In this document: in pieces, positions 1 to 64,000 of the stretch
Position numbering within the stretch: the first letter of the stretch is position 1
Layout: each line of letters opens with the position of its first letter
Source: Octopus sinensis
Taxonomy: Eukaryota
Assembly (NCBI RefSeq): GCF_006345805.1
Contig: NC_043013.1
Location: 30,876,001 to 30,940,000 of the forward strand
Length of the DNA: 64,000 nt
Direction of reading: 5' to 3'
Translations under genes and position numbers: made by a program
The notes under the pieces: model-generated
What the model was told of the DNA's origin: nothing
The model's database searches: none
Seen by the model: only the letters and a program-made list of their open reading frames with translations

Positions 1-1051
1 ATTCCTTCATTCCAATAGCGAGAACATAAAACATTTTATTAGTGATTATGCAATATTTTTAAGATTGCAGAACGCATCTCGCCATAGCGAATTCTTGACT
101 AATACGTACTCATTTTCGTGTCGACCTGGTAACACGTACAAGAACTTACGTATATATACACTCAAATATACAAGCATATAAATCAATATGTAGACAGAAA
201 TAATGTAACGCAGTACATCACATATTCAACAGGCGATTTTTATAGTAAATTCTAAGGACTTCAATGGACGACAGGGTTCTTTTATTTCTCTTGAAATACA
301 TAGATGATCTACGAGACAGGAAATATCTAGAGATAGAACGAAACGTTACACACAATATGAAAGAAAACACTAGAAGCTGAACGACCTTTTCTCATTTTTA
401 AACGGTTTCAATTGTATTATTATAAAATTTATTCGGGAACAATTTTTAAGTACTACACACACCTACGCACACGCGCACGCACAAAGACACGCACACAAAC
501 AAACAAACACACAAACAAATTATATTAGACTCTGCCACTTGACTGAAGTAGTTACTAGATCAAGTAGATTACTTTTCAATAGAAAATAAGATTAAGCTTC
601 CTGCATACATAATGTATCTTTCGTAAATGAGTTTCGTATTGTACAGTTGATCCACCATGATACAAATGTAATCTTCAACCAGTTTTTCATATCTCAAATC
701 TTGTGCCAGTAACACCAGCTCTCAAACGGCTCTGAAATCAGTGATCCGTATCAGAAAGTCCACAAATATCTTGCACTTGAGATGCAAACTAATACAACAC
801 GCAATACCCAGGATCATAGTCCAGAGGAATAACTTCAGTATCTCCCGCAAAAAACGTGATGTACTTATAACGCAAAAAGTATAGACAAACAGTAGTTAAT
901 ATTCTGATTCTAAATTCTTTTAAAACATCTACCCAAAATCATATATTACAGATTACTGGCCACAATCATGAACACTACCATGGACGAAAATATACATATA
1001 CATAAGTAATACATATACATAAGTATATGTATATAACTATATGTATCTATC

Positions 1052-1052
<1 letters not shown>

Positions 1053-1121
<69 letters not shown>

Positions 1122-1133
1122 TATTAATAATAT

Positions 1134-1168
<35 letters not shown>
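1053..1168. repeat. (AAT)n microsatellite
   Basis: Long AAT run with two ATATT interruptions. Confidence 0.95.
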
Positions 1169-1199
1169 GTTACTAAACCAGAAGAAAATTCTGTTACTC

Positions 1200-1390
1200 A
1201 ACCAGAAGAAAATTCTAACTGGGACCCACCTGCAAGGTCATGTGCTGTTAATCTTGATATGAAATCACCATGTCACGCACATATGGTTGTGATGCATGTG
1301 CCTGGTGTACCCTTATCAGATGGGTAGTCATGATGGGTATACTGGGCTTCGTATATTTTACCCCAGTGTCACTTTGATGGCATACACTGA
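1200..1390 (+). mobile_element. 3' part of an unclassified TAA-flanked interspersed repeat (copy 1)
   Basis: Matches the reverse complement of about 10240-10430 (aattctaactggg.cccacctgcaaggtcatgtgctgtt ... ccccagt.tcactttgatggcat.cactg). (AAT)n on both sides. Confidence 0.75.
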
Positions 1391-1394
1391 AAAT

Positions 1395-1555
<161 letters not shown>

Positions 1556-1557
<2 letters not shown>

Positions 1558-2270
1558 CACCAGAAATTACCAAAAACATGCAATGAAAAGAAATATTACA
1601 AGTAACTGCAGAATATGTGGAGATGGACAAGAAACAATAAATCATATTATCTCTAGCTGCCCAGTCCTGGCTAAGAAGGAATATATTCACAGACATGACA
1701 GAGTTGGAACCTACATACATTGGAAGCTATGCCAACATTATGGAATAACAACAGAAAAAAGATGGTATAGGCACACACCAGAAAAGGTCACAGAAAACGA
1801 GAAAGCAACCATACTCTGGGATATGCCGATACACACAGATAGAGAAATTAAGGCCAACAGACTAGATATAGTTGTCAGAGATCATGAAGAAAAAAAATGC
1901 TTGATGTATCGATACCGGCAGATGACAACGTGTCTCTAAAAGAAATGGAGAAACTCTCAAAATACAAAGACCTGGAAATAGAGGTAACTAGAATGTGGAA
2001 TCTGAAAACAGAAACAATTCCTATCATAGTAGGTGCATTAGGCATGATAAAAAAAAAATATTCAGACAAATACATTACAAAAACACCAGGACTTACAAAC
2101 ACATATAACATACAGAAAATTGCACTACTAGGCACTGCACACGTCCTACGCAGAACACTTTCCATACGATAACCATCAGAGCATCACAACAAATCACAGC
2201 ACATACCCAAGGCACACAGAGCTGCGCTCGGTAGTGAAGTGAAAGCACGCTATAAAAATAAAACTACTGC
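1556..2270 (+). mobile_element. 5'-truncated R4/Dong-clade non-LTR retrotransposon: CCHC knuckle, restriction-like endonuclease and 3' UTR, frameshifted
   Basis: ORF 1583-1939 has CRICGDGQETINHIISSC and YIHRHDRV...ILWD...ANRLDIVV. It continues by frameshift into ORF 1897-2172, DVSIPADDNVSLKEMEKLSKYKDLEIEVTRMW...PIIVGALG, a PD-(D/E)xK RLE signature. About 100 bp of 3' UTR ends in (ATA)n. Confidence 0.85.
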
Positions 2271-2299
2271 ATAATAATAATAATAATAATAAACTGTTC

Positions 2300-3006
2300 G
2301 CCTTACGATAGTTGGCGTACAATATGATCCCACATACTTGGATTACGGAGTGTATGACCCTTTTTGGGATTGCATCGAATGTTGAGCGATTGTTTGGAAA
2401 AAGTATGGCGAAATGGAGGACAGAACTGACAACATACAGAAGAATTTTAGGGAGAGTAGAAATTAGGAGGGGCATCTACCAAGAGGACTACTTGTCCCCA
2501 CTGATCTTTGTGCTTGATAACACTGACACTGATTCTGAGGAAAGAAAAAGCTGGGTATGTATTCAAAATCCGCCAAGAAAATGTCGACAACTTATTATTC
2601 ATGGATGACCTCAGACTTTATGGTAAAGATGAAGCCCAAGTCAGTTCCTCGTTGATACGGCGTATACCTTTAGTGCTGATATCAGAATGGAGTTCGGACT
2701 TAGAATGTGTGGTGTGTTAATATTGAAGAGTTGGCAAAATGAAATGTATGGACGGAGTAACGATACCGTCAGGGGAGGTTATGGGACAGATAGAAGAGAC
2801 TAGCAATAAGTACTTGGGGATTTTGGAAATGGATTAATTAATGGAGAAAAAAATGACAGAAAAATTTAAGGTGGAGTACTTGCGCAGACTGAGACTGATT
2901 CTTAAGTCGAAATTAAAAGGACGGAATAAGATCCACGCTATCAACATCTGGGCGCTTTCACTCCTTAGATGGGGAGCAAGGGTAATTGCATGGACATTAG
3001 ACGAAC
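2300..3006 (+). pseudogene. Decayed RT core of a second R4-clade element
   Basis: Frameshifted ORFs read AYNMIPHTWI..., IRRGIYQEDYLSPLIFV, LLFMDDLRLYGK, KYLGILE, EYLRRLRLILKSKLKGRNKIHAIN, i.e. RT domains 3-7 plus thumb of RLE-type elements. Confidence 0.8.
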
Positions 3007-3415
3007 ATATTAGTGGAATATCCGTTATTATTACCGGTATAAATTACCTATGTTAAACCTGGCCATATATATACAAGCATATTTTGCTCATAGGACAGAG
3101 GCAATAATAAAGATAAACAGGAGTTTATAAGGAATCAAATATGGATAAATTCTTGATCAACAAGAAATTGACTACCATCGATTATTATTTTTGAATACAA
3201 AATTTTATACCATCTAAGAGACGTTTCAGCCTCCAAACTCCCACAGCACTGCCATAGAAAATTCTGAGAATAATATTCGCCATATTCGATCTGGTACATG
3301 GATATATTCATGAAAGGGAAGAAAAATACATAAAAGAAAAGAGCCTCGTGAGGAGGAACGAACGCTTAATATATTTGAATCATAACATGTATATACATAT
3401 ACACCCACTCTTTTG

Positions 3416-3468
<53 letters not shown>

Positions 3469-3733
3469 ACAATCAATACTTCATTTCATTTTACTATATA
3501 TATATATTATTTATACTATGTATTCTATATTCTACATTAATATTATAAAGAATATAAATAAAACATACAAAACAGAGTTGGAACTTATTGAATAATTCAT
3601 ATCCCTCTATACAGAATCATACAAACCACTTTGTATATATATATATATATATAAATGAAATAAGTATTGTTACCCTTATTAATAATAATGATGATAGTGA
3701 GGTGTCTAGCAATTTACACCTTCACAGGTAAAA

Positions 3734-4180
3734 TATGAACTAAATCCTTATTCAATAGAGTCTATAAATACCAATAACTATTAACAGAGCCATCGCTCCA
3801 AGACCACCACTTACTATTAAGATGCTCACGGCCAATGCAGTGAACATAACAGAAGTAGCTTACCTCGCGTGTAATACAGAAGTAAGGGATCTCAGTAGAT
3901 ACGACTTAATGTGATGAATATTTCAAAAATAGATGTGAAAGTGTTTTTTTCAACTGATGAGTTAAAAGTGTGATTTTTAATATATAGGGCGAAATCAATT
4001 GATCCCTAGATATACACATTCCTTACCTCTGCATCCCACGCAAGATAAGACTGTTTTCGATATGTTCATTGTATTATCCTTGTGTATCTTAATGGTGAGT
4101 ACTATGGTGGTCTTGGAGCGATAGCTCTGTTAATAGCAATTCGTATTTATATACCCTATTGAATCTGAATTAAGTTTATA
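3734..4180. repeat. Old imperfect foldback of about 450 bp
   Basis: Left attcaatagagtctataaata...ctattaacagagccatcgctccaagaccacca pairs with right tggtggtcttggagcgatagctctgttaatag...tatttatataccctattgaat. Similarity persists toward the centre. Confidence 0.8.
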
Positions 4181-4186
4181 CACACG

Positions 4187-4235
<49 letters not shown>

Positions 4236-4261
4236 TTATGTATGCATACATATATATATAA

Positions 4262-4312
<51 letters not shown>

Positions 4313-4830
4313 ATATGCATGTAGACATATATATATATATGGATATGCATATATTCATACATATGCATATATACATATAATGCATATATATACACATATG
4401 TATATATATGTATGTGCACGTAACGCATGTATGCATATATATAAATACAGGCACATACATATATGAGTTGTACACGATGTTGATTCAGAGATGTATGTCT
4501 TTATATATGTTAAGATGCTAATACTCTAGAGATTACATTTATTGTACCACTTCTAACTCCGGGCCACCCACACATATTTCATTCTTAATACCTGGGCCAA
4601 CTCTAGCTTTTGGTTATTTATAACATTCGTATCATATATATTGTTATGGAAAGAACATTGAAGATCTACTACTTGAAAGAACGTCCTTGGTGTAACTATG
4701 ACATTCGGTATTGAAAAAAGAAACCTGCGAGAGCATATTACGTCTAACATGTATTGTAATTACGCTCTAGTGTTTCAGAGATTTCTGTTACTTCTGTCAA
4801 GTCGACATATGCATATTTATTTCGTATATA

Positions 4831-4867
<37 letters not shown>

Positions 4868-4972
4868 GCATACACACATGCACACATACACATATATATA
4901 TATATATAGATACGCATATCACATGTGAAAATATATATATATATACATGCATACACACATGCACACATACAC

Positions 4973-5113
<141 letters not shown>

Positions 5114-5239
5114 GGATAGATAAATTGATTACATGAACATATATATAATTGTAATTATGTTTTTATTATTGTATACTTAAAAATTACGCTAGGCCAATGA
5201 TATAACTTATAAATATATACATATATATATATGTGTGTA

Positions 5240-5282
<43 letters not shown>

Positions 5283-5904
5283 GGATATATATATATGTAT
5301 ATATATATATATGAATGTATGTGCATACATCCACTTATTTACAAATATGAATAGAGAATGTATTATACGCCTACCCTGCTATGTTCGGGAGTCTGTACCT
5401 ATGTTCGACCATGTATGTGTCTGTCTATATGACTAATTAGTTAGCCTCATTAGGTAAGAATTGTTAAAATTCTCACAGTTGTAATTTCTATAGAAGAAAA
5501 ATCAATGTTTCTAAATAAAGTTGTGTTACATATATGAAAATTACATATCTCCGCATACTATTATAAATGTCAAACAATAAGAAAGGATGTGTGTGTATAT
5601 ATGTGTGTGTGTATTTGTGTATGTTCACGTTGTATTTGCGTGTGTCCGATGTGTGAGTACTTGGAAAAGCTCAACGAATATATATTTGTGCATATGAGTA
5701 AATAATTATTTCCCTGTTCGTATGCACATGATGCTAATTGCGAACAAGTTATTCTGAATTTGTGTTGCAATATCGAACGAAGTGTATTTCAACTTTCAAA
5801 ATGGCATTTATAATTGGACTAAAATTAGTAAGATATATATGGAAGTAATGTATATATTTCAATTGCGGGATTCAATGGAGACAGTTCGACATTTCTTTTA
5901 TCTT

Positions 5905-6290
5905 TTACTTGATTCAGTCATTCCACAGCGGCCAAGATGTGGCGTCTCCTTAAAACTATTCTTATAGTCGAATCTACACCAGGACTTATTTTTCAAGACC
6001 GGTACTTATTCAGTTGCCCTGTTTTACCGGGGAAGAAATCACACTAACACCAGTTGTCATACACAGAGATCTATCTTTCTCTAAATGCGTGTGTGTTGTG
6101 TTTGTTTGCCTGTGCCTGTGTGTCTGTGTGTCACAGGCTTCTTTCAGTATTTTGTCTAGTAAATGCGCTCACAAGGATTCAGTCGGTCTGATGCTATAAT
6201 AGAAGACACCAGGCCAAGATGTCTCGCACAGAGACTGAAATGGATCTGTGGTTGGAAAGCAAGCTCCATACCACACAGCCACATATGCCC
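5905..6290 (-). mobile_element. Old SINE-A copy (tRNA-derived)
   Basis: Degenerate match to the SINE-A pattern (cagtcatt...cggccaagatg; ctcacaagg; tagaagacac; ccacacagccac). Confidence 0.65.
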
Positions 6291-6324
6291 CTACATTTGC
6301 TTCTGCGAGATCTATTTACATATA

Positions 6325-6399
<75 letters not shown>

Positions 6400-6411
6400 G
6401 ATATATATATA

Positions 6412-6452
<41 letters not shown>

Positions 6453-6476
6453 GTATATATATGTATATATGTGTAC

Positions 6477-6514
<38 letters not shown>

Positions 6515-6566
6515 GTACATACATATGTATATATGTGTATATGTATATATATATGTATATATATAT

Positions 6567-6620
<54 letters not shown>

Positions 6621-7131
6621 CATGTAGGAAAGATGATTGAGTTGACCGATTTCACACTTTAAAAAATAGATTTTCAAAACTAAAACATAAGGCTTTGTGT
6701 GGCATTTTTGTATTAAAAAGATTATAATTGTATTAAAATACAGTTATACAATATTTGATAATGATAAGAAAATGTTAAGAGGGGCTTTTTGTTTAAACAG
6801 TTTACATAAATGTCTTCAAGATAGGTAGGGAAATAAATTCATAATTATTTTAAGTTCCTCAAAAATCATGATTGTAAAGAAGCCTATATACAGAAAGAAT
6901 CATATTCAAGTATCTATACAGCATTTTAGGGAATGAACAATCTTTCCTTCCTTCATCTCCAGTGTATATATGTTTAAGGGATTGTCGCTATTTTTAGAAA
7001 TAATGTGGCAGGCTAATTGTTGGAGGAGAGCATTTTGGAATCAAAAGGATCATTTTGTGTCTGGGCTAGTCTGTCATGGTTCAGTGGCATTTGGAATGGT
7101 CTTAGATTTAAAGGTAGTTTGAGTGTGTACG

Positions 7132-7377
7132 AAGGCGGCGAGCTGGCAGAAACGTTATTATCAAGGAGGCGAGCTGGCAAAATTCTTAGCGGTATTTCGT
7201 CTGCCGCTACGTTCTGAGTTCAAATTCCTCCGAGGTCGATTTTGCCTTTCATCCTTCCGGGTCGATAAATTAAGTACCAGTTACGCACTGGGGTCGATCT
7301 AATCGACTTAATCCGTTTGTATGTCCTTGTTTGTCCTCTTTGTGTTTAGCCCCTTGTGGGTAGTAAAGAAATAGGTA
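7132..7377 (+). mobile_element. SINE-B copy
   Basis: Head aggcggcgagctggcaga, B-box-like gagttcaaattcc, body gtcgataaattaagtaccag. Reverse complement of units at 17923-18506. Confidence 0.85.
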
Positions 7378-7851
7378 GTATGAGTTTTTGTGTGTGTCTA
7401 TGCACGATTCTACGTGTGTATGTATATGTAATTGTGATTGTGTGTAGTTTTTTTTACTAGTCTTAGAGTTCAGTGTGGAGTGTATATGTGTGTATGTTTG
7501 TATGCGTTTGTGTGTATGCGTTTGTTCATGTGTGCGTATTTATGCGTCTGTATATGTGCGTGTGTATGTTTGTGTGTTGTGTTAGTGGGTATGGTATGTG
7601 CATGTACGTGAGTATGTGTGTGTGTCTCTGTCTGTATATGTTTGTAGTGTTATAATTGTGCGGGTGGTGTGCGTATCTGTGCATCGGTATGTGTGTGTAA
7701 GTGTGTTGTATATGTTTGGGATTCTGTGTGTCCCTGTGTGTGTTAGGTTTATCCGGCTGGTGTGTATGTGTGTTCGTGTACATATCGTGCGTGTTTGTAT
7801 TGAGTATGCATTTGTGTGTGAGTGTGTGTGTGTGTGTGTATGTATGTAGGT

Positions 7852-9402
7852 GTAATTTATGTAGTTTTCGTGGTTGTGTGCTCATGTGTGTGCTATATTT
7901 GTTGCAACGAAGAGTATGTGTGTATGTGTGATTGCGTGTGTTTGTGTGAGTGTGCCTATGTGTCTTATATTTGTTAGTGCGATGTACATTATTGTGTGTG
8001 TGCTCGTGCTTCTGTCTGTGTACGTGTGTATATGTGTGTGTTTGTGAGTGTTTGCTGTGATTTTTTGGGTTGTATTGCGTGTGTATATGTGTGTGTGTGT
8101 TTTTCTTTGAGTATGTCCATGTGATTTTTTTTTTACTGGGGAACGGGTATATTGTGCTTGTGTCTGTGTACGTATGTGTGTATATATGCGTGTGTGTGAG
8201 TGGGGTTGTGTTGTATTTGCGTGTTTGTGTGTGTATCTGTGTATGGGTGGGTGTGTTTTGTGTGTGTCATGTAATTGTCGGGGCGGTCTGTGTAGGTGTG
8301 TGCATGTACATGTTTACGATGAGGTGTGTGTATGTGTATGTATGTAAGAGTTGATTGTGATTGCTAGAATCGTATTGCTTGTGCATAAATATGTGTAGGT
8401 TTTCTTGGAATGTGTGTGTGTTTGTGCTTGAGCCTGGAGATATTGTGTTTATGTGTGTGTGGTGTGTGTGTGTGTGTGTATGTGTTTGTGTTTGTGCAAG
8501 AGGTTTGCATTTTATGTGTATTTATCCATTTGTGTGTGTTTCTTATGGATGTGTACCTGGTGGGCTGTATGTTAGATTATGTTGAGTTGTTGTTTGTGTT
8601 TTTGAATAAGTATATTTTCCTTCTTTACCCCTAGGTGCATATCCAAACCAAACACACACAGATGTACAAACACACGCACAAATACAATGCAAACCTCCCA
8701 CACAAACACACACACATACACACACATGCACAAACACAATATCCCCCCGCTCGAGCACAAACCCACACACTCTCCAAGAAAAAGGACTTATATATACACA
8801 TGCAATACGATTCTAGCAATCACGACCAACACTCACATACGGATACACACATACACACACATGTATACACGTACATGCACACACCTACACATACCGTCCT
8901 GACAAGACCCACACATACACAGATACACACACAAAAGCGCAAACACAACACAGCCTCCCCACACACACGCATATATACACACATACGTACACACGCACAC
9001 AAACACAATATGCCCGTTCCCCAGTAAAAAATCACATACACACATCCAAAGAAGCTTACACACACACATATATACATGCAATATAATCCCAACAATCACA
9101 GCAAACACTCACAGACACACACATACACATACAGAAGCAGCACACACAATAACACACACCACACCGTCAAATACATGACACACAGTCACACACAAACACA
9201 CCCACACGTATACACACACACTGCACATACAATACAAATAAAACACTCACAATAATACACACAAACATATACACGCACTACACAGAAAAATAACATACAT
9301 ACACACATTCACACGTACACACACACACTTCACCACAACAAATATAGTACACACACATGTGCACACACACACACACACCCCCCCGAAAACTACATAAACT
9401 AC
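7852..9402. repeat. About 1.55 kb imperfect inverted duplication of GT-rich low-complexity DNA
   Basis: Strand bias flips from GT to CA at about 8630. Unique anchors pair: 8361-8378 ttgctagaatcgtattgc with 8802-8819, and 8135-8156 with 9004-9025. Spacer of about 70 bp at 8561-8629. Confidence 0.85.
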
Positions 9403-10161
9403 GAAGAGATAAAATATATGTAATGGGTGTACGAACATATTTCAAAATTGCTCTTTCATCAATACCAAACTAAATCCATCATATATTCCCAAATACATAG
9501 ACCCCTTTACATATTAAACGAATTCCTGGCAAATAATACTACCATATAACTTGGTGACAAGGACGCACTGCTTCGGGTCCTTATTTTGTATTTGTTTCTC
9601 TATGTATGCGGGTTTTTTGGTATACTTCGGCGTAAATACATCAGGCATTGCATTTGTAAGTATGTATCTATTTTTTTCAAATGTGTGTGTTTTCGTGTTT
9701 CTTCCTGTTTTTTTCTCTGTTCGCTACGTATAAGAAGGTATAATTTTAACTCTGTATGTTGATCAGCATATGTGAATGCCTCTGTTAGCGAGAGTGGATA
9801 TATGTATATATTTATATGTATGCAAATACTTATGTATATTTGAATATATCCGTGACTATACTACGACACGTATGAGTCACTTATAAATTTGCAAAAGTTT
9901 TGCGCATCTTAATTTGCAGGTCATGAATCTAATTAAAGTTAATCAGAAAACTCCTATAAAAATTATAATTCGATTCGATATTTTACTCAGTGGCGTTTAG
10001 TGACGTTCCATATCGATATGACTTCAAAGGTCATATAATTTCAAAAGTCTTTCACATCAAATGTCAGATGTAATTGAGATAGAAATTCAGAGACTTCATA
10101 AACATTAAAGAAACTTCCTTAAGTGTATAATTTTTTTAAGTGCATACTATTTTCAATCATG

Positions 10162-10232
<71 letters not shown>

Positions 10233-10731
10233 GAGTGAGAGAGCAGTGCATGCCATCAAAGTGATACTGGGGTAAATATAGGAAGCCCAGCATACGCACC
10301 ATGACTACCTACCTGATAAGGGTACAATAGGCACATGCATCACAACCATATGTGCGCAACATGGTGATCTGATATCAAGATAAACAGCACATGACCTTGC
10401 AGGTGGGGCCCAGTTAGAATTTGCTTCATGTCGAGTAAACCATCCTGCTCATGTTTCCATAGGTGAATTATTCAAGCCCCAAAGAATCCCTCTCAACACA
10501 TGGCTATTATGCTCCCCCACTCCTTCTGCTCGTGATCAGAGATGCACATATCGTCAACCACTAAGGGACATGCTCAAATGGTTAAAGTCAAACAACTGAC
10601 AAGCAAATCTGTGGTATTGAGCAGAATATCTGCTGTAGCCCATCTTTTATACCAAGACAAAACAATATACATGATAATATTTCCAATCAGTTAAGATCAG
10701 ATGCCAAGAGATCCGAGCCACTGCTTGGCAC

Positions 10732-10732
<1 letters not shown>
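10233..10732 (-). mobile_element. TAA-flanked interspersed repeat (copy 2, about 500 bp, non-coding)
   Basis: Bounded by (TTA)n on both sides; homologous to 1200-1390. Confidence 0.75.
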
Positions 10733-10806
<74 letters not shown>

Positions 10807-10821
10807 GTTGTTGTTGTTGTT

Positions 10822-10995
10822 AGGAGAGCTGGCAGGCAGAATCGTTAACACGCTGGAGGGAATGCTCAGAGGAATTTCGCCCTTTGCTCCGATCTGATTT
10901 CAAATTCCGCGGAGGTCGACTTTTCCTTTCATCATTTCGAGTTCGATAAAATAAGTACCATTCGAAGACTAGGATCAGTGTAATCGATTCTTCCC
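10822..10995 (+). mobile_element. Decayed SINE-B copy
   Basis: gagctggcag...ttcaaattccgcggaggtcgacttttcctttcatc...gataaaataagtacc. Confidence 0.65.
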
Positions 10996-12272
10996 CTTCC
11001 CCAAAACTGCAATATTTGAAGTCATCATCATCATCATCATTATTATTATGATTATTATTATTATTATGATTATATTATTATTATTATTATTGTCATTATT
11101 ATAAGTCTGACTGTTTACATGAAGAACAGCTATGATTAAGCAGATATGTGATTAAAATCATTTTAACTGTTACCATTCTTTATATTATATATTTTTGGGA
11201 CTACATTATCCAGTTAGTCGATCCACTTTCAAAGAAAGTTGAACATGGTTCGATGGAATGTACATAGCTTAACCGCGCAACCGTTGATCATTTGACAAAA
11301 AGAGATCGCTTTTGATCCTTTGGCAAACAAAGAAAAATTATGTACTTCTTATTTTCTACGACTGTGTTGAAATGATGATAATTATGATGCGATGCCTTAT
11401 GTCCAATAACATTGTAAGAATACAACCACTTGAAGAATATTTATTTTATTTTTGCAGATAAAACGTAGCATCTATATGTGACACGTGATCCCTATAGCTA
11501 TTATAAGCTTTGCTTTAATACCTTTCAGGGAAATGTGAATCAAGAAAACGCAGATATTTTTCAGTCAACTAATACATGTCTGTGGGAAAGAATCCTGACT
11601 AATATTTCATATTCATATCATCTTTTATGCATAAAACAGAAAACTTCGAATAGTAAATGTTAGATCTGTTTTATATTGTTGTAATGCATCAACACGTATG
11701 CGTATGTGTGTGTGTATATGATTTATCTTTATATATACAGAAGATAGATACTAGATGGATACTAGATAAAATGTTAAGTATGATAATTTACTATCAATTA
11801 AGCTATTACATATCAATTAAGATATATTCAAGGAATTTACCATGCCTAATGTCAACAAAAGACAGAGAGGGATAGGAGAGAAAGAAAAGTTTCGGGTATA
11901 TAAAGATTAAACCAAGGGATATTAATTAATAATAATTACTTTCAACTAGGGAAGAAAAGGAAAGATACCTGTACGTAAGTACTTTCTATCGCAATGAAAT
12001 ATAACGAAGCCAAAACAATACTCATACAGAGGATTGCACACACGCAAGCATTAACATACTCAAAAATATCCAAACACTCACAAAGATATACACCCATATA
12101 TACCCACATACACCTATAAACATACATACCACCCCGAAAAAACAAGTAATCTATATATGTGCATATATTATATTAGTATAAGTACATACACTTACCTAAA
12201 TATATATAAAAACACATTCAGATATGTACACACACACAAACACACACACACACACATGCATATATATATATA

Positions 12273-12670
12273 CTAGCAGTATCGCCCGGCGTTGCTCGGG
12301 TTTGTAAGGGAAATAACTATATAAGCATTTTTAGAGAGTTATAGCCAAAACATAGCAAAAAATGCATTAAAAATGGAAAACAAATGATGGTAAATTTTTT
12401 TTTAAATCGTTGACTCATCGTAGACATTTTTAGAGAGATACTTCCCTTATATAATAGCGAAAAAATGCATTAAAATGGAAAAAAATGATTGTAATTGTCT
12501 TTGAAAAATCGTAGACTCATCATAGACGCGCGCTAATACCCAGAAGGGCTCGATATGAATCACGACTATAAGATACCCGGTTTTGGTTAAACTGCACCGC
12601 AAAATGTGGGAGTAGTTAGGAATCTAAATTGTAGGAGACAGACACACAACTTCTCTTTTATATATAAAGA
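12273..12670 (-). mobile_element. Non-autonomous mini-Helitron (398 bp)
   Basis: On the minus strand: 5'-TC start, 3'-CTAG end, subterminal hairpin cccg-agcaacgc-cggg about 10 nt from the end, inserted between A and T with no TSD. Internal duplication of about 105 bp. Confidence 0.8.
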
Positions 12671-14509
12671 TATACAAGTAGTGTTAATCGCCACATAAAT
12701 ATGGCACCTCAATGTTACTGCTGTTTAAATCCCAGGAAGATATTCCGCCACCTGGTTATAGGTGCAGCCTGCGGCCTGTATATACTGCAGGCAGGGGAGC
12801 GAACCCATACCAACCTCCAGCAGACGACGGCATCGCGGGACCGACTCAGATTCGATTTAGTTTTACTTGTTCTTAGTCGCAAGCACCCGGTTTGCTAGAG
12901 AGATGAACAGAGTCCGCTCCAGAAATAGTAACGTTGAACAGCCATATTGATGTAGTGATTAACTTTACTTGTTAGTATAGTTACTACTCTCATCTCTTAT
13001 GGAGATCGTACACTTCGCTACGTTGTTTGTTGTAAATCAGTGACCGATGGTCGCTTTGTTTTTTATATATTGCTAGCTGGTATAAAATTGCATATTTTCT
13101 AACAGTTCATGCTTCTTCAATATTTTCATGGGATTTATTAGAAAATGAAAGCACATTTCTATCGTTTAGAATATGAACGTAGTGTTATTAAACATGTAAG
13201 TCCTTCCTTATATTGTCTACTGTTGGACTATGACGGCTGTAGACCTGTGCAGCAGCCTGGCGTATAGTAATTTAAATTACTTGCTTGATTGGAGAGAAAC
13301 GATCAAGATGGTATGGTACATTTCTGGCAGGTAGTCTATTTATGTAGTCCATTCGGGCATACATTTTTGTTCAAGCCGCAATCTTATATTCAAAAGAGCT
13401 CCAATTATTCGTTGTTGTAGAGTTTGCTTGTGAACGGAGCGTAAGCATATCAAATTCTGATTGCTTCTTTACGTGCCGTCACTCCAATTGATGCAGTTGT
13501 TAAGTCAAGTGGGTAAAGATAACATATACGACACTTTCCGTGGCCTGTGAGACTGGTGCGCCATTTTACGGTAATAAGCAGGGCAGCCCATAAACATTCC
13601 TTCCAGCAGTTTTAGCCAGCTTTCCCGTCTACCCAATTTCACTTGCAAAGCATTGACAGCACTGGTGTTATGAAGAAATTATTCGCTCAAAGTGTTGTCC
13701 AATGGGATGTATAGTAGCTAATCTATACCATTTCACATTAACTATTAGAATAATTCCATTAAATATGGAATAATACGATTCGAAGGTGAATAACTCCATT
13801 CAAAATGTAAGAATTACATTTAAAATGGAATAATTCCATTCCAAATGAGAATAAAATACTGCAGTAGTTTTCCGCTTTAATTATTTATATATCGCTAATA
13901 GTAAACACATTTTTGCGTTATATCGGTCCATTCATTGTCAATTTATTCACGAAGTTTATTATTTATTCCCGAAAAAACATATTACAGGGCATGGTATAGT
14001 TACAAATTGAAATCCTTAAGATCAAGCGTGATCATAGCGCTATGCCCTTTCTTATGAATAAATCCTAATTCTGAATGAACTAAAGAAAGCAACTTTAGCT
14101 CCATTTCAGTATTGAATACCGTAACTAATACTCAATAGTTTTAGACATGTACTCTAAATCTGCGAACTTGAAACGCACCCTTTTATACGTTGAAAAAGCA
14201 ATTTGATGAAAAGAGTGATTAATTTTTGGGGGGAATCGGCAAATCGTGGCGAAGAAAATCAATATCAGCAAACGTAGATAATATCATCGATCCTCATCGT
14301 AGTCGTGGGTATTTTGCTTCCACCTTAATGAAAATATATATCTGTATTTGTAGGAAACGCCTTATTCCGGATATTGGAGGAACACGCACTACATTATTAT
14401 CATGCTCACGAAAATAGACATGCAGATAAGAAGTTCAATTCGCCCTCTCATACGAACGAGATTAAGATCACTGTTTAAAACGTTAGTATTTATAACTTTT
14501 GTGCAGATA

Positions 14510-14950
14510 CAGGCGTGCCTGCTCCCGAACCACATGGCCTCGGGTTCAGTCCCACTGCATGGCATCTTGGGCAAATGTCTTCAGCAATAGTTTCGGGCTA
14601 ACAGAAGCCTTGTTAGTGGATTTGAAAAAAAGCCCGTTGTATATATGTGTGCTTGTATGTGTGTGCGTGAGAGAGAGACAGAGAGAGAAAGAAAGAAAGA
14701 GTGAGTGTGTGTACAACTGTATATGTGTCTGTGTTTTATGCTTGTCCTCTTCCACCACTTTACAACCGGTATTGGTGTGTTTACGTTCCCATTAACTAGC
14801 GGTTCGGCAAAAGGAACCGATAGGAAAAGTTCCAGGTTTTACAAAAAAGTAATACGTACTGGATGTCGATTCGTTCAACTAAAATTCTTCTTGGCAGTGC
14901 CCCAATATGGCCTGAGTCTAATGACTAAAACAAGTACAAAGATAAAAGAC
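14510..14950 (+). mobile_element. SINE-A copy, diverged
   Basis: gaaccacatgg...gggttcagtcccactgc...ttgggcaaatgtctt; internal TG/GA tract; tail ggcagtgccccaatatggcc...atgactaaaac. Confidence 0.8.
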
Positions 14951-15395
14951 AAACAATATCTTTCACCAATTCGTCTCAGATTTTTCAGTTCAATTAAGAT
15001 GTGATAAATCTAATCCGTCTCCTCAACAATAACAGTCATCTTAAGCTTTTTTGAAAGCAGTACACTCAGATATACAGAACACAGATTACTTCATATTGTG
15101 CAGTTTCTTCACCACAGATACTCAACATATTACATAGATTTTTTTATAATAAAAATGGGCAGTGATTATTTTAGATTAAAATATCTTCAGATTAATATAA
15201 GAAAATTTTTTGACAGTTGCAATTGTTTTGTTTATTTAATTTCTTATATCTGTTTCAGTTTTGGTTTTGTTTTTATCATACTTAAATAATTAACGCTCAC
15301 GCTTGTAAGTATAAATATATTTTTTTAAATGAGTCTATGATTTATCATTCCTTGCGTGAAATTTAGATTTGTATATATCTCTAGTCTTTTCTCAA

Positions 15396-15461
<66 letters not shown>

Positions 15462-15476
15462 AATAGGTTATATATG

Positions 15477-15562
<86 letters not shown>

Positions 15563-15869
15563 ATTTATATATACACAAACACACACACATATCTTATATT
15601 TATATATATTAGCTGGATCTGTGAAAACTTCACGGCAAGCATAAAAAATGTAAGCATCTATAAATTGAGTACTGGTGTCATGAGAAATATTTCTCTATTG
15701 TAAAATGTATAGAATATAGGAAGTAGCGTAAATCCTATAACTATATAATCCAACCAAAATATCTGTTACGCAAGCGTAAACAGAATTACTCTTTAGCCTT
15801 AAAATACATCGCATAATTTCAAAGAACCTGCTTGCTTTAAGGGTACGGAATGTACTTCTGATATTCTTT

Positions 15870-16105
15870 TATTCTTTTACTTGTTTCAGTCCTTTGTGGC
15901 CATGCTGGAGCATGGCCCTTAAGTCGAAGAAATCGTCCCCTGTAAACTTGGTGCTTACTGTATCGGATCTTCCGTTGAATCTCTAATTTACAGGGACGGA
16001 AACGCACCAACATCGGTTGTGAAGTGATGATGGTGGGGGTGGGGGCATAAACGCAGACACAAGCGCGGACACACACACACACACACATATATATCTATAT
16101 ATATA

Positions 16106-16153
<48 letters not shown>

Positions 16154-16230
16154 CGGTCTTCTTTCAGATTCCATCTAACAAATCCACTCTCAAAGCTTTG
16201 GTCGACCCGAGGCTATAGTAGAAGACACTC
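15870..16230 (-). mobile_element. SINE-A copy, 5'-truncated
   Basis: cttgtttcagtc...ggccatgctggagca...; internal CA/TA tract; aaatccactc...gaggctatagtagaagacac. Confidence 0.75.
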
Positions 16231-16723
16231 TACATAGTATAGAATTTAATTTGGTGTAGCCATCTGTTGGCAACGTATTTGCCTCACCCATTAGTATAGG
16301 ACATTACTCCTTTTTCTGGATTCTTTTCATAGCTATATCCTATTCGAAATTTGCATTAGCTTTTGTATTAAAAAAGGAGGAGGGTGCTTGTTTGTAGGTT
16401 GTAGAGAAAATATTAAACGTGCCTGAAGAAAAAACATGGTCCCCCTCCCCACGACTAAAAGACATGAGGAAATATCAAACAAGTCGAATAAGTAGCGGAT
16501 GTGGGTGGGGGGAAGAAGCGGGTACTAAAGCTCAATCCTTGTAGAATTCAAATGAAAACCGAGGCATCTGAAAGACTTACCTCCTAAATCTCTTTCCCTC
16601 TTTTTCATTGTTAAAAGTGAAGAAACTAGAAAAATTTCTGGGTAATTGTCATTTTAAATGAGTGAGGCATTCCCCTCCCTGACTCTATCGCTTCACTCCT
16701 TTCCTCTATTGTTTAGAGAGTGA

Positions 16724-16985
16724 AGGAGCGTGGTTCACTGGTTAGGGGTATTCGGCGCACGAGCATAAAGTCATGAGTAGGATTTCCGGTGGCGCGCTCT
16801 GTTCTTAAGCAAGGCACTCTACTTCACCCTGCTGCAGTCTGGTAAGCTGGCAAAAATTAGTCGTAGCTGTAATTCAAAGGGAACAGTCTTTTCACATTCT
16901 GTGTGAGGATGATCCTCCTCGAGAACTATGTTAATGGTATGCATGTCTGTGGTGTACTCAACCATTTGTACGTTAATTTTATCTT
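16724..16985 (+). mobile_element. Old SINE-C copy (tRNA-like head)
   Basis: ggagcgtggttcactggttagggg (A-box-like), degenerate B-box, cttaagcaaggcact core, then a tail. Heavily diverged. Confidence 0.5.
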
Positions 16986-17922
16986 CATGTGGTAATGAAA
17001 AGTGAAAGTGTCTTTGATTTAACAATGTGTCTATGTATCGCTGTGTCTACTTTTCTTTCGATGCACATATGAGTTCTACTCTGAAAATACTGATAAACAT
17101 TTAAAAACACAAAACGAACGCCATCTTACTTTCATTCACCACCCACTTTCTCTCTCACTCTCTCTTTCTTTCTCTCTCAATTCCTCCCGCTTTTAATTTA
17201 ACATTATATGTATGTATCTGTGCATGTATGTTTCTATTTTTCTTTCGATGTATGCATCAGTCTACTATGACAATACTGATAAATATTTCTTTCTCTTTCA
17301 CTTCCCCTCTGTCTTTCCCCCCTCCCGCTTGCCACTCACTTCAACTATACCTCCTCTACTTAATACATTTTATTTCTCTTTATCTTTGAACCTCTCTCTT
17401 CAACTTCTTCAACTTATTCCTTTGAGGTAATGTAACACACCACAACTAAGTACCTAAAAAGAACAAAAGTTAGCATATCAATATTTAGGGTCTTTCATTG
17501 CCATTAACAGAAAATGTAAAATTAATTTTTATTTATATAGTTTTATATATAGATTTTTTTTAATAGATATATATTCATAAAATATAAATAAGGTTTTCTT
17601 CTTGAGATACTAGGAAGAGAATTCTCTAGTAAAGTGCTATCAACCACTTCGGCAAATACACAAATACATAATTTTATAACAATGCAAGCGAATGATGCAT
17701 CGTAGCTATGAAATAAAAAAAAAATTATGATTGTTGCATTAAACAATAATTTTGAATATTTCTTTCCCATTTATTTTATATTAATACTAATGTTTTCAAT
17801 AGCGCCAACAACTACTTGAACACTATGGAATACATGACGAAATGTTTTATATTAATATTAATAGTTCGATCGTCAACAAGTTGACTTTAAAATACGTTAC
17901 CGCCTTAACAGGTGGTAACATT

Positions 17923-18506
17923 CTATTCTACTCTAGGCACAAGGCCCGAAATTCTGGGGGTACAGAGCCAGTCGATTAGACGACTCCAGTATGCAACTGG
18001 TACTTAATTTATCGACCTCGAAAGGATGAATGGTAAAGTAGACCTCGGTGGAATTTGAACTCAGAACGTAAAGACAGACGAAATACCTATTTCTTTACTA
18101 CCCACAAGGGGCTAAACACAGAGGGGACAAACAAAGACAGACACACGGATTAAATCGATTACATCGACCCCCCAGTGCGTTACTGGTACTTATTTAATCG
18201 ACCCCGAAATGATGTGAGGCAAAGTTTACCTCGGCGGAATTTGAACTCAGAACCTAGCGGTAGACGAAATACCTATTTCTTTACTACCCACAAGGGGCTA
18301 AACACAGAGAGGACAAACAAGGACAGACAAACGGATTAAGTCGATTACATCGACCCCAGTGCGTAACTGGTACTTAATTTATCGACCCCGAAAGTATGAA
18401 AGGCAAAGTCGACCTCGGTGGAATTTGAAATTAGAACGAAGCGGCAGGCGAAATACCGCTAAGCATTTCGCCCGGCATGCTAACGTTTCTGCCAGCTCGC
18501 CGCCTT
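17923..18506 (-). mobile_element. SINE-B with internal unit of about 185 bp repeated about three times
   Basis: ggtactta.tt.atcgac occurs near 17999, 18186 and 18369. Head aaggcggcgagctggcag at the right end. Flanks aacaggtggtaacatt (17907-17922) and aacagatgggaatatt (18507-18522) form a diverged 16 bp TSD. Confidence 0.85.
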
Positions 18507-18619
18507 AACAGATGGGAATATTACAATAGAAATGACTTCGATTATAGCTTTTTTTTATTATTGCTGGACACTCAAATTCCCAAAGCATCTGTCCTGGCAG
18601 CAAGATAATGGTTTTGTGA

Positions 18620-18785
18620 ATTAGTCAATTACATCGAACTCTGTCCTAATTTGGCACATATGATATCGGCCCGAAAGGCTGAAAAGCAAAGTCGACCTCG
18701 GCGGAATTTGCACTCAGAACATAAAGACAAAATGCGCTAAGAATTTTGTCCGGCGTGCAACTAACTGTGTCAGCTCGCAGCCTTC
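18620..18785 (-). mobile_element. Older SINE-B copy
   Basis: gcaaagtcgacctcggcggaatttgcactcagaac...cagctcgcagcctt. Confidence 0.7.
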
Positions 18786-20456
18786 TTAGCAACAATATAC
18801 TGAGAAAGAATAAGCGGAGATTTCAAAACAAAAATGTATATGGAACTACAATTCACGAGTTATGAAAAATTGTTAGAGTATGTTATTCCTGTCAATCCTG
18901 GCGAGATATGCACTTATATCAAATGTTTTCATACTGCTTCTTCACTACTGTCTTGTTTTTTTTAACCTCCGTTTAACTCTGATCAAGCAAACCTATAATC
19001 ACGAAAATTCTCGAACTGCTTATCATGTTGTGTTACATTACCTTAATTTGATCGCCATTTCTCGTATGGTTGGGGATCGCTTATGTGCTTGCTCGTCAGT
19101 ATCAAATTTGAAGGGGTGGAGCTGTACTTAGAAAAATAGGTTAAAATTTTAACTTCACTGATTAAGAGCCTATTTAATACAACCAATTATTTCACACAAG
19201 TACACAGGGCACCAGATTTAATATGCACGGTATCTTGTGTGATTAACAGGGTATGTATTGCCTCATAATACTAGTTGACAAGGAAAATTCTGGCTAAATA
19301 TGTCAGCACATAACGTGAGGAAATATTTATTTACTGGATGTAGTTTACTTGGTGCATTAATGTTTTAGCTACTCCACTGCTGTGAAATTCAAAAACAAAT
19401 TTTCAATTGCTTTTACTGATCGCGGTAGGTATGCATTAACTGATACTCAAACTTTTAAACATACATTTTGAACTTGACCCAAATAACATAACCGATTTCT
19501 TAATGGACGTTTTACAATACTTATTTTATAACAAACAGTAACAGATGAAACATTGGTATGAATTACAGATTAATATAATTTGAGGAGATCATAAATTCAA
19601 ATTTGATTTTGAAAATAAGTACTTTGCACCATTTTTGTGACTAAAACTTTAATATATAAATTTCACTATTAAAGTTGACATCTGTCTGGGGCTATTTCAT
19701 GTACCAATTATATTCTGATAAAATATGATGAGGTTAGTCCCATTGTTGTAATATTCATTTCTTCCCGTACCTGTTTATTTATAATATTCGCTACAAAATT
19801 CATATTTGGGAGTTTTTTCACAGAGTTTCGTTCGTTAATACTTTAAATAATAACTAAATCACAAACAAATAACCCATTTTCCTTGCCCAAAGTGTTAAGA
19901 TTATTCCTATTTTTAAGTGCCTCGTCATCTGACTCATTCATATTCATTGTATTTCATATCTTATGTCTCCCTTGGCTTCAACCATCAGCAATATATGTAA
20001 ATTCAATCAACAATTTCTAAAGAAAACCGTGGTTCCAAAACTTTTTTTCAGTTACGGATACAGTTCTCTAGTTTAATATATTGCTACGTGATAATGTTCC
20101 TGCAGCTGTCATTTGCATTATATACGTTATCATCGACGTTTCTTTTGTTGCAGCAAAGGAACTGCAATTAGATGAATGATCACAGGACGAAAAAATATAC
20201 GGTAAAGCGTATATTATTATATAATGAATTATTTATTCAAAGAAGAAAATGTAGTGTCATCATTATATATGTAGAGTATGATTAGGACAATTTATTATTT
20301 TTTTAAAAAGTGAATATATAGGCGCAGGAGTGGCTGTGAGGTAAGTAGCTTGTTTAACAACCACATGGTTCCAGGTCCAGTCCCACTGCGTGGCACCTTG
20401 GGCCCAAAGCCTTGTGAGTGGATTTGGTAGACGGAAACTGAAAGAAGCCCGTCGTA

Positions 20457-20500
<44 letters not shown>

Positions 20501-20504
<4 letters not shown>

Positions 20505-20774
20505 AATGGCTGACGGTTAGTAAGGAGAGACACAAATAAGTGAGAAGAAAACAAAGGACCACTGATGCGGTCACAGGAGTGTGACGAAATAACTCTGGCT
20601 GAAATAAGATTAAGATTAATGTAAAAAATAAATAACACTGAAACAAAGTAACACCAAATATATAGTGCGTGTGTTTTTATTGGCTAAACTGGCAAAATGA
20701 CCATTCCGAAATATAACAAATCTGTTTCAACACACGACTTCACATAAAAAATCTTGCACAACAAATATTTAAAC

Positions 20775-20775
<1 letters not shown>
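20501..20775. mobile_element. Candidate solo LTR (275 bp)
   Basis: Unique segment with TGT...ACA termini inside a (TA)n tract. The minus strand has CCAAT/AATAAA and TATA-like motifs. No internal domain to confirm. Confidence 0.3.
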
Positions 20776-20854
<79 letters not shown>

Positions 20855-20857
20855 ATA

Positions 20858-21363
20858 GCCTCTGTGCAGAATATAAGCTACTGGGAAAGACTCAAGAGAT
20901 TAAAACTCTATTCCTTGGAGCGTAGGCGAGAAAGATATGCCATAATATACATCTGGAAGATCCTGGAGGGACTTGTACCAAACTTTGGCATCGAGAGTTA
21001 CACAAATGCCAGAACAGGGCGCCACTGCGTGGTGCCTAGGACTCCAAATTTGCCATCAAGATGTAGGACAAGATACTGTGATAGCCTGGGCTTCCGAGGC
21101 CCACATCTCTTCAATATCCTCCCGAAGAACCTAAGAGACCTGCATGGGGTGGATGCAGATGTCTTTAAAATGAGACTGGATCTCTTCTTGTCAGGTATCC
21201 CAGATGAACCAACTTCACGGCAGGAGGTGCAGATGAGGGCAGCTGCATCGAACTCTCTCATGCACCAAATGGCAGTTGCTAAAAAGCATTTGTGAAGTAA
21301 AACCATGTAGCAACACCAAATGGCGGTGCCCCAGCATGGCCACAGCTCGTGAGCTGAAACTAG

Positions 21364-21397
<34 letters not shown>
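20858..21397 (+). mobile_element. 5'-truncated CR1-group LINE 3' end
   Basis: ORF 20864-21295 is nearly identical to the C-terminus of ORF 36627-39731 (YWERLKRLKLYSLERRRERY...). Same 3' UTR and (AATC)n tail. Confidence 0.95.
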
Positions 21398-21448
<51 letters not shown>

Positions 21449-22317
21449 CGTGTATGATTGTCTGTGTTTGTCCCCCTAGCATTGCTTGACAACCGATGCT
21501 GGTGTGTTTATGTCCCCGTCAATTAGCGGTTCGGCAAAAGAGACCGATAGAATAAGTACTGGGCTTACAAAGAATAAGTCTCGGAGTCGAGTTGCTGGAG
21601 TAAAGGCGGTGCTCCAGCATGGCCGCAGTCAAATGACTGAAACAAGTAAAAGAGTATATATTTATTGCTAAAACATTATTGTTATTGCTCAAACCCTTTG
21701 TAAATATTAATATTAATGTGGATAAGCTTATTTCGTGTGACAAAAGTATTTGTAAACTATCATTCGGATAAAACCTTAAGCAATAATAATTCTGACAATG
21801 AATGCATTTGGTGGCTGTCTGGGAAACAAACCAAACGGTAGAAGCCCTTCTCATCTCACGGTCTCCAATTTCACCCTCTTAGCACCACCTTCTCAGTCAA
21901 TAAGAGTTAACTTAACTCCGATGACGCCAGCCTCAAAACAAATTTCCGCAAGTTGTCTTCTATATCTTTTTCCCATACTAGGGCATTTTTTCTAAACACT
22001 TTAGCTCATTTAGCATCTTCAGCGTTATTTAAGGAAATGATTTAAAGTATGTTATAACCAATGTCATTCATAATGTTTATGAGTATTTTAAAAAACCAAT
22101 TGACTATACTAATGAATATAGAACAATTCATAAACAATGGACTATTGCCTCAGCTACTATGATTTCTATCTACAAACATTGTAGTCTAGTAGAATATATT
22201 ACTCCCGATTAGTTTTCCACTCTAGAGCATTTCATAAACACAGTATTGCATACATATGTTCATTACAATAGCCAATAATGTTACCTGCCTTTTATTTCTT
22301 TTTTACTCATTTAACTC

Positions 22318-22522
22318 TTTCACTTGTTTCAGTCATTTGACTGCGGCCATGGTAGAGCACCGCCTTTAGTCGAGCAAATCGACACCAGGACTTATTCTTT
22401 TTAAGCTTAGTACTTATTCTATCGGTCGCTTCTGCCGAACCGCTAAGGTACGAGACGTAAACACATCAGCATCGGTTGTCAAGCGATGTTAGGGGAACAA
22501 ACACAGACACACAAACACACAT

Positions 22523-22610
<88 letters not shown>

Positions 22611-22778
22611 GCATATATACGACGGGCTTCTTTTCAGTTTTCGTCTACGAAATCCACTCACAAGTCTTTGGTCGGCTCCAAGCTATAGTAGAAGACACTT
22701 GCCCAAGGTTCCACGCAGTGGAACTGAACCCGGAACCATGTGGTTCGTAAGCAAGCTACTTGCCACACAGTCGCTCCT
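22318..22778 (-). mobile_element. Near full-length SINE-A copy
   Basis: Complete tail, internal (CA)/(TA) tract and tRNA-like head (ggttccgggttcagttcc B-box on the minus strand). Confidence 0.9.
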
Positions 22779-23464
22779 CTTATTTCTTTTTATAGATTAT
22801 CTTGTTATGTTTACGATTATTTTGTTATGACTGTTTAATATCAGGAAATCATCAACATACATGTACCTAAAGTGTCCCAGACCAGTGAAGTCTGGGACAC
22901 ATTAATAGCTTTTTATCAAGCTATTAAATTATGGGGATGAGGTAGACGGGAAACAAAAGGTCAGTTTTGTCAACGGTTCAGGGATCGTACGGAAAAGCAT
23001 GAGTGAGAAAGTTCATGTGGTCGGAAATATGACCAGCATGGGCTTCGTTGTTTTGGGCGGTCTCGGCTGACGGACGCATATGAACGTATGAGCTAGAGGG
23101 ATTTTGCCATTAGGTTCTGGCCAGAGGTCAGTTGTATCCCTTCAGAGGTTAGATGTATCATTTCAGAGGCCAGATGTAACATTTCAGATGTAACCCAGCT
23201 GGAATGTTGACGCTGAAAGAGAACTCCAGAGGTAGGCGAGTCGTATGTACTTCATACTACATAAAAAATATTAATCATTTCATAAAATGAGAAAAATGGC
23301 TTAGCTTCGCGTGAATACTTTTTCGACATGTGTACCAGTGATGACGTTTAGATGAAAAAAAATCAAAATTGAACGTATCCAATACATACATACATACATG
23401 CATGCATACATACATGCATACATACACATACATATATAATACATATATCTATCTATCTATATAT

Positions 23465-23550
<86 letters not shown>

Positions 23551-24774
23551 GTAGAATATATATTATAAAATTTGTTCATTTACATCCAGTGGGAAATATA
23601 AAGGAACCAAAGCATTATTTTTTTTCCATGCTGAATATATATTAAATTTTAGTTGCAGAGGATAGTATGGATTCCAGATATTGCTATGTCTAATGGATTG
23701 AATGTAGCTTTCCCCCATGGATAAAGCGTTTGATCTGTAAATGTTGTGCTACACTCATATGTATTTGTTCAAATAAAACGGTTGTTTGATACCGATATCT
23801 GAAAAAAAAATAAAAGAATAGAAAACAGCATTTGCTAAATGAAGATCGTTACACTGCAAAAAAAGCGTTGATCCTGGAAACAGCGTGATATATTTTTCTC
23901 CATAAATTAATAAAATGAATGTTTACTATACTATAGCCTGAATAAGAAAAAGAACTAAGTATATTAAGGTAGATATTATAAAAAAATAGATAAATATTTA
24001 AATATATAAATAAAAGCTATACATCAGTACATAACATGTTTTTTAGAAGCCTCTGAAGCCCCAGAAGAAGATATGGCTTGCGGTAGATATAATACAATAT
24101 TCTCATGCTAAACTCAATTCATCTTGTCCCCCGCTAGTGAATTCTATGTGCATCCATAGGACGCCCTGAAGGATTTTTAAAATACACGTGTACTTTTATG
24201 CTGGGTTGCTATAAGAAACACATTGACTAAAATTACATGACATTCTACATTCGTTCGAATCTTGTTGAATATATAACTGATTCACTGTCATGAATTTAAA
24301 ATATATATGCCATTTCATTGTTTTTACACTCTACCTTATCTACCTAAGACCTGTGAAGCTGACTACTTTCCTGCCATCTCATTCAAATAACACTGACAAT
24401 TGCGATACGCATACACCCGTGATTCATAAAATGCCTACAGTCAATCTCTTCTTTCAGGACACTATATCCGAGACCTTGTCCAACACAGAGTCAATAGTTC
24501 TGAACAAAGGAGAAACGCGTAGAAATCCAATCATTTGTTCACAAAACGGGTTTGATAGAGATTGAACACAGCATATGTTTAGAATATATGTTTAGGGATG
24601 TGTGATAAGGAATTTGGTTCCCAACTACATGGTTCTGGCTTCAGTCTTATTGCATGGAAGCTTAGAAAAGTGCCTTTTGCTAAAGCCTTTCGAGTAGATT
24701 TGGTGGACGGACACTTAAAGATGTTCGTCGTGTACACACACGCACACACACACCAGACAAATATAAATAAATAA

Positions 24775-24808
<34 letters not shown>

Positions 24809-24967
24809 ATGTACGTGTGTGTGTTTATGTACGTGTGTATGTGTACGTGTGTGTACGTGTGTGTGTACGTGTGTGTATGGGAAAAATAAGTTCAGAAAAG
24901 AACAATAAAAACTTTTCTATAATTGTTTATGATATATTTATACCTATTACGATATTTTTCAACTACT

Positions 24968-24998
<31 letters not shown>

Positions 24999-25009
24999 CA
25001 CACACATAA

Positions 25010-25131
<122 letters not shown>

Positions 25132-25133
25132 TA

Positions 25134-26142
25134 CAGGGTCTTGCAGAGAAATTGAGGCAACTTTTGCGATGCATAAAACTGGTTATAAAACTAAAATAAT
25201 GGTTGTAGAAGATATAATTTTAACGTAACATTTATTACAACGAAAACATTTATCACTCTATATGGCTGCCCTTTTGGGAAATTATTGCCTCCATCCGAGA
25301 AGGCAAATTTTTCGCAGCTGCTGCAACATACGCTTTTCATTTTGTGTGTCACCCGCACGATTTCAGGTCTTCAACCTGTTGATATTCGACTGTGGTGAGG
25401 TATTGGTACTTGTTTGAAAAAAGTAACCAAGAAAGTTGAGATCTATACTGTTACTGGGCCAGATGCTGGCCCTCACAAAAAATGGCACCTTCTGTCTAAG
25501 TAAGGCCTCTGTTGTTTTTGACCCATGACATGGTGCAAAATCCTGGATAAGCACCACATTCTCAAGCCCAAATTTCTGCACCATCCAAAGTAACAGAGAG
25601 TTCTTAGGGATGTCCCGATACTCCTTTGTGCCGATCTTCAAGCTAGATTCAATAATGTTTGCATTCATAATATTTCAATGACTCGTCACGGATCCAAATA
25701 CCATCACAGAAGCAGGGTTCTTAGTCTCACACACAAGGGGAACGTCAGAATGTTGCATGCAACCACTCGAGAACTTGTGCGATTCACCTCAGCGTCCACA
25801 ATAAATCTCTTCTCGTCCCAAAACACTAGAGTTTTTTTCCTGCTTGATGTTTGATTGATGACAAGAGCTTTGGGAATCTCTCGTCTTTGATGGTAGTTAC
25901 GAGGTACTACATAACTAGTCATGCCAAAGTTCCTGTTCACAGCCCCTGGACACATTGGAAAGGGACAGATGGCATTTCTTTGCAAGAGTTGTCATGGATT
26001 GGCTTCAATCGAACGTTTGAGGCCAGCGACAAACTTTGGATTGCGCTTGGAACCACTTGGAGACTTGTGTCTGTTTCTATTAAGCTTTCCCTCTTCAAAT
26101 TATTTAAACACACTATAAACTTTTGCTTTTAGAATTTTCGTC
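25134..26142 (-). mobile_element. Tc1/mariner superfamily DD37D (maT-type) transposase remnant, one TIR retained
   Basis: TA|CAGGGT... TIR at 25134. Minus-strand ORFs give VFWDEKRFIVD and IQDFAPCHGSK...WPSNSIDLNFLGY, with 37 residues between the second D and the (mutated, G) third position. The 5' part is lost at the CR1 junction. Confidence 0.8.
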
Positions 26143-27070
26143 ACAAATAGTGAGTGGTGTTCCACAGGACACTGTCTTGGGACCACTACTTTTCATAGTG
26201 GACCTCTCAGTTATACTCTCAGCTGCCCGGATAGTCACCCTTGCAAGCTAAGCAGACGATGCGAAAGACTCGCAGAAAATACAAAACCCCAGCGATGCAC
26301 GCCTGGAGCAACTTGAAGATAGGCTGAGCACAATAATATGATATTTAGCACTGGAAAGGTCTAAGCCCTGCACTACCAGTGCCCAAAAGTGAATGAAATC
26401 TTTCCAGGGTACACTGGCCCAGGGGCGATTACAATCCTAAGTGCACATTAGAAGATTGTGACTAAGTGCAGACGGCTGGCTTGATGAATGGATCCTGAGG
26501 ACCTTTAGACCAGAGAGAGGGAAACCATGATGGTTCTCTGGAGAACATTCATCGCCAGCAGCTTGGAATACTGCTTCTATGGTCACCCCGGAGTGTAAAA
26601 TTAACAGCGGATCTTGAAGCAACCCAGTGGAGTTTCACAAATAAGATCGTCTCATTGCACAGCAAAAACTCTCCTCCCTGGAGCGAAGGTGTGAGAGATA
26701 TGCAGTACTAGACATCTGGAAGATCCAGGAAGGGATTCTGCACAGTGCCAGCGATCCCAACAATGCCGTCGGGCTTGAGGGCTAGTTACTGCAACAGCCT
26801 GGTTTTCAAGAGACCACATTATTTTTAATGTTCTCCCAAAGACACTGAGATACCAACAAAAAGTAGGTGTAGGTGTTTTCAGAACAAAACCGGATCTCTT
26901 CCTGTCGAGAATCCCAGATGAACCCCACTCGGAACAGGAAACGCAAATGACGGCAGCGACATCAAACGCCGTTCTTCATCAAATGCCATATATCAGGGAA
27001 GACTCTCGATAACAACAGTGTAGTTAAACGACGGTGTCCCAGCAAGGCCACAGCTTTCTGCTGAAACTTA
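26143..27070 (+). mobile_element. Old decayed CR1-group LINE 3' fragment
   Basis: QIVSGVPQDTVLGPLLF..., ADD motif with an adjacent stop codon; tail gacggtgtcccagcaaggccacagctttctgctgaaac. Confidence 0.8.
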
Positions 27071-27131
27071 TTAATGCATATACATACATATATGTGTATG
27101 TGTGTGTGTGTGTGTTTAAATTCTTTACGGT

Positions 27132-27865
27132 GTCTTAAGTTCAAAGCTGTGGTCATTCTGGGGCACCACTATTACTTTGTGAATGATTCTACTGATTCTA
27201 CTTTCCTCATTCGGGTTTCCTGTCGCGAGGTAGGCTCGTCTGGGTCCCTTGACAGGGAAGAGATCCAGTTTTGTTTTAACGACACCTTTACCCGCACCAC
27301 TCAGGTCACTCATAAATTTTGGAAGGATATTGAAGAGTTATGGGCCTTTGGAATCCAAGCTGTTGCAGTATCTGGTCCTGTATTTTGATGGAGATACTGT
27401 GATGTTTGCCGCTATGCCGCGTTCTACTGTTTGTGTAATATTCAACGCTAAAGTTTGGTACAAAGCCTTCCAGGAAGGTTCAGATATATATCACTGCATA
27501 TCATTCACGCCTTCCTCCAAGGGAGAAGAGTTTTAACACTTTCAGTCTTTCCCAGTAGCTGATACGTTGCATTGAAACGATTTTCTTCGTTGCATTACAT
27601 CGAGTTCGGCCGTTAATTTTATATCATGTTGTGACCATAGTTGGGAGCAGTAGTCCAAGCTGCTGAGGGCGTATGCCCTCCAAAGGGCCATCATTGTCTC
27701 CTCTTCTCTCGTTTTGAAAGTTCAGAGGATTCATCCAGCCAGCCCTCCGCATTTTATAATCAAATTGGTAATATGTACCTGGAGCGATGCATCATTGCTC
27801 ATGTCAATGCTCAGGTTACTCACTGATTTTTATTCAGGAATTGCGAGCTCTCCTGGTAGCACACA
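27132..27865 (-). mobile_element. Old decayed CR1-group LINE 3' fragment, tail-to-tail with 26143-27070
   Basis: Minus strand reads ...SSLDYCSQLWS..., RTRYCNSLDSKGP, LFNILP..., and ends ggtgccccagaatgaccacagc. Confidence 0.8.
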
Positions 27866-28234
27866 TAGATACTTTTGTTCTTTCATTTGTTTTAGTCATT
27901 TCACTGCGGCTATGCTGGTGTATGTGTGTATGAGATGTATTTCGCAACAATATCATAATTACTAAGAACTCATTTTTATATTATTGATAATTCTTGGTTT
28001 GTGTGATCTGATGAGAAGCTACTTTATGAACTATCGCAAAAATAAGAATGATTTTAGCGATATCGGTGTATATTCCTTGTGCGTGCTTTATTCATAATAG
28101 GAATCATTTCACATGCAGTGAAGTTTCTAAATTTAAAATAAAATAATTAAAATATTTCCTTCAATAATTATTCCATATTTATTCACTTTAAACGTGTCTT
28201 TTTATAATAACAAGTTATATAAATAAATAAATAA

Positions 28235-28275
<41 letters not shown>

Positions 28276-28513
28276 CATATATGGTATGTGTATACGAATA
28301 CACACACACACATATATATATATATATGCATACATTTATTTTCATATGTCTATACATATAAGAGTTAATTTATATGTATTTACATTTACCAATCTTTATC
28401 AATCTACCTATATAGACATATATACGTACACACATAAACATATATACACCTTTATAAACCTATATACACACGCGCAGGTATATGGATATATATTATACTT
28501 ATTATATTACATC

Positions 28514-28576
<63 letters not shown>

Positions 28577-29217
28577 AACGCGTGTAATATACATTCTGTT
28601 TCCGAAAACTAACAATACAGTAACAAAAATCTAATTATCCGGAAGGAGATTCACAGCTAAGTATCATCTTGATATCAAATATTATATTAATATCAGATAC
28701 ACGTGTTGAAGTATTGCTTCTTTCGGTAGAAAAACAATTTACTTCAAAATATTGATGGAATAATAATTTCAGTTCTCAAATTTATTTTGCATAACTATAA
28801 CAACATTTTGTTTCTTTATATATAAATCAACATCAGTATATGGAAATGTCAGTTGGATTTCATTAATAGATGTTAAGGTGATTAGATGAGGATGGAAGGG
28901 AAAATGCATCGATGTTGAACATGTGTGGCGTAGTACATATACATTGCATGAAAATGTTTCTTTCCGAAATAATTGGTGTTATAGTTTTTCTGAAATATCT
29001 TATTTTCATTGAATATTAAATTTGAGAATTTAATCTAGATATATTTTGAATTATTTCCGATAAAGAAGCAGCTCACACGATCTGACGCACGTACATTGCA
29101 ATCCGTGTTATTTCGAACTAATAGCATAAATTCATGCTCATCCCTTGCCACCCTCTTAAAAGGTTTTAAACTTTTGTATTACATAGAGTAATCTCGCCTT
29201 AAAATATATCTTTACAA

Positions 29218-29355
29218 TGATGGAGTAGCTGTGTGGTAAGTAGCTTGCTTACTAACCACATGGTTCCGGGTTCAGTCCCACTGTGTGACACCTTGGGCAG
29301 GTGTCTTCTACTATAGCCTCGGACCGACCAAACCGTCGTGTATATGTGTATACAC

Positions 29356-29388
<33 letters not shown>

Positions 29389-29555
29389 AGTTTGTGTGTC
29401 TGTATTTGTCCCTTCAACATCTCTTGACAACATACGCTGGTGTGTTTACGTTCCCGATAGAATAAGTCCTGGGTTCGATTTGCTCGACTACAGGCGGTGC
29501 TCCAGCATGGCCACAGTCACATGACTGAAACAAGCAAAAGAGGAAAAGAGTAAAG
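29218..29555 (+). mobile_element. SINE-A copy with internal deletions
   Basis: gtagctgtgtggtaagtagcttgcttactaaccacatggttccgggttcagtccc ... ggcggtgctccagcatggccacagtcacatgactgaaac. Confidence 0.9.
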
Positions 29556-29841
29556 ATACCCATTTGTTTTCACGGTATCAACGTGTATATGTCTATGCTT
29601 GTGTCTTCGCGTGTGTATGTGTATGTGTGTGTGTGCGCGCGCGACGTGGTTTGATACAGGTACTCAGAAAGTGTAGGACATATTTGGTTGTATGTATATA
29701 TGTTATGTATGTGTTTACGCATTATTACAGAAAATACCATAAAGATAATTTAAGACAGTATTTTTACAGTATTACTTTGTCAATATATATTTACCATTGT
29801 CCTACTTATTTACACACACACACACTGACATACACACACAC

Positions 29842-29913
<72 letters not shown>

Positions 29914-29916
<3 letters not shown>

Positions 29917-31539
29917 AAGTATCATGTCGATGTCCGGCGAGGAGAGACATTCAGGCCAGTTTTGTTTGAGGATCTCTTTCTCAATTTGTTTCCAGTTTGC
30001 CTTATTGAAGTTCAAGCTGGAAAGATTCTGAGGGTTTCTTGTAGGCTGCATGTCCGTGCTCTCTTTTGGCCCGTACATGGTCAGCTCTACCATGTTGTGA
30101 TCCGAGAGTAGTGTCGGTGTCACTTTCACATTATGGATGAGATCCATATTATTTGTGAAGCAGAGATCCAGTGTGTTACCCGCTCTGGTTGGTTGGAGTA
30201 TTACTTGCTCCATGTACAGGGTGTTGGTGAGGTTCAGGAGGGACCTCGCCTGTCCTCGTTCACATCTTGTCATTCCTGGGAGAGAAAGGCCCTCGGGCCA
30301 TCTGACATTCGGTAGATTGAAATCTCCCATGAGAAGTACACTTATGTGTTGTTCTAATGTGGTTAGAACTTCTTCTATTTTTAAAAGGCAGTCCTCAAAC
30401 TTGCCCATATGACTTGGGGCATCTGGAGGGCGATATGTAGCACACACAACTACATCAAGTTGCCTTATGTGTACAATTAGTGTGTCACACACCGAGTTTG
30501 TGTATGACAAAAAGACCTGGGGTGTGAGGTCCCCACGGATGTACATAGCAACTCCTCCATGACTTCTTTCTTTCCTGTCGGTCCGTAGTACAACATACTG
30601 TGGTATGTGTAATTCCGCATCTGCTATGTCCGGTTTCAGATGCGTTTCTGTGAGTGCTATGCATAAGGCTTGATTGCATGCGACAAAGTCGTATGCTGTT
30701 GCCGGTGGTGTCCACCCTGGGTCCATCTGCTGTGGCGGTCTTGTGAACCGTGGGCAGTTCCATCTGCGAGCCTGAGCCTGATGGAGCCAGGTTAGCTGCT
30801 GTACAATCTTTTGTGCCATGCACAAAAAAGATTCCTGCTCAGCAGCTGCCCTCTCAACAACACGTTGGTGGTTTGTGGTACGCACCACATCTGCGTACCT
30901 CCGCTTTGGGGCCGGTGATGCGTGGTCCATCCCATTTCCTTTCGGTGGTTGGTTTCTGTGGCAGGGTCCCGGATGTGCAAAGCGGCAGCCTGCACCTTCC
31001 TCTCCATGCCGGCAGGCACCTTTCAGGTAGAACCTACATACCCGTGTGCGCTGCTTGTTTCCATCCTTTTTGGCATATGGACAGTTAGGTTTGCCTCTAT
31101 CCCTGGCTGCCTTGCCCTTGGCTTTGTCTGAGTTTTAGCTTCAGTTTTTCCTCTTTTTTTGGCCTCTTCATCTCCATGTCCATGGCTTTTGGTGCCGGTA
31201 GGAGCATCCGTACCTGGGTTCACCTCCCGGGCAGGCCTCTCGCTGGAGTTTTCTTCCTGGGCGTCCACCAGGTGGGGGTGACCATCCTCATCTGCGCCCG
31301 CGTCTCCATCCTTGCCATCTTTACTTTGTTCGCGTTTTTCGCTGTTAAAAATGGCATCCAGTGTGTTTATGTGCGATCTGACAAGTGCGTATGAGCGTAC
31401 GAACTCTTGCCTCTTCCGCTCTATTTGTGCTGACGTCCTTTTGATCCTTTGTTCCCCAGTGCTGCCGCAATTATGCCACTTGGACCCTCTCCGTCAGCGC
31501 ATTGCCATCCTCGCAGGAACCACGCCAGCCCACCACGCC
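29914..31539 (-). mobile_element. Inverted 5' segment (ORF1 plus endonuclease) of a CR1-group LINE
   Basis: The reverse complement aligns to about 35890-37612 of the full-length copy: Myb-like RGGLAWFLRGWQC...IAAALGNKG, CCCH CRFYLKGACRHGEEGAGCRFAH, and APE TETHL, GDFNLP, SDHN. Confidence 0.92.
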
Positions 31540-33700
31540 TAATGCAAGCCATATGCTACAAATGTGTCCCAGAGAGAAAGGCCACTGTACACAAGAACAA
31601 AATCCCCAGAGAGAGAAAAATTTTAATGAGACGGCGCACAAAAATCTCAAATCGCCTAAACAAACAAATTGAAAGCAGTGAGAAGTCCCGCCTGAAAATA
31701 AAACTGTTGGAATTTGAAAATTGTCTGCAACTCTCCCATGAGAAGGAAAGAGCAGACAAAGAAGCCTGGGCTATAGACAACATAAAAACTAACCCCAGAG
31801 CTTTCTACAGGTATGCCAAGAAACAGCTACGGTGCACTGTAGGATAGGGCCACTCCTTGAAAAGGATGGCACACTCACAGGAAAACCAATGAGGGTAAGT
31901 GAAATACTGAATGAACAATTCAAGAGTGTTTTCACTCCACCCCTTGGGCATTTCCAAATCAGCAATCCAACTGACTTTTTTACCACTGCAGATATAGAAT
32001 CAGAGGCGGCGACGTTAAATTACATCGATATAAAGGAAGACGATGTAATAAAGGCTATAGATGAAATGAAAATAGACTCAGCTATTGGCCCCGATGGATT
32101 CCCGGCAATCCTCCTAAAAGTATGTAAGAGAGTCTTAGCAAGACCACTGCAGTTCCTCTTTCAGAGCTTCCTTGCAGCTGGCAAACTTCCAAGAAAACTG
32201 AAGAAGGTAAAATATGCCCTATTCATAAAGGAGGTAGCAGAGCGGAGGCCAAGAACTACAGACCTATCTCTCTGACCTCACACATCAGCAAGGTCATGGA
32301 ACGAATAGTCAGAAGGAAACTAATCACCTTCCTTGAAGAAAATGACTTGCTGCCTGACACCCAACATGGTTTCCGACCAGGAAGAAGCTGCTTAACTCAG
32401 CTCCTGCAGCACTATGACTGGGTGCTGAAACAACTGCTCAACCACTCAAATGTGGAAGTCATATATCTCGACTTCGCAAAGGCCTTCGATAAAGTCGATC
32501 ATGGAATGATATGTCACAAACTGCGTGATCTTGGCATAGTTGGAAAACTAGGAGAATGGCTTCACGACTTTCTAAAGAATAGAAGTCAGGTGGTAGTAGC
32601 CAATGGGGCCACTTCCATTAGCACGCAAATAGTGAGCGGTGTTCCACAGGGCACTGTTTTGGGACCACTACTGTTCATAATGGCCCTCTCAGACATGCCC
32701 TCAGCCACGCGGAGAGCCACGATCACAAGTTATGCAGATGATACAAAAGTTTCACAGGCAATACAGAACCCTGAAGACACTAGGCACCTGCAATATGAGC
32801 TGGACGAAATATACAAGTGGGCTGAAAAGAATAGCATGCAGTTCAATGCTGAAAAGTGTCAAGCTTTATACTATCAGCATGCAAAACTGAATGCAATATC
32901 CAAGGAATACACTGGACCCGGAGGGATTGCAATCCCAGAGGCACAATCAGTGCGTGACCTGGGTATTCACATGAGTGATGACGCGACCTTTCATGTACAT
33001 GTTGCTAAACTGACAGTGAAATGCAGACGGCTGGCTGGATGGATTCTTAGAACCTTTAGAACAAGAGAACAAGAAACCATGATGGTCCTCTGGAAGACAC
33101 TTGTCCTAAGTCACTTTGACTATTGCTCTCAGCTATGGTCACCATCCAGTGTCAAGTTGATCACAGAACTTGAGGCGATCCAACGAAGCTACACGAAGAA
33201 GATAGCCTCTATGCAGAATGTAAGCTACTGGGAAAGACTCAAGAGATTAAAATTATATTCCCTGGAGCGTAGGCGGGAAAGATATGCCATAATATACATC
33301 TGGAAGATCCTGGAGGGAAGTGTCCTGAACTTTGGCATCGAGAGTTACGCAAACGCCAGAACTGGGCGCCACTGCGTGGTGCCTAGGACAAGATTCTGTG
33401 ATAGCCTGGGCTTCCGAGGCCCACAGCTCTTCAATATCCTCCCGATGAACCTGAGAGACCTGCATGGGGTGGATACAGATGTCTTTAAAATGGAGCTGGA
33501 TCTATTCCTGTCAGGTGTCCCAGATGAACCAACTTCACGGCAGGAGGGGCAGATGAGGGCAGCTGCATCGAACTCTCTCATGCACCAAATAGCAGTTGCT
33601 AGAAAGCCTCCATGAAGTGAAACCAAGTAGCAACACCAAATGGCGGTGCCCCAGCATGGCCACAGCTCGTAAGCTGAAACTGGAATCAATCAATCAATCA
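31540..33700 (+). mobile_element. Direct 3' segment (RT region, frameshifted) of the same CR1 insertion
   Basis: Starts taatgcaagccatatgc (equivalent to 37627 of the full-length copy). Has QHGF, DFAKAFD, GVPQG and YADD motifs, 1-nt deletions, a 27-nt in-frame deletion and an (AATC)n tail. Confidence 0.95.
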
Positions 33701-34814
33701 TATAATAGAGAGGTGTCTATTCCAATGAGTATATTCATCTACGCTTTATTATTCACGGACATTAAATATCGTTTATCACAGGATATTATTATATTATTAA
33801 TCTCAAAATACGTGCGTACAAAATTGTCCCAGTTGTTTACACTTAAAACGTTTCTACTTTTATCTAATATTCATTTTCATAAACATGTCAAAATCGATTG
33901 AGCGTTATATTTTACAGCATTCCTTATCTTTAACTTCGATATTTAGGATTATAATATTTGTTTTATAATGGAGATCTACACACGAAATCATGTTGGAAAC
34001 TATATTTGTATATTCTGAGTTCACATAAATTTAATGTATAATTTTATCCTATATGTAAATATAAAGGCAGTCTTGTGTTTTCAAAATTAATATTTAATAT
34101 TTCTCTTGCCTCAGAACTGCGTGCGTGAATGTTGCTCAGGATTACGTAAATCTTATCTGCAATGAGCACTCAGAAACATATCAATATATATTTGGAAATT
34201 CAGTATTTACATCAATAGATACATATTCGATGATATTTTTCTTCAAACACACAGGCACGCACCTACACATACATGCACACATAGACACACACGTGTATAT
34301 ATATGTATATCACGGTGACGGTGATATACATATATACATATAAGATATACATATATACATATAAGAAAGACGTGATTGCCTTTGCTCTGTGAAAAAGTTT
34401 GCATAGAACGGCGAAATAACCCACTGTAGTTGCAAAACGTAAAACTCTAAGTCACAGAGATCACTACAACACTTTGGTTAAAAATATTTTAAAAAATATA
34501 TATATAAATATATACATATACACAGTCATTTTCATTTTCGCCGAAACGCACATGGTGCAAAAATAACTGAATCAAGTTATCTCCTGCAAGAAAGAAAAAA
34601 GAAGCATCTCTCCTGAAAAAAATCCCGTAAACCAAAAAAAATAATCCAGACCACATTGTTGGATTAAGTATCAATTTCATCTATTTCATATTTTATTTAA
34701 TATTTTATTTATTATTCTATTTTATCTTTCACTTAGGCCCACATCTTAGTTAAAGTTGCGATCGTCATTTTGTTTTGTTTACATTATCAATAACTGTTCT
34801 CGATATAATAATTT

Positions 34815-35815
34815 TCCAGATACTCTATCTTCTAATTAGCCTTAAGATTAAATTAAATAACGTTTAATATTGATACCGTCAAATTAGCCTTAGGATTAAA
34901 TTAAATAACGTTTAATATTGTTTAATATTGTTAATAATTATTGTTAATTAGCCTTAAGATTAAATTAAATAACGTTTAATATTGTCTTAATATTGTTAAT
35001 AATTTTTCAGATACTCTATCTTCTAATTAGCCTTAAGATTAAATTAAATAACGTTTAATATTAATAATGTCTAATTAGCCTTAAGATTAAATAAATAACG
35101 TTTAATATTGTTTAATATTGTTAATAATTATTGTTGATTAGCCTTAAGATTAAATTAAATAACGTTTAATATTGTTTAATATTGTTAATAATTCTTCAGA
35201 TACTCTATCTTCTAATTAGCCTTAAGATTAAATTAAATAACGTTTAATATTACCCACACTCTAATATAATATTAACATTGCTAATATATTTTCAGATACT
35301 CTATCTCCTGATTAGCCTTAAGATTAAATAACGTTTTTATCCACACTCTAATATAATATTAATATTGCTAATATATTTTCAGATACTCTATCTTCTAATT
35401 AGCCTTAAGATTAAATTAAATAACGTTTAATATTAATAATGTCTAATTAGCCTTAAGATTAAATTAATAACGGTTAATATTGCTTAATATTGTATATATA
35501 ATTTTTCAGATACTCTGTCTTCTAATTAGCCTTAAGATTAAATTAAATAACGTTTAATATTACCCACACTCTAATATAATATTAATATTGCTAATATATT
35601 TTCAGATACTCTATCTCCTAATTAGCCTTAAGATTAAACAACGTTTTTATCCACACTCTAATATAATATTAATATTGCTAATACATTTTCAGATACTCTA
35701 TCCCCTAATTAGCCTTAAGATTAAATAACGTTTTTACCCAAATAACGTTTTTACACAAACTTTAATATTGTTAATATTTCTTTTTCAAGTACTCTATCTT
35801 CTAATTAGCCTTAAT
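34815..35815 (+). repeat. Variable-unit minisatellite array (14 cores), probable LINE 5' UTR
   Basis: Core aattagccttaagattaaa...taacgttt counted 14 times, often preceded by cagatactctatcttct. Ends about 60 bp before the ORF1 ATG. Confidence 0.85.
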
Positions 35816-35875
35816 ATCTTCCTGTCTTCTCTCGAACATAATTAGATAGATAAACGGATAGACGGATTATCCAGC

Positions 35876-36259
35876 ATGTCCAGAGCATGGAGACGTGACG
35901 AGCTGGATTTATTTGTACGAGCATGGGAGTGCGCCGGCGGAGATAGCCCTAGGGAGGTGATTGCGGCTGCGCTGAAGAGCAGAGGCTACAAGAGGACAGC
36001 GGCTCAGATGGAGCGAAAGAGACAGGAATTCGTGCGCTCATATGCGCTTGTACGGTCGCACATTGGCGCACTTGATGCCATCTTTGAGAACGAGCGGAGC
36101 AAAGATAGCAAGAATGGAGACGATGAAAGAAGTCACCCCCACCTGGTGGACGCCCGGGAGGAGGTTTTGAATGAGAAACCTGCCCGGGAAGTGAACCCAG
36201 GTGCAAGTTCTCCAACCGGCAGCAAGGGCCATGGAGACGGAGAACCCGTGAAGAGGTAG
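35876..36259 (+). CDS. LINE ORF1 N-terminal part: Myb/SANT-like (trihelix-type) domain plus acidic linker
   Basis: AWRRDELDLFVRAW...VIAAALKSRGYKRTAAQMERKRQEFVRSY fits by eye the W..E...L...W...IA..L..RGY.RT..Q...K...Y pattern. Conserved in the second copy. Confidence 0.65.
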   Translation: MSRAWRRDELDLFVRAWECAGGDSPREVIAAALKSRGYKRTAAQMERKRQEFVRSYALVRSHIGALDAIFENERSKDSKNGDDERSHPHLVDAREEVLNEKPAREVNPGASSPTGSKGHGDGEPVKR

Positions 36260-36783
36260 AGGGAGGAAGAAGAACTAAAAGAAGGACTGGAAGAGCTAAA
36301 GGAAAAGAAAAAGCTCAAGCAGGACCAAAGAGTGAAACAACCAGAAATAGAAGTGGAACCGCAAAGGATGGAACCAAACAGCGCACACGGGTGTGTATGT
36401 TCTACCTGAGAGGTTCCTGCTGGCATGGAAAGGAAGGTGCAGGCTGCCGCTTTGCACATCGGGGACCCTGCCACAGAGACACGAGGCAGATGGACAAACC
36501 ATCAACACAAAGAAAAGGGATGGACCACGCACCACCTGCCCCAAAGCGGAGGTACGCAGATGTTGTGCGCGCCACAAACAGCCAACATGATGTCGAAAGA
36601 GCAGCTGCTGAGCAACAATCTTTTTTGTGCATGGCACAAAAGATTGTACAGCAGCTGACCTGGCTTCATCAAACCCAAGCCCGCAGGTGGGACTACCCAC
36701 TATATACCAGACCACCACAGCAAACAGACACAGGATGGACACCGCCGGCAACAACGTACACCTCACCTCGATACTCCTACTGA
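36175..36783 (+). CDS. LINE ORF1 C-terminal part (-1 frame): basic linker, CCCH zinc finger, helical C-terminus
   Basis: The frame is open from 36175. CMFYLRGSCWHGKEGAGCRFAH is C-x7-C-x8-C-x3-H. Synonymous substitutions versus the second copy (gct aaa gga aaa / gcc aag ggc aag). Confidence 0.75.
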   Translation, partial: ETCPGSEPRCKFSNRQQGPWRRRTREEVEGGRRTKRRTGRAKGKEKAQAGPKSETTRNRSGTAKDGTKQRTRVCMFYLRGSCWHGKEGAGCRFAHRGPCHRDTRQMDKPSTQRKGMDHAPPAPKRRYADVVRATNSQHDVERAAAEQQSFLCMAQKIVQQLTWLHQTQARRWDYPLYTRPPQQTDTGWTPPATTYTSPRYSY

Positions 36784-39731
36784 ACATCAGAGGACTGCAA
36801 ACACTCAGTAACAGGACAAAGATCCCGTTCCTGAGAGACTTTGTTGCATGCAATCAAGCCTTATGCATAGCACTTACAGAAACGCACCTGAAACCGGACA
36901 TAGCAGATGCGGAGTTACACATACCACAGTATGCTGTACTACGGACCGACAGGAAAGAAAGGAGTCATGGAGGTGTTGCTATGTACATCCGTGAGGACCT
37001 CACACCCCAGGTCCTCTTGTCATACTCAAACTCGGTGTGTGACACACTAATTGTACATATCAGGCAACTTGATGTAGTTGTGTGTGCTACATATCGCCCT
37101 CCAGATGCCCCAAGACATGTGGGCAAGTTTGAAGACTGCCTTATAAAAATAGAAGAAATTCTAACCACATTAGAACAACACATAGGTGTGCTTCTTATGG
37201 GAGACTTCAATCTGCCCAATGTCAGATGGCCCGAGGGCCTTTCTCTCCCAGGAATGACAAGATGTGAACGAGGACAGGCGAGGTCCCTCCTGAACCTCAT
37301 CAACACCCTGTACATGGAGCAGGTAATACTCCAACCAACCAGGGCAGGAAACACACTGGATCTCTGCTTCACAAATGACATGGATCTCATCCATAATGTG
37401 AAAGTGACACCGACACTACTCTCGGATCACAACATGATAGAGCTGACCATGTACGGGCCAAAAGAGAGCACGGACATGCAGCTTACAAGAAACCCTCAAA
37501 ATCTTTCCAGCTTGAACTACCATAAGGCAAACTGGAAACAAATTGAGAAAGAGATCCTCAAACAAAACTGGCCTAAATGTCTCTCCTCGCCAGACATCGA
37601 CGTGAAACTTCAACAATTCATGTCTGTAATGCAAGCCATATGCTACAAATGTGTCCCAGAGAGAAAGGCCACTGTACACAAGAACAAAATCCCCAGAGAG
37701 AGGAAAATTTTAATGAGACGGCGTACGAAATTTTCAAATCGCCTAAACAAACAGATTGAAAGCAGTGAAAAGTCCCGCCTAAAAATGAAACTGTTGGAAA
37801 TCGAAAAATGTCTGCAACTCTCCCATGAAAAAGAAAGAGCAGACAGAGAAGCCTGGGCTATAGAAAACATAAAATCTAACCCCAGAGCTTTCTACAGGTA
37901 TGCCAAAGAAACAGCTACAGTGCACTGTAGAATAGGGCCACTCCTCGAAAAGGATGGCACACTTACAGGAAAACCAATGAGGGTAAGTGAAATACTGAAT
38001 GAGCAATTCAAGAGTGTTTTCACTCCACCCCTTGGGCATCTCCAAATCACCAATCCAACTGACTTTTTTAACACTGCAGATATAAAATCAGAGGCGGCGA
38101 CGATAGATTACATCGATATAAAGGAAGAAGATGTAACCAAGGCTATAGATGAAATGAAAACAGACTCAGCTACTGGCCCCGATGGATTCCCGGCAATCCT
38201 CCTAAAAGCATGTAAGAGAGTCCTAGCAAGACCACTGCAGTTCCTCTTTCAGAGCTTCCTTGCAGCTGGCAAACTTCCAGGAAAACTGAAGGAAGGTAAA
38301 ATATGCCCCATTCATAAAGGAGGTAGCAGAGCGGAAGCCAAGAACTATAGACCTATCTCTCTGACCTCACACATCAGCAAGGTCATGGAACGAATAGTCA
38401 GAAGGAAGCTGATCACCTTCCTTGAAGAGAATGACTTGCTGCCCGACACCCAACATGGTTTCCGACCAGGGAGAAGCTGTTTAACTCAGCTCCTACAACA
38501 CTATGACTGGGTGCTGAAACGGCTGCTCAACCACTCAAATGTGGAAGTGATATATCTCGACTTTGCAAAGGCCTTTGATAAAGTCGATCATGGAATGATA
38601 TGTCACAAACTGCGTGATCTCAACATAGTTGGAAAACTGGGAGAATGGCTTCATGACTTTCTGAAGGATAGATGTCAGGTGGTAGTAGCCAATGGGGCCA
38701 CCTCCATTAACACACAAATAGTGAGCGGTGTTCCGCAGGGCACTGTTCTGGGACCACTACTGTTCATAATGGCCCTCTCAGACATGCCCTCAGCCACGCA
38801 GAGAGCCACGATCACAAGTTATGCAGATGATACAAAAGTTTCACAGGCAATACAGAACCCTGAGGACACTAAACACCTGCAATGTGAGCTGGACGAAATA
38901 TACAAGTGGGCTGAAAAGAATAGCATGCAGTTCAATGCTGGAAAGTTTCAAGCTTTATACTATCAGCATGCAAAACTGAATGCAATACCCAATGAATACA
39001 CTGGACCCGGAGGGATTGCAATCCCAGAGGCACAATCAGTGCGTGACCTGGGTATTCACATGAGTGATGACGCGACCTTTCATGTACATGTTGCTAAACT
39101 GACACTGAAATGTAGACGGCTGGCTGGATGGATTCTTAGAACCTTTAGAACAAGAGAACAAGAAACCATGATGGTCCTCTGGAAGACACTTGTCCTAAGC
39201 CACTTTGACTATTGCTCTCAGCTATGGTCACCATCCAGTGTCAAGTTGATCACAGAACTTGAGGCGACCCAACGAAGCTACACAAAGAAGATAGCCTCTA
39301 TGCAGAATGTAAGCTACTGGGAAAGACTCAAGAGATTAAAATTATATTCCCTGGAGCGTAGGCGGGAAAGATATGCCATAATATACATCTGGAAGATCCT
39401 GGAGGGAAGTGTCCTGAACTTTGGCATCGAGAGTTACGCAAATGCCAGAACTGGGGGCCACTGCGTGGTGCCTAGGACTCCAAACCTGCCATCAAGATGT
39501 AGGACAAGATTCTGTGATAGCCTGGGCTTCCGAGGCCCACAGCTCTTCAATATCCTCCCGAAGAACCTGAGAGACCTGCATGGGGTGGATACAGATGTCT
39601 TTAAAATGAAGCTGGATCTCTTCCTGTCAGGTGTCCCAGATGAACCAACTTCACGGCAGGAGGGGCAGATGAGGGCAGCTGCATCGAACTCTCTCATGCA
39701 CCAAATAGCAGTTGCTAGAAAGCCTCCATGA
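36627..39731 (+). CDS. LINE ORF2: apurinic-type endonuclease plus reverse transcriptase, uninterrupted (likely start ATG 36735)
   Basis: APE motifs LNIRGL, TETHL, GDFNLP, DLCF, SDHN. RT motifs YRPISL, QHGF, YLDFAKAFDKV, SGVPQGTVLGP, YADD, DLGI. CR1-type C-terminus LERRRERY. Confidence 0.95.
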   Translation: MHGTKDCTAADLASSNPSPQVGLPTIYQTTTANRHRMDTAGNNVHLTSILLLNIRGLQTLSNRTKIPFLRDFVACNQALCIALTETHLKPDIADAELHIPQYAVLRTDRKERSHGGVAMYIREDLTPQVLLSYSNSVCDTLIVHIRQLDVVVCATYRPPDAPRHVGKFEDCLIKIEEILTTLEQHIGVLLMGDFNLPNVRWPEGLSLPGMTRCERGQARSLLNLINTLYMEQVILQPTRAGNTLDLCFTNDMDLIHNVKVTPTLLSDHNMIELTMYGPKESTDMQLTRNPQNLSSLNYHKANWKQIEKEILKQNWPKCLSSPDIDVKLQQFMSVMQAICYKCVPERKATVHKNKIPRERKILMRRRTKFSNRLNKQIESSEKSRLKMKLLEIEKCLQLSHEKERADREAWAIENIKSNPRAFYRYAKETATVHCRIGPLLEKDGTLTGKPMRVSEILNEQFKSVFTPPLGHLQITNPTDFFNTADIKSEAATIDYIDIKEEDVTKAIDEMKTDSATGPDGFPAILLKACKRVLARPLQFLFQSFLAAGKLPGKLKEGKICPIHKGGSRAEAKNYRPISLTSHISKVMERIVRRKLITFLEENDLLPDTQHGFRPGRSCLTQLLQHYDWVLKRLLNHSNVEVIYLDFAKAFDKVDHGMICHKLRDLNIVGKLGEWLHDFLKDRCQVVVANGATSINTQIVSGVPQGTVLGPLLFIMALSDMPSATQRATITSYADDTKVSQAIQNPEDTKHLQCELDEIYKWAEKNSMQFNAGKFQALYYQHAKLNAIPNEYTGPGGIAIPEAQSVRDLGIHMSDDATFHVHVAKLTLKCRRLAGWILRTFRTREQETMMVLWKTLVLSHFDYCSQLWSPSSVKLITELEATQRSYTKKIASMQNVSYWERLKRLKLYSLERRRERYAIIYIWKILEGSVLNFGIESYANARTGGHCVVPRTPNLPSRCRTRFCDSLGFRGPQLFNILPKNLRDLHGVDTDVFKMKLDLFLSGVPDEPTSRQEGQMRAAASNSLMHQIAVARKPP

Positions 39732-39850
39732 AGTGAAACCAAGTAGCAACACCAAATGGCGGTGCCCCAGCATGGCCACAGCTCATAAGCTGAAACTAGA
39801 ATCAATCAATCAATCAATCAATCAATCATATTAAATATATATATATAAAC

Positions 39851-39881
<31 letters not shown>

Positions 39882-39901
39882 ATATACGTATATATATATA
39901 T

Positions 39902-39947
<46 letters not shown>

Positions 39948-39957
39948 TATATATATG

Positions 39958-40095
39958 TTTATTTTATAGAAGGAGCTTCTACAGGACTAGAACTGTTTCA
40001 TTCAAAAGAAATCATCAGGAAGCTCAGGAGCTTCCTGATGATTCCTTTTGAATGAAACTGTTCTAGTCCTGTAGAAGCTCCTTCTATAAAATAAA
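39958..40095. mobile_element. 138 bp near-perfect palindrome with hammerhead-core-like motifs (probable Penelope-like terminal repeat fragment)
   Basis: 68 bp arms with 2 mismatches and an AG spacer. CTGATGA 40035-40041, GAAAC 40054-40058, GTC 40066-40068. Confidence 0.6.
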
Positions 40096-40160
40096 TTAAT
40101 TTACTCTGCTATGTATTGAGTACCATATTTACTGTGGTTAACCCCGACTCAACCGGGACC

Positions 40161-40234
<74 letters not shown>

Positions 40235-40391
40235 TATATATATAGGTATAAGTTAGAGGTGTTTATAGCCTCTAAGGGTTTGATGTATCCAAAGGCACTC
40301 CTGGAAATTACCTCAGCAGGTATAGTCCTTGGTAAGAAGTATACGGTAGTAGGTAATTTAGCTAGTAAACTGTAGTTTAATTTATATAAAG

Positions 40392-40525
40392 GAGAAAAAT
40401 GGAGGAAAAATAACAATAGGAAGGGTGTCTTTTGCGCGCTAGGAGTCCATTATTTAATTAGCTAATTAAATAATAGATTCCTAGCGCAAAAGACGCCATT
40501 CTTATTATTTTTCTTCCATTTTCTT
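40392..40525. repeat. Imperfect palindrome of about 130 bp
   Basis: Centred on attatttaattag|ctaattaaataat (40461/40462); gtcttttgcgc pairs with gcgcaaaagac. Confidence 0.75.
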
Positions 40526-41212
40526 ATCGTCTCTCTGTCTTTCTCTCTCACTCCCTCTCTCTCCATCTCTCTCTCCCTCTCTCTCCCTCTCTCTCCCTCT
40601 CTCTCCCTCTCCCTCTCTCCCTCTCTCTCTAAATATATATATATATATATATTAACTTGTACATGCTGTTAATCTACCGTAAATACGCAGGTGCACCTGT
40701 GTCTAAATACTGAGCACCTATTTTCCATCTTCTACCTGTTTGACATTTAACTGATTATAACTAGCTAAATGATATAGACGCTATTATGTCATCACGAAGA
40801 ACACAACTGAACTGCAATTGCTCATTGCGAAACCCATAATTACTTGTTTAAGTACTTAGGAAATTAGGTTACATAAATGAAACGTTTATATATTTTTTAT
40901 GAAAACCTATGGGCATAACGAATCTATTAGAAAGCATGCACTGCATGACGTGTAAATGTATGCGGAAATATTACACTACTTGCTTTATTCTTAGTATTCT
41001 TAGTATAGCCGCGACTCGGATTCTTTGAGAAATTTTCTCATAGACATTCATGATCATAACTGGATATCAATACATCCCTTAAGTTGAGGCCAATAATAGT
41101 TAGCTTTAATACAGAAATAAATAATCCACCAATGCAATGCTGAACACTCCTTCTCACTGTTCGATATTTACATATTCACACTCACACATACACACACACA
41201 CACACACATATG

Positions 41213-41438
41213 CAGGGTTGGCCAAAAGTCACCCGGCATTAAATCAAAATTCTATGAATACTTACTATTCAGTTTTATTTATTCATTCCAATTATGAATG
41301 TTTACAAGAAAGGCTCCAGTTTGAGCAACGTTCATGATGTTTCATTTTAGACGCTTTTACAAAATTCATTTAGCTGTTAAACGTAAAAAAATCTTGGAAT
41401 TAAACGGTCTTGGTTTACTGTCAGGGGACTTTTAGCCA

Positions 41439-41444
<6 letters not shown>
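41213..41444. mobile_element. Tc1/mariner-type MITE (about 230 bp)
   Basis: TIRs cagggttggccaaaagtcacc / ggggacttttagccaaccct, in TA-rich flanks. Confidence 0.8.
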
Positions 41445-41483
<39 letters not shown>

Positions 41484-41485
41484 TT

Positions 41486-42285
41486 TTTCTGGTTAATTCC
41501 GTAATGGAATCGACGGCTTATATTTATTTGCTGCCGATAAATTTGGCGCGAGTGCGACGATTTGAAAATTTTAGGTCAGATATTACCTTGGCAGGGTCGG
41601 AAATGCCTCGTGAAAATATCTGTTCCGACTTGGCTATTTCTTGCCAAGAAATTACAGGGTAAATGTTTTTTAAATTTTCTCCTGTTTACGGAATTAATCT
41701 TTATTTGCGGTTGAAGCTTTGGCTGTTATTTCTAGTGGGTGAATGGCCTATCATGGCCGTTCCTTGATTGTTGATGTTGAACTTAAAAATGGTCTATGAC
41801 TATTTAATTTTTTCCCACTAGGCCGCTGGTGGCAAAAAGAATTCTACAAAATTTTTTTTGCCACCCTATATTGATTAATTATGAATTTTCTGGTTAATTC
41901 CGTAATGGAATCGACGGCTTATATTTATTTGCTGCCGATAAATTTGGCGCGAGTGCGACGATTTGAAAATTTTAGGTCAGATATTACCTTGGCAGGGTCG
42001 GAAATGCCTCGTGAAAATATCTGTTCCGACTTGGCTATTTCTTGCCAAGAAATTACAGGGTAAATGTTTTTTAAATTTTCTCCTGTTTACGGAATTAATC
42101 TTTATTTGCGGTTGAAGCTTTGGCTGTTATTTCTAGTGGGTGAATGGCCTATCATGGCCGTTCCTTGATTGTTGATGTTGAACTTAAAAATGGTCTATGA
42201 CTATTTAATTTTTTCCCACTAGGCCGCTGGTGGCAAAAAGAATTCTACAAAATTTTTTTGCCACCCTATATTGATTAATTATGAA
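41486..42285 (-). repeat. Head-to-tail dimer of a 400 bp unit next to a poly(T) run
   Basis: The two copies are identical apart from one T in a homopolymer (period 401). T14 at 41475-41488; flanked by (TA)n. Strand inferred only from the poly(T). Confidence 0.85.
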
Positions 42286-42294
42286 TATATATAT

Positions 42295-42328
<34 letters not shown>

Positions 42329-42331
42329 GAT

Positions 42332-42411
<80 letters not shown>

Positions 42412-43569
42412 GTAGGTATATATTATAGCTACATATGTAAATAAATATGTACGAAATACGGGAGAAACGTACAAGAAATATGGTTGTGACCATGAGAGGG
42501 GAAAATATTTTCTAGAGAACAGGTAAAAGTAGAAATTTTTATCGGATAAATGATATATATATATATATATATAATATACATTCCATTGATGTGATTTCAC
42601 CGGATTTGTTATAAATTTATGGTTTAAGTGCAGTGAAACACTAATGATCACGTTGTATAACTTGGGACACAAAAGTAGGTCAACAACTCACCTTACAACA
42701 TGTTTTACTTTCTCCTGACTAAGCTCAAAGTAAAAAATACTGAAGCGGAAGATTTCCTTTCAAAGACTTGGTTTGATAACTTTAGTAAGAACATTAGTTA
42801 TTCAAATGGATTAATATAATTTCCATCTAGATGTGAAAAGTAATAACATTTGGACTGATTGAGTGATTCTTGTTCATTTTTTTAACGTTAATCTCATATA
42901 CTCAACATGAACTAGAACGTCCAAATGCCGTTTTGTTTCTTTTCGTACAAATGATATCATGTAATAGCTTGACAGAATATCATCAAAAGAGAAATATTTT
43001 CAACACGTCGTAGCATTTTCCTTTGATGTTGGAATGTTTTACTGCTAGAAGCTCTCTTTCTCTTGTTGTTTTAATCTAGATATGCATTCCATTTCATTCA
43101 CGTTTCGTACTTGATTTTTATGTGGCTCTTTTATGGTAATGCGCTGCAAAACATATTATCAAAGATGGCATAAACATACATATTATGATGTTACTCTTCC
43201 TAAGAAATTGAAGATAATTAGCTAGATTGCCAACGAAATGAATATATTTTCCTTTATAGATTTATATTGCCTGTATTGCTACAGGGAAAAAGAAAAAAGC
43301 GTTTTCCCAACGAAAGTTTCTATTTCCCAAGCTCTTCCTTCATTCAGTTTTCATAAACCACATGTACAATATCTTCGTAAACATATTCATTTATGAAGGT
43401 GCACCGCCATATCTGTTACTCATCATCATTGGTTTTGATAAAATTCCAATGCAGTAATTACTACGCCCTCTCTAACCTCATATAAAAGTATCTTAGTGAC
43501 GAATAGAACTAAATTAGAAATTAAACTGACATAATACAGTTGAATTTTCCCCAAAACGTAGTATATCTT

Positions 43570-43696
<127 letters not shown>

Positions 43697-43700
43697 CATA

Positions 43701-43749
<49 letters not shown>

Positions 43750-44087
43750 TATATATATATACATATATATATACAGTAACACCTCGATATACGAGTTATT
43801 TTCTTCTCGTTCATAAAGCGGAAACGCTTAAAGCAGAGCAATGATTTCCCATAATAACAATGACATTTTATGTCGTTATTTTACTCTGTTGCAGCATAGA
43901 TGTATCAGAGCCAGCGTTGTTACATTTTGCATCGTTGCTTCACACACAAAATGGCTATATAACCTGCTTATATTTAGTTTATATTTATTATAAAAAAAGA
44001 ACGCGTAAACCCAGGATCTCGTAAAGTGAAGTATTACTATATATATACATATGCATACATATAGATATTTACACGCACATATATATG

Positions 44088-44124
<37 letters not shown>

Positions 44125-44129
<5 letters not shown>

Positions 44130-44434
44130 CGTCACCGTGACCGACCAGGCCATCAGATGTTGTTACACATCGCTGGTCACAATGCGCTTCGCATTGTTTT
44201 AGCCTTCAAATGACGCCAACCCGCTGGCTAAGCAACCGGGACAACAGAAGAAAGAGTGAGAGAAAGTTGTGGCGAAAGAGTACAGCAGGGATCGCCAACA
44301 CCCCCTGCCGAAGCCTCGTGGAGCTTTAGGTGTTTTCGGTCAATAAACACTCACAACGCCCGGTCTGGTAATCGAAACCGCGATCCTACGACCGCGAGTC
44401 CGCTGCCCTAACCACTAGACCGCCATTGCACCTC

Positions 44435-44437
<3 letters not shown>
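44125..44437 (-). mobile_element. SINE-D (tRNA-derived), tail type 1
   Basis: Minus-strand head gtggaggtgcaatggcggtctagtggttagggcagcggactc...ggtttcgattacc (A and B boxes). Ends cacggtgacggtgat. Confidence 0.85.
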
Positions 44438-44475
<38 letters not shown>

Positions 44476-47400
44476 GTCCATTGCTGGACAAAACGTCAAC
44501 TATCCTGGAATTTCTTTCATAATACACATAAAATTAATGTTACTGAAGGAGACACGTTAACCGTGTCTATTTCAGGTGTGTTTCGCAATCCTTAATAAGG
44601 TGGTGTGCATCAACTAATAAAGCACACAAATACCTTTAAGATAGGAAGCGAATATAATACAAAATTTGGAATTGTGGTCTAATTCTATATATCCATGTAA
44701 TATGCTTTGGTAATTGCTTTGAAGCAATTTACAGCAGATTGAAGTACAAGATAATGATTATAAAAGGAAACAGAAACATCTGATAAAAGAAAATATATTT
44801 GAAAATTTACGTCATTTTAAGATACTTATTCCCGAGGAAATGTATTGCGTACATATTATTGCAGCTGGTAAGAGGAACATCAGCCGATAATGTAATAGAA
44901 TAAAGTTGCATTCCTGCATCTATTGGTAAATATACTTTTGAAATGAATGCAAATTCATGTAGGAAGATTCAGGAAACAAATGTTGGGAATAAAAACAGTA
45001 AAATGATTTTATGACTAAAGATCAAGTCATACGATCACACCTACATACGCTCACATACATATATGCACTCATACATATACATGTGTGTGTGTCAATATAT
45101 TTACTCTTCTATGCATTTATATATGTGCGCATGTATGCAAATTTAATTTAGCAACCAACTTCTATAAAGTCTGCATTCAGATTCGATTTTTAATTAATAA
45201 AACTTTATAAGAAACTTATAGATATTATTAATGTAACTAGATATTATTAATGACATATCGATTGAAAAGTACATAAATTGACTCATCAATTTTTCTGCAT
45301 TATATATGAATAAATGTGTGTAATCTTCGCGGAAATAATGTAAACAATCCCAGGGCTGAGAAGATATTTGCTTTCATTTATGTTACTAATGTTCTGAGTA
45401 AGCATTATTTTCATCAATGGCTTCTTTTTTCGTTTAATTTATTTTGTGCTTTGGCTAAAATGAAAGATTGATTTGACAACACAATTTATTATCTATTAAT
45501 TTTGTGTAAATATTTGCTTATTTCAATTCAACATATGCATTCAGCCACTCTCCTCACCAGTTTGGCTAATAAATTTATTTTGCATTGAAAGAACAGATTT
45601 AAAAATTTCATGCTCGATGGAAGCCAAAGCAGCGATGAGACTAAGTCATATTCAGGAATAATTAAGCAGGTTCGCGCAACAACCGTACAGTTGATATATC
45701 AAATACCAGCCATGGTTCCAAGGAAGTTTAAAATCTATAATCCTGGTTCTTCAGTTACTTATCGATACGCATTTGATTTTTAAACCGTATTATATAGCTA
45801 TAATACAACCAATATTATTCATTCTCATAATTATTAATGGAACCTAAGTATCAGTCTCCTTTAAGCTGTTTCACCTTCAGTGGACAGCAATGCTGTTAAG
45901 TGTAGAATATTGTAAAAAGTTATATCTCATATTTGTAAACAAATTTATGTGTCATAGCAGGACACAACGCAGTGGTTTATATTCACACTGCCTATGTGCC
46001 GAATGACGAAGAGAGTTAATATTTTAATCGCCACTAGTGATAACGTCTAACACCTAAAGGATGAAAATAGTTGAGGAGAATATCTATTCTTGTCTCTGGA
46101 TCTACAAAATTCAGTCCAATTCCCAGCCTTTTCATTAATATTTTCAAATTGTAAATAACAGATAATTAAAAAAAAATTAAATCTTTTATTATCATCTAGG
46201 AATTTATTTAGATGTGAGAAAAGCAGTTTATATCATCTCTATATCATCTCTATATATGGTCTCAATATTCAGTATTTACTCTATTTTATAAGTGCATGAT
46301 ATCCTTGGGTAATCGTTTTATTTTGTAATGTGCCTCTTTGCATACGCATATATATTTTTGGTCTTCATTGATTTTGTATAAACAAAATAAAAATGCCCCG
46401 CTGATGAAATCCAACTGAAGCGAAGCAATCTCCACATCTGTCGTTGTACTGAAGGGCAGACTATTATTCTCCGTACCACAATCCCTAATATTATTAATTC
46501 TTAATACATAACTGCTGGTCTAGCGCATCAATGTTTTTCAAGTCGGCGTCCTGTAATTTTGCTTCGTATCATACATAACTAATAACGAAATGCGTAAGAC
46601 TATCCGAATAAAATGCCGCAGGCAACAGAAATTTATGTAGGTTGTAAGTGAACAAAGCCCGAAATAGTTAGGCAATTACGTGTCCATTAACACAGATGAA
46701 TGTAAATACCAAATAGTAGTATGACTCATAATTAGTTCTAAACAGCAGTAAACTGTAACTACATCAAGTGCTGAGATAAGTTTGATGTTGAATGTTATGT
46801 AATGGAGACAATATATAATCCACGCGTCTCGGACCAAAGGAAGTACGGTGAAACAATAAACAAAATTTGCCCTAAGAATAATTCGACCAATGGGCTACAC
46901 ATTTAGATAGATATATTAATATCTACTTGTGACTGGAGAATATAATGTATCGATTCAGTAGGTTATGAAACATTTACTTTCGAGGGGATACATTCGATAA
47001 TGATTGCTTCTGTTAATGCCCTTCCAATACATTTATCGACCATGCACTATTGAAACCGGTGGTGATTTCTGTGCTACTTGATCTCAGGAATAAAGATACG
47101 ACTAAATACGAAGCTTTTGCAGACGAACTTGAGTTGCATCTATTGATAACATATATCAATGACAAACAAAGGCTTTATTGATGTTGTTCCAATTAGTTAT
47201 CAAAATACTATCTTTGGTTCATTTCACTGAATATCTACCCAACAGAAAACACCTGAAACTCTTCCTTTGATGTTAATGACATTAACAGAAGAGATATTAA
47301 TTAACATTTAAATATTAAACGTGTTTCTAAAATATCCTATGTATTATCCGTATCACTGAAATTGTTCTCGATTCTATAGTTTTATTTAATGTAATGTAGA

Positions 47401-47902
47401 TATTTGATTAATTACAGATGAGTATTGTAAAATAGTTAATTGAATTGCTTGTTATTAGTTTTTGAGTGATTGCCGTGAATGATCTTCCTGCACAAAAGAA
47501 TTTTCTAAATGTTCCTGTGATGAGAAGTCAACAATGACCATGTTTAATTTAATTTGATTTCGTGTATATTTGCATTGATACATACATATATATTGATACA
47601 TACATATATATATACATGAGTCTGCGTGTGCGTTCTATATACAGGCACATACGCACACATTCAAACACACAGACACATACATACACACACACGTACACAG
47701 ATATATATATATATATATATGCACATATATCTATATATGCATATATATACAAGTGTGAGTACATATGTATATATACATATATATAAATATATATGCATAT
47801 ATAAATACATATATATATATATGTTTATATGTATATATGTGTGTGTATGTATATATGTATATATGTATATATGTATGTATGAATATATATATATATATTG
47901 TA

Positions 47903-47942
<40 letters not shown>

Positions 47943-48957
47943 TTTCCTTCGAGATGCCATGAATACGAAATGGTTGTTAAAAGTAAATATGCAAATATGC
48001 ATACGACGAATCTCGAAAGTCATCGACTCTGGGCCTAAGAAATCTTACACATACCTTCTCATCTGGCCTTACAATCATCAAATTACAAAATACCAAATGT
48101 CAAATTATCAAATCCATTAACATGCAGGTGCTAAAGCACGACACCAAGGAACGAATGGCCCAAATACTGCTGCTTTTTTTACGTCCATACGTGCACCATT
48201 TGTTACACGTATACGTAACAGCGTGGGATGTCTTCCTGTTTGGGGAATCATTCGTTTTCAATGAAGAATTGTTACTAATATCCAATATGTGATGTAATTT
48301 TCATAGTCTGTTCTTAATTTAATGCGTCATTTTCTAAACGCTGTTGAAAGTAATAAATTAAATTGAAAATAATGATGAATATTTTCATCTGCAGAAATAT
48401 GCGACTTGTTGTTATATTTGATTTATTTTTCTTTTGCTATTCACTCCATGTTCAGTGTCAAAATAGTTGATTCAATGATTCATATATTTCACTTCGAACA
48501 TATCAATCTCCATTGTCAAAGGAAAAGAAATATTTCAGTGTGCAATCTGTCGCTAAGCTATGTCAGATGATTATGTAAGTGAAATAAAGACTAATAAGCG
48601 TTTGCTAAATATTGATCTAAACAAAGCCAAAAAAAAACGAAACTTTTTGGACGCATGAGCTAAACGGATACCACAAGGAAAATCCATGTGATTAAGCATA
48701 AGATTATTGAAGTTCTATGACTAAATACGGAAGCAAAGGAAAGGAAATGAAGATGATTGAACAAACTTTTACTGCATCGTGTTCTCTAGTGGATCTAACC
48801 AAAATATTTCTTCATTTTCAATATTAAACTGTACGTGTGAGAAGAGGATCACTGATATAGCAAATTGGCTTCGGGAATCATGCTTTACTACAATTATTTG
48901 CTATTTTTGTTTTAAACTCAAGGCATGGTGTTGTCATTTGTAGACTTTTCCACAATA

Positions 48958-49244
48958 TGTTGTTGTTGTTTGTTCCTTCTGCAGCCATGCCTGCTTCATA
49001 ACAGCCGGTTTCCCACTATCATTGGGATACCGGTCCCTCACAGGTGAGCTGCTAGATGCATGAGGAAAGAGTGAGAGAAAGTTGTGGTGAAAAGTTCAGC
49101 AGAAATTCAACATTACCTTCTGTCGGAGTCGCGTGGAGCTTAGGTGTTTGGCTCATAAACACACACATCGCCTGGTCTCAGATTCGAACCTGCGGCCCCT
49201 CGCCTGCGCGTCCGCCCCTCTAACCACTAGGCCATGTGCCTCCA
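48958..49244 (-). mobile_element. SINE-D relative, tail type 2 ending in (CAA)n
   Basis: Head tggaggcacatggcctagtggttagagg...ggttcgaatc; shares the body aaagagtgagagaaagttgtgg with 44125-44437. ccacaatat flanks both ends (TSD). Confidence 0.85.
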
Positions 49245-49619
49245 ATTCCCACAATATAGTTTCTTATATTAGTTGAAAAGTTTTTCTTTCCTTCGCCCCT
49301 TTGAAACAGTTACAATATTTAAGACGATGTGTAAAATGTTTAATCCTTCATAGAATCAGAACATAGCTTCTATGAATTGTATACAGATGCAGTGCAGTTG
49401 CTGCATTATTCAGCTTAGAGAAAAGTAGATTAATCGCACGATTCAAAAGTCAGATCCTCACCTGAAAGGCGTTACTTCCTTGATATGATAAATTGGGCAA
49501 TATTCTCGAAATCAATTCCGGGCCAGTGTGAAGTGTTTTGATAAACAATGCAAATTGTATCATGTGTCAGACTAACAACTTTCAGATCGAGACATTTACA
49601 TCAGACACCCTTTCACATA

Positions 49620-50000
49620 CATATATTTACAATATTTTTAAAGAGAGCGAATTTCCACTCAAAGGATCTCAAAATATTTTCTGCAGTTTAAGGGATCATA
49701 GAATATTTATTTGACCGAATGTTTTGTTGACACAGTTGTGCAGCTGAAGAATCTGTGGTTTTCAGGTACATAAATGGAGTAGACACAACATTCATTGACT
49801 CCTTAGACGTTTTTATGACAAAACTAGAAACTTTGACCACAAAGGTCAATATTAGAAAGATTGTGATCTTTGGAAACTTTTGTCTGCTTCTTATTGTGGG
49901 TAGTCGACATGAATTGCGCGAAAAGCTTGATGAAAATAGTTTTTTTTTTTTTCATTTGAGAACACTAACAAATTATTTCGGCCAATTTTTTCCTGATAGT
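49620..50000 (+). pseudogene. Possible highly decayed hAT (Buster/Charlie-like) transposase fragment
   Basis: GVDTTFIDSLDVFMTKLETLTTKVNIRKIVIFGNF...HLRTLTNYFGQFFPD resembles the region after the hAT RW motif; similarity judged by eye only. Confidence 0.35.
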
Positions 50001-50237
50001 TCAAGTACAAAGTTACACTTGCATATTTATAACTCTTTTACTCTTTTACTTATTTCAGTCATTTGACTGCGGCAATGCCTTTAGTCGACCAAATCGACCC
50101 CAGGAATAATTCGTCGTGGGCCTACTACTTATTCTACCGGTCTCTTTAGCCGAACCGCTAAGTTACGGTGACGTAAACACACCAGCATCGGTTGACACGA
50201 GATGTTAAGGGGACAAAAACAGACACGCAAACACTCA

Positions 50238-50319
<82 letters not shown>

Positions 50320-50467
50320 CAAAGAGCAATAAAGATTCAAGTAAATTTAAAAAATTTACTTGAATATGGTACCTAACTTAGATGCACCAAAAAAAACTAT
50401 ACTGATTTAACAATACAGTAATGTGGGGTGATTATAAGCGAGAAAGAAGCAACAAGAATGGATAGGT

Positions 50468-50558
50468 TTTTAGTACGATCGTTTCATACAAGGACAGGTT
50501 TTATTAAAAGTTGCAAAGATTACAGCATATAAACGAGTCCCGTACTCATCAGCTAAAA
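50468..50558 (-). ncRNA. Mirror copy of the type I hammerhead ribozyme fold
   Basis: Reverse complement of 51432-51522. Confidence 0.8.
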
Positions 50559-51431
50559 TACATGTAAGTTCTCTAGACATCCTAGTGTTTGAGGCTATAC
50601 TCATGAAGTAATGTAGATAATTAAACAGATTTCTAAAGTTCATTAAAGTTCTTTAAAGATGATGCATAGTCTTATCACAGAATTTTAAAAAAGTTTTGGT
50701 AGCATCACAGAGAAGGTGACCTAATCCATATGAATTTCCATAGATATGATGAGGGATTATATACTCACAGAAGACAAATTTATCCATTGTTATTAGCATT
50801 ACAGAGAGGGTGAATTAATCCTTTGTATATATGCACAGATTCCAATGGTGTAGATGTAAATTTCCAGAGAAATGGAGATGAATTTCATATTCACAGGCGA
50901 TAAATTTTACAATGGTTGAACACAATGAGGTAGGTACCAATCCTTGTTATATGATTAGGTGTTTGCCATATTAATCACATTACTGCTATTCACAGTGAAT
51001 AGCAGTAATGTGATTAATATGGCAAACACCTAATCATATAACAAGGATTGGTACCTACCTCATTGTGTTCAACCATTGTAAAATTTATCGCCTGTGAATA
51101 TGAAATTCATCTCCATTTCTCTGGAAATTTACATCTACACCATTGGAATCTGTGCATATATACAAAGGATTAATTCACCCTCTCTGTAATGCTAATAACA
51201 ATGGATAAATTTGTCTTCTGTGAGTATATAATCCCTCATCATATCTATGGAAATTCATATGGATTAGGTCACCTTCTCTGTGATGCTACCAAAACTTTTT
51301 TAAAATTCTGTGATAAGACTATGCATCATCTTTAAAGAACTTTAATGAACTTTAGAAATCTGTTTAATTATCTACATTACTTCATGAGTATAGCCTCAAA
51401 AACACTAGGATGTCTAGAGAACTTACATGTA

Positions 51432-51522
51432 TTTTAGCTGATGAGTACGGGACTCGTTTATATGCTGTAATCTTTGCAACTTTTAATAAAACCTGTCCTT
51501 GTATGAAACGATCGTACTAAAA
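51432..51522 (+). ncRNA. Type I hammerhead ribozyme fold
   Basis: Stem I ttttag/ctaaaa; core CTGATGA 51438-51444; stem II gtacgggac/gtccttgtat with a long loop; GAAAC 51505-51509; palindromic stem III acgatcgt; GUA triplet, predicted cleavage after 51516. Confidence 0.8.
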
Positions 51523-54204
51523 ACCTATCCATTCTTGTTGCTTCTTTCTCGCTTATATTTATATATATATATACATATATACGATAGGCTCCTTTTCGTT
51601 TCCGTCTACTAAATCCACTCACAAGACTTTGGTCGGCCCGAGGCTATACTAGAAAACACCCGCCCAAGGTGCCACGCAGTGGGACTGAACCCGGACTGTG
51701 TGGTTCGTAAGCAAGTTACTTACCACACACCCACTCCTACCACACAACCACTCCTACGCCTAAAGCTATATTTATTCAAATTCTACACACGCTATTAAAA
51801 CTATTAGTAATTTATGTATAAGTTACAGAAATATTAGAATGTTTTACTATTATATGCATATGATTCTGAACATAGCTCTTCATACACATTCCAAAAAAGA
51901 AAAGTAGCTTTATTTATTGCGATCAAGTTATTCCATGAAGCAAGAAATACTCCATACCGATATACTGTGAGTTAAGTACCAGTAATGTGTATTAGCTTGT
52001 TCAATGAAAATGAGTAATGCGTAAGAAAGTCAGTATATCAAGGCTCTTTAAATTCTGGTGACAAATTCCGATGCGAATTGATTTATTCGTTATCAGTTCG
52101 TTAATAAATTACCAGATCATGCGCACTGATAATGCATAAATTGTTATGAAAACATAAGTATTTCAACCGTAGATGGAAACTTCCTCAATCTCTCGATTAA
52201 CCAAAAACATACTTCCTGCTGAAAATGCTTGAGGGAGTTTGGGAACCGTTATTGGAAGCTTCAATCTTTTTTTTTTATATTATTTTAATCAACTCTTTGT
52301 ATAAATACGCGGGAATTATATTTGATTTCGCAGGCAAAATACGTTTAATTAATGAAATATTGACTGCATCTGAATTGTGACAACTAATTAACTCGTTATT
52401 TGAATTAGTTTTCCATGCACATTTAATTGGAACTCTGGCATCAAAATGACATTCATTGGATGTTGTGGAAAATATATTGGATATTGTTAAAATTATTTCT
52501 TTATCTTTCGCCATTTATAATTACTGTTGATTGTTGTCAAGTTTCTTTCGTCAGGTCAAGATATCTCACAAGTCAAAAGCGTGCGTTGACACCTTCTAAC
52601 CTGATTCTACTGATTTGATTGCAAACTATTTCTTCACGACCGATGCATACATAATAATATAGTCAAATGATAACAACATATACTTGCAACTTTACGTCAC
52701 ATGCGATTCAAAGAATAAACACCCAAATTACTTATATTATATCCAAATGATTTTAATATGCAATTAATTTCATTGAACATAATAATTTTACGCTTATTAA
52801 TTCTTCATTTTTCTATTTTCTTACATGCAATTATTGCCTCATTATGAGTTAACATCTAGTTAAAAATCCTACGGCTCCTTCTCTTTTTAAATATTTCAGA
52901 ACATTTTCAGTCACAACTTCCGAGGTTCAATGTGCGTTATGTTTAGCATATCAAGTAATCAACATGATGTTCACATATCCCGATGATGTTTTTGCCTAGT
53001 AGCATTTATTTAAATGACCAACACCATAGTAGTTATCTTGTTCCAGTTAAGTTCATAAGTCCTGGATTCAACCAGCTATTAAATCTTTTCGGAAAAATCG
53101 ATGTTGTTGCCTATTATTAAGATGCTATCTCAAACGCTTCTCTACCAGATATTGTTTTGTATACTCATCTATATGCGTGTTTCTACGTGAGAGAGTGTGT
53201 CTATAGCTCTGTATGCGTATGCGTTTGTGTGTGTTTGTGCGTGTGTATGTGTATGTGTGTGTGTGTGTGTGTTTCCTAGAGTGAGATCTTAAATAAATTA
53301 GGAGCCCTGAGAGGCCTTTGTAGATGTGATCATATATACTGCAGCAACTTCTCAATTCAGCATTGGCTCCATTATCCGCTTGTTTATAATCAATGTTCAT
53401 ACACTTACACACATAAACGCAGAATCTAATTCCATATAAATGATTACGTTATAAAATCAAACTATTTTTCATAATTTTCATGTTTTCATTTTCTCCACAC
53501 TTCTTGGTTATAATTGCGCGGTCAACTGACGAGAAATGATCATGCTTCTGAATGTAGCATTCATGCTAACCATTTAAATTTGTATACTGCATTCATTATT
53601 CAAACTATATTATAGAGATATGAATTGGTTACGTGTTGAAAAACGGTTTAATAGACTGAAGATTTGTAATAAATTTTAAATGTCAAAACTGCGGTCACTT
53701 GTAATATCTGTTTGTGCATAACGACGTTGTCCATTCTATAAGTATGAACAATTTGAAAATATGCAATATACTGTCTATGTATCTTATGTGTTATACTTAA
53801 CGTTGTATTGGCTATAACTACTAAGATGTAAGTACTAATAACATTTGTTGAAAGAAAATTGGAATTAAATGTCTCAATTTTTAAATATCCATAAAATATA
53901 TTACTAAATGATCGATGCTCCCTACAGGATCATTCCAGGATCATGCAATAAAATCGGCAGCCCATTCAATCAAGTATAAGAAACCTGAGAAATTATGGAA
54001 ATTTAGAAGTCAATGATCGTAATAAACTTTAGTTTCCTATGTACATTGAAGAATATATAGAGGATTCTCAACCACATGGTTCCGTGTTCAGCTTCCCTGT
54101 GTGCTATTTGAAGTAAGTGTCTTCTACTGCAGCTTCGCGTCGACCAGAATCTTGTGAGTGGATTTCATTGATAGAAACAGGGAGAATCCTGCCGTGCATA
54201 TATA

Positions 54205-55268
<1,064 letters not shown>

Positions 55269-56227
55269 TATATATATATATATATATAAAGGGAATTTAG
55301 AATATATATTTCCAGTATAACTAAAATAGAAGCATAATACAGTCAACTTTAAATATGACACACACACACACAAATACACATACAAACACACGCCCGCTAA
55401 TGCACACACACACACGCATACGCAGAGGCGCACTCACATACATTCAAACAGACGAGTCTCCATGTGACGTCATTGCCCCACCAAAAGCAATGTCTGTAGA
55501 AATCCATTAACGCCCTAGCAGCAGGAAGATTTTTAGCGCAAGTGTACAATTTATTTATTTATTCATTTTCGTTTTATTGTCAATACCTGAGGTGCTTGAT
55601 TATATGTGTTGGTTACTCATAATGTTTCGCCTAAATATGATATCTACGGTTTATTAATCTCTGGTTCTCCCCATAAAGCTCCGTAAATAAACATAAATAG
55701 CTACTACAATTGATTTTATGTTCGTTCTACTGAAAGTGAAGGCACTGGAAGACAGCAACAGACGCAGCTCCGTTGATATGCTGTGAAGAGATTTTTATCC
55801 CATTATATTATGATTATATTTATAAATAGAAAACATGTATCCCGAAAGTGTGGATATGGCATAGCAATCATAAGTTGGATTACTTGAATTCTCACCTGAA
55901 ACCTCATTTGTTCTAGCCACATATCAATAACTGATCCTACGAATGAGAAGATGATCCCTGCCCTCTTCCCCGGTCGTTCGTTATAGATGTTTTGGTTAGG
56001 TAGGTTTCTGTTTCCATAATCTGAGGAGTATTCTCTAGTGACAGATTATTCGAGACCTCCCCATATTATTCATCCAATTAATTATTGTTCAATATGCATC
56101 GCCACTGAAATAATATCACAGCGACACATTTACTTACAAAGCCACCATTCACATAGCTCTAAAGAGGAATTTACTAAAATTCTACATGTCAAAAGAAGCC
56201 GAATGAACAAATTATATATATATATAT

Positions 56228-56361
56228 AGGCGTAGGAGAGACTGTGTGGTAAATAGCTTGCTTACGAACCACATGGTTCCGGGTTCAGTCCCGCAGCGTG
56301 GCACCTTGGGCAAGTGTCTTCTAGTATAGCCTCGGGCCGACCAAAGCCTTGTGAGTGGATT

Positions 56362-56440
<79 letters not shown>

Positions 56441-56637
56441 TTGTGTGTCTTTGTTTGTCCCCGCCAAATATCACTTGACAACAGATGATGATGTGTTTAC
56501 GTCGCCGTAACTTAGTGGTTCGGCAAAAGAGCCCGATATAATAAGTACTAGGCTTACAAAGAATAAGTCCTGGGGGTGATTTGCTCGATCAAAGGCGGTG
56601 CTCCAGTATGGCCACAGTCACATGGCTGAAACAAGAA
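56228..56637 (+). mobile_element. SINE-A copy
   Basis: ggcgtaggagagactgtgtggtaaatagc...ggttccgggttcagtccc ... ggcggtgctccagtatggccacagtcacatggctgaaac. Confidence 0.9.
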
Positions 56638-56854
56638 ACTGAAAGACATGCTTCTTTAAAAACAGAACCTGCGCTGAATATGCTAAGATGGTATTCATCA
56701 TTGTAGGGGTAATGGTCACTAAGATGGAATATACTTGCCCCTACACATCGAGGTTGTTAGTGTAAAACTGTCTAACAATTTAGTCTGTGGTTGCCGTAAC
56801 TATTACAATAATTACGAACTTAAACGAAAGATTGTTTCCAAATATTAGCACAAG

Positions 56855-56990
56855 GCCAACAATTTTGTGGAAGCGGTTAAGTCGATTATATCGACATCAG
56901 TGTTCAACTGGTACTCAAGTTATCGACCCTGGGAGGAGGTTCAGAGGCAAAGTCAACCTCGGTGGCATTTGAACTAGTAAGGACGGGCGA
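56855..56990 (-). mobile_element. Decayed SINE-B fragment
   Basis: gtcgattatatcgac...ctggtactc...atcgaccc...ggcaaagtcaacctcggtggcatttgaact. Confidence 0.65.
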
Positions 56991-57990
56991 AAGCTCACCG
57001 CCTTACGTAACTGAAGATGAATGGACAAATTTATTTAGCATGAAACTATTAGAGAAAAACTTTTCTTTCATATGCCAACAGGTCAAACAGTGTATGAAGA
57101 TGGGTTTTATATATCAAGGTTTAGAAATAGATTCATTTATCAGTACTCCTGCAGCGGGGAAATTAGAGACCTTTCCATATTTGAGTAGCAGAAATATGTT
57201 CTGCAGAGCAATTGTATTCGGTCATTTAGATTCCTATCCCACTGTACAAACGCTGAAAATATTCAACTAAAAATATTTAAATAGTTAGAACAGTTCTATT
57301 TTTGAGGTAACATACTGTGACGCTGCAGAAATAGATGAGTTAACAATTTTCTCTTGTGTATCTGGCTGGACAAGAACAGCAGCACAGCTCTGTGAAAAAT
57401 GAACCTGGGGATAAAGAAACTTACATGATAACTGATTATACACACACTACCAAATCATCTAGTAGGTGTTAAAAGAAACACTATTACATGGGAAATGGAC
57501 ACCGCATCAACCATAAATTAAAGAGCAAGGTGTAGAGAGCATGGTGCAGGTCTGATAAAGTCAAAAACTTGTTTGGGATTGATTGACGAAGGTTACCATC
57601 GATGTTAGGTGTGAAAGCCATAAGGAAAACGGCAGAAAATGACTTTAATATATCGCAGTTCATTCATAAATAAAACCCATGATTAAATGATGAAAAATCG
57701 AATGATGTTTTGGGCCCAATGCTAAAATCCTGTCGACCAAAGAGATAATCGATAAAACAGAAATTCTATTTATAGTGTTATATAATATATCACATGGCAC
57801 CTCTAAAATACGTGTCGTTGTCCTTCGTTTACTACTAAGAAGCAAAGTAGTCATAAACATAGCACCATTAAATAAGCAGGAAAAACAAACTCCTTATGTC
57901 AACAGAATAATATATTAGTCATTTGATATATTGTTCATTTAGCCGTGCTAAAAGCCAAATTGCATTCATTTGATAGTGTATAGTTCGGTG

Positions 57991-58027
<37 letters not shown>

Positions 58028-58271
58028 GCAACCTCTCTTTCAATACCATGACCAATTGCATAGTAACCTATATTGTAATTCCGCTCATTACAGTTCGAAA
58101 ACAAGTATTAAGGCTCCGCACCAAACACATTGTATTATTCATTCCTATTGAACACCAATCAGATATTCAATTCAGCAGGTCAATTGCACAAGAATTGCCT
58201 GCTTGTGTTGAATCGATTCCAGTCGATTATGTACGTATATATATAACATATATATATATATACATACATAT

Positions 58272-58316
<45 letters not shown>

Positions 58317-58442
58317 TATATATATCACTATATATCGATATCTGTCTATTTATCTATCTATCTATATATATATATATATATGCATACACATACTTATATA
58401 TATATATATATATACATATACGTATACATACATGTGAATTTA

Positions 58443-58488
<46 letters not shown>

Positions 58489-59379
58489 GATACATAAATT
58501 TACATAAATTCACATATATTCATATATATATTTGTGTGTGTGTGTGTATATTGTGAATGTGCATCTATATAAGATAATATTCTTGTATGCGACTATTATG
58601 TAAATTTAATGAATTCTCTTTAACTAGTGTTGCATTTATATGTTAATGAGGAAAAATAATGTTGAACAAGATATATGAAAATATAGTTTTGTTTGGAGAC
58701 CTACAAATGTTTACGCCTGCAGTGTGTTCGTTTGAGTGTGTTTTTGTATTTCTGCTGCATACTATTCTCTCTATAGCAACTTTACCTCTCGTTATTTAGA
58801 CTGTTCAACAACAGATGCACATTTTGTGCTCAATAAAGCAGAGAATCTCCTGAAAACAAAGAACGCCTCATATACCGTTAGCTGCTATGCATTCAAGCTC
58901 ACTTATGATATCTGTGTTTTACATATCATCTACCTTCAACCATATCTCCCAAATCAGTGACCATATTTGAAGTTGACAGTGATTAATGATTATAAATACA
59001 CACAGGCATACAATGAAGCCATTTGGATTACATTATAGGATAGTCTGCTCTCTGAGTGGAAAGCGTGCAGATGGCTTTTAGTCATCAAAGTATGTGTAGA
59101 GATTTAAAGCGTTTGTTTGAAATAAATCCTGGATTCATTTTGACAATGTGTTCTAGACTATAGCTTCTGAGTTCAATTCTAACAAAAGAAATGTTACATC
59201 TTCTGTGTAATTGGTCGCTATCAGTTGTCAAAAGAATATTCTTGGTAATATTTATATGTATATTATCTGTTCATACACTTATCAAGTAGTGGGGAACCTA
59301 GATATCTCAGCATCTTCATATATTTCATACAATATTCCAGTCCATATCTACATGAAGACGATTGTGAAAAGAAATGCTA

Positions 59380-59560
59380 TTTTCCACAGTTAGACATTTT
59401 GTAAAATACGCAACCATCTGGATTTACATTTAAAGTTACTTCATAAAAATTATATTTGACCACAGATTATCAATGTCATTCATTTTAGAAAACACTTTTC
59501 CTTAACGATGTTTATTACCACTGAGGAGAATGTTTCCGGATATATTGTGTTTTCAAGTAA
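59380..59560 (-). pseudogene. Possible very old Tc1/Tc3-like transposase trace
   Basis: With a frameshift the minus strand reads LWSNIIF..EVTLNVNPDGCVFY, resembling the W..VIFSDE..F.L.GPDG motif; weak. Confidence 0.25.
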
Positions 59561-59764
59561 GCATTAAAATATTATCGAAGAATCCATAAATCAGGATTGT
59601 ATATGTCATTTCTCTGGTGAGAAAATCTTTATGATTTTCTGGTTTCCATATGAATCATCATGTAATGAATTAGAAATACGAAAGTGAAAATAGATTGCAA
59701 ATATCCATGCATAAGATCACTATTAAATCTGCCACAGTTAGAAGATTTAAGTTTCGTAATTACA

Positions 59765-59945
59765 AAACTTTTTACTTTTTACTTGAGTCACTCATTCGAC
59801 TGCAAACATCCTGGGACATCGCCTTGAAGATTTTTTAGTCGAAGGAATCGACCCCACTATATATGTGTATATTTGTAAAACCGTGTACTTAATTCTATCA
59901 GTCTCTTTAACCGAACCACTTATTTACGGGAACGCACGCACACCA
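59765..59945 (-). mobile_element. Old SINE-A 3' arm
   Basis: cgccttgaag...ttagtcgaaggaatcgaccc...tacttaattctatcagtctctttaaccgaacc. Confidence 0.65.
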
Positions 59946-60251
59946 AACCCCGGTCTGTATAGAGTATCTAAGGTATGGTTCAGGTTCTCTTACGCAAATA
60001 CTTAACTTACTTGAAATTGTATAAATGATACATCCATTATTTGGTTTGGTTCCACTTGTGAAAATATGGTTACAGTTTACAGCAACAAATAAAACAGCTT
60101 AATACATACCAACGACAAACGTATGCCTAGGATAGCAAAATTAGTGAAAAGTGGGTTTGCAATTTTGTCTAAATCAAATGTGATTTTTATTATCCTATAC
60201 ATATCTCGTACATAAATAAATATACATGTGTGTGTCTGTCTGTCTGTTGTG

Positions 60252-60307
<56 letters not shown>

Positions 60308-60914
60308 CACACACACACCCATATATATATATATATATATATATATATCATTTATTTATTTATGCACTTTAACCAGTATAGACTTTCAATAATATTAGAA
60401 AGTATAGTGAAAAGACTCACTAAATATCAATGTAATATAATAATTTTAAACTACGTTATTTATGCAATCTTTATATCTTTTTCACAGTAAATGTTTTCGC
60501 GCAAAATATGAGCAGGAAGAATGGTTATTTTTTTAATAAATCTATGTGTCCACCACATCCTGTAAAAATAAATTTGGTCCTGGGTAGGATCTTGTAAGCA
60601 TATATAATTGTATTATTTGCGCTTATGGTTCCTTTCCCCTGGTGACGATCATGTTACGAATATATTTTGGTACATCTAACAATCTGGAGACTTGCATTTT
60701 CATATTATATTCGAAATCAATACAAATACTATCGGCTGAGATGGTCGTTCATAAATTCCCAAAATAACTACAATGTGTCCTCTGTGTAAATACTTATCAT
60801 CGCCCAGTCAGCTTACAGTGAGTAATAATAATATATGAGTGTGTGTATGTGTGTGTGAAAATGTACTGTAGAAGATAGATAAACAACAAGTATAAAAAAG
60901 TTGTATTATACATA

Positions 60915-61205
60915 GTGTTTTATGCTATAGCCTCGGGCGACCAAAGACTTCTGTGTGGAATTTTTAGACGGAAACTGGAAGCCGGTTGTATTTGTGTGCG
61001 TATTTATTCCCCCCGCGACCGCTTGACAACTGATGCTGGTGTGTTTGCGTCCCCATAAATTAGCGGTTCGATAAAAACGACAAATAAAATAAGTACTAGG
61101 CTTACAAAGAATAAGTCATGGTGTCGATTTCTTCTAATAGCACACTTTATGATGGTGCTCCAGCAGTACCGCAATCAAATGACTGAAACAAGTAATAAAA
61201 TAAAA
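60915..61205 (+). mobile_element. Old SINE-A copy, 5'-truncated
   Basis: gctatagcctcgggcgaccaaag...gcttgacaactgatgctggtgtg...ggtgctccagcag...aatcaaatgactgaaacaagt. Confidence 0.8.
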
Positions 61206-61212
61206 AAGTAGC

Positions 61213-61246
<34 letters not shown>

Positions 61247-61322
61247 TATGTGTGTGTGTGTGTATGTATGTATTAACACGCACAAACGCATGTATATATA
61301 TATATATATATATAATATATAG

Positions 61323-61361
<39 letters not shown>

Positions 61362-61827
61362 GTACCGGATTAAACACATAAATCTGAAACAAGGTGGAAC
61401 AAAGAGTACACAAATACCAGTGGTAGAGTAATATGCTTTATTTGCTAGCAAAAACTGTCCGACGAACGGCAACGTGAAACTCAGAGTAACAAGTTTTGTT
61501 GAATTTTCTGCTGCTTAAAATAAAGTATATATATGTATATATATATGTGTGTATATATTGTCCATCTCCAAGAGAAGTCGTTACTGGTTAGCTTTGGAGT
61601 CATCTTCGCACAGTCATATGTGACTTTACCTGAAGGGTGATGATGCAGTTGTTATTAAGATGGATGTTGAAATTTATACAAGCAAGACTTCACCGATTTT
61701 GTTTATTCTTCATAGTTAGCATGTGAACGTCTCTGGACATACACATATCTTTCTCTCTATATGTGTGTCTGCCGTTCTGTGTATGTATGTATATATATAT
61801 ATATGATATATATTATATATATATATA

Positions 61828-61880
<53 letters not shown>

Positions 61881-62860
61881 ATACACACATACACATACAC
61901 ACGCATACACACACACATACACACACACATACACACACACACACACACAATATATATATATAGTAGAATTTTATAGTGCCAGGAAACATCAAAAGACGAA
62001 GACAGGTGTATGAACAACAATGAGGTGCATTATTTTGTCGTTTAGCAAAAATCAAAAAAACGTCTCTTATATTTCGAGCGTATGCTCTTCAACAGAAAGT
62101 AATAAGAGGAAATAAAGAAAGACAGAAGGAAAAAAGGCAATTGTCTTCTACCACAGCGCCGAGTGGATCATGGCCTTTTGTGTGGATTTAGTAGATGGAA
62201 ACTGGGAAAATGGAAGAAGAAATATATATATTTCTGTGTGTGTGTTTGTGTTTATCCCCCTGCCGTCGCTTTGCAACCGATGCTGGTTTGTTTATATCCT
62301 CATATATATATATACATACATATTTATGCATAAACGCATACACAAACACGCGCGCACATATATATTGCCTACATTAACTTCTGTGCATTTTGCTTCTTTT
62401 TTATTATTCAATATAATTTACCACGTGGGTTAAATGATTTTACTGGAACTTTCCATTATACGGATAAATAATGAATATGTATGTATGTATGTATATCATA
62501 GACATATGAATATACACCGATATCTACTATCGCATACATTCATACAAACACACACACACACACACACATACACACACACGGACAAACACACTCACACTCG
62601 TACATACACACAAAAATATCGGTGGTATCGAGTCCGTCATTGGAAAATTGTCAAACTTTTTTTCCCTCAGCAACAAAAACCTCTTAAAGCACTGATGGTG
62701 TACTATGACAGACTATAGATATTTCATATACTGAATGAACAATAAATCATGGACACGAAAGTAAGATAAGCAATATTACGCAGGCTGCAAAATAAAAAGC
62801 ACACACACACACACACGCATACATACTTTAATATATATATATATATATAATATGCATATA

Positions 62861-62901
<41 letters not shown>

Positions 62902-63659
62902 TAAAGACATATATGCACAGAGTATCCTATGATTGGATTAAAGCCAAATGAAAGTTCCTTCAAATGCAACTTTACAGTGTTTACACTTCGGCATTTATAT
63001 CGTCTAACAGACAAGATGTTATGACGTGTTGAGTGAAATAAAGTAGATTAAAATTATCTTTTTTCTTCTAGATCATCCACCAGGCCAGCACCCAATGTTG
63101 TTTCCATATAGTAATACTCGATTTATATGGATGCTTCTTTTTTTTTTCTTTTGCTTGTATGTTGCTGGTTTATTGATATAGAGATATAGGGTGAGAATGA
63201 CTAAAACACATAAAACTGAAGATATAACGAAAAAGGTGCCTGACGAGTGTTCGTCCTAGACTAGGTGACAGGCAATGAGTAAAGAACGCTGCAAACACAT
63301 AGAGTGAAGTGGGAAAAAAATCATAGAGACAGGGAAAGAGGAGGGGAATTGAGAGAGAGTTTTCAGACGTGAGATTTGGTTTAATTAGATATTATTTTAA
63401 TAATGTTTTAGTTTCGAAATCTTTATCCATTTCATGATTTTTTATGAGCACGAATAAAATTAATAAAAGTTAATTTATACTTCTTACCATTTCTAGTATA
63501 ATTCTTGATATTACGCACGGTTTCAAATGTATACTTCTAAAGTTAGCCGACACATGATGGATAACACTGGTATCAGAAAGAACACGTAAGATAAGCAATC
63601 TCAGTAGATTATATTATACACACACACGCACACACACATATATATATAGAGAGAGAGAA

Positions 63660-63690
<31 letters not shown>

Positions 63691-64000
63691 CATACACACA
63701 CACGTACGTACATTCAGGAGTGTAATAATGAAATAAACAAACGTGTTTCAAGAGGAAACAGCTGGCATTTAAACCTACCTACCTATTTCGCTATCTATGT
63801 ACCTATATCTGCATGTTGTTAATCATGGAACGAATTAAGAAGAAAGAAAAGAAAAAAAGTGTCTTGTCTTCTCTTATTTTATAGTTAATCCAGCCTGGTA
63901 CACACATGTGCGCGTATATATGTATATATAAATAAATATACACAGGTTTCTATTTATGCAAACAATCACGCACAGACTTACATAATCTTACACACACACA

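What the first reader, a model, noticed from the sequence alone, without database searches (positions are those of the whole stretch)
35876..36783. CR1-group LINE whose ORF1 combines a Myb/SANT-trihelix-like domain with a CCCH zinc finger
Seen: the ORF1 N-terminus reads W.RDEL.LFVRAW...IAAALKSRGYKRTAAQMERKRQEF...Y, followed by a C-x7-C-x8-C-x3-H finger. Both are conserved at the protein level in the diverged copy at 29914-31539. Known: described CR1/L2/Jockey ORF1 types carry RRM plus CCHC, PHD, esterase or Tnp22-like domains. Trihelix Myb-like domains are typical of PIF/Harbinger accessory proteins and transcription factors. Inference: this may be an undescribed ORF1 architecture pairing a DNA-binding module with an RNA-binding one. 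It could contribute to target choice, since the three young copies here abut TA-rich tracts, or to autoregulation through the repeat leader.
Basis: partly seen in the sequence, partly recalled or inferred. Interest (0 to 1): 0.8.

Follow-up and report, generated by a model that had tools for sequence, protein, structure and literature searches.

The report
Octopod LINE ORF1: Myb-like plus CCCH
A jumping gene (LINE) of octopuses carries a first protein built from a Myb/SANT-like three-helix domain and one RNA-type CCCH zinc finger, a domain combination I found in none of the published surveys of LINE proteins that I could search; both copies in this window are broken by small indels.

Summary
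Window 35876-36783 holds the first gene (ORF1) of a young APE+RT LINE with an intact 1034-aa ORF2. ORF1 has four parts: an N-terminal ~80-aa helical domain, a basic purine-rich linker, one C-x7-C-x8-C-x3-H finger, and a conserved C-terminal block.

Both window copies need one frame change in the linker, so neither encodes a whole ORF1. The same architecture is one uninterrupted ORF directly upstream of ORF2 in Argonauta hians (291 aa) and in a metagenome contig (371 aa). Octopus vulgaris proteins annotated only as hypothetical carry it too.

Copy 1 and copy 2 show strong purifying selection on both modules.

Myb/SANT-like assignment:
- Myb_DNA-bind_4 is the only recurring Pfam hit (7 of 18 members), always below threshold.
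- hhalign gives 90.5% against repeats of a protein that passes that threshold.
- An AlphaFold model (pLDDT 88) has Myb/SANT domains as its top Foldseek matches, at non-significant E-values.

The CCCH call is firm (MBNL1, 3.8e-6). The finger is shared with PHD-type ORF1s of related LINEs.

DNA binding, target choice and CR1-versus-L2 placement are untested. Verdict: a new variant of a known kind, of moderate interest.

The parts
34883..35815 (+). Tandem-repeat leader (units of about 64-87 bp) directly upstream of ORF1; presumed 5' UTR or promoter of copy 1
   Evidence: Tandem Repeats Finder. That it belongs to the element is inferred: copy 2 is truncated at ORF1. The Argonauta element also has two 112-bp units just before its ORF1 ATG. 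Repeated 5' subunits are reported for CR1-group elements (PMC13343379).
35876..36112 (+). ORF1 residues 1-79: Myb/SANT-like helical domain (helices 7-19, 25-35, 42-60, plus a fourth helix 63-79); start MSR.W is conserved
   Evidence: pI about 10.5, with a basic helix 3.
36113..36393 (+). Purine-rich K/R/E linker carrying the lesion. A single frame change anywhere in 36175-36256 gives one ORF from 35876 to 36783. There is a 5-nt out-of-phase indel relative to copy 2 at 36244-36248. The TAG at 36257-36259 is read only in the old frame.
36394..36459 (+). CCCH zinc finger CMFYLRGSCWHGKEGAGCRFAH (C-x7-C-x8-C-x3-H)
   Evidence: coordinates; Torus 8.3e-6, zf-CCCH 0.013, both below threshold; profile against PDB: MBNL1 3.8e-6, CPSF30 1e-3.
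36553..36669 (+). Conserved C-terminal block YADVVR...AAAEQQSFLCMAQKIVQQLTWLH, followed by a P/Q-rich tail; ORF1 stop at 36781-36783
   Evidence: Conserved in Argonauta, L007 and P0127. No family match was found.
36627..39731 (+). ORF2, 1034 aa and intact: APE endonuclease plus reverse transcriptase. It lies in the -1 frame relative to the ORF1 end and overlaps it. First in-frame ATG at 36735.
   Evidence: Pfam RVT_1 2.5e-30 and Exo_endo_phos_2 6.1e-12.
39758..39827 (+). Conserved 3' UTR box GGCGGTGCCCCAGCATGGCCACAGC..GCTGAAAC (two small hairpins), then an (AATC)7 tail at 39800-39827
30691..31539 (-). ORF1 of copy 2. It is 5'-truncated just after the start codon, has a 1-nt deletion in the Myb-like part, and needs one frame change in the linker (allowed range 31134-31028; a 2-nt indel sits at 31130-31129).
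29914..30690 (-). Copy 2, inverted 5' part of ORF2 (95% identical to copy 1 36837-37613). A 77-nt deletion spans the ORF1/ORF2 junction.
31540..33700 (+). Copy 2, 3' part in forward orientation (95% identical to copy 1 37627-39816), ending in (AATC)4
20855..21407 (+). Copy 3: 5'-truncated 3' end (93% identical), (AATC)n tail, (TA)n on both sides

Best explanation
This is the ORF1 of an octopod LINE of the Jockey superfamily (CR1/L2 group). Its ORF2 encodes APE plus RT, and the element ends in a microsatellite tail.

The functional form of ORF1 is one protein of about 300 aa with five parts:
1. an N-terminal, basic Myb/SANT-like three-helix domain;
2. a disordered K/R-rich linker of about 100 aa;
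3. one CCCH zinc finger of the MBNL/CPSF30 kind;
4. a conserved C-terminal helical block;
5. a P/Q-rich tail that overlaps ORF2, which lies in the -1 frame.

Shown: the architecture, its conservation across octopods, purifying selection on both modules, the fold class of the N-terminal domain, and the CCCH identity.

Inferred: the finger and basic linker bind the element's own RNA to form the ribonucleoprotein particle, as ORF1 proteins of other LINEs do. The Myb/SANT-like domain contacts DNA or chromatin at the integration site. It sits where related LINEs carry a PHD finger, so it would be an exchanged N-terminal tethering cassette.

In this window both ORF1 copies are pseudogenes. Each is broken by its own small indel in the mutation-prone linker. 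ORF2 of copy 1 is intact.
For: Architecture and conservation:
- An intact 291-aa ORF1 with both modules lies directly upstream of, and overlaps, a 58%-identical ORF2 in Argonauta hians.
- An intact 371-aa ORF1 followed by the APE start is in L016.
- Octopus vulgaris proteins P0141 and P0125 carry both modules in one ORF.
- An exhaustive HMMER search with residues 1-80 finds only 21 proteins in 1.84 billion. All those whose source or context I checked are octopod or LINE-linked.

Selection: pN 0.10 against pS 0.80 in the helix-3 block, and dN/dS 0.26 from the finger to the C-terminus.

Myb/SANT-like assignment:
- Myb_DNA-bind_4 is the top Pfam hit for the window (0.0019; 0.00047 for the trimmed domain), Argonauta (0.0015), P0126 and P0122. 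It is matched by 7 of 18 members, and no other family recurs.
- hhalign gives 90.5%, E 1.4e-6, against the repeats of P0138, a protein that passes the Pfam threshold (32.2 > 27).
- AlphaFold2 on 21 sequences gives pLDDT 87.9.
- Foldseek top matches include RAD MYB (2cjj, probability 0.94, TM 0.61/0.75, rmsd 2.0), PHR1 MYB, CDC5L, the GT-1 trihelix and the DMAP1 SANT domain.
- The domain has pI about 10.5.

CCCH assignment:
- A profile of the finger hits MBNL1 at 3.8e-6 and CPSF30 at about 1e-3.
- The finger is homologous to finger 1 of the PHD-plus-CCCH ORF1s of LINEs with 41-43% identical ORF2 (hhalign 97.4%, E 1e-11).

Independent lesions:
- The ranges in which one frame change mends each copy do not overlap, and each contains an out-of-phase indel.
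- Other family members show +1 shifts (L014, L015), an in-frame stop (L013) or no lesion.
Against: - No single sequence reaches the Myb_DNA-bind_4 gathering score (19-21 bits against 27).
- All Foldseek E-values exceed 0.1.
- A sequence profile of the domain finds no solved Myb or SANT structure; the best hits are ribosomal protein S8 at 0.07.
- The middle spacing of the finger (8 residues) is longer than the usual 4-6, and the Pfam CCCH models are all missed by a few bits.
- Nothing here tests binding to DNA or RNA.
- Both window copies need the same net -1 change, which an inherited or programmed frameshift would also explain.
- The CR1-versus-L2 position was not tested.
Confidence: 0.72

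Rival explanations
1. The break between the two modules is functional. The Myb-like part and the finger part would be joined by programmed -1 ribosomal frameshifting, or by stop read-through, giving a short Myb-only protein and a longer fusion, as in retroviral gag-pol.
For: - Both window copies need the same net -1 change, although their ORF1 DNA is 27% diverged and selected on both sides of the break.
- Many database relatives are 137-166-aa ORFs that stop in the linker.
- L013 has a TAA at the codon aligned with the window's TAG, after ...K-R.
- The finger frame has no conserved ATG of its own.
Against: - Intact single ORFs exist in L001, L016, P0141 and P0125.
- L014 and L015 need +1, not -1.
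- I saw no conserved slippery heptamer. The only A-rich candidate in copy 1 (GAAAAAG near 36308) is deleted in copy 2.
- The ranges that allow a single change differ between the copies, and each holds an out-of-phase indel.
- L013 is otherwise riddled with stops.
Confidence: 0.08
2. The N-terminal module has the Myb/SANT fold but does not bind DNA. It would act as a SANT-like protein or histone-tail contact, as an RNA-binding module, or as an assembly domain of the ORF1 particle.
For: - The fold matches include SANT domains of DMAP1 and SMRT as well as DNA-binding Myb domains.
- Relatives carry a PHD finger, a histone reader, in the same position.
- ORF1 proteins of LINEs are primarily RNA binders (established knowledge; PMC4120745).
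Against: The domain and its third helix are strongly basic (pI 10.5 and 10.8). From my own knowledge, that is typical of DNA-binding Myb domains and not of SANT domains. This is indirect evidence only.
Confidence: 0.15
3. The resemblance to Myb/SANT is fortuitous. The N-terminus would be a lineage-specific helical bundle with no relation to known DNA-binding domains.
For: Every direct match is below the formal threshold: Pfam 19-21 bits against 27, and Foldseek E 0.6 or more. The PDB sequence profile search finds no Myb.
Against: Four independent lines point to the same fold class and to no other:
- recurrent Pfam hits in 7 of 18 members;
- a phmmer hit at 5.6e-5 to a repeat protein that passes the Pfam threshold;
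- hhalign at 90.5%;
- Myb/SANT domains dominating the top Foldseek ranks for a pLDDT-88 model.
Confidence: 0.05

Closest known systems
PHD-type (type III) ORF1 of CR1- and L2-lineage LINEs (Kapitonov and Jurka 2003; Metcalfe and Casane 2014, PMC4120745)
   Same: - Same kind of element: APE+RT ORF2 and a non-poly(A) tail.
- The ORF2s of the PHD-type elements fetched here are 41-43% identical to the window's.
- ORF1 has an N-terminal small reader or binder domain followed by a homologous C-x7-C-x8-C-x3-H finger (hhalign 97.4%).
   Different: - The octopod ORF1 has a Myb/SANT-like domain instead of the PHD finger.
- It has one CCCH finger instead of three.
- It has its own C-terminal block, for which I detected no homology.
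- The published survey lists PHD but mentions no CCCH.
N-terminal zinc-finger plus Myb DNA-binding region of R2 elements (PMC6895275)
   Same: A non-LTR retrotransposon protein that pairs a zinc finger with a Myb-type domain at its N-terminus. In R2 these bind target DNA downstream of the insertion site.
   Different: - R2 has a single ORF and a restriction-like endonuclease.
- It is strictly site-specific.
- From my own knowledge, its fingers are of the C2H2 DNA-binding type and its Myb is of the c-Myb type.
- Here the modules sit in a separate ORF1 of an APE-type LINE, and the finger is of the RNA-binding CCCH type.
Myb/SANT-like (trihelix, Pfam Myb_DNA-bind_4) accessory proteins of PIF/Harbinger DNA transposons, and GT-1-type transcription factors
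   Same: Same Pfam family as the only recurring match. The GT-1 trihelix is among the fold matches. A transposon-encoded DNA-binding helper is the functional analogy.
   Different: - Below the family threshold.
- No Trp at the third conserved position (F52 instead).
- Fused to a CCCH finger and encoded by a retrotransposon.
- The Harbinger comparison rests on my own knowledge and was not tested here.
CCCH fingers of MBNL1, CPSF30 and RBM22
   Same: Cys3His ligand pattern, the aromatic/basic motif C.F/Y..G.C and C.F.H.P, and profile E-values of 3.8e-6 to 7e-2.
   Different: Two extra residues in the middle loop (x8 against x6 in MBNL1). A single finger, whereas tandem fingers are usual for RNA recognition.

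Membership tests
Myb/SANT-like DNA-binding domain (Pfam PF13837, Myb_DNA-bind_4) | The sequence scores above the family's gathering threshold (27 bits) | tested here: not met
   Window 19-21 bits, Argonauta 19.3, P0126 16.5, P0122 15.6. It is nevertheless the only family matched by several members: 7 of 18, best E 9e-5.
Myb/SANT-like DNA-binding domain (Pfam PF13837, Myb_DNA-bind_4) | Profile-level similarity to accepted members | tested here: met
   hhalign of the family alignment A7 against the five repeats of P0138 (which passes the threshold, 32.2 bits) gives 90.5%, E 1.4e-6 over 58 columns. phmmer links the window to P0138 at 5.6e-5 in a library of 1.84 billion proteins.
Myb/SANT-like DNA-binding domain (Pfam PF13837, Myb_DNA-bind_4) | Three-helix Myb/SANT fold | tested here: inconclusive
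   The model has pLDDT 87.9 with helices at 7-19, 25-35 and 42-60. Top Foldseek matches are Myb/SANT domains (2cjj TM 0.61/0.75, rmsd 2.0; GT-1; DMAP1 SANT), but every E-value is 0.6 or more.
Myb/SANT-like DNA-binding domain (Pfam PF13837, Myb_DNA-bind_4) | Binds DNA | not testable with these tools
   Indirect evidence only: pI 10.5 and a basic third helix.
CCCH (C3H1) zinc finger | Cys-Cys-Cys-His ligands with conserved spacing | tested here: met
   C-x7-C-x8-C-x3-H is invariant in 9 sequences from 3 ORF1 types. The middle spacing of 8 is longer than the canonical 4-6.
CCCH (C3H1) zinc finger | Significant similarity to accepted CCCH fingers | tested here: met
   Profile against PDB: MBNL1 3.8e-6, CPSF30 1.3e-3, MEX-5, RBM22, TTP. 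Single-sequence Pfam hits are below threshold: Torus 26.8 against 29, zf-CCCH 15.8 against 20.5.
CR1 group / Jockey superfamily of LINEs | ORF2 with an N-terminal APE endonuclease and an RT, and no RNase H | tested here: met
   Pfam Exo_endo_phos_2, Exo_endo_phos and RVT_1 only.
CR1 group / Jockey superfamily of LINEs | 3' end without poly(A): a short tandem-repeat tail after a conserved 3' UTR | tested here: met
   (AATC)n in three window copies, other short repeats in L001, L007 and L013, and a conserved hairpin box.
CR1 group / Jockey superfamily of LINEs | The RT clusters with CR1/L2-group references in a phylogeny | not tested
   No Repbase or Dfam reference set was available. The only indirect support is that relatives with 41-43% identical ORF2 carry PHD-type ORF1s, a type reported from the CR1 and L2 lineages.
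Described ORF1 types I-IV (RRM+CCHC, Transposase_22, PHD, esterase) | Presence of an RRM, CCHC knuckle, Tnp22, PHD or esterase domain | tested here: not met
   None appears in Pfam scans at E up to 10 for the window pieces or up to 1 for Argonauta, P0127 and P0141. By that scheme this ORF1 is type V, unclassified.

The most novel reading that the evidence does not exclude
The N-terminal module of ORF1 in this LINE group is an exchangeable DNA or chromatin tethering cassette. Octopod elements replaced the PHD histone reader of their relatives with a Myb/SANT-like DNA binder. That domain would help to steer the particle to (TA)n microsatellites, where all three window copies sit. This would be ORF1-mediated target choice in an APE-type LINE.
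Probability: 0.12. Interest if true: 0.65.

Novelty: new variant of a known kind. Interest (0 to 1): 0.45.

Why it matters
ORF1 proteins of LINEs outside L1 are poorly understood, and their domain make-up is known to be modular. This family adds a combination I did not find described: a Myb/SANT-like domain with an RNA-type CCCH finger.

It also shows that a CCCH finger is a shared core of a wider group of PHD-type ORF1s, where published surveys do not mention it.

A putative DNA binder sits exactly where relatives have a histone reader. Swapping or deleting that module in a retrotransposition assay is therefore a concrete way to ask whether ORF1 takes part in chromatin or target engagement.

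The window also shows a CR1-like LINE with an intact ORF2 in an octopod. Only RTE and Dong elements were reported as full-length in the octopus LINE study I read (PMC9115989).

Tried and rejected
- Word-indexed protein search with the joined ORF1 found nothing. The low-complexity linker probably swamped the word index.
- The same search with the three-sequence domain alignment found one 98-aa fragment, P0121. Its contigs hold a decayed Myb-like piece without finger or ORF2.
- An exact look-up of the 127-aa window ORF found nothing on record.
- Scans of metagenome and viral contigs with the ORF1 alignment gave one unrelated multi-CCCH protein and nothing else.
- The first AlphaFold run, on 4 sequences, was too weak to use (pLDDT 67).
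- PDB sequence searches with the domain profile gave only chance-level hits: S8 and DUF2559.
- Homology of the C-terminal block to PHD-type ORF1s was not detected.
- Kapitonov and Jurka 2003 and Khazina and Weichenrieder 2009 are not held in the library. I could not check whether the CCCH fingers next to PHD are mentioned there.
- No reference RT set was available for a phylogeny. The supplement of PMC4120745 holds names only.
- I considered and set aside a programmed frameshift; see the rival explanations.
- I rejected the idea that the N-terminal domain is a host exon captured by one copy. It is found with the finger and ORF2 in at least four diverged lineages, and it is under selection.

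Full report
**What is in the window**

The window is AT-rich (35% G+C) and full of microsatellites. The closest named relative of the element's ORF2 is a protein of the octopod Argonauta hians.

Copy 1 of the element has these parts:
- a tandem-repeat leader at 34883-35815;
- ORF1 at 35876-36783;
- an intact 1034-aa ORF2 at 36627-39731 with APE and RT domains (Pfam RVT_1 2.5e-30);
- a conserved 3' UTR box;
- an (AATC)7 tail at 39800-39827.

Two more copies are present. Copy 3 (20855-21407) is a 3' fragment.

Copy 2 is a 5'-inverted insertion:
- 31539 to 29914 on the minus strand matches copy 1 35893-37613;
- 31540-33700 on the plus strand matches copy 1 37627-39816.

The ORF2 parts of copies 1 and 2 are 95% identical. 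The ORF1 parts are only 73% identical.

**Checking the observation**

ORF1 is not a single open frame. The N-terminal frame stops at a TAG at 36257. The finger frame is one base back (-1) and is open from 36175 to the stop at 36783.

Copy 2 carries the same two modules. Between the copies, the helix-3 block has 27 differences, split 5/2/20 by codon position (pN 0.10, pS 0.80). The block from the finger to the C-terminus has dN/dS 0.26. Both modules therefore evolved under purifying selection over a long divergence. This is not chance.

**Is the two-module ORF1 real?**

Yes.
- In Argonauta hians (locus L001) a 291-aa uninterrupted ORF reads MSRNWLKDEMRLLVEAW...ALKKEGYIRNISQVKRKMSDILRSY..., then a linker, then CRYYIRGKCRHTQNGTQCRFAH, then YADAVK...EQINFLKVAQEMVTHLTWMH. 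It overlaps the start of an ORF2 that is 58% identical to the window's.
- An exhaustive HMMER search of 1.84 billion representative proteins with residues 1-80 found 21 proteins.
- Among them, P0127 (371 aa) has the full architecture in one ORF and is followed directly by the APE start on its contig.
- P0141 and P0125 have both modules in one ORF. They are Octopus vulgaris proteins annotated only as hypothetical or "NA".
- Other hits are 137-166-aa ORFs that end in the linker.

**The frame break**

Each window copy can be made continuous by one frame change, but the allowed ranges do not overlap:
- copy 1: 36175-36256;
- copy 2: 31134-31028, which corresponds to about 36284-36404 in copy 1.

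Each range contains an out-of-phase indel in the pairwise alignment: 5 nt at 36244-36248 in copy 1, and 2 nt at 31130-31129 in copy 2.

Elsewhere the linker shows +1 shifts (L014, L015), an in-frame TAA (L013) or no lesion (L001, L016). I saw no conserved slippery site.

I conclude that the purine-rich linker is a mutational hot spot and that the two window copies decayed independently. A programmed frameshift stays possible at low probability (0.08).

**The N-terminal domain**

- Pfam gives Myb_DNA-bind_4 as the top hit for the window piece (E 0.0019; 0.00047 when trimmed), for Argonauta (0.0015), for P0126 (0.011) and for P0122 (0.022).
- Of 18 family members, 7 match it at E up to 0.1, and no other family recurs.
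- None reaches the gathering score of 27 bits.
- One phmmer hit, P0138, is an 1114-aa protein with five repeats of W.RDE..LLLRAW...R...KR..L...Y.FI.DFN. It passes the Pfam threshold (32.2 bits).
- hhalign of the family alignment against those repeats gives 90.5%, E 1.4e-6.
- AlphaFold2 with a 21-sequence alignment gives pLDDT 87.9 and helices at 7-19, 25-35, 42-60 and 63-79.
- Foldseek against the PDB finds no significant match. The top ranks are nevertheless mostly Myb/SANT domains: rice PHR2, RAD MYB (2cjj, probability 0.94, TM 0.61/0.75, rmsd 2.0 over 63 columns), PHR1, CDC5L, the GT-1 trihelix, RTBP1, the SMRT and DMAP1 SANT domains, and ZZZ3.
- A sequence profile search of the PDB finds no Myb.
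- The domain is basic, with pI about 10.5, and helix 3 has pI 10.8.

Taken together, I regard the Myb/SANT-like assignment as well supported at the level of fold class. Formal family membership is not met. DNA binding is an inference.

**The finger**

C-x7-C-x8-C-x3-H is invariant across the family. A profile of the finger hits MBNL1 (3.8e-6), CPSF30 (about 1e-3), Tma46, MEX-5, RBM22 and TTP. All of these are RNA-binding CCCH fingers (their RNA-binding role is from my own knowledge).

The finger is not unique to the octopod family. LINEs whose ORF2 is 41-43% identical (L003, L004, L005) have an ORF1 made of a PHD finger plus three CCCH fingers. Their first finger has the same spacing and is homologous (BLASTP 4e-8; hhalign 97.4%, E 1e-11). 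The C-terminal block of the octopod ORF1 has no detectable counterpart there.

**How it most likely works**

By analogy with other LINE ORF1 proteins (established knowledge; PMC4120745), the finger and the basic linker would bind the element's RNA and form the particle that carries ORF2p.

The Myb/SANT-like domain occupies the place of the PHD finger of relatives. The simplest reading is an exchanged N-terminal module that contacts DNA or chromatin.

The three window copies sit in (TA)n tracts. All three 3' junctions read (AATC)n|ATAT, against a background of 3.3% of positions. Copy 3 has (TA)n on both sides. The endonuclease alone could explain this preference. Nothing links it to ORF1.

**Comparison with what is known**

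- The survey of Jockey-superfamily ORF1s lists RRM, CCHC, Tnp22, PHD, esterase, coiled coil and a zinc finger/leucine zipper. It has no occurrence of "CCCH" or "Myb" (PMC4120745).
- A 2026 survey of vertebrate CR1-group elements reports esterase ORF1s as the only identifiable subtype in the CR1 and L2 lineages it recovered, and also does not mention these domains (PMC13343379).
- The L1 survey does not mention them either.
- Full-text searches for CCCH or Myb_DNA-bind together with ORF1 found nothing relevant.
- R2 elements pair N-terminal zinc fingers with a Myb domain that binds target DNA (PMC6895275). That is a different element type with, from my own knowledge, a different finger type.
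- The octopus LINE study reports only RTE and Dong elements as full-length (PMC9115989).
- Repbase and Dfam could not be searched.

**Verdict**

The architectural interpretation is supported. The functional ideas are untested. The element class is consistent with the CR1 group but was not placed by phylogeny. This is a new variant of a known kind, of moderate interest.

Noticed in passing
window 29914-33700: Copy 2 is a 5'-inverted insertion. Its first 1.6 kb is reverse-complemented and abuts the forward 3' part, with 13 nt missing at the junction (copy 1 positions 37613/37627). L1 twin priming produces this pattern (my own knowledge). I do not know of it being described for CR1-like elements.
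   Followed up: partly
window 39800-39900, 33690-33710, 21380-21420, 20800-20857, 29864-29913: All three copies end in (AATC)n followed directly by ATAT. Copy 3 has (TA)n on both sides, and copy 2 has (TA)25 at its 5' side. ATAT starts at only 3.3% of window positions. The Argonauta copy lies between (AC)28 and a (CA)n run. This suggests insertion into microsatellites.
   Followed up: partly
window 39758-39796, 33642-33680, 21322-21360; L001 8393-8432; L007 3451-3490; L013 9856-9894; L002 3168-3206: A nearly invariant 3' UTR box, GGCGGTGCCCCAGCATGGCCACAGC-N6-9-GCTGAAAC, is shared by elements whose ORF2s are only 58-74% identical. It folds into two small hairpins just before the tail. It is a likely recognition site for the reverse transcriptase. 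The box is mostly invariant, so there is little covariation evidence.
   Followed up: partly
window 36627-36783; L001 5314-5404; L016 1178-1190; L013 about 6785-6920: ORF2 lies in the -1 frame relative to the end of ORF1 and overlaps it in all four informative elements. In Argonauta, ORF1's TGA overlaps an ORF2-frame ATG (ATGA). This hints at termination-reinitiation or frameshifting for ORF2 translation.
   Followed up: no
window 35893-36759 against 31539-30691, compared with 36837-39816 against copy 2: Divergence between copies 1 and 2 falls stepwise along the element. The Myb block has saturated synonymous sites, the finger-to-C-terminus block has dS about 0.4, and ORF2 differs by 5%. This implies recombination that swapped 5' modules between subfamilies.
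   Followed up: partly
window 34883-35815; L001 4280-4510: Both the window element and the Argonauta element have tandem repeats immediately upstream of the ORF1 ATG: units of 64-87 bp over about 1 kb in the window, and two 112-bp units in Argonauta. The repeat sequences are unrelated. This is reminiscent of the monomer promoters of mouse L1 (my own knowledge).
   Followed up: partly
P0138 (Logan contig, 1114 aa): A protein of unknown organism has five tandem Myb_DNA-bind_4-like repeats, each followed by a DWFSL motif, plus acidic low-complexity spacers. It is the only non-LINE relative of the ORF1 domain found.
   Followed up: no
window 26142-26733 and 27218-27857: Older, 66-78% identical fragments of the RT region of the same or a related LINE family lie in both orientations.
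   Followed up: no
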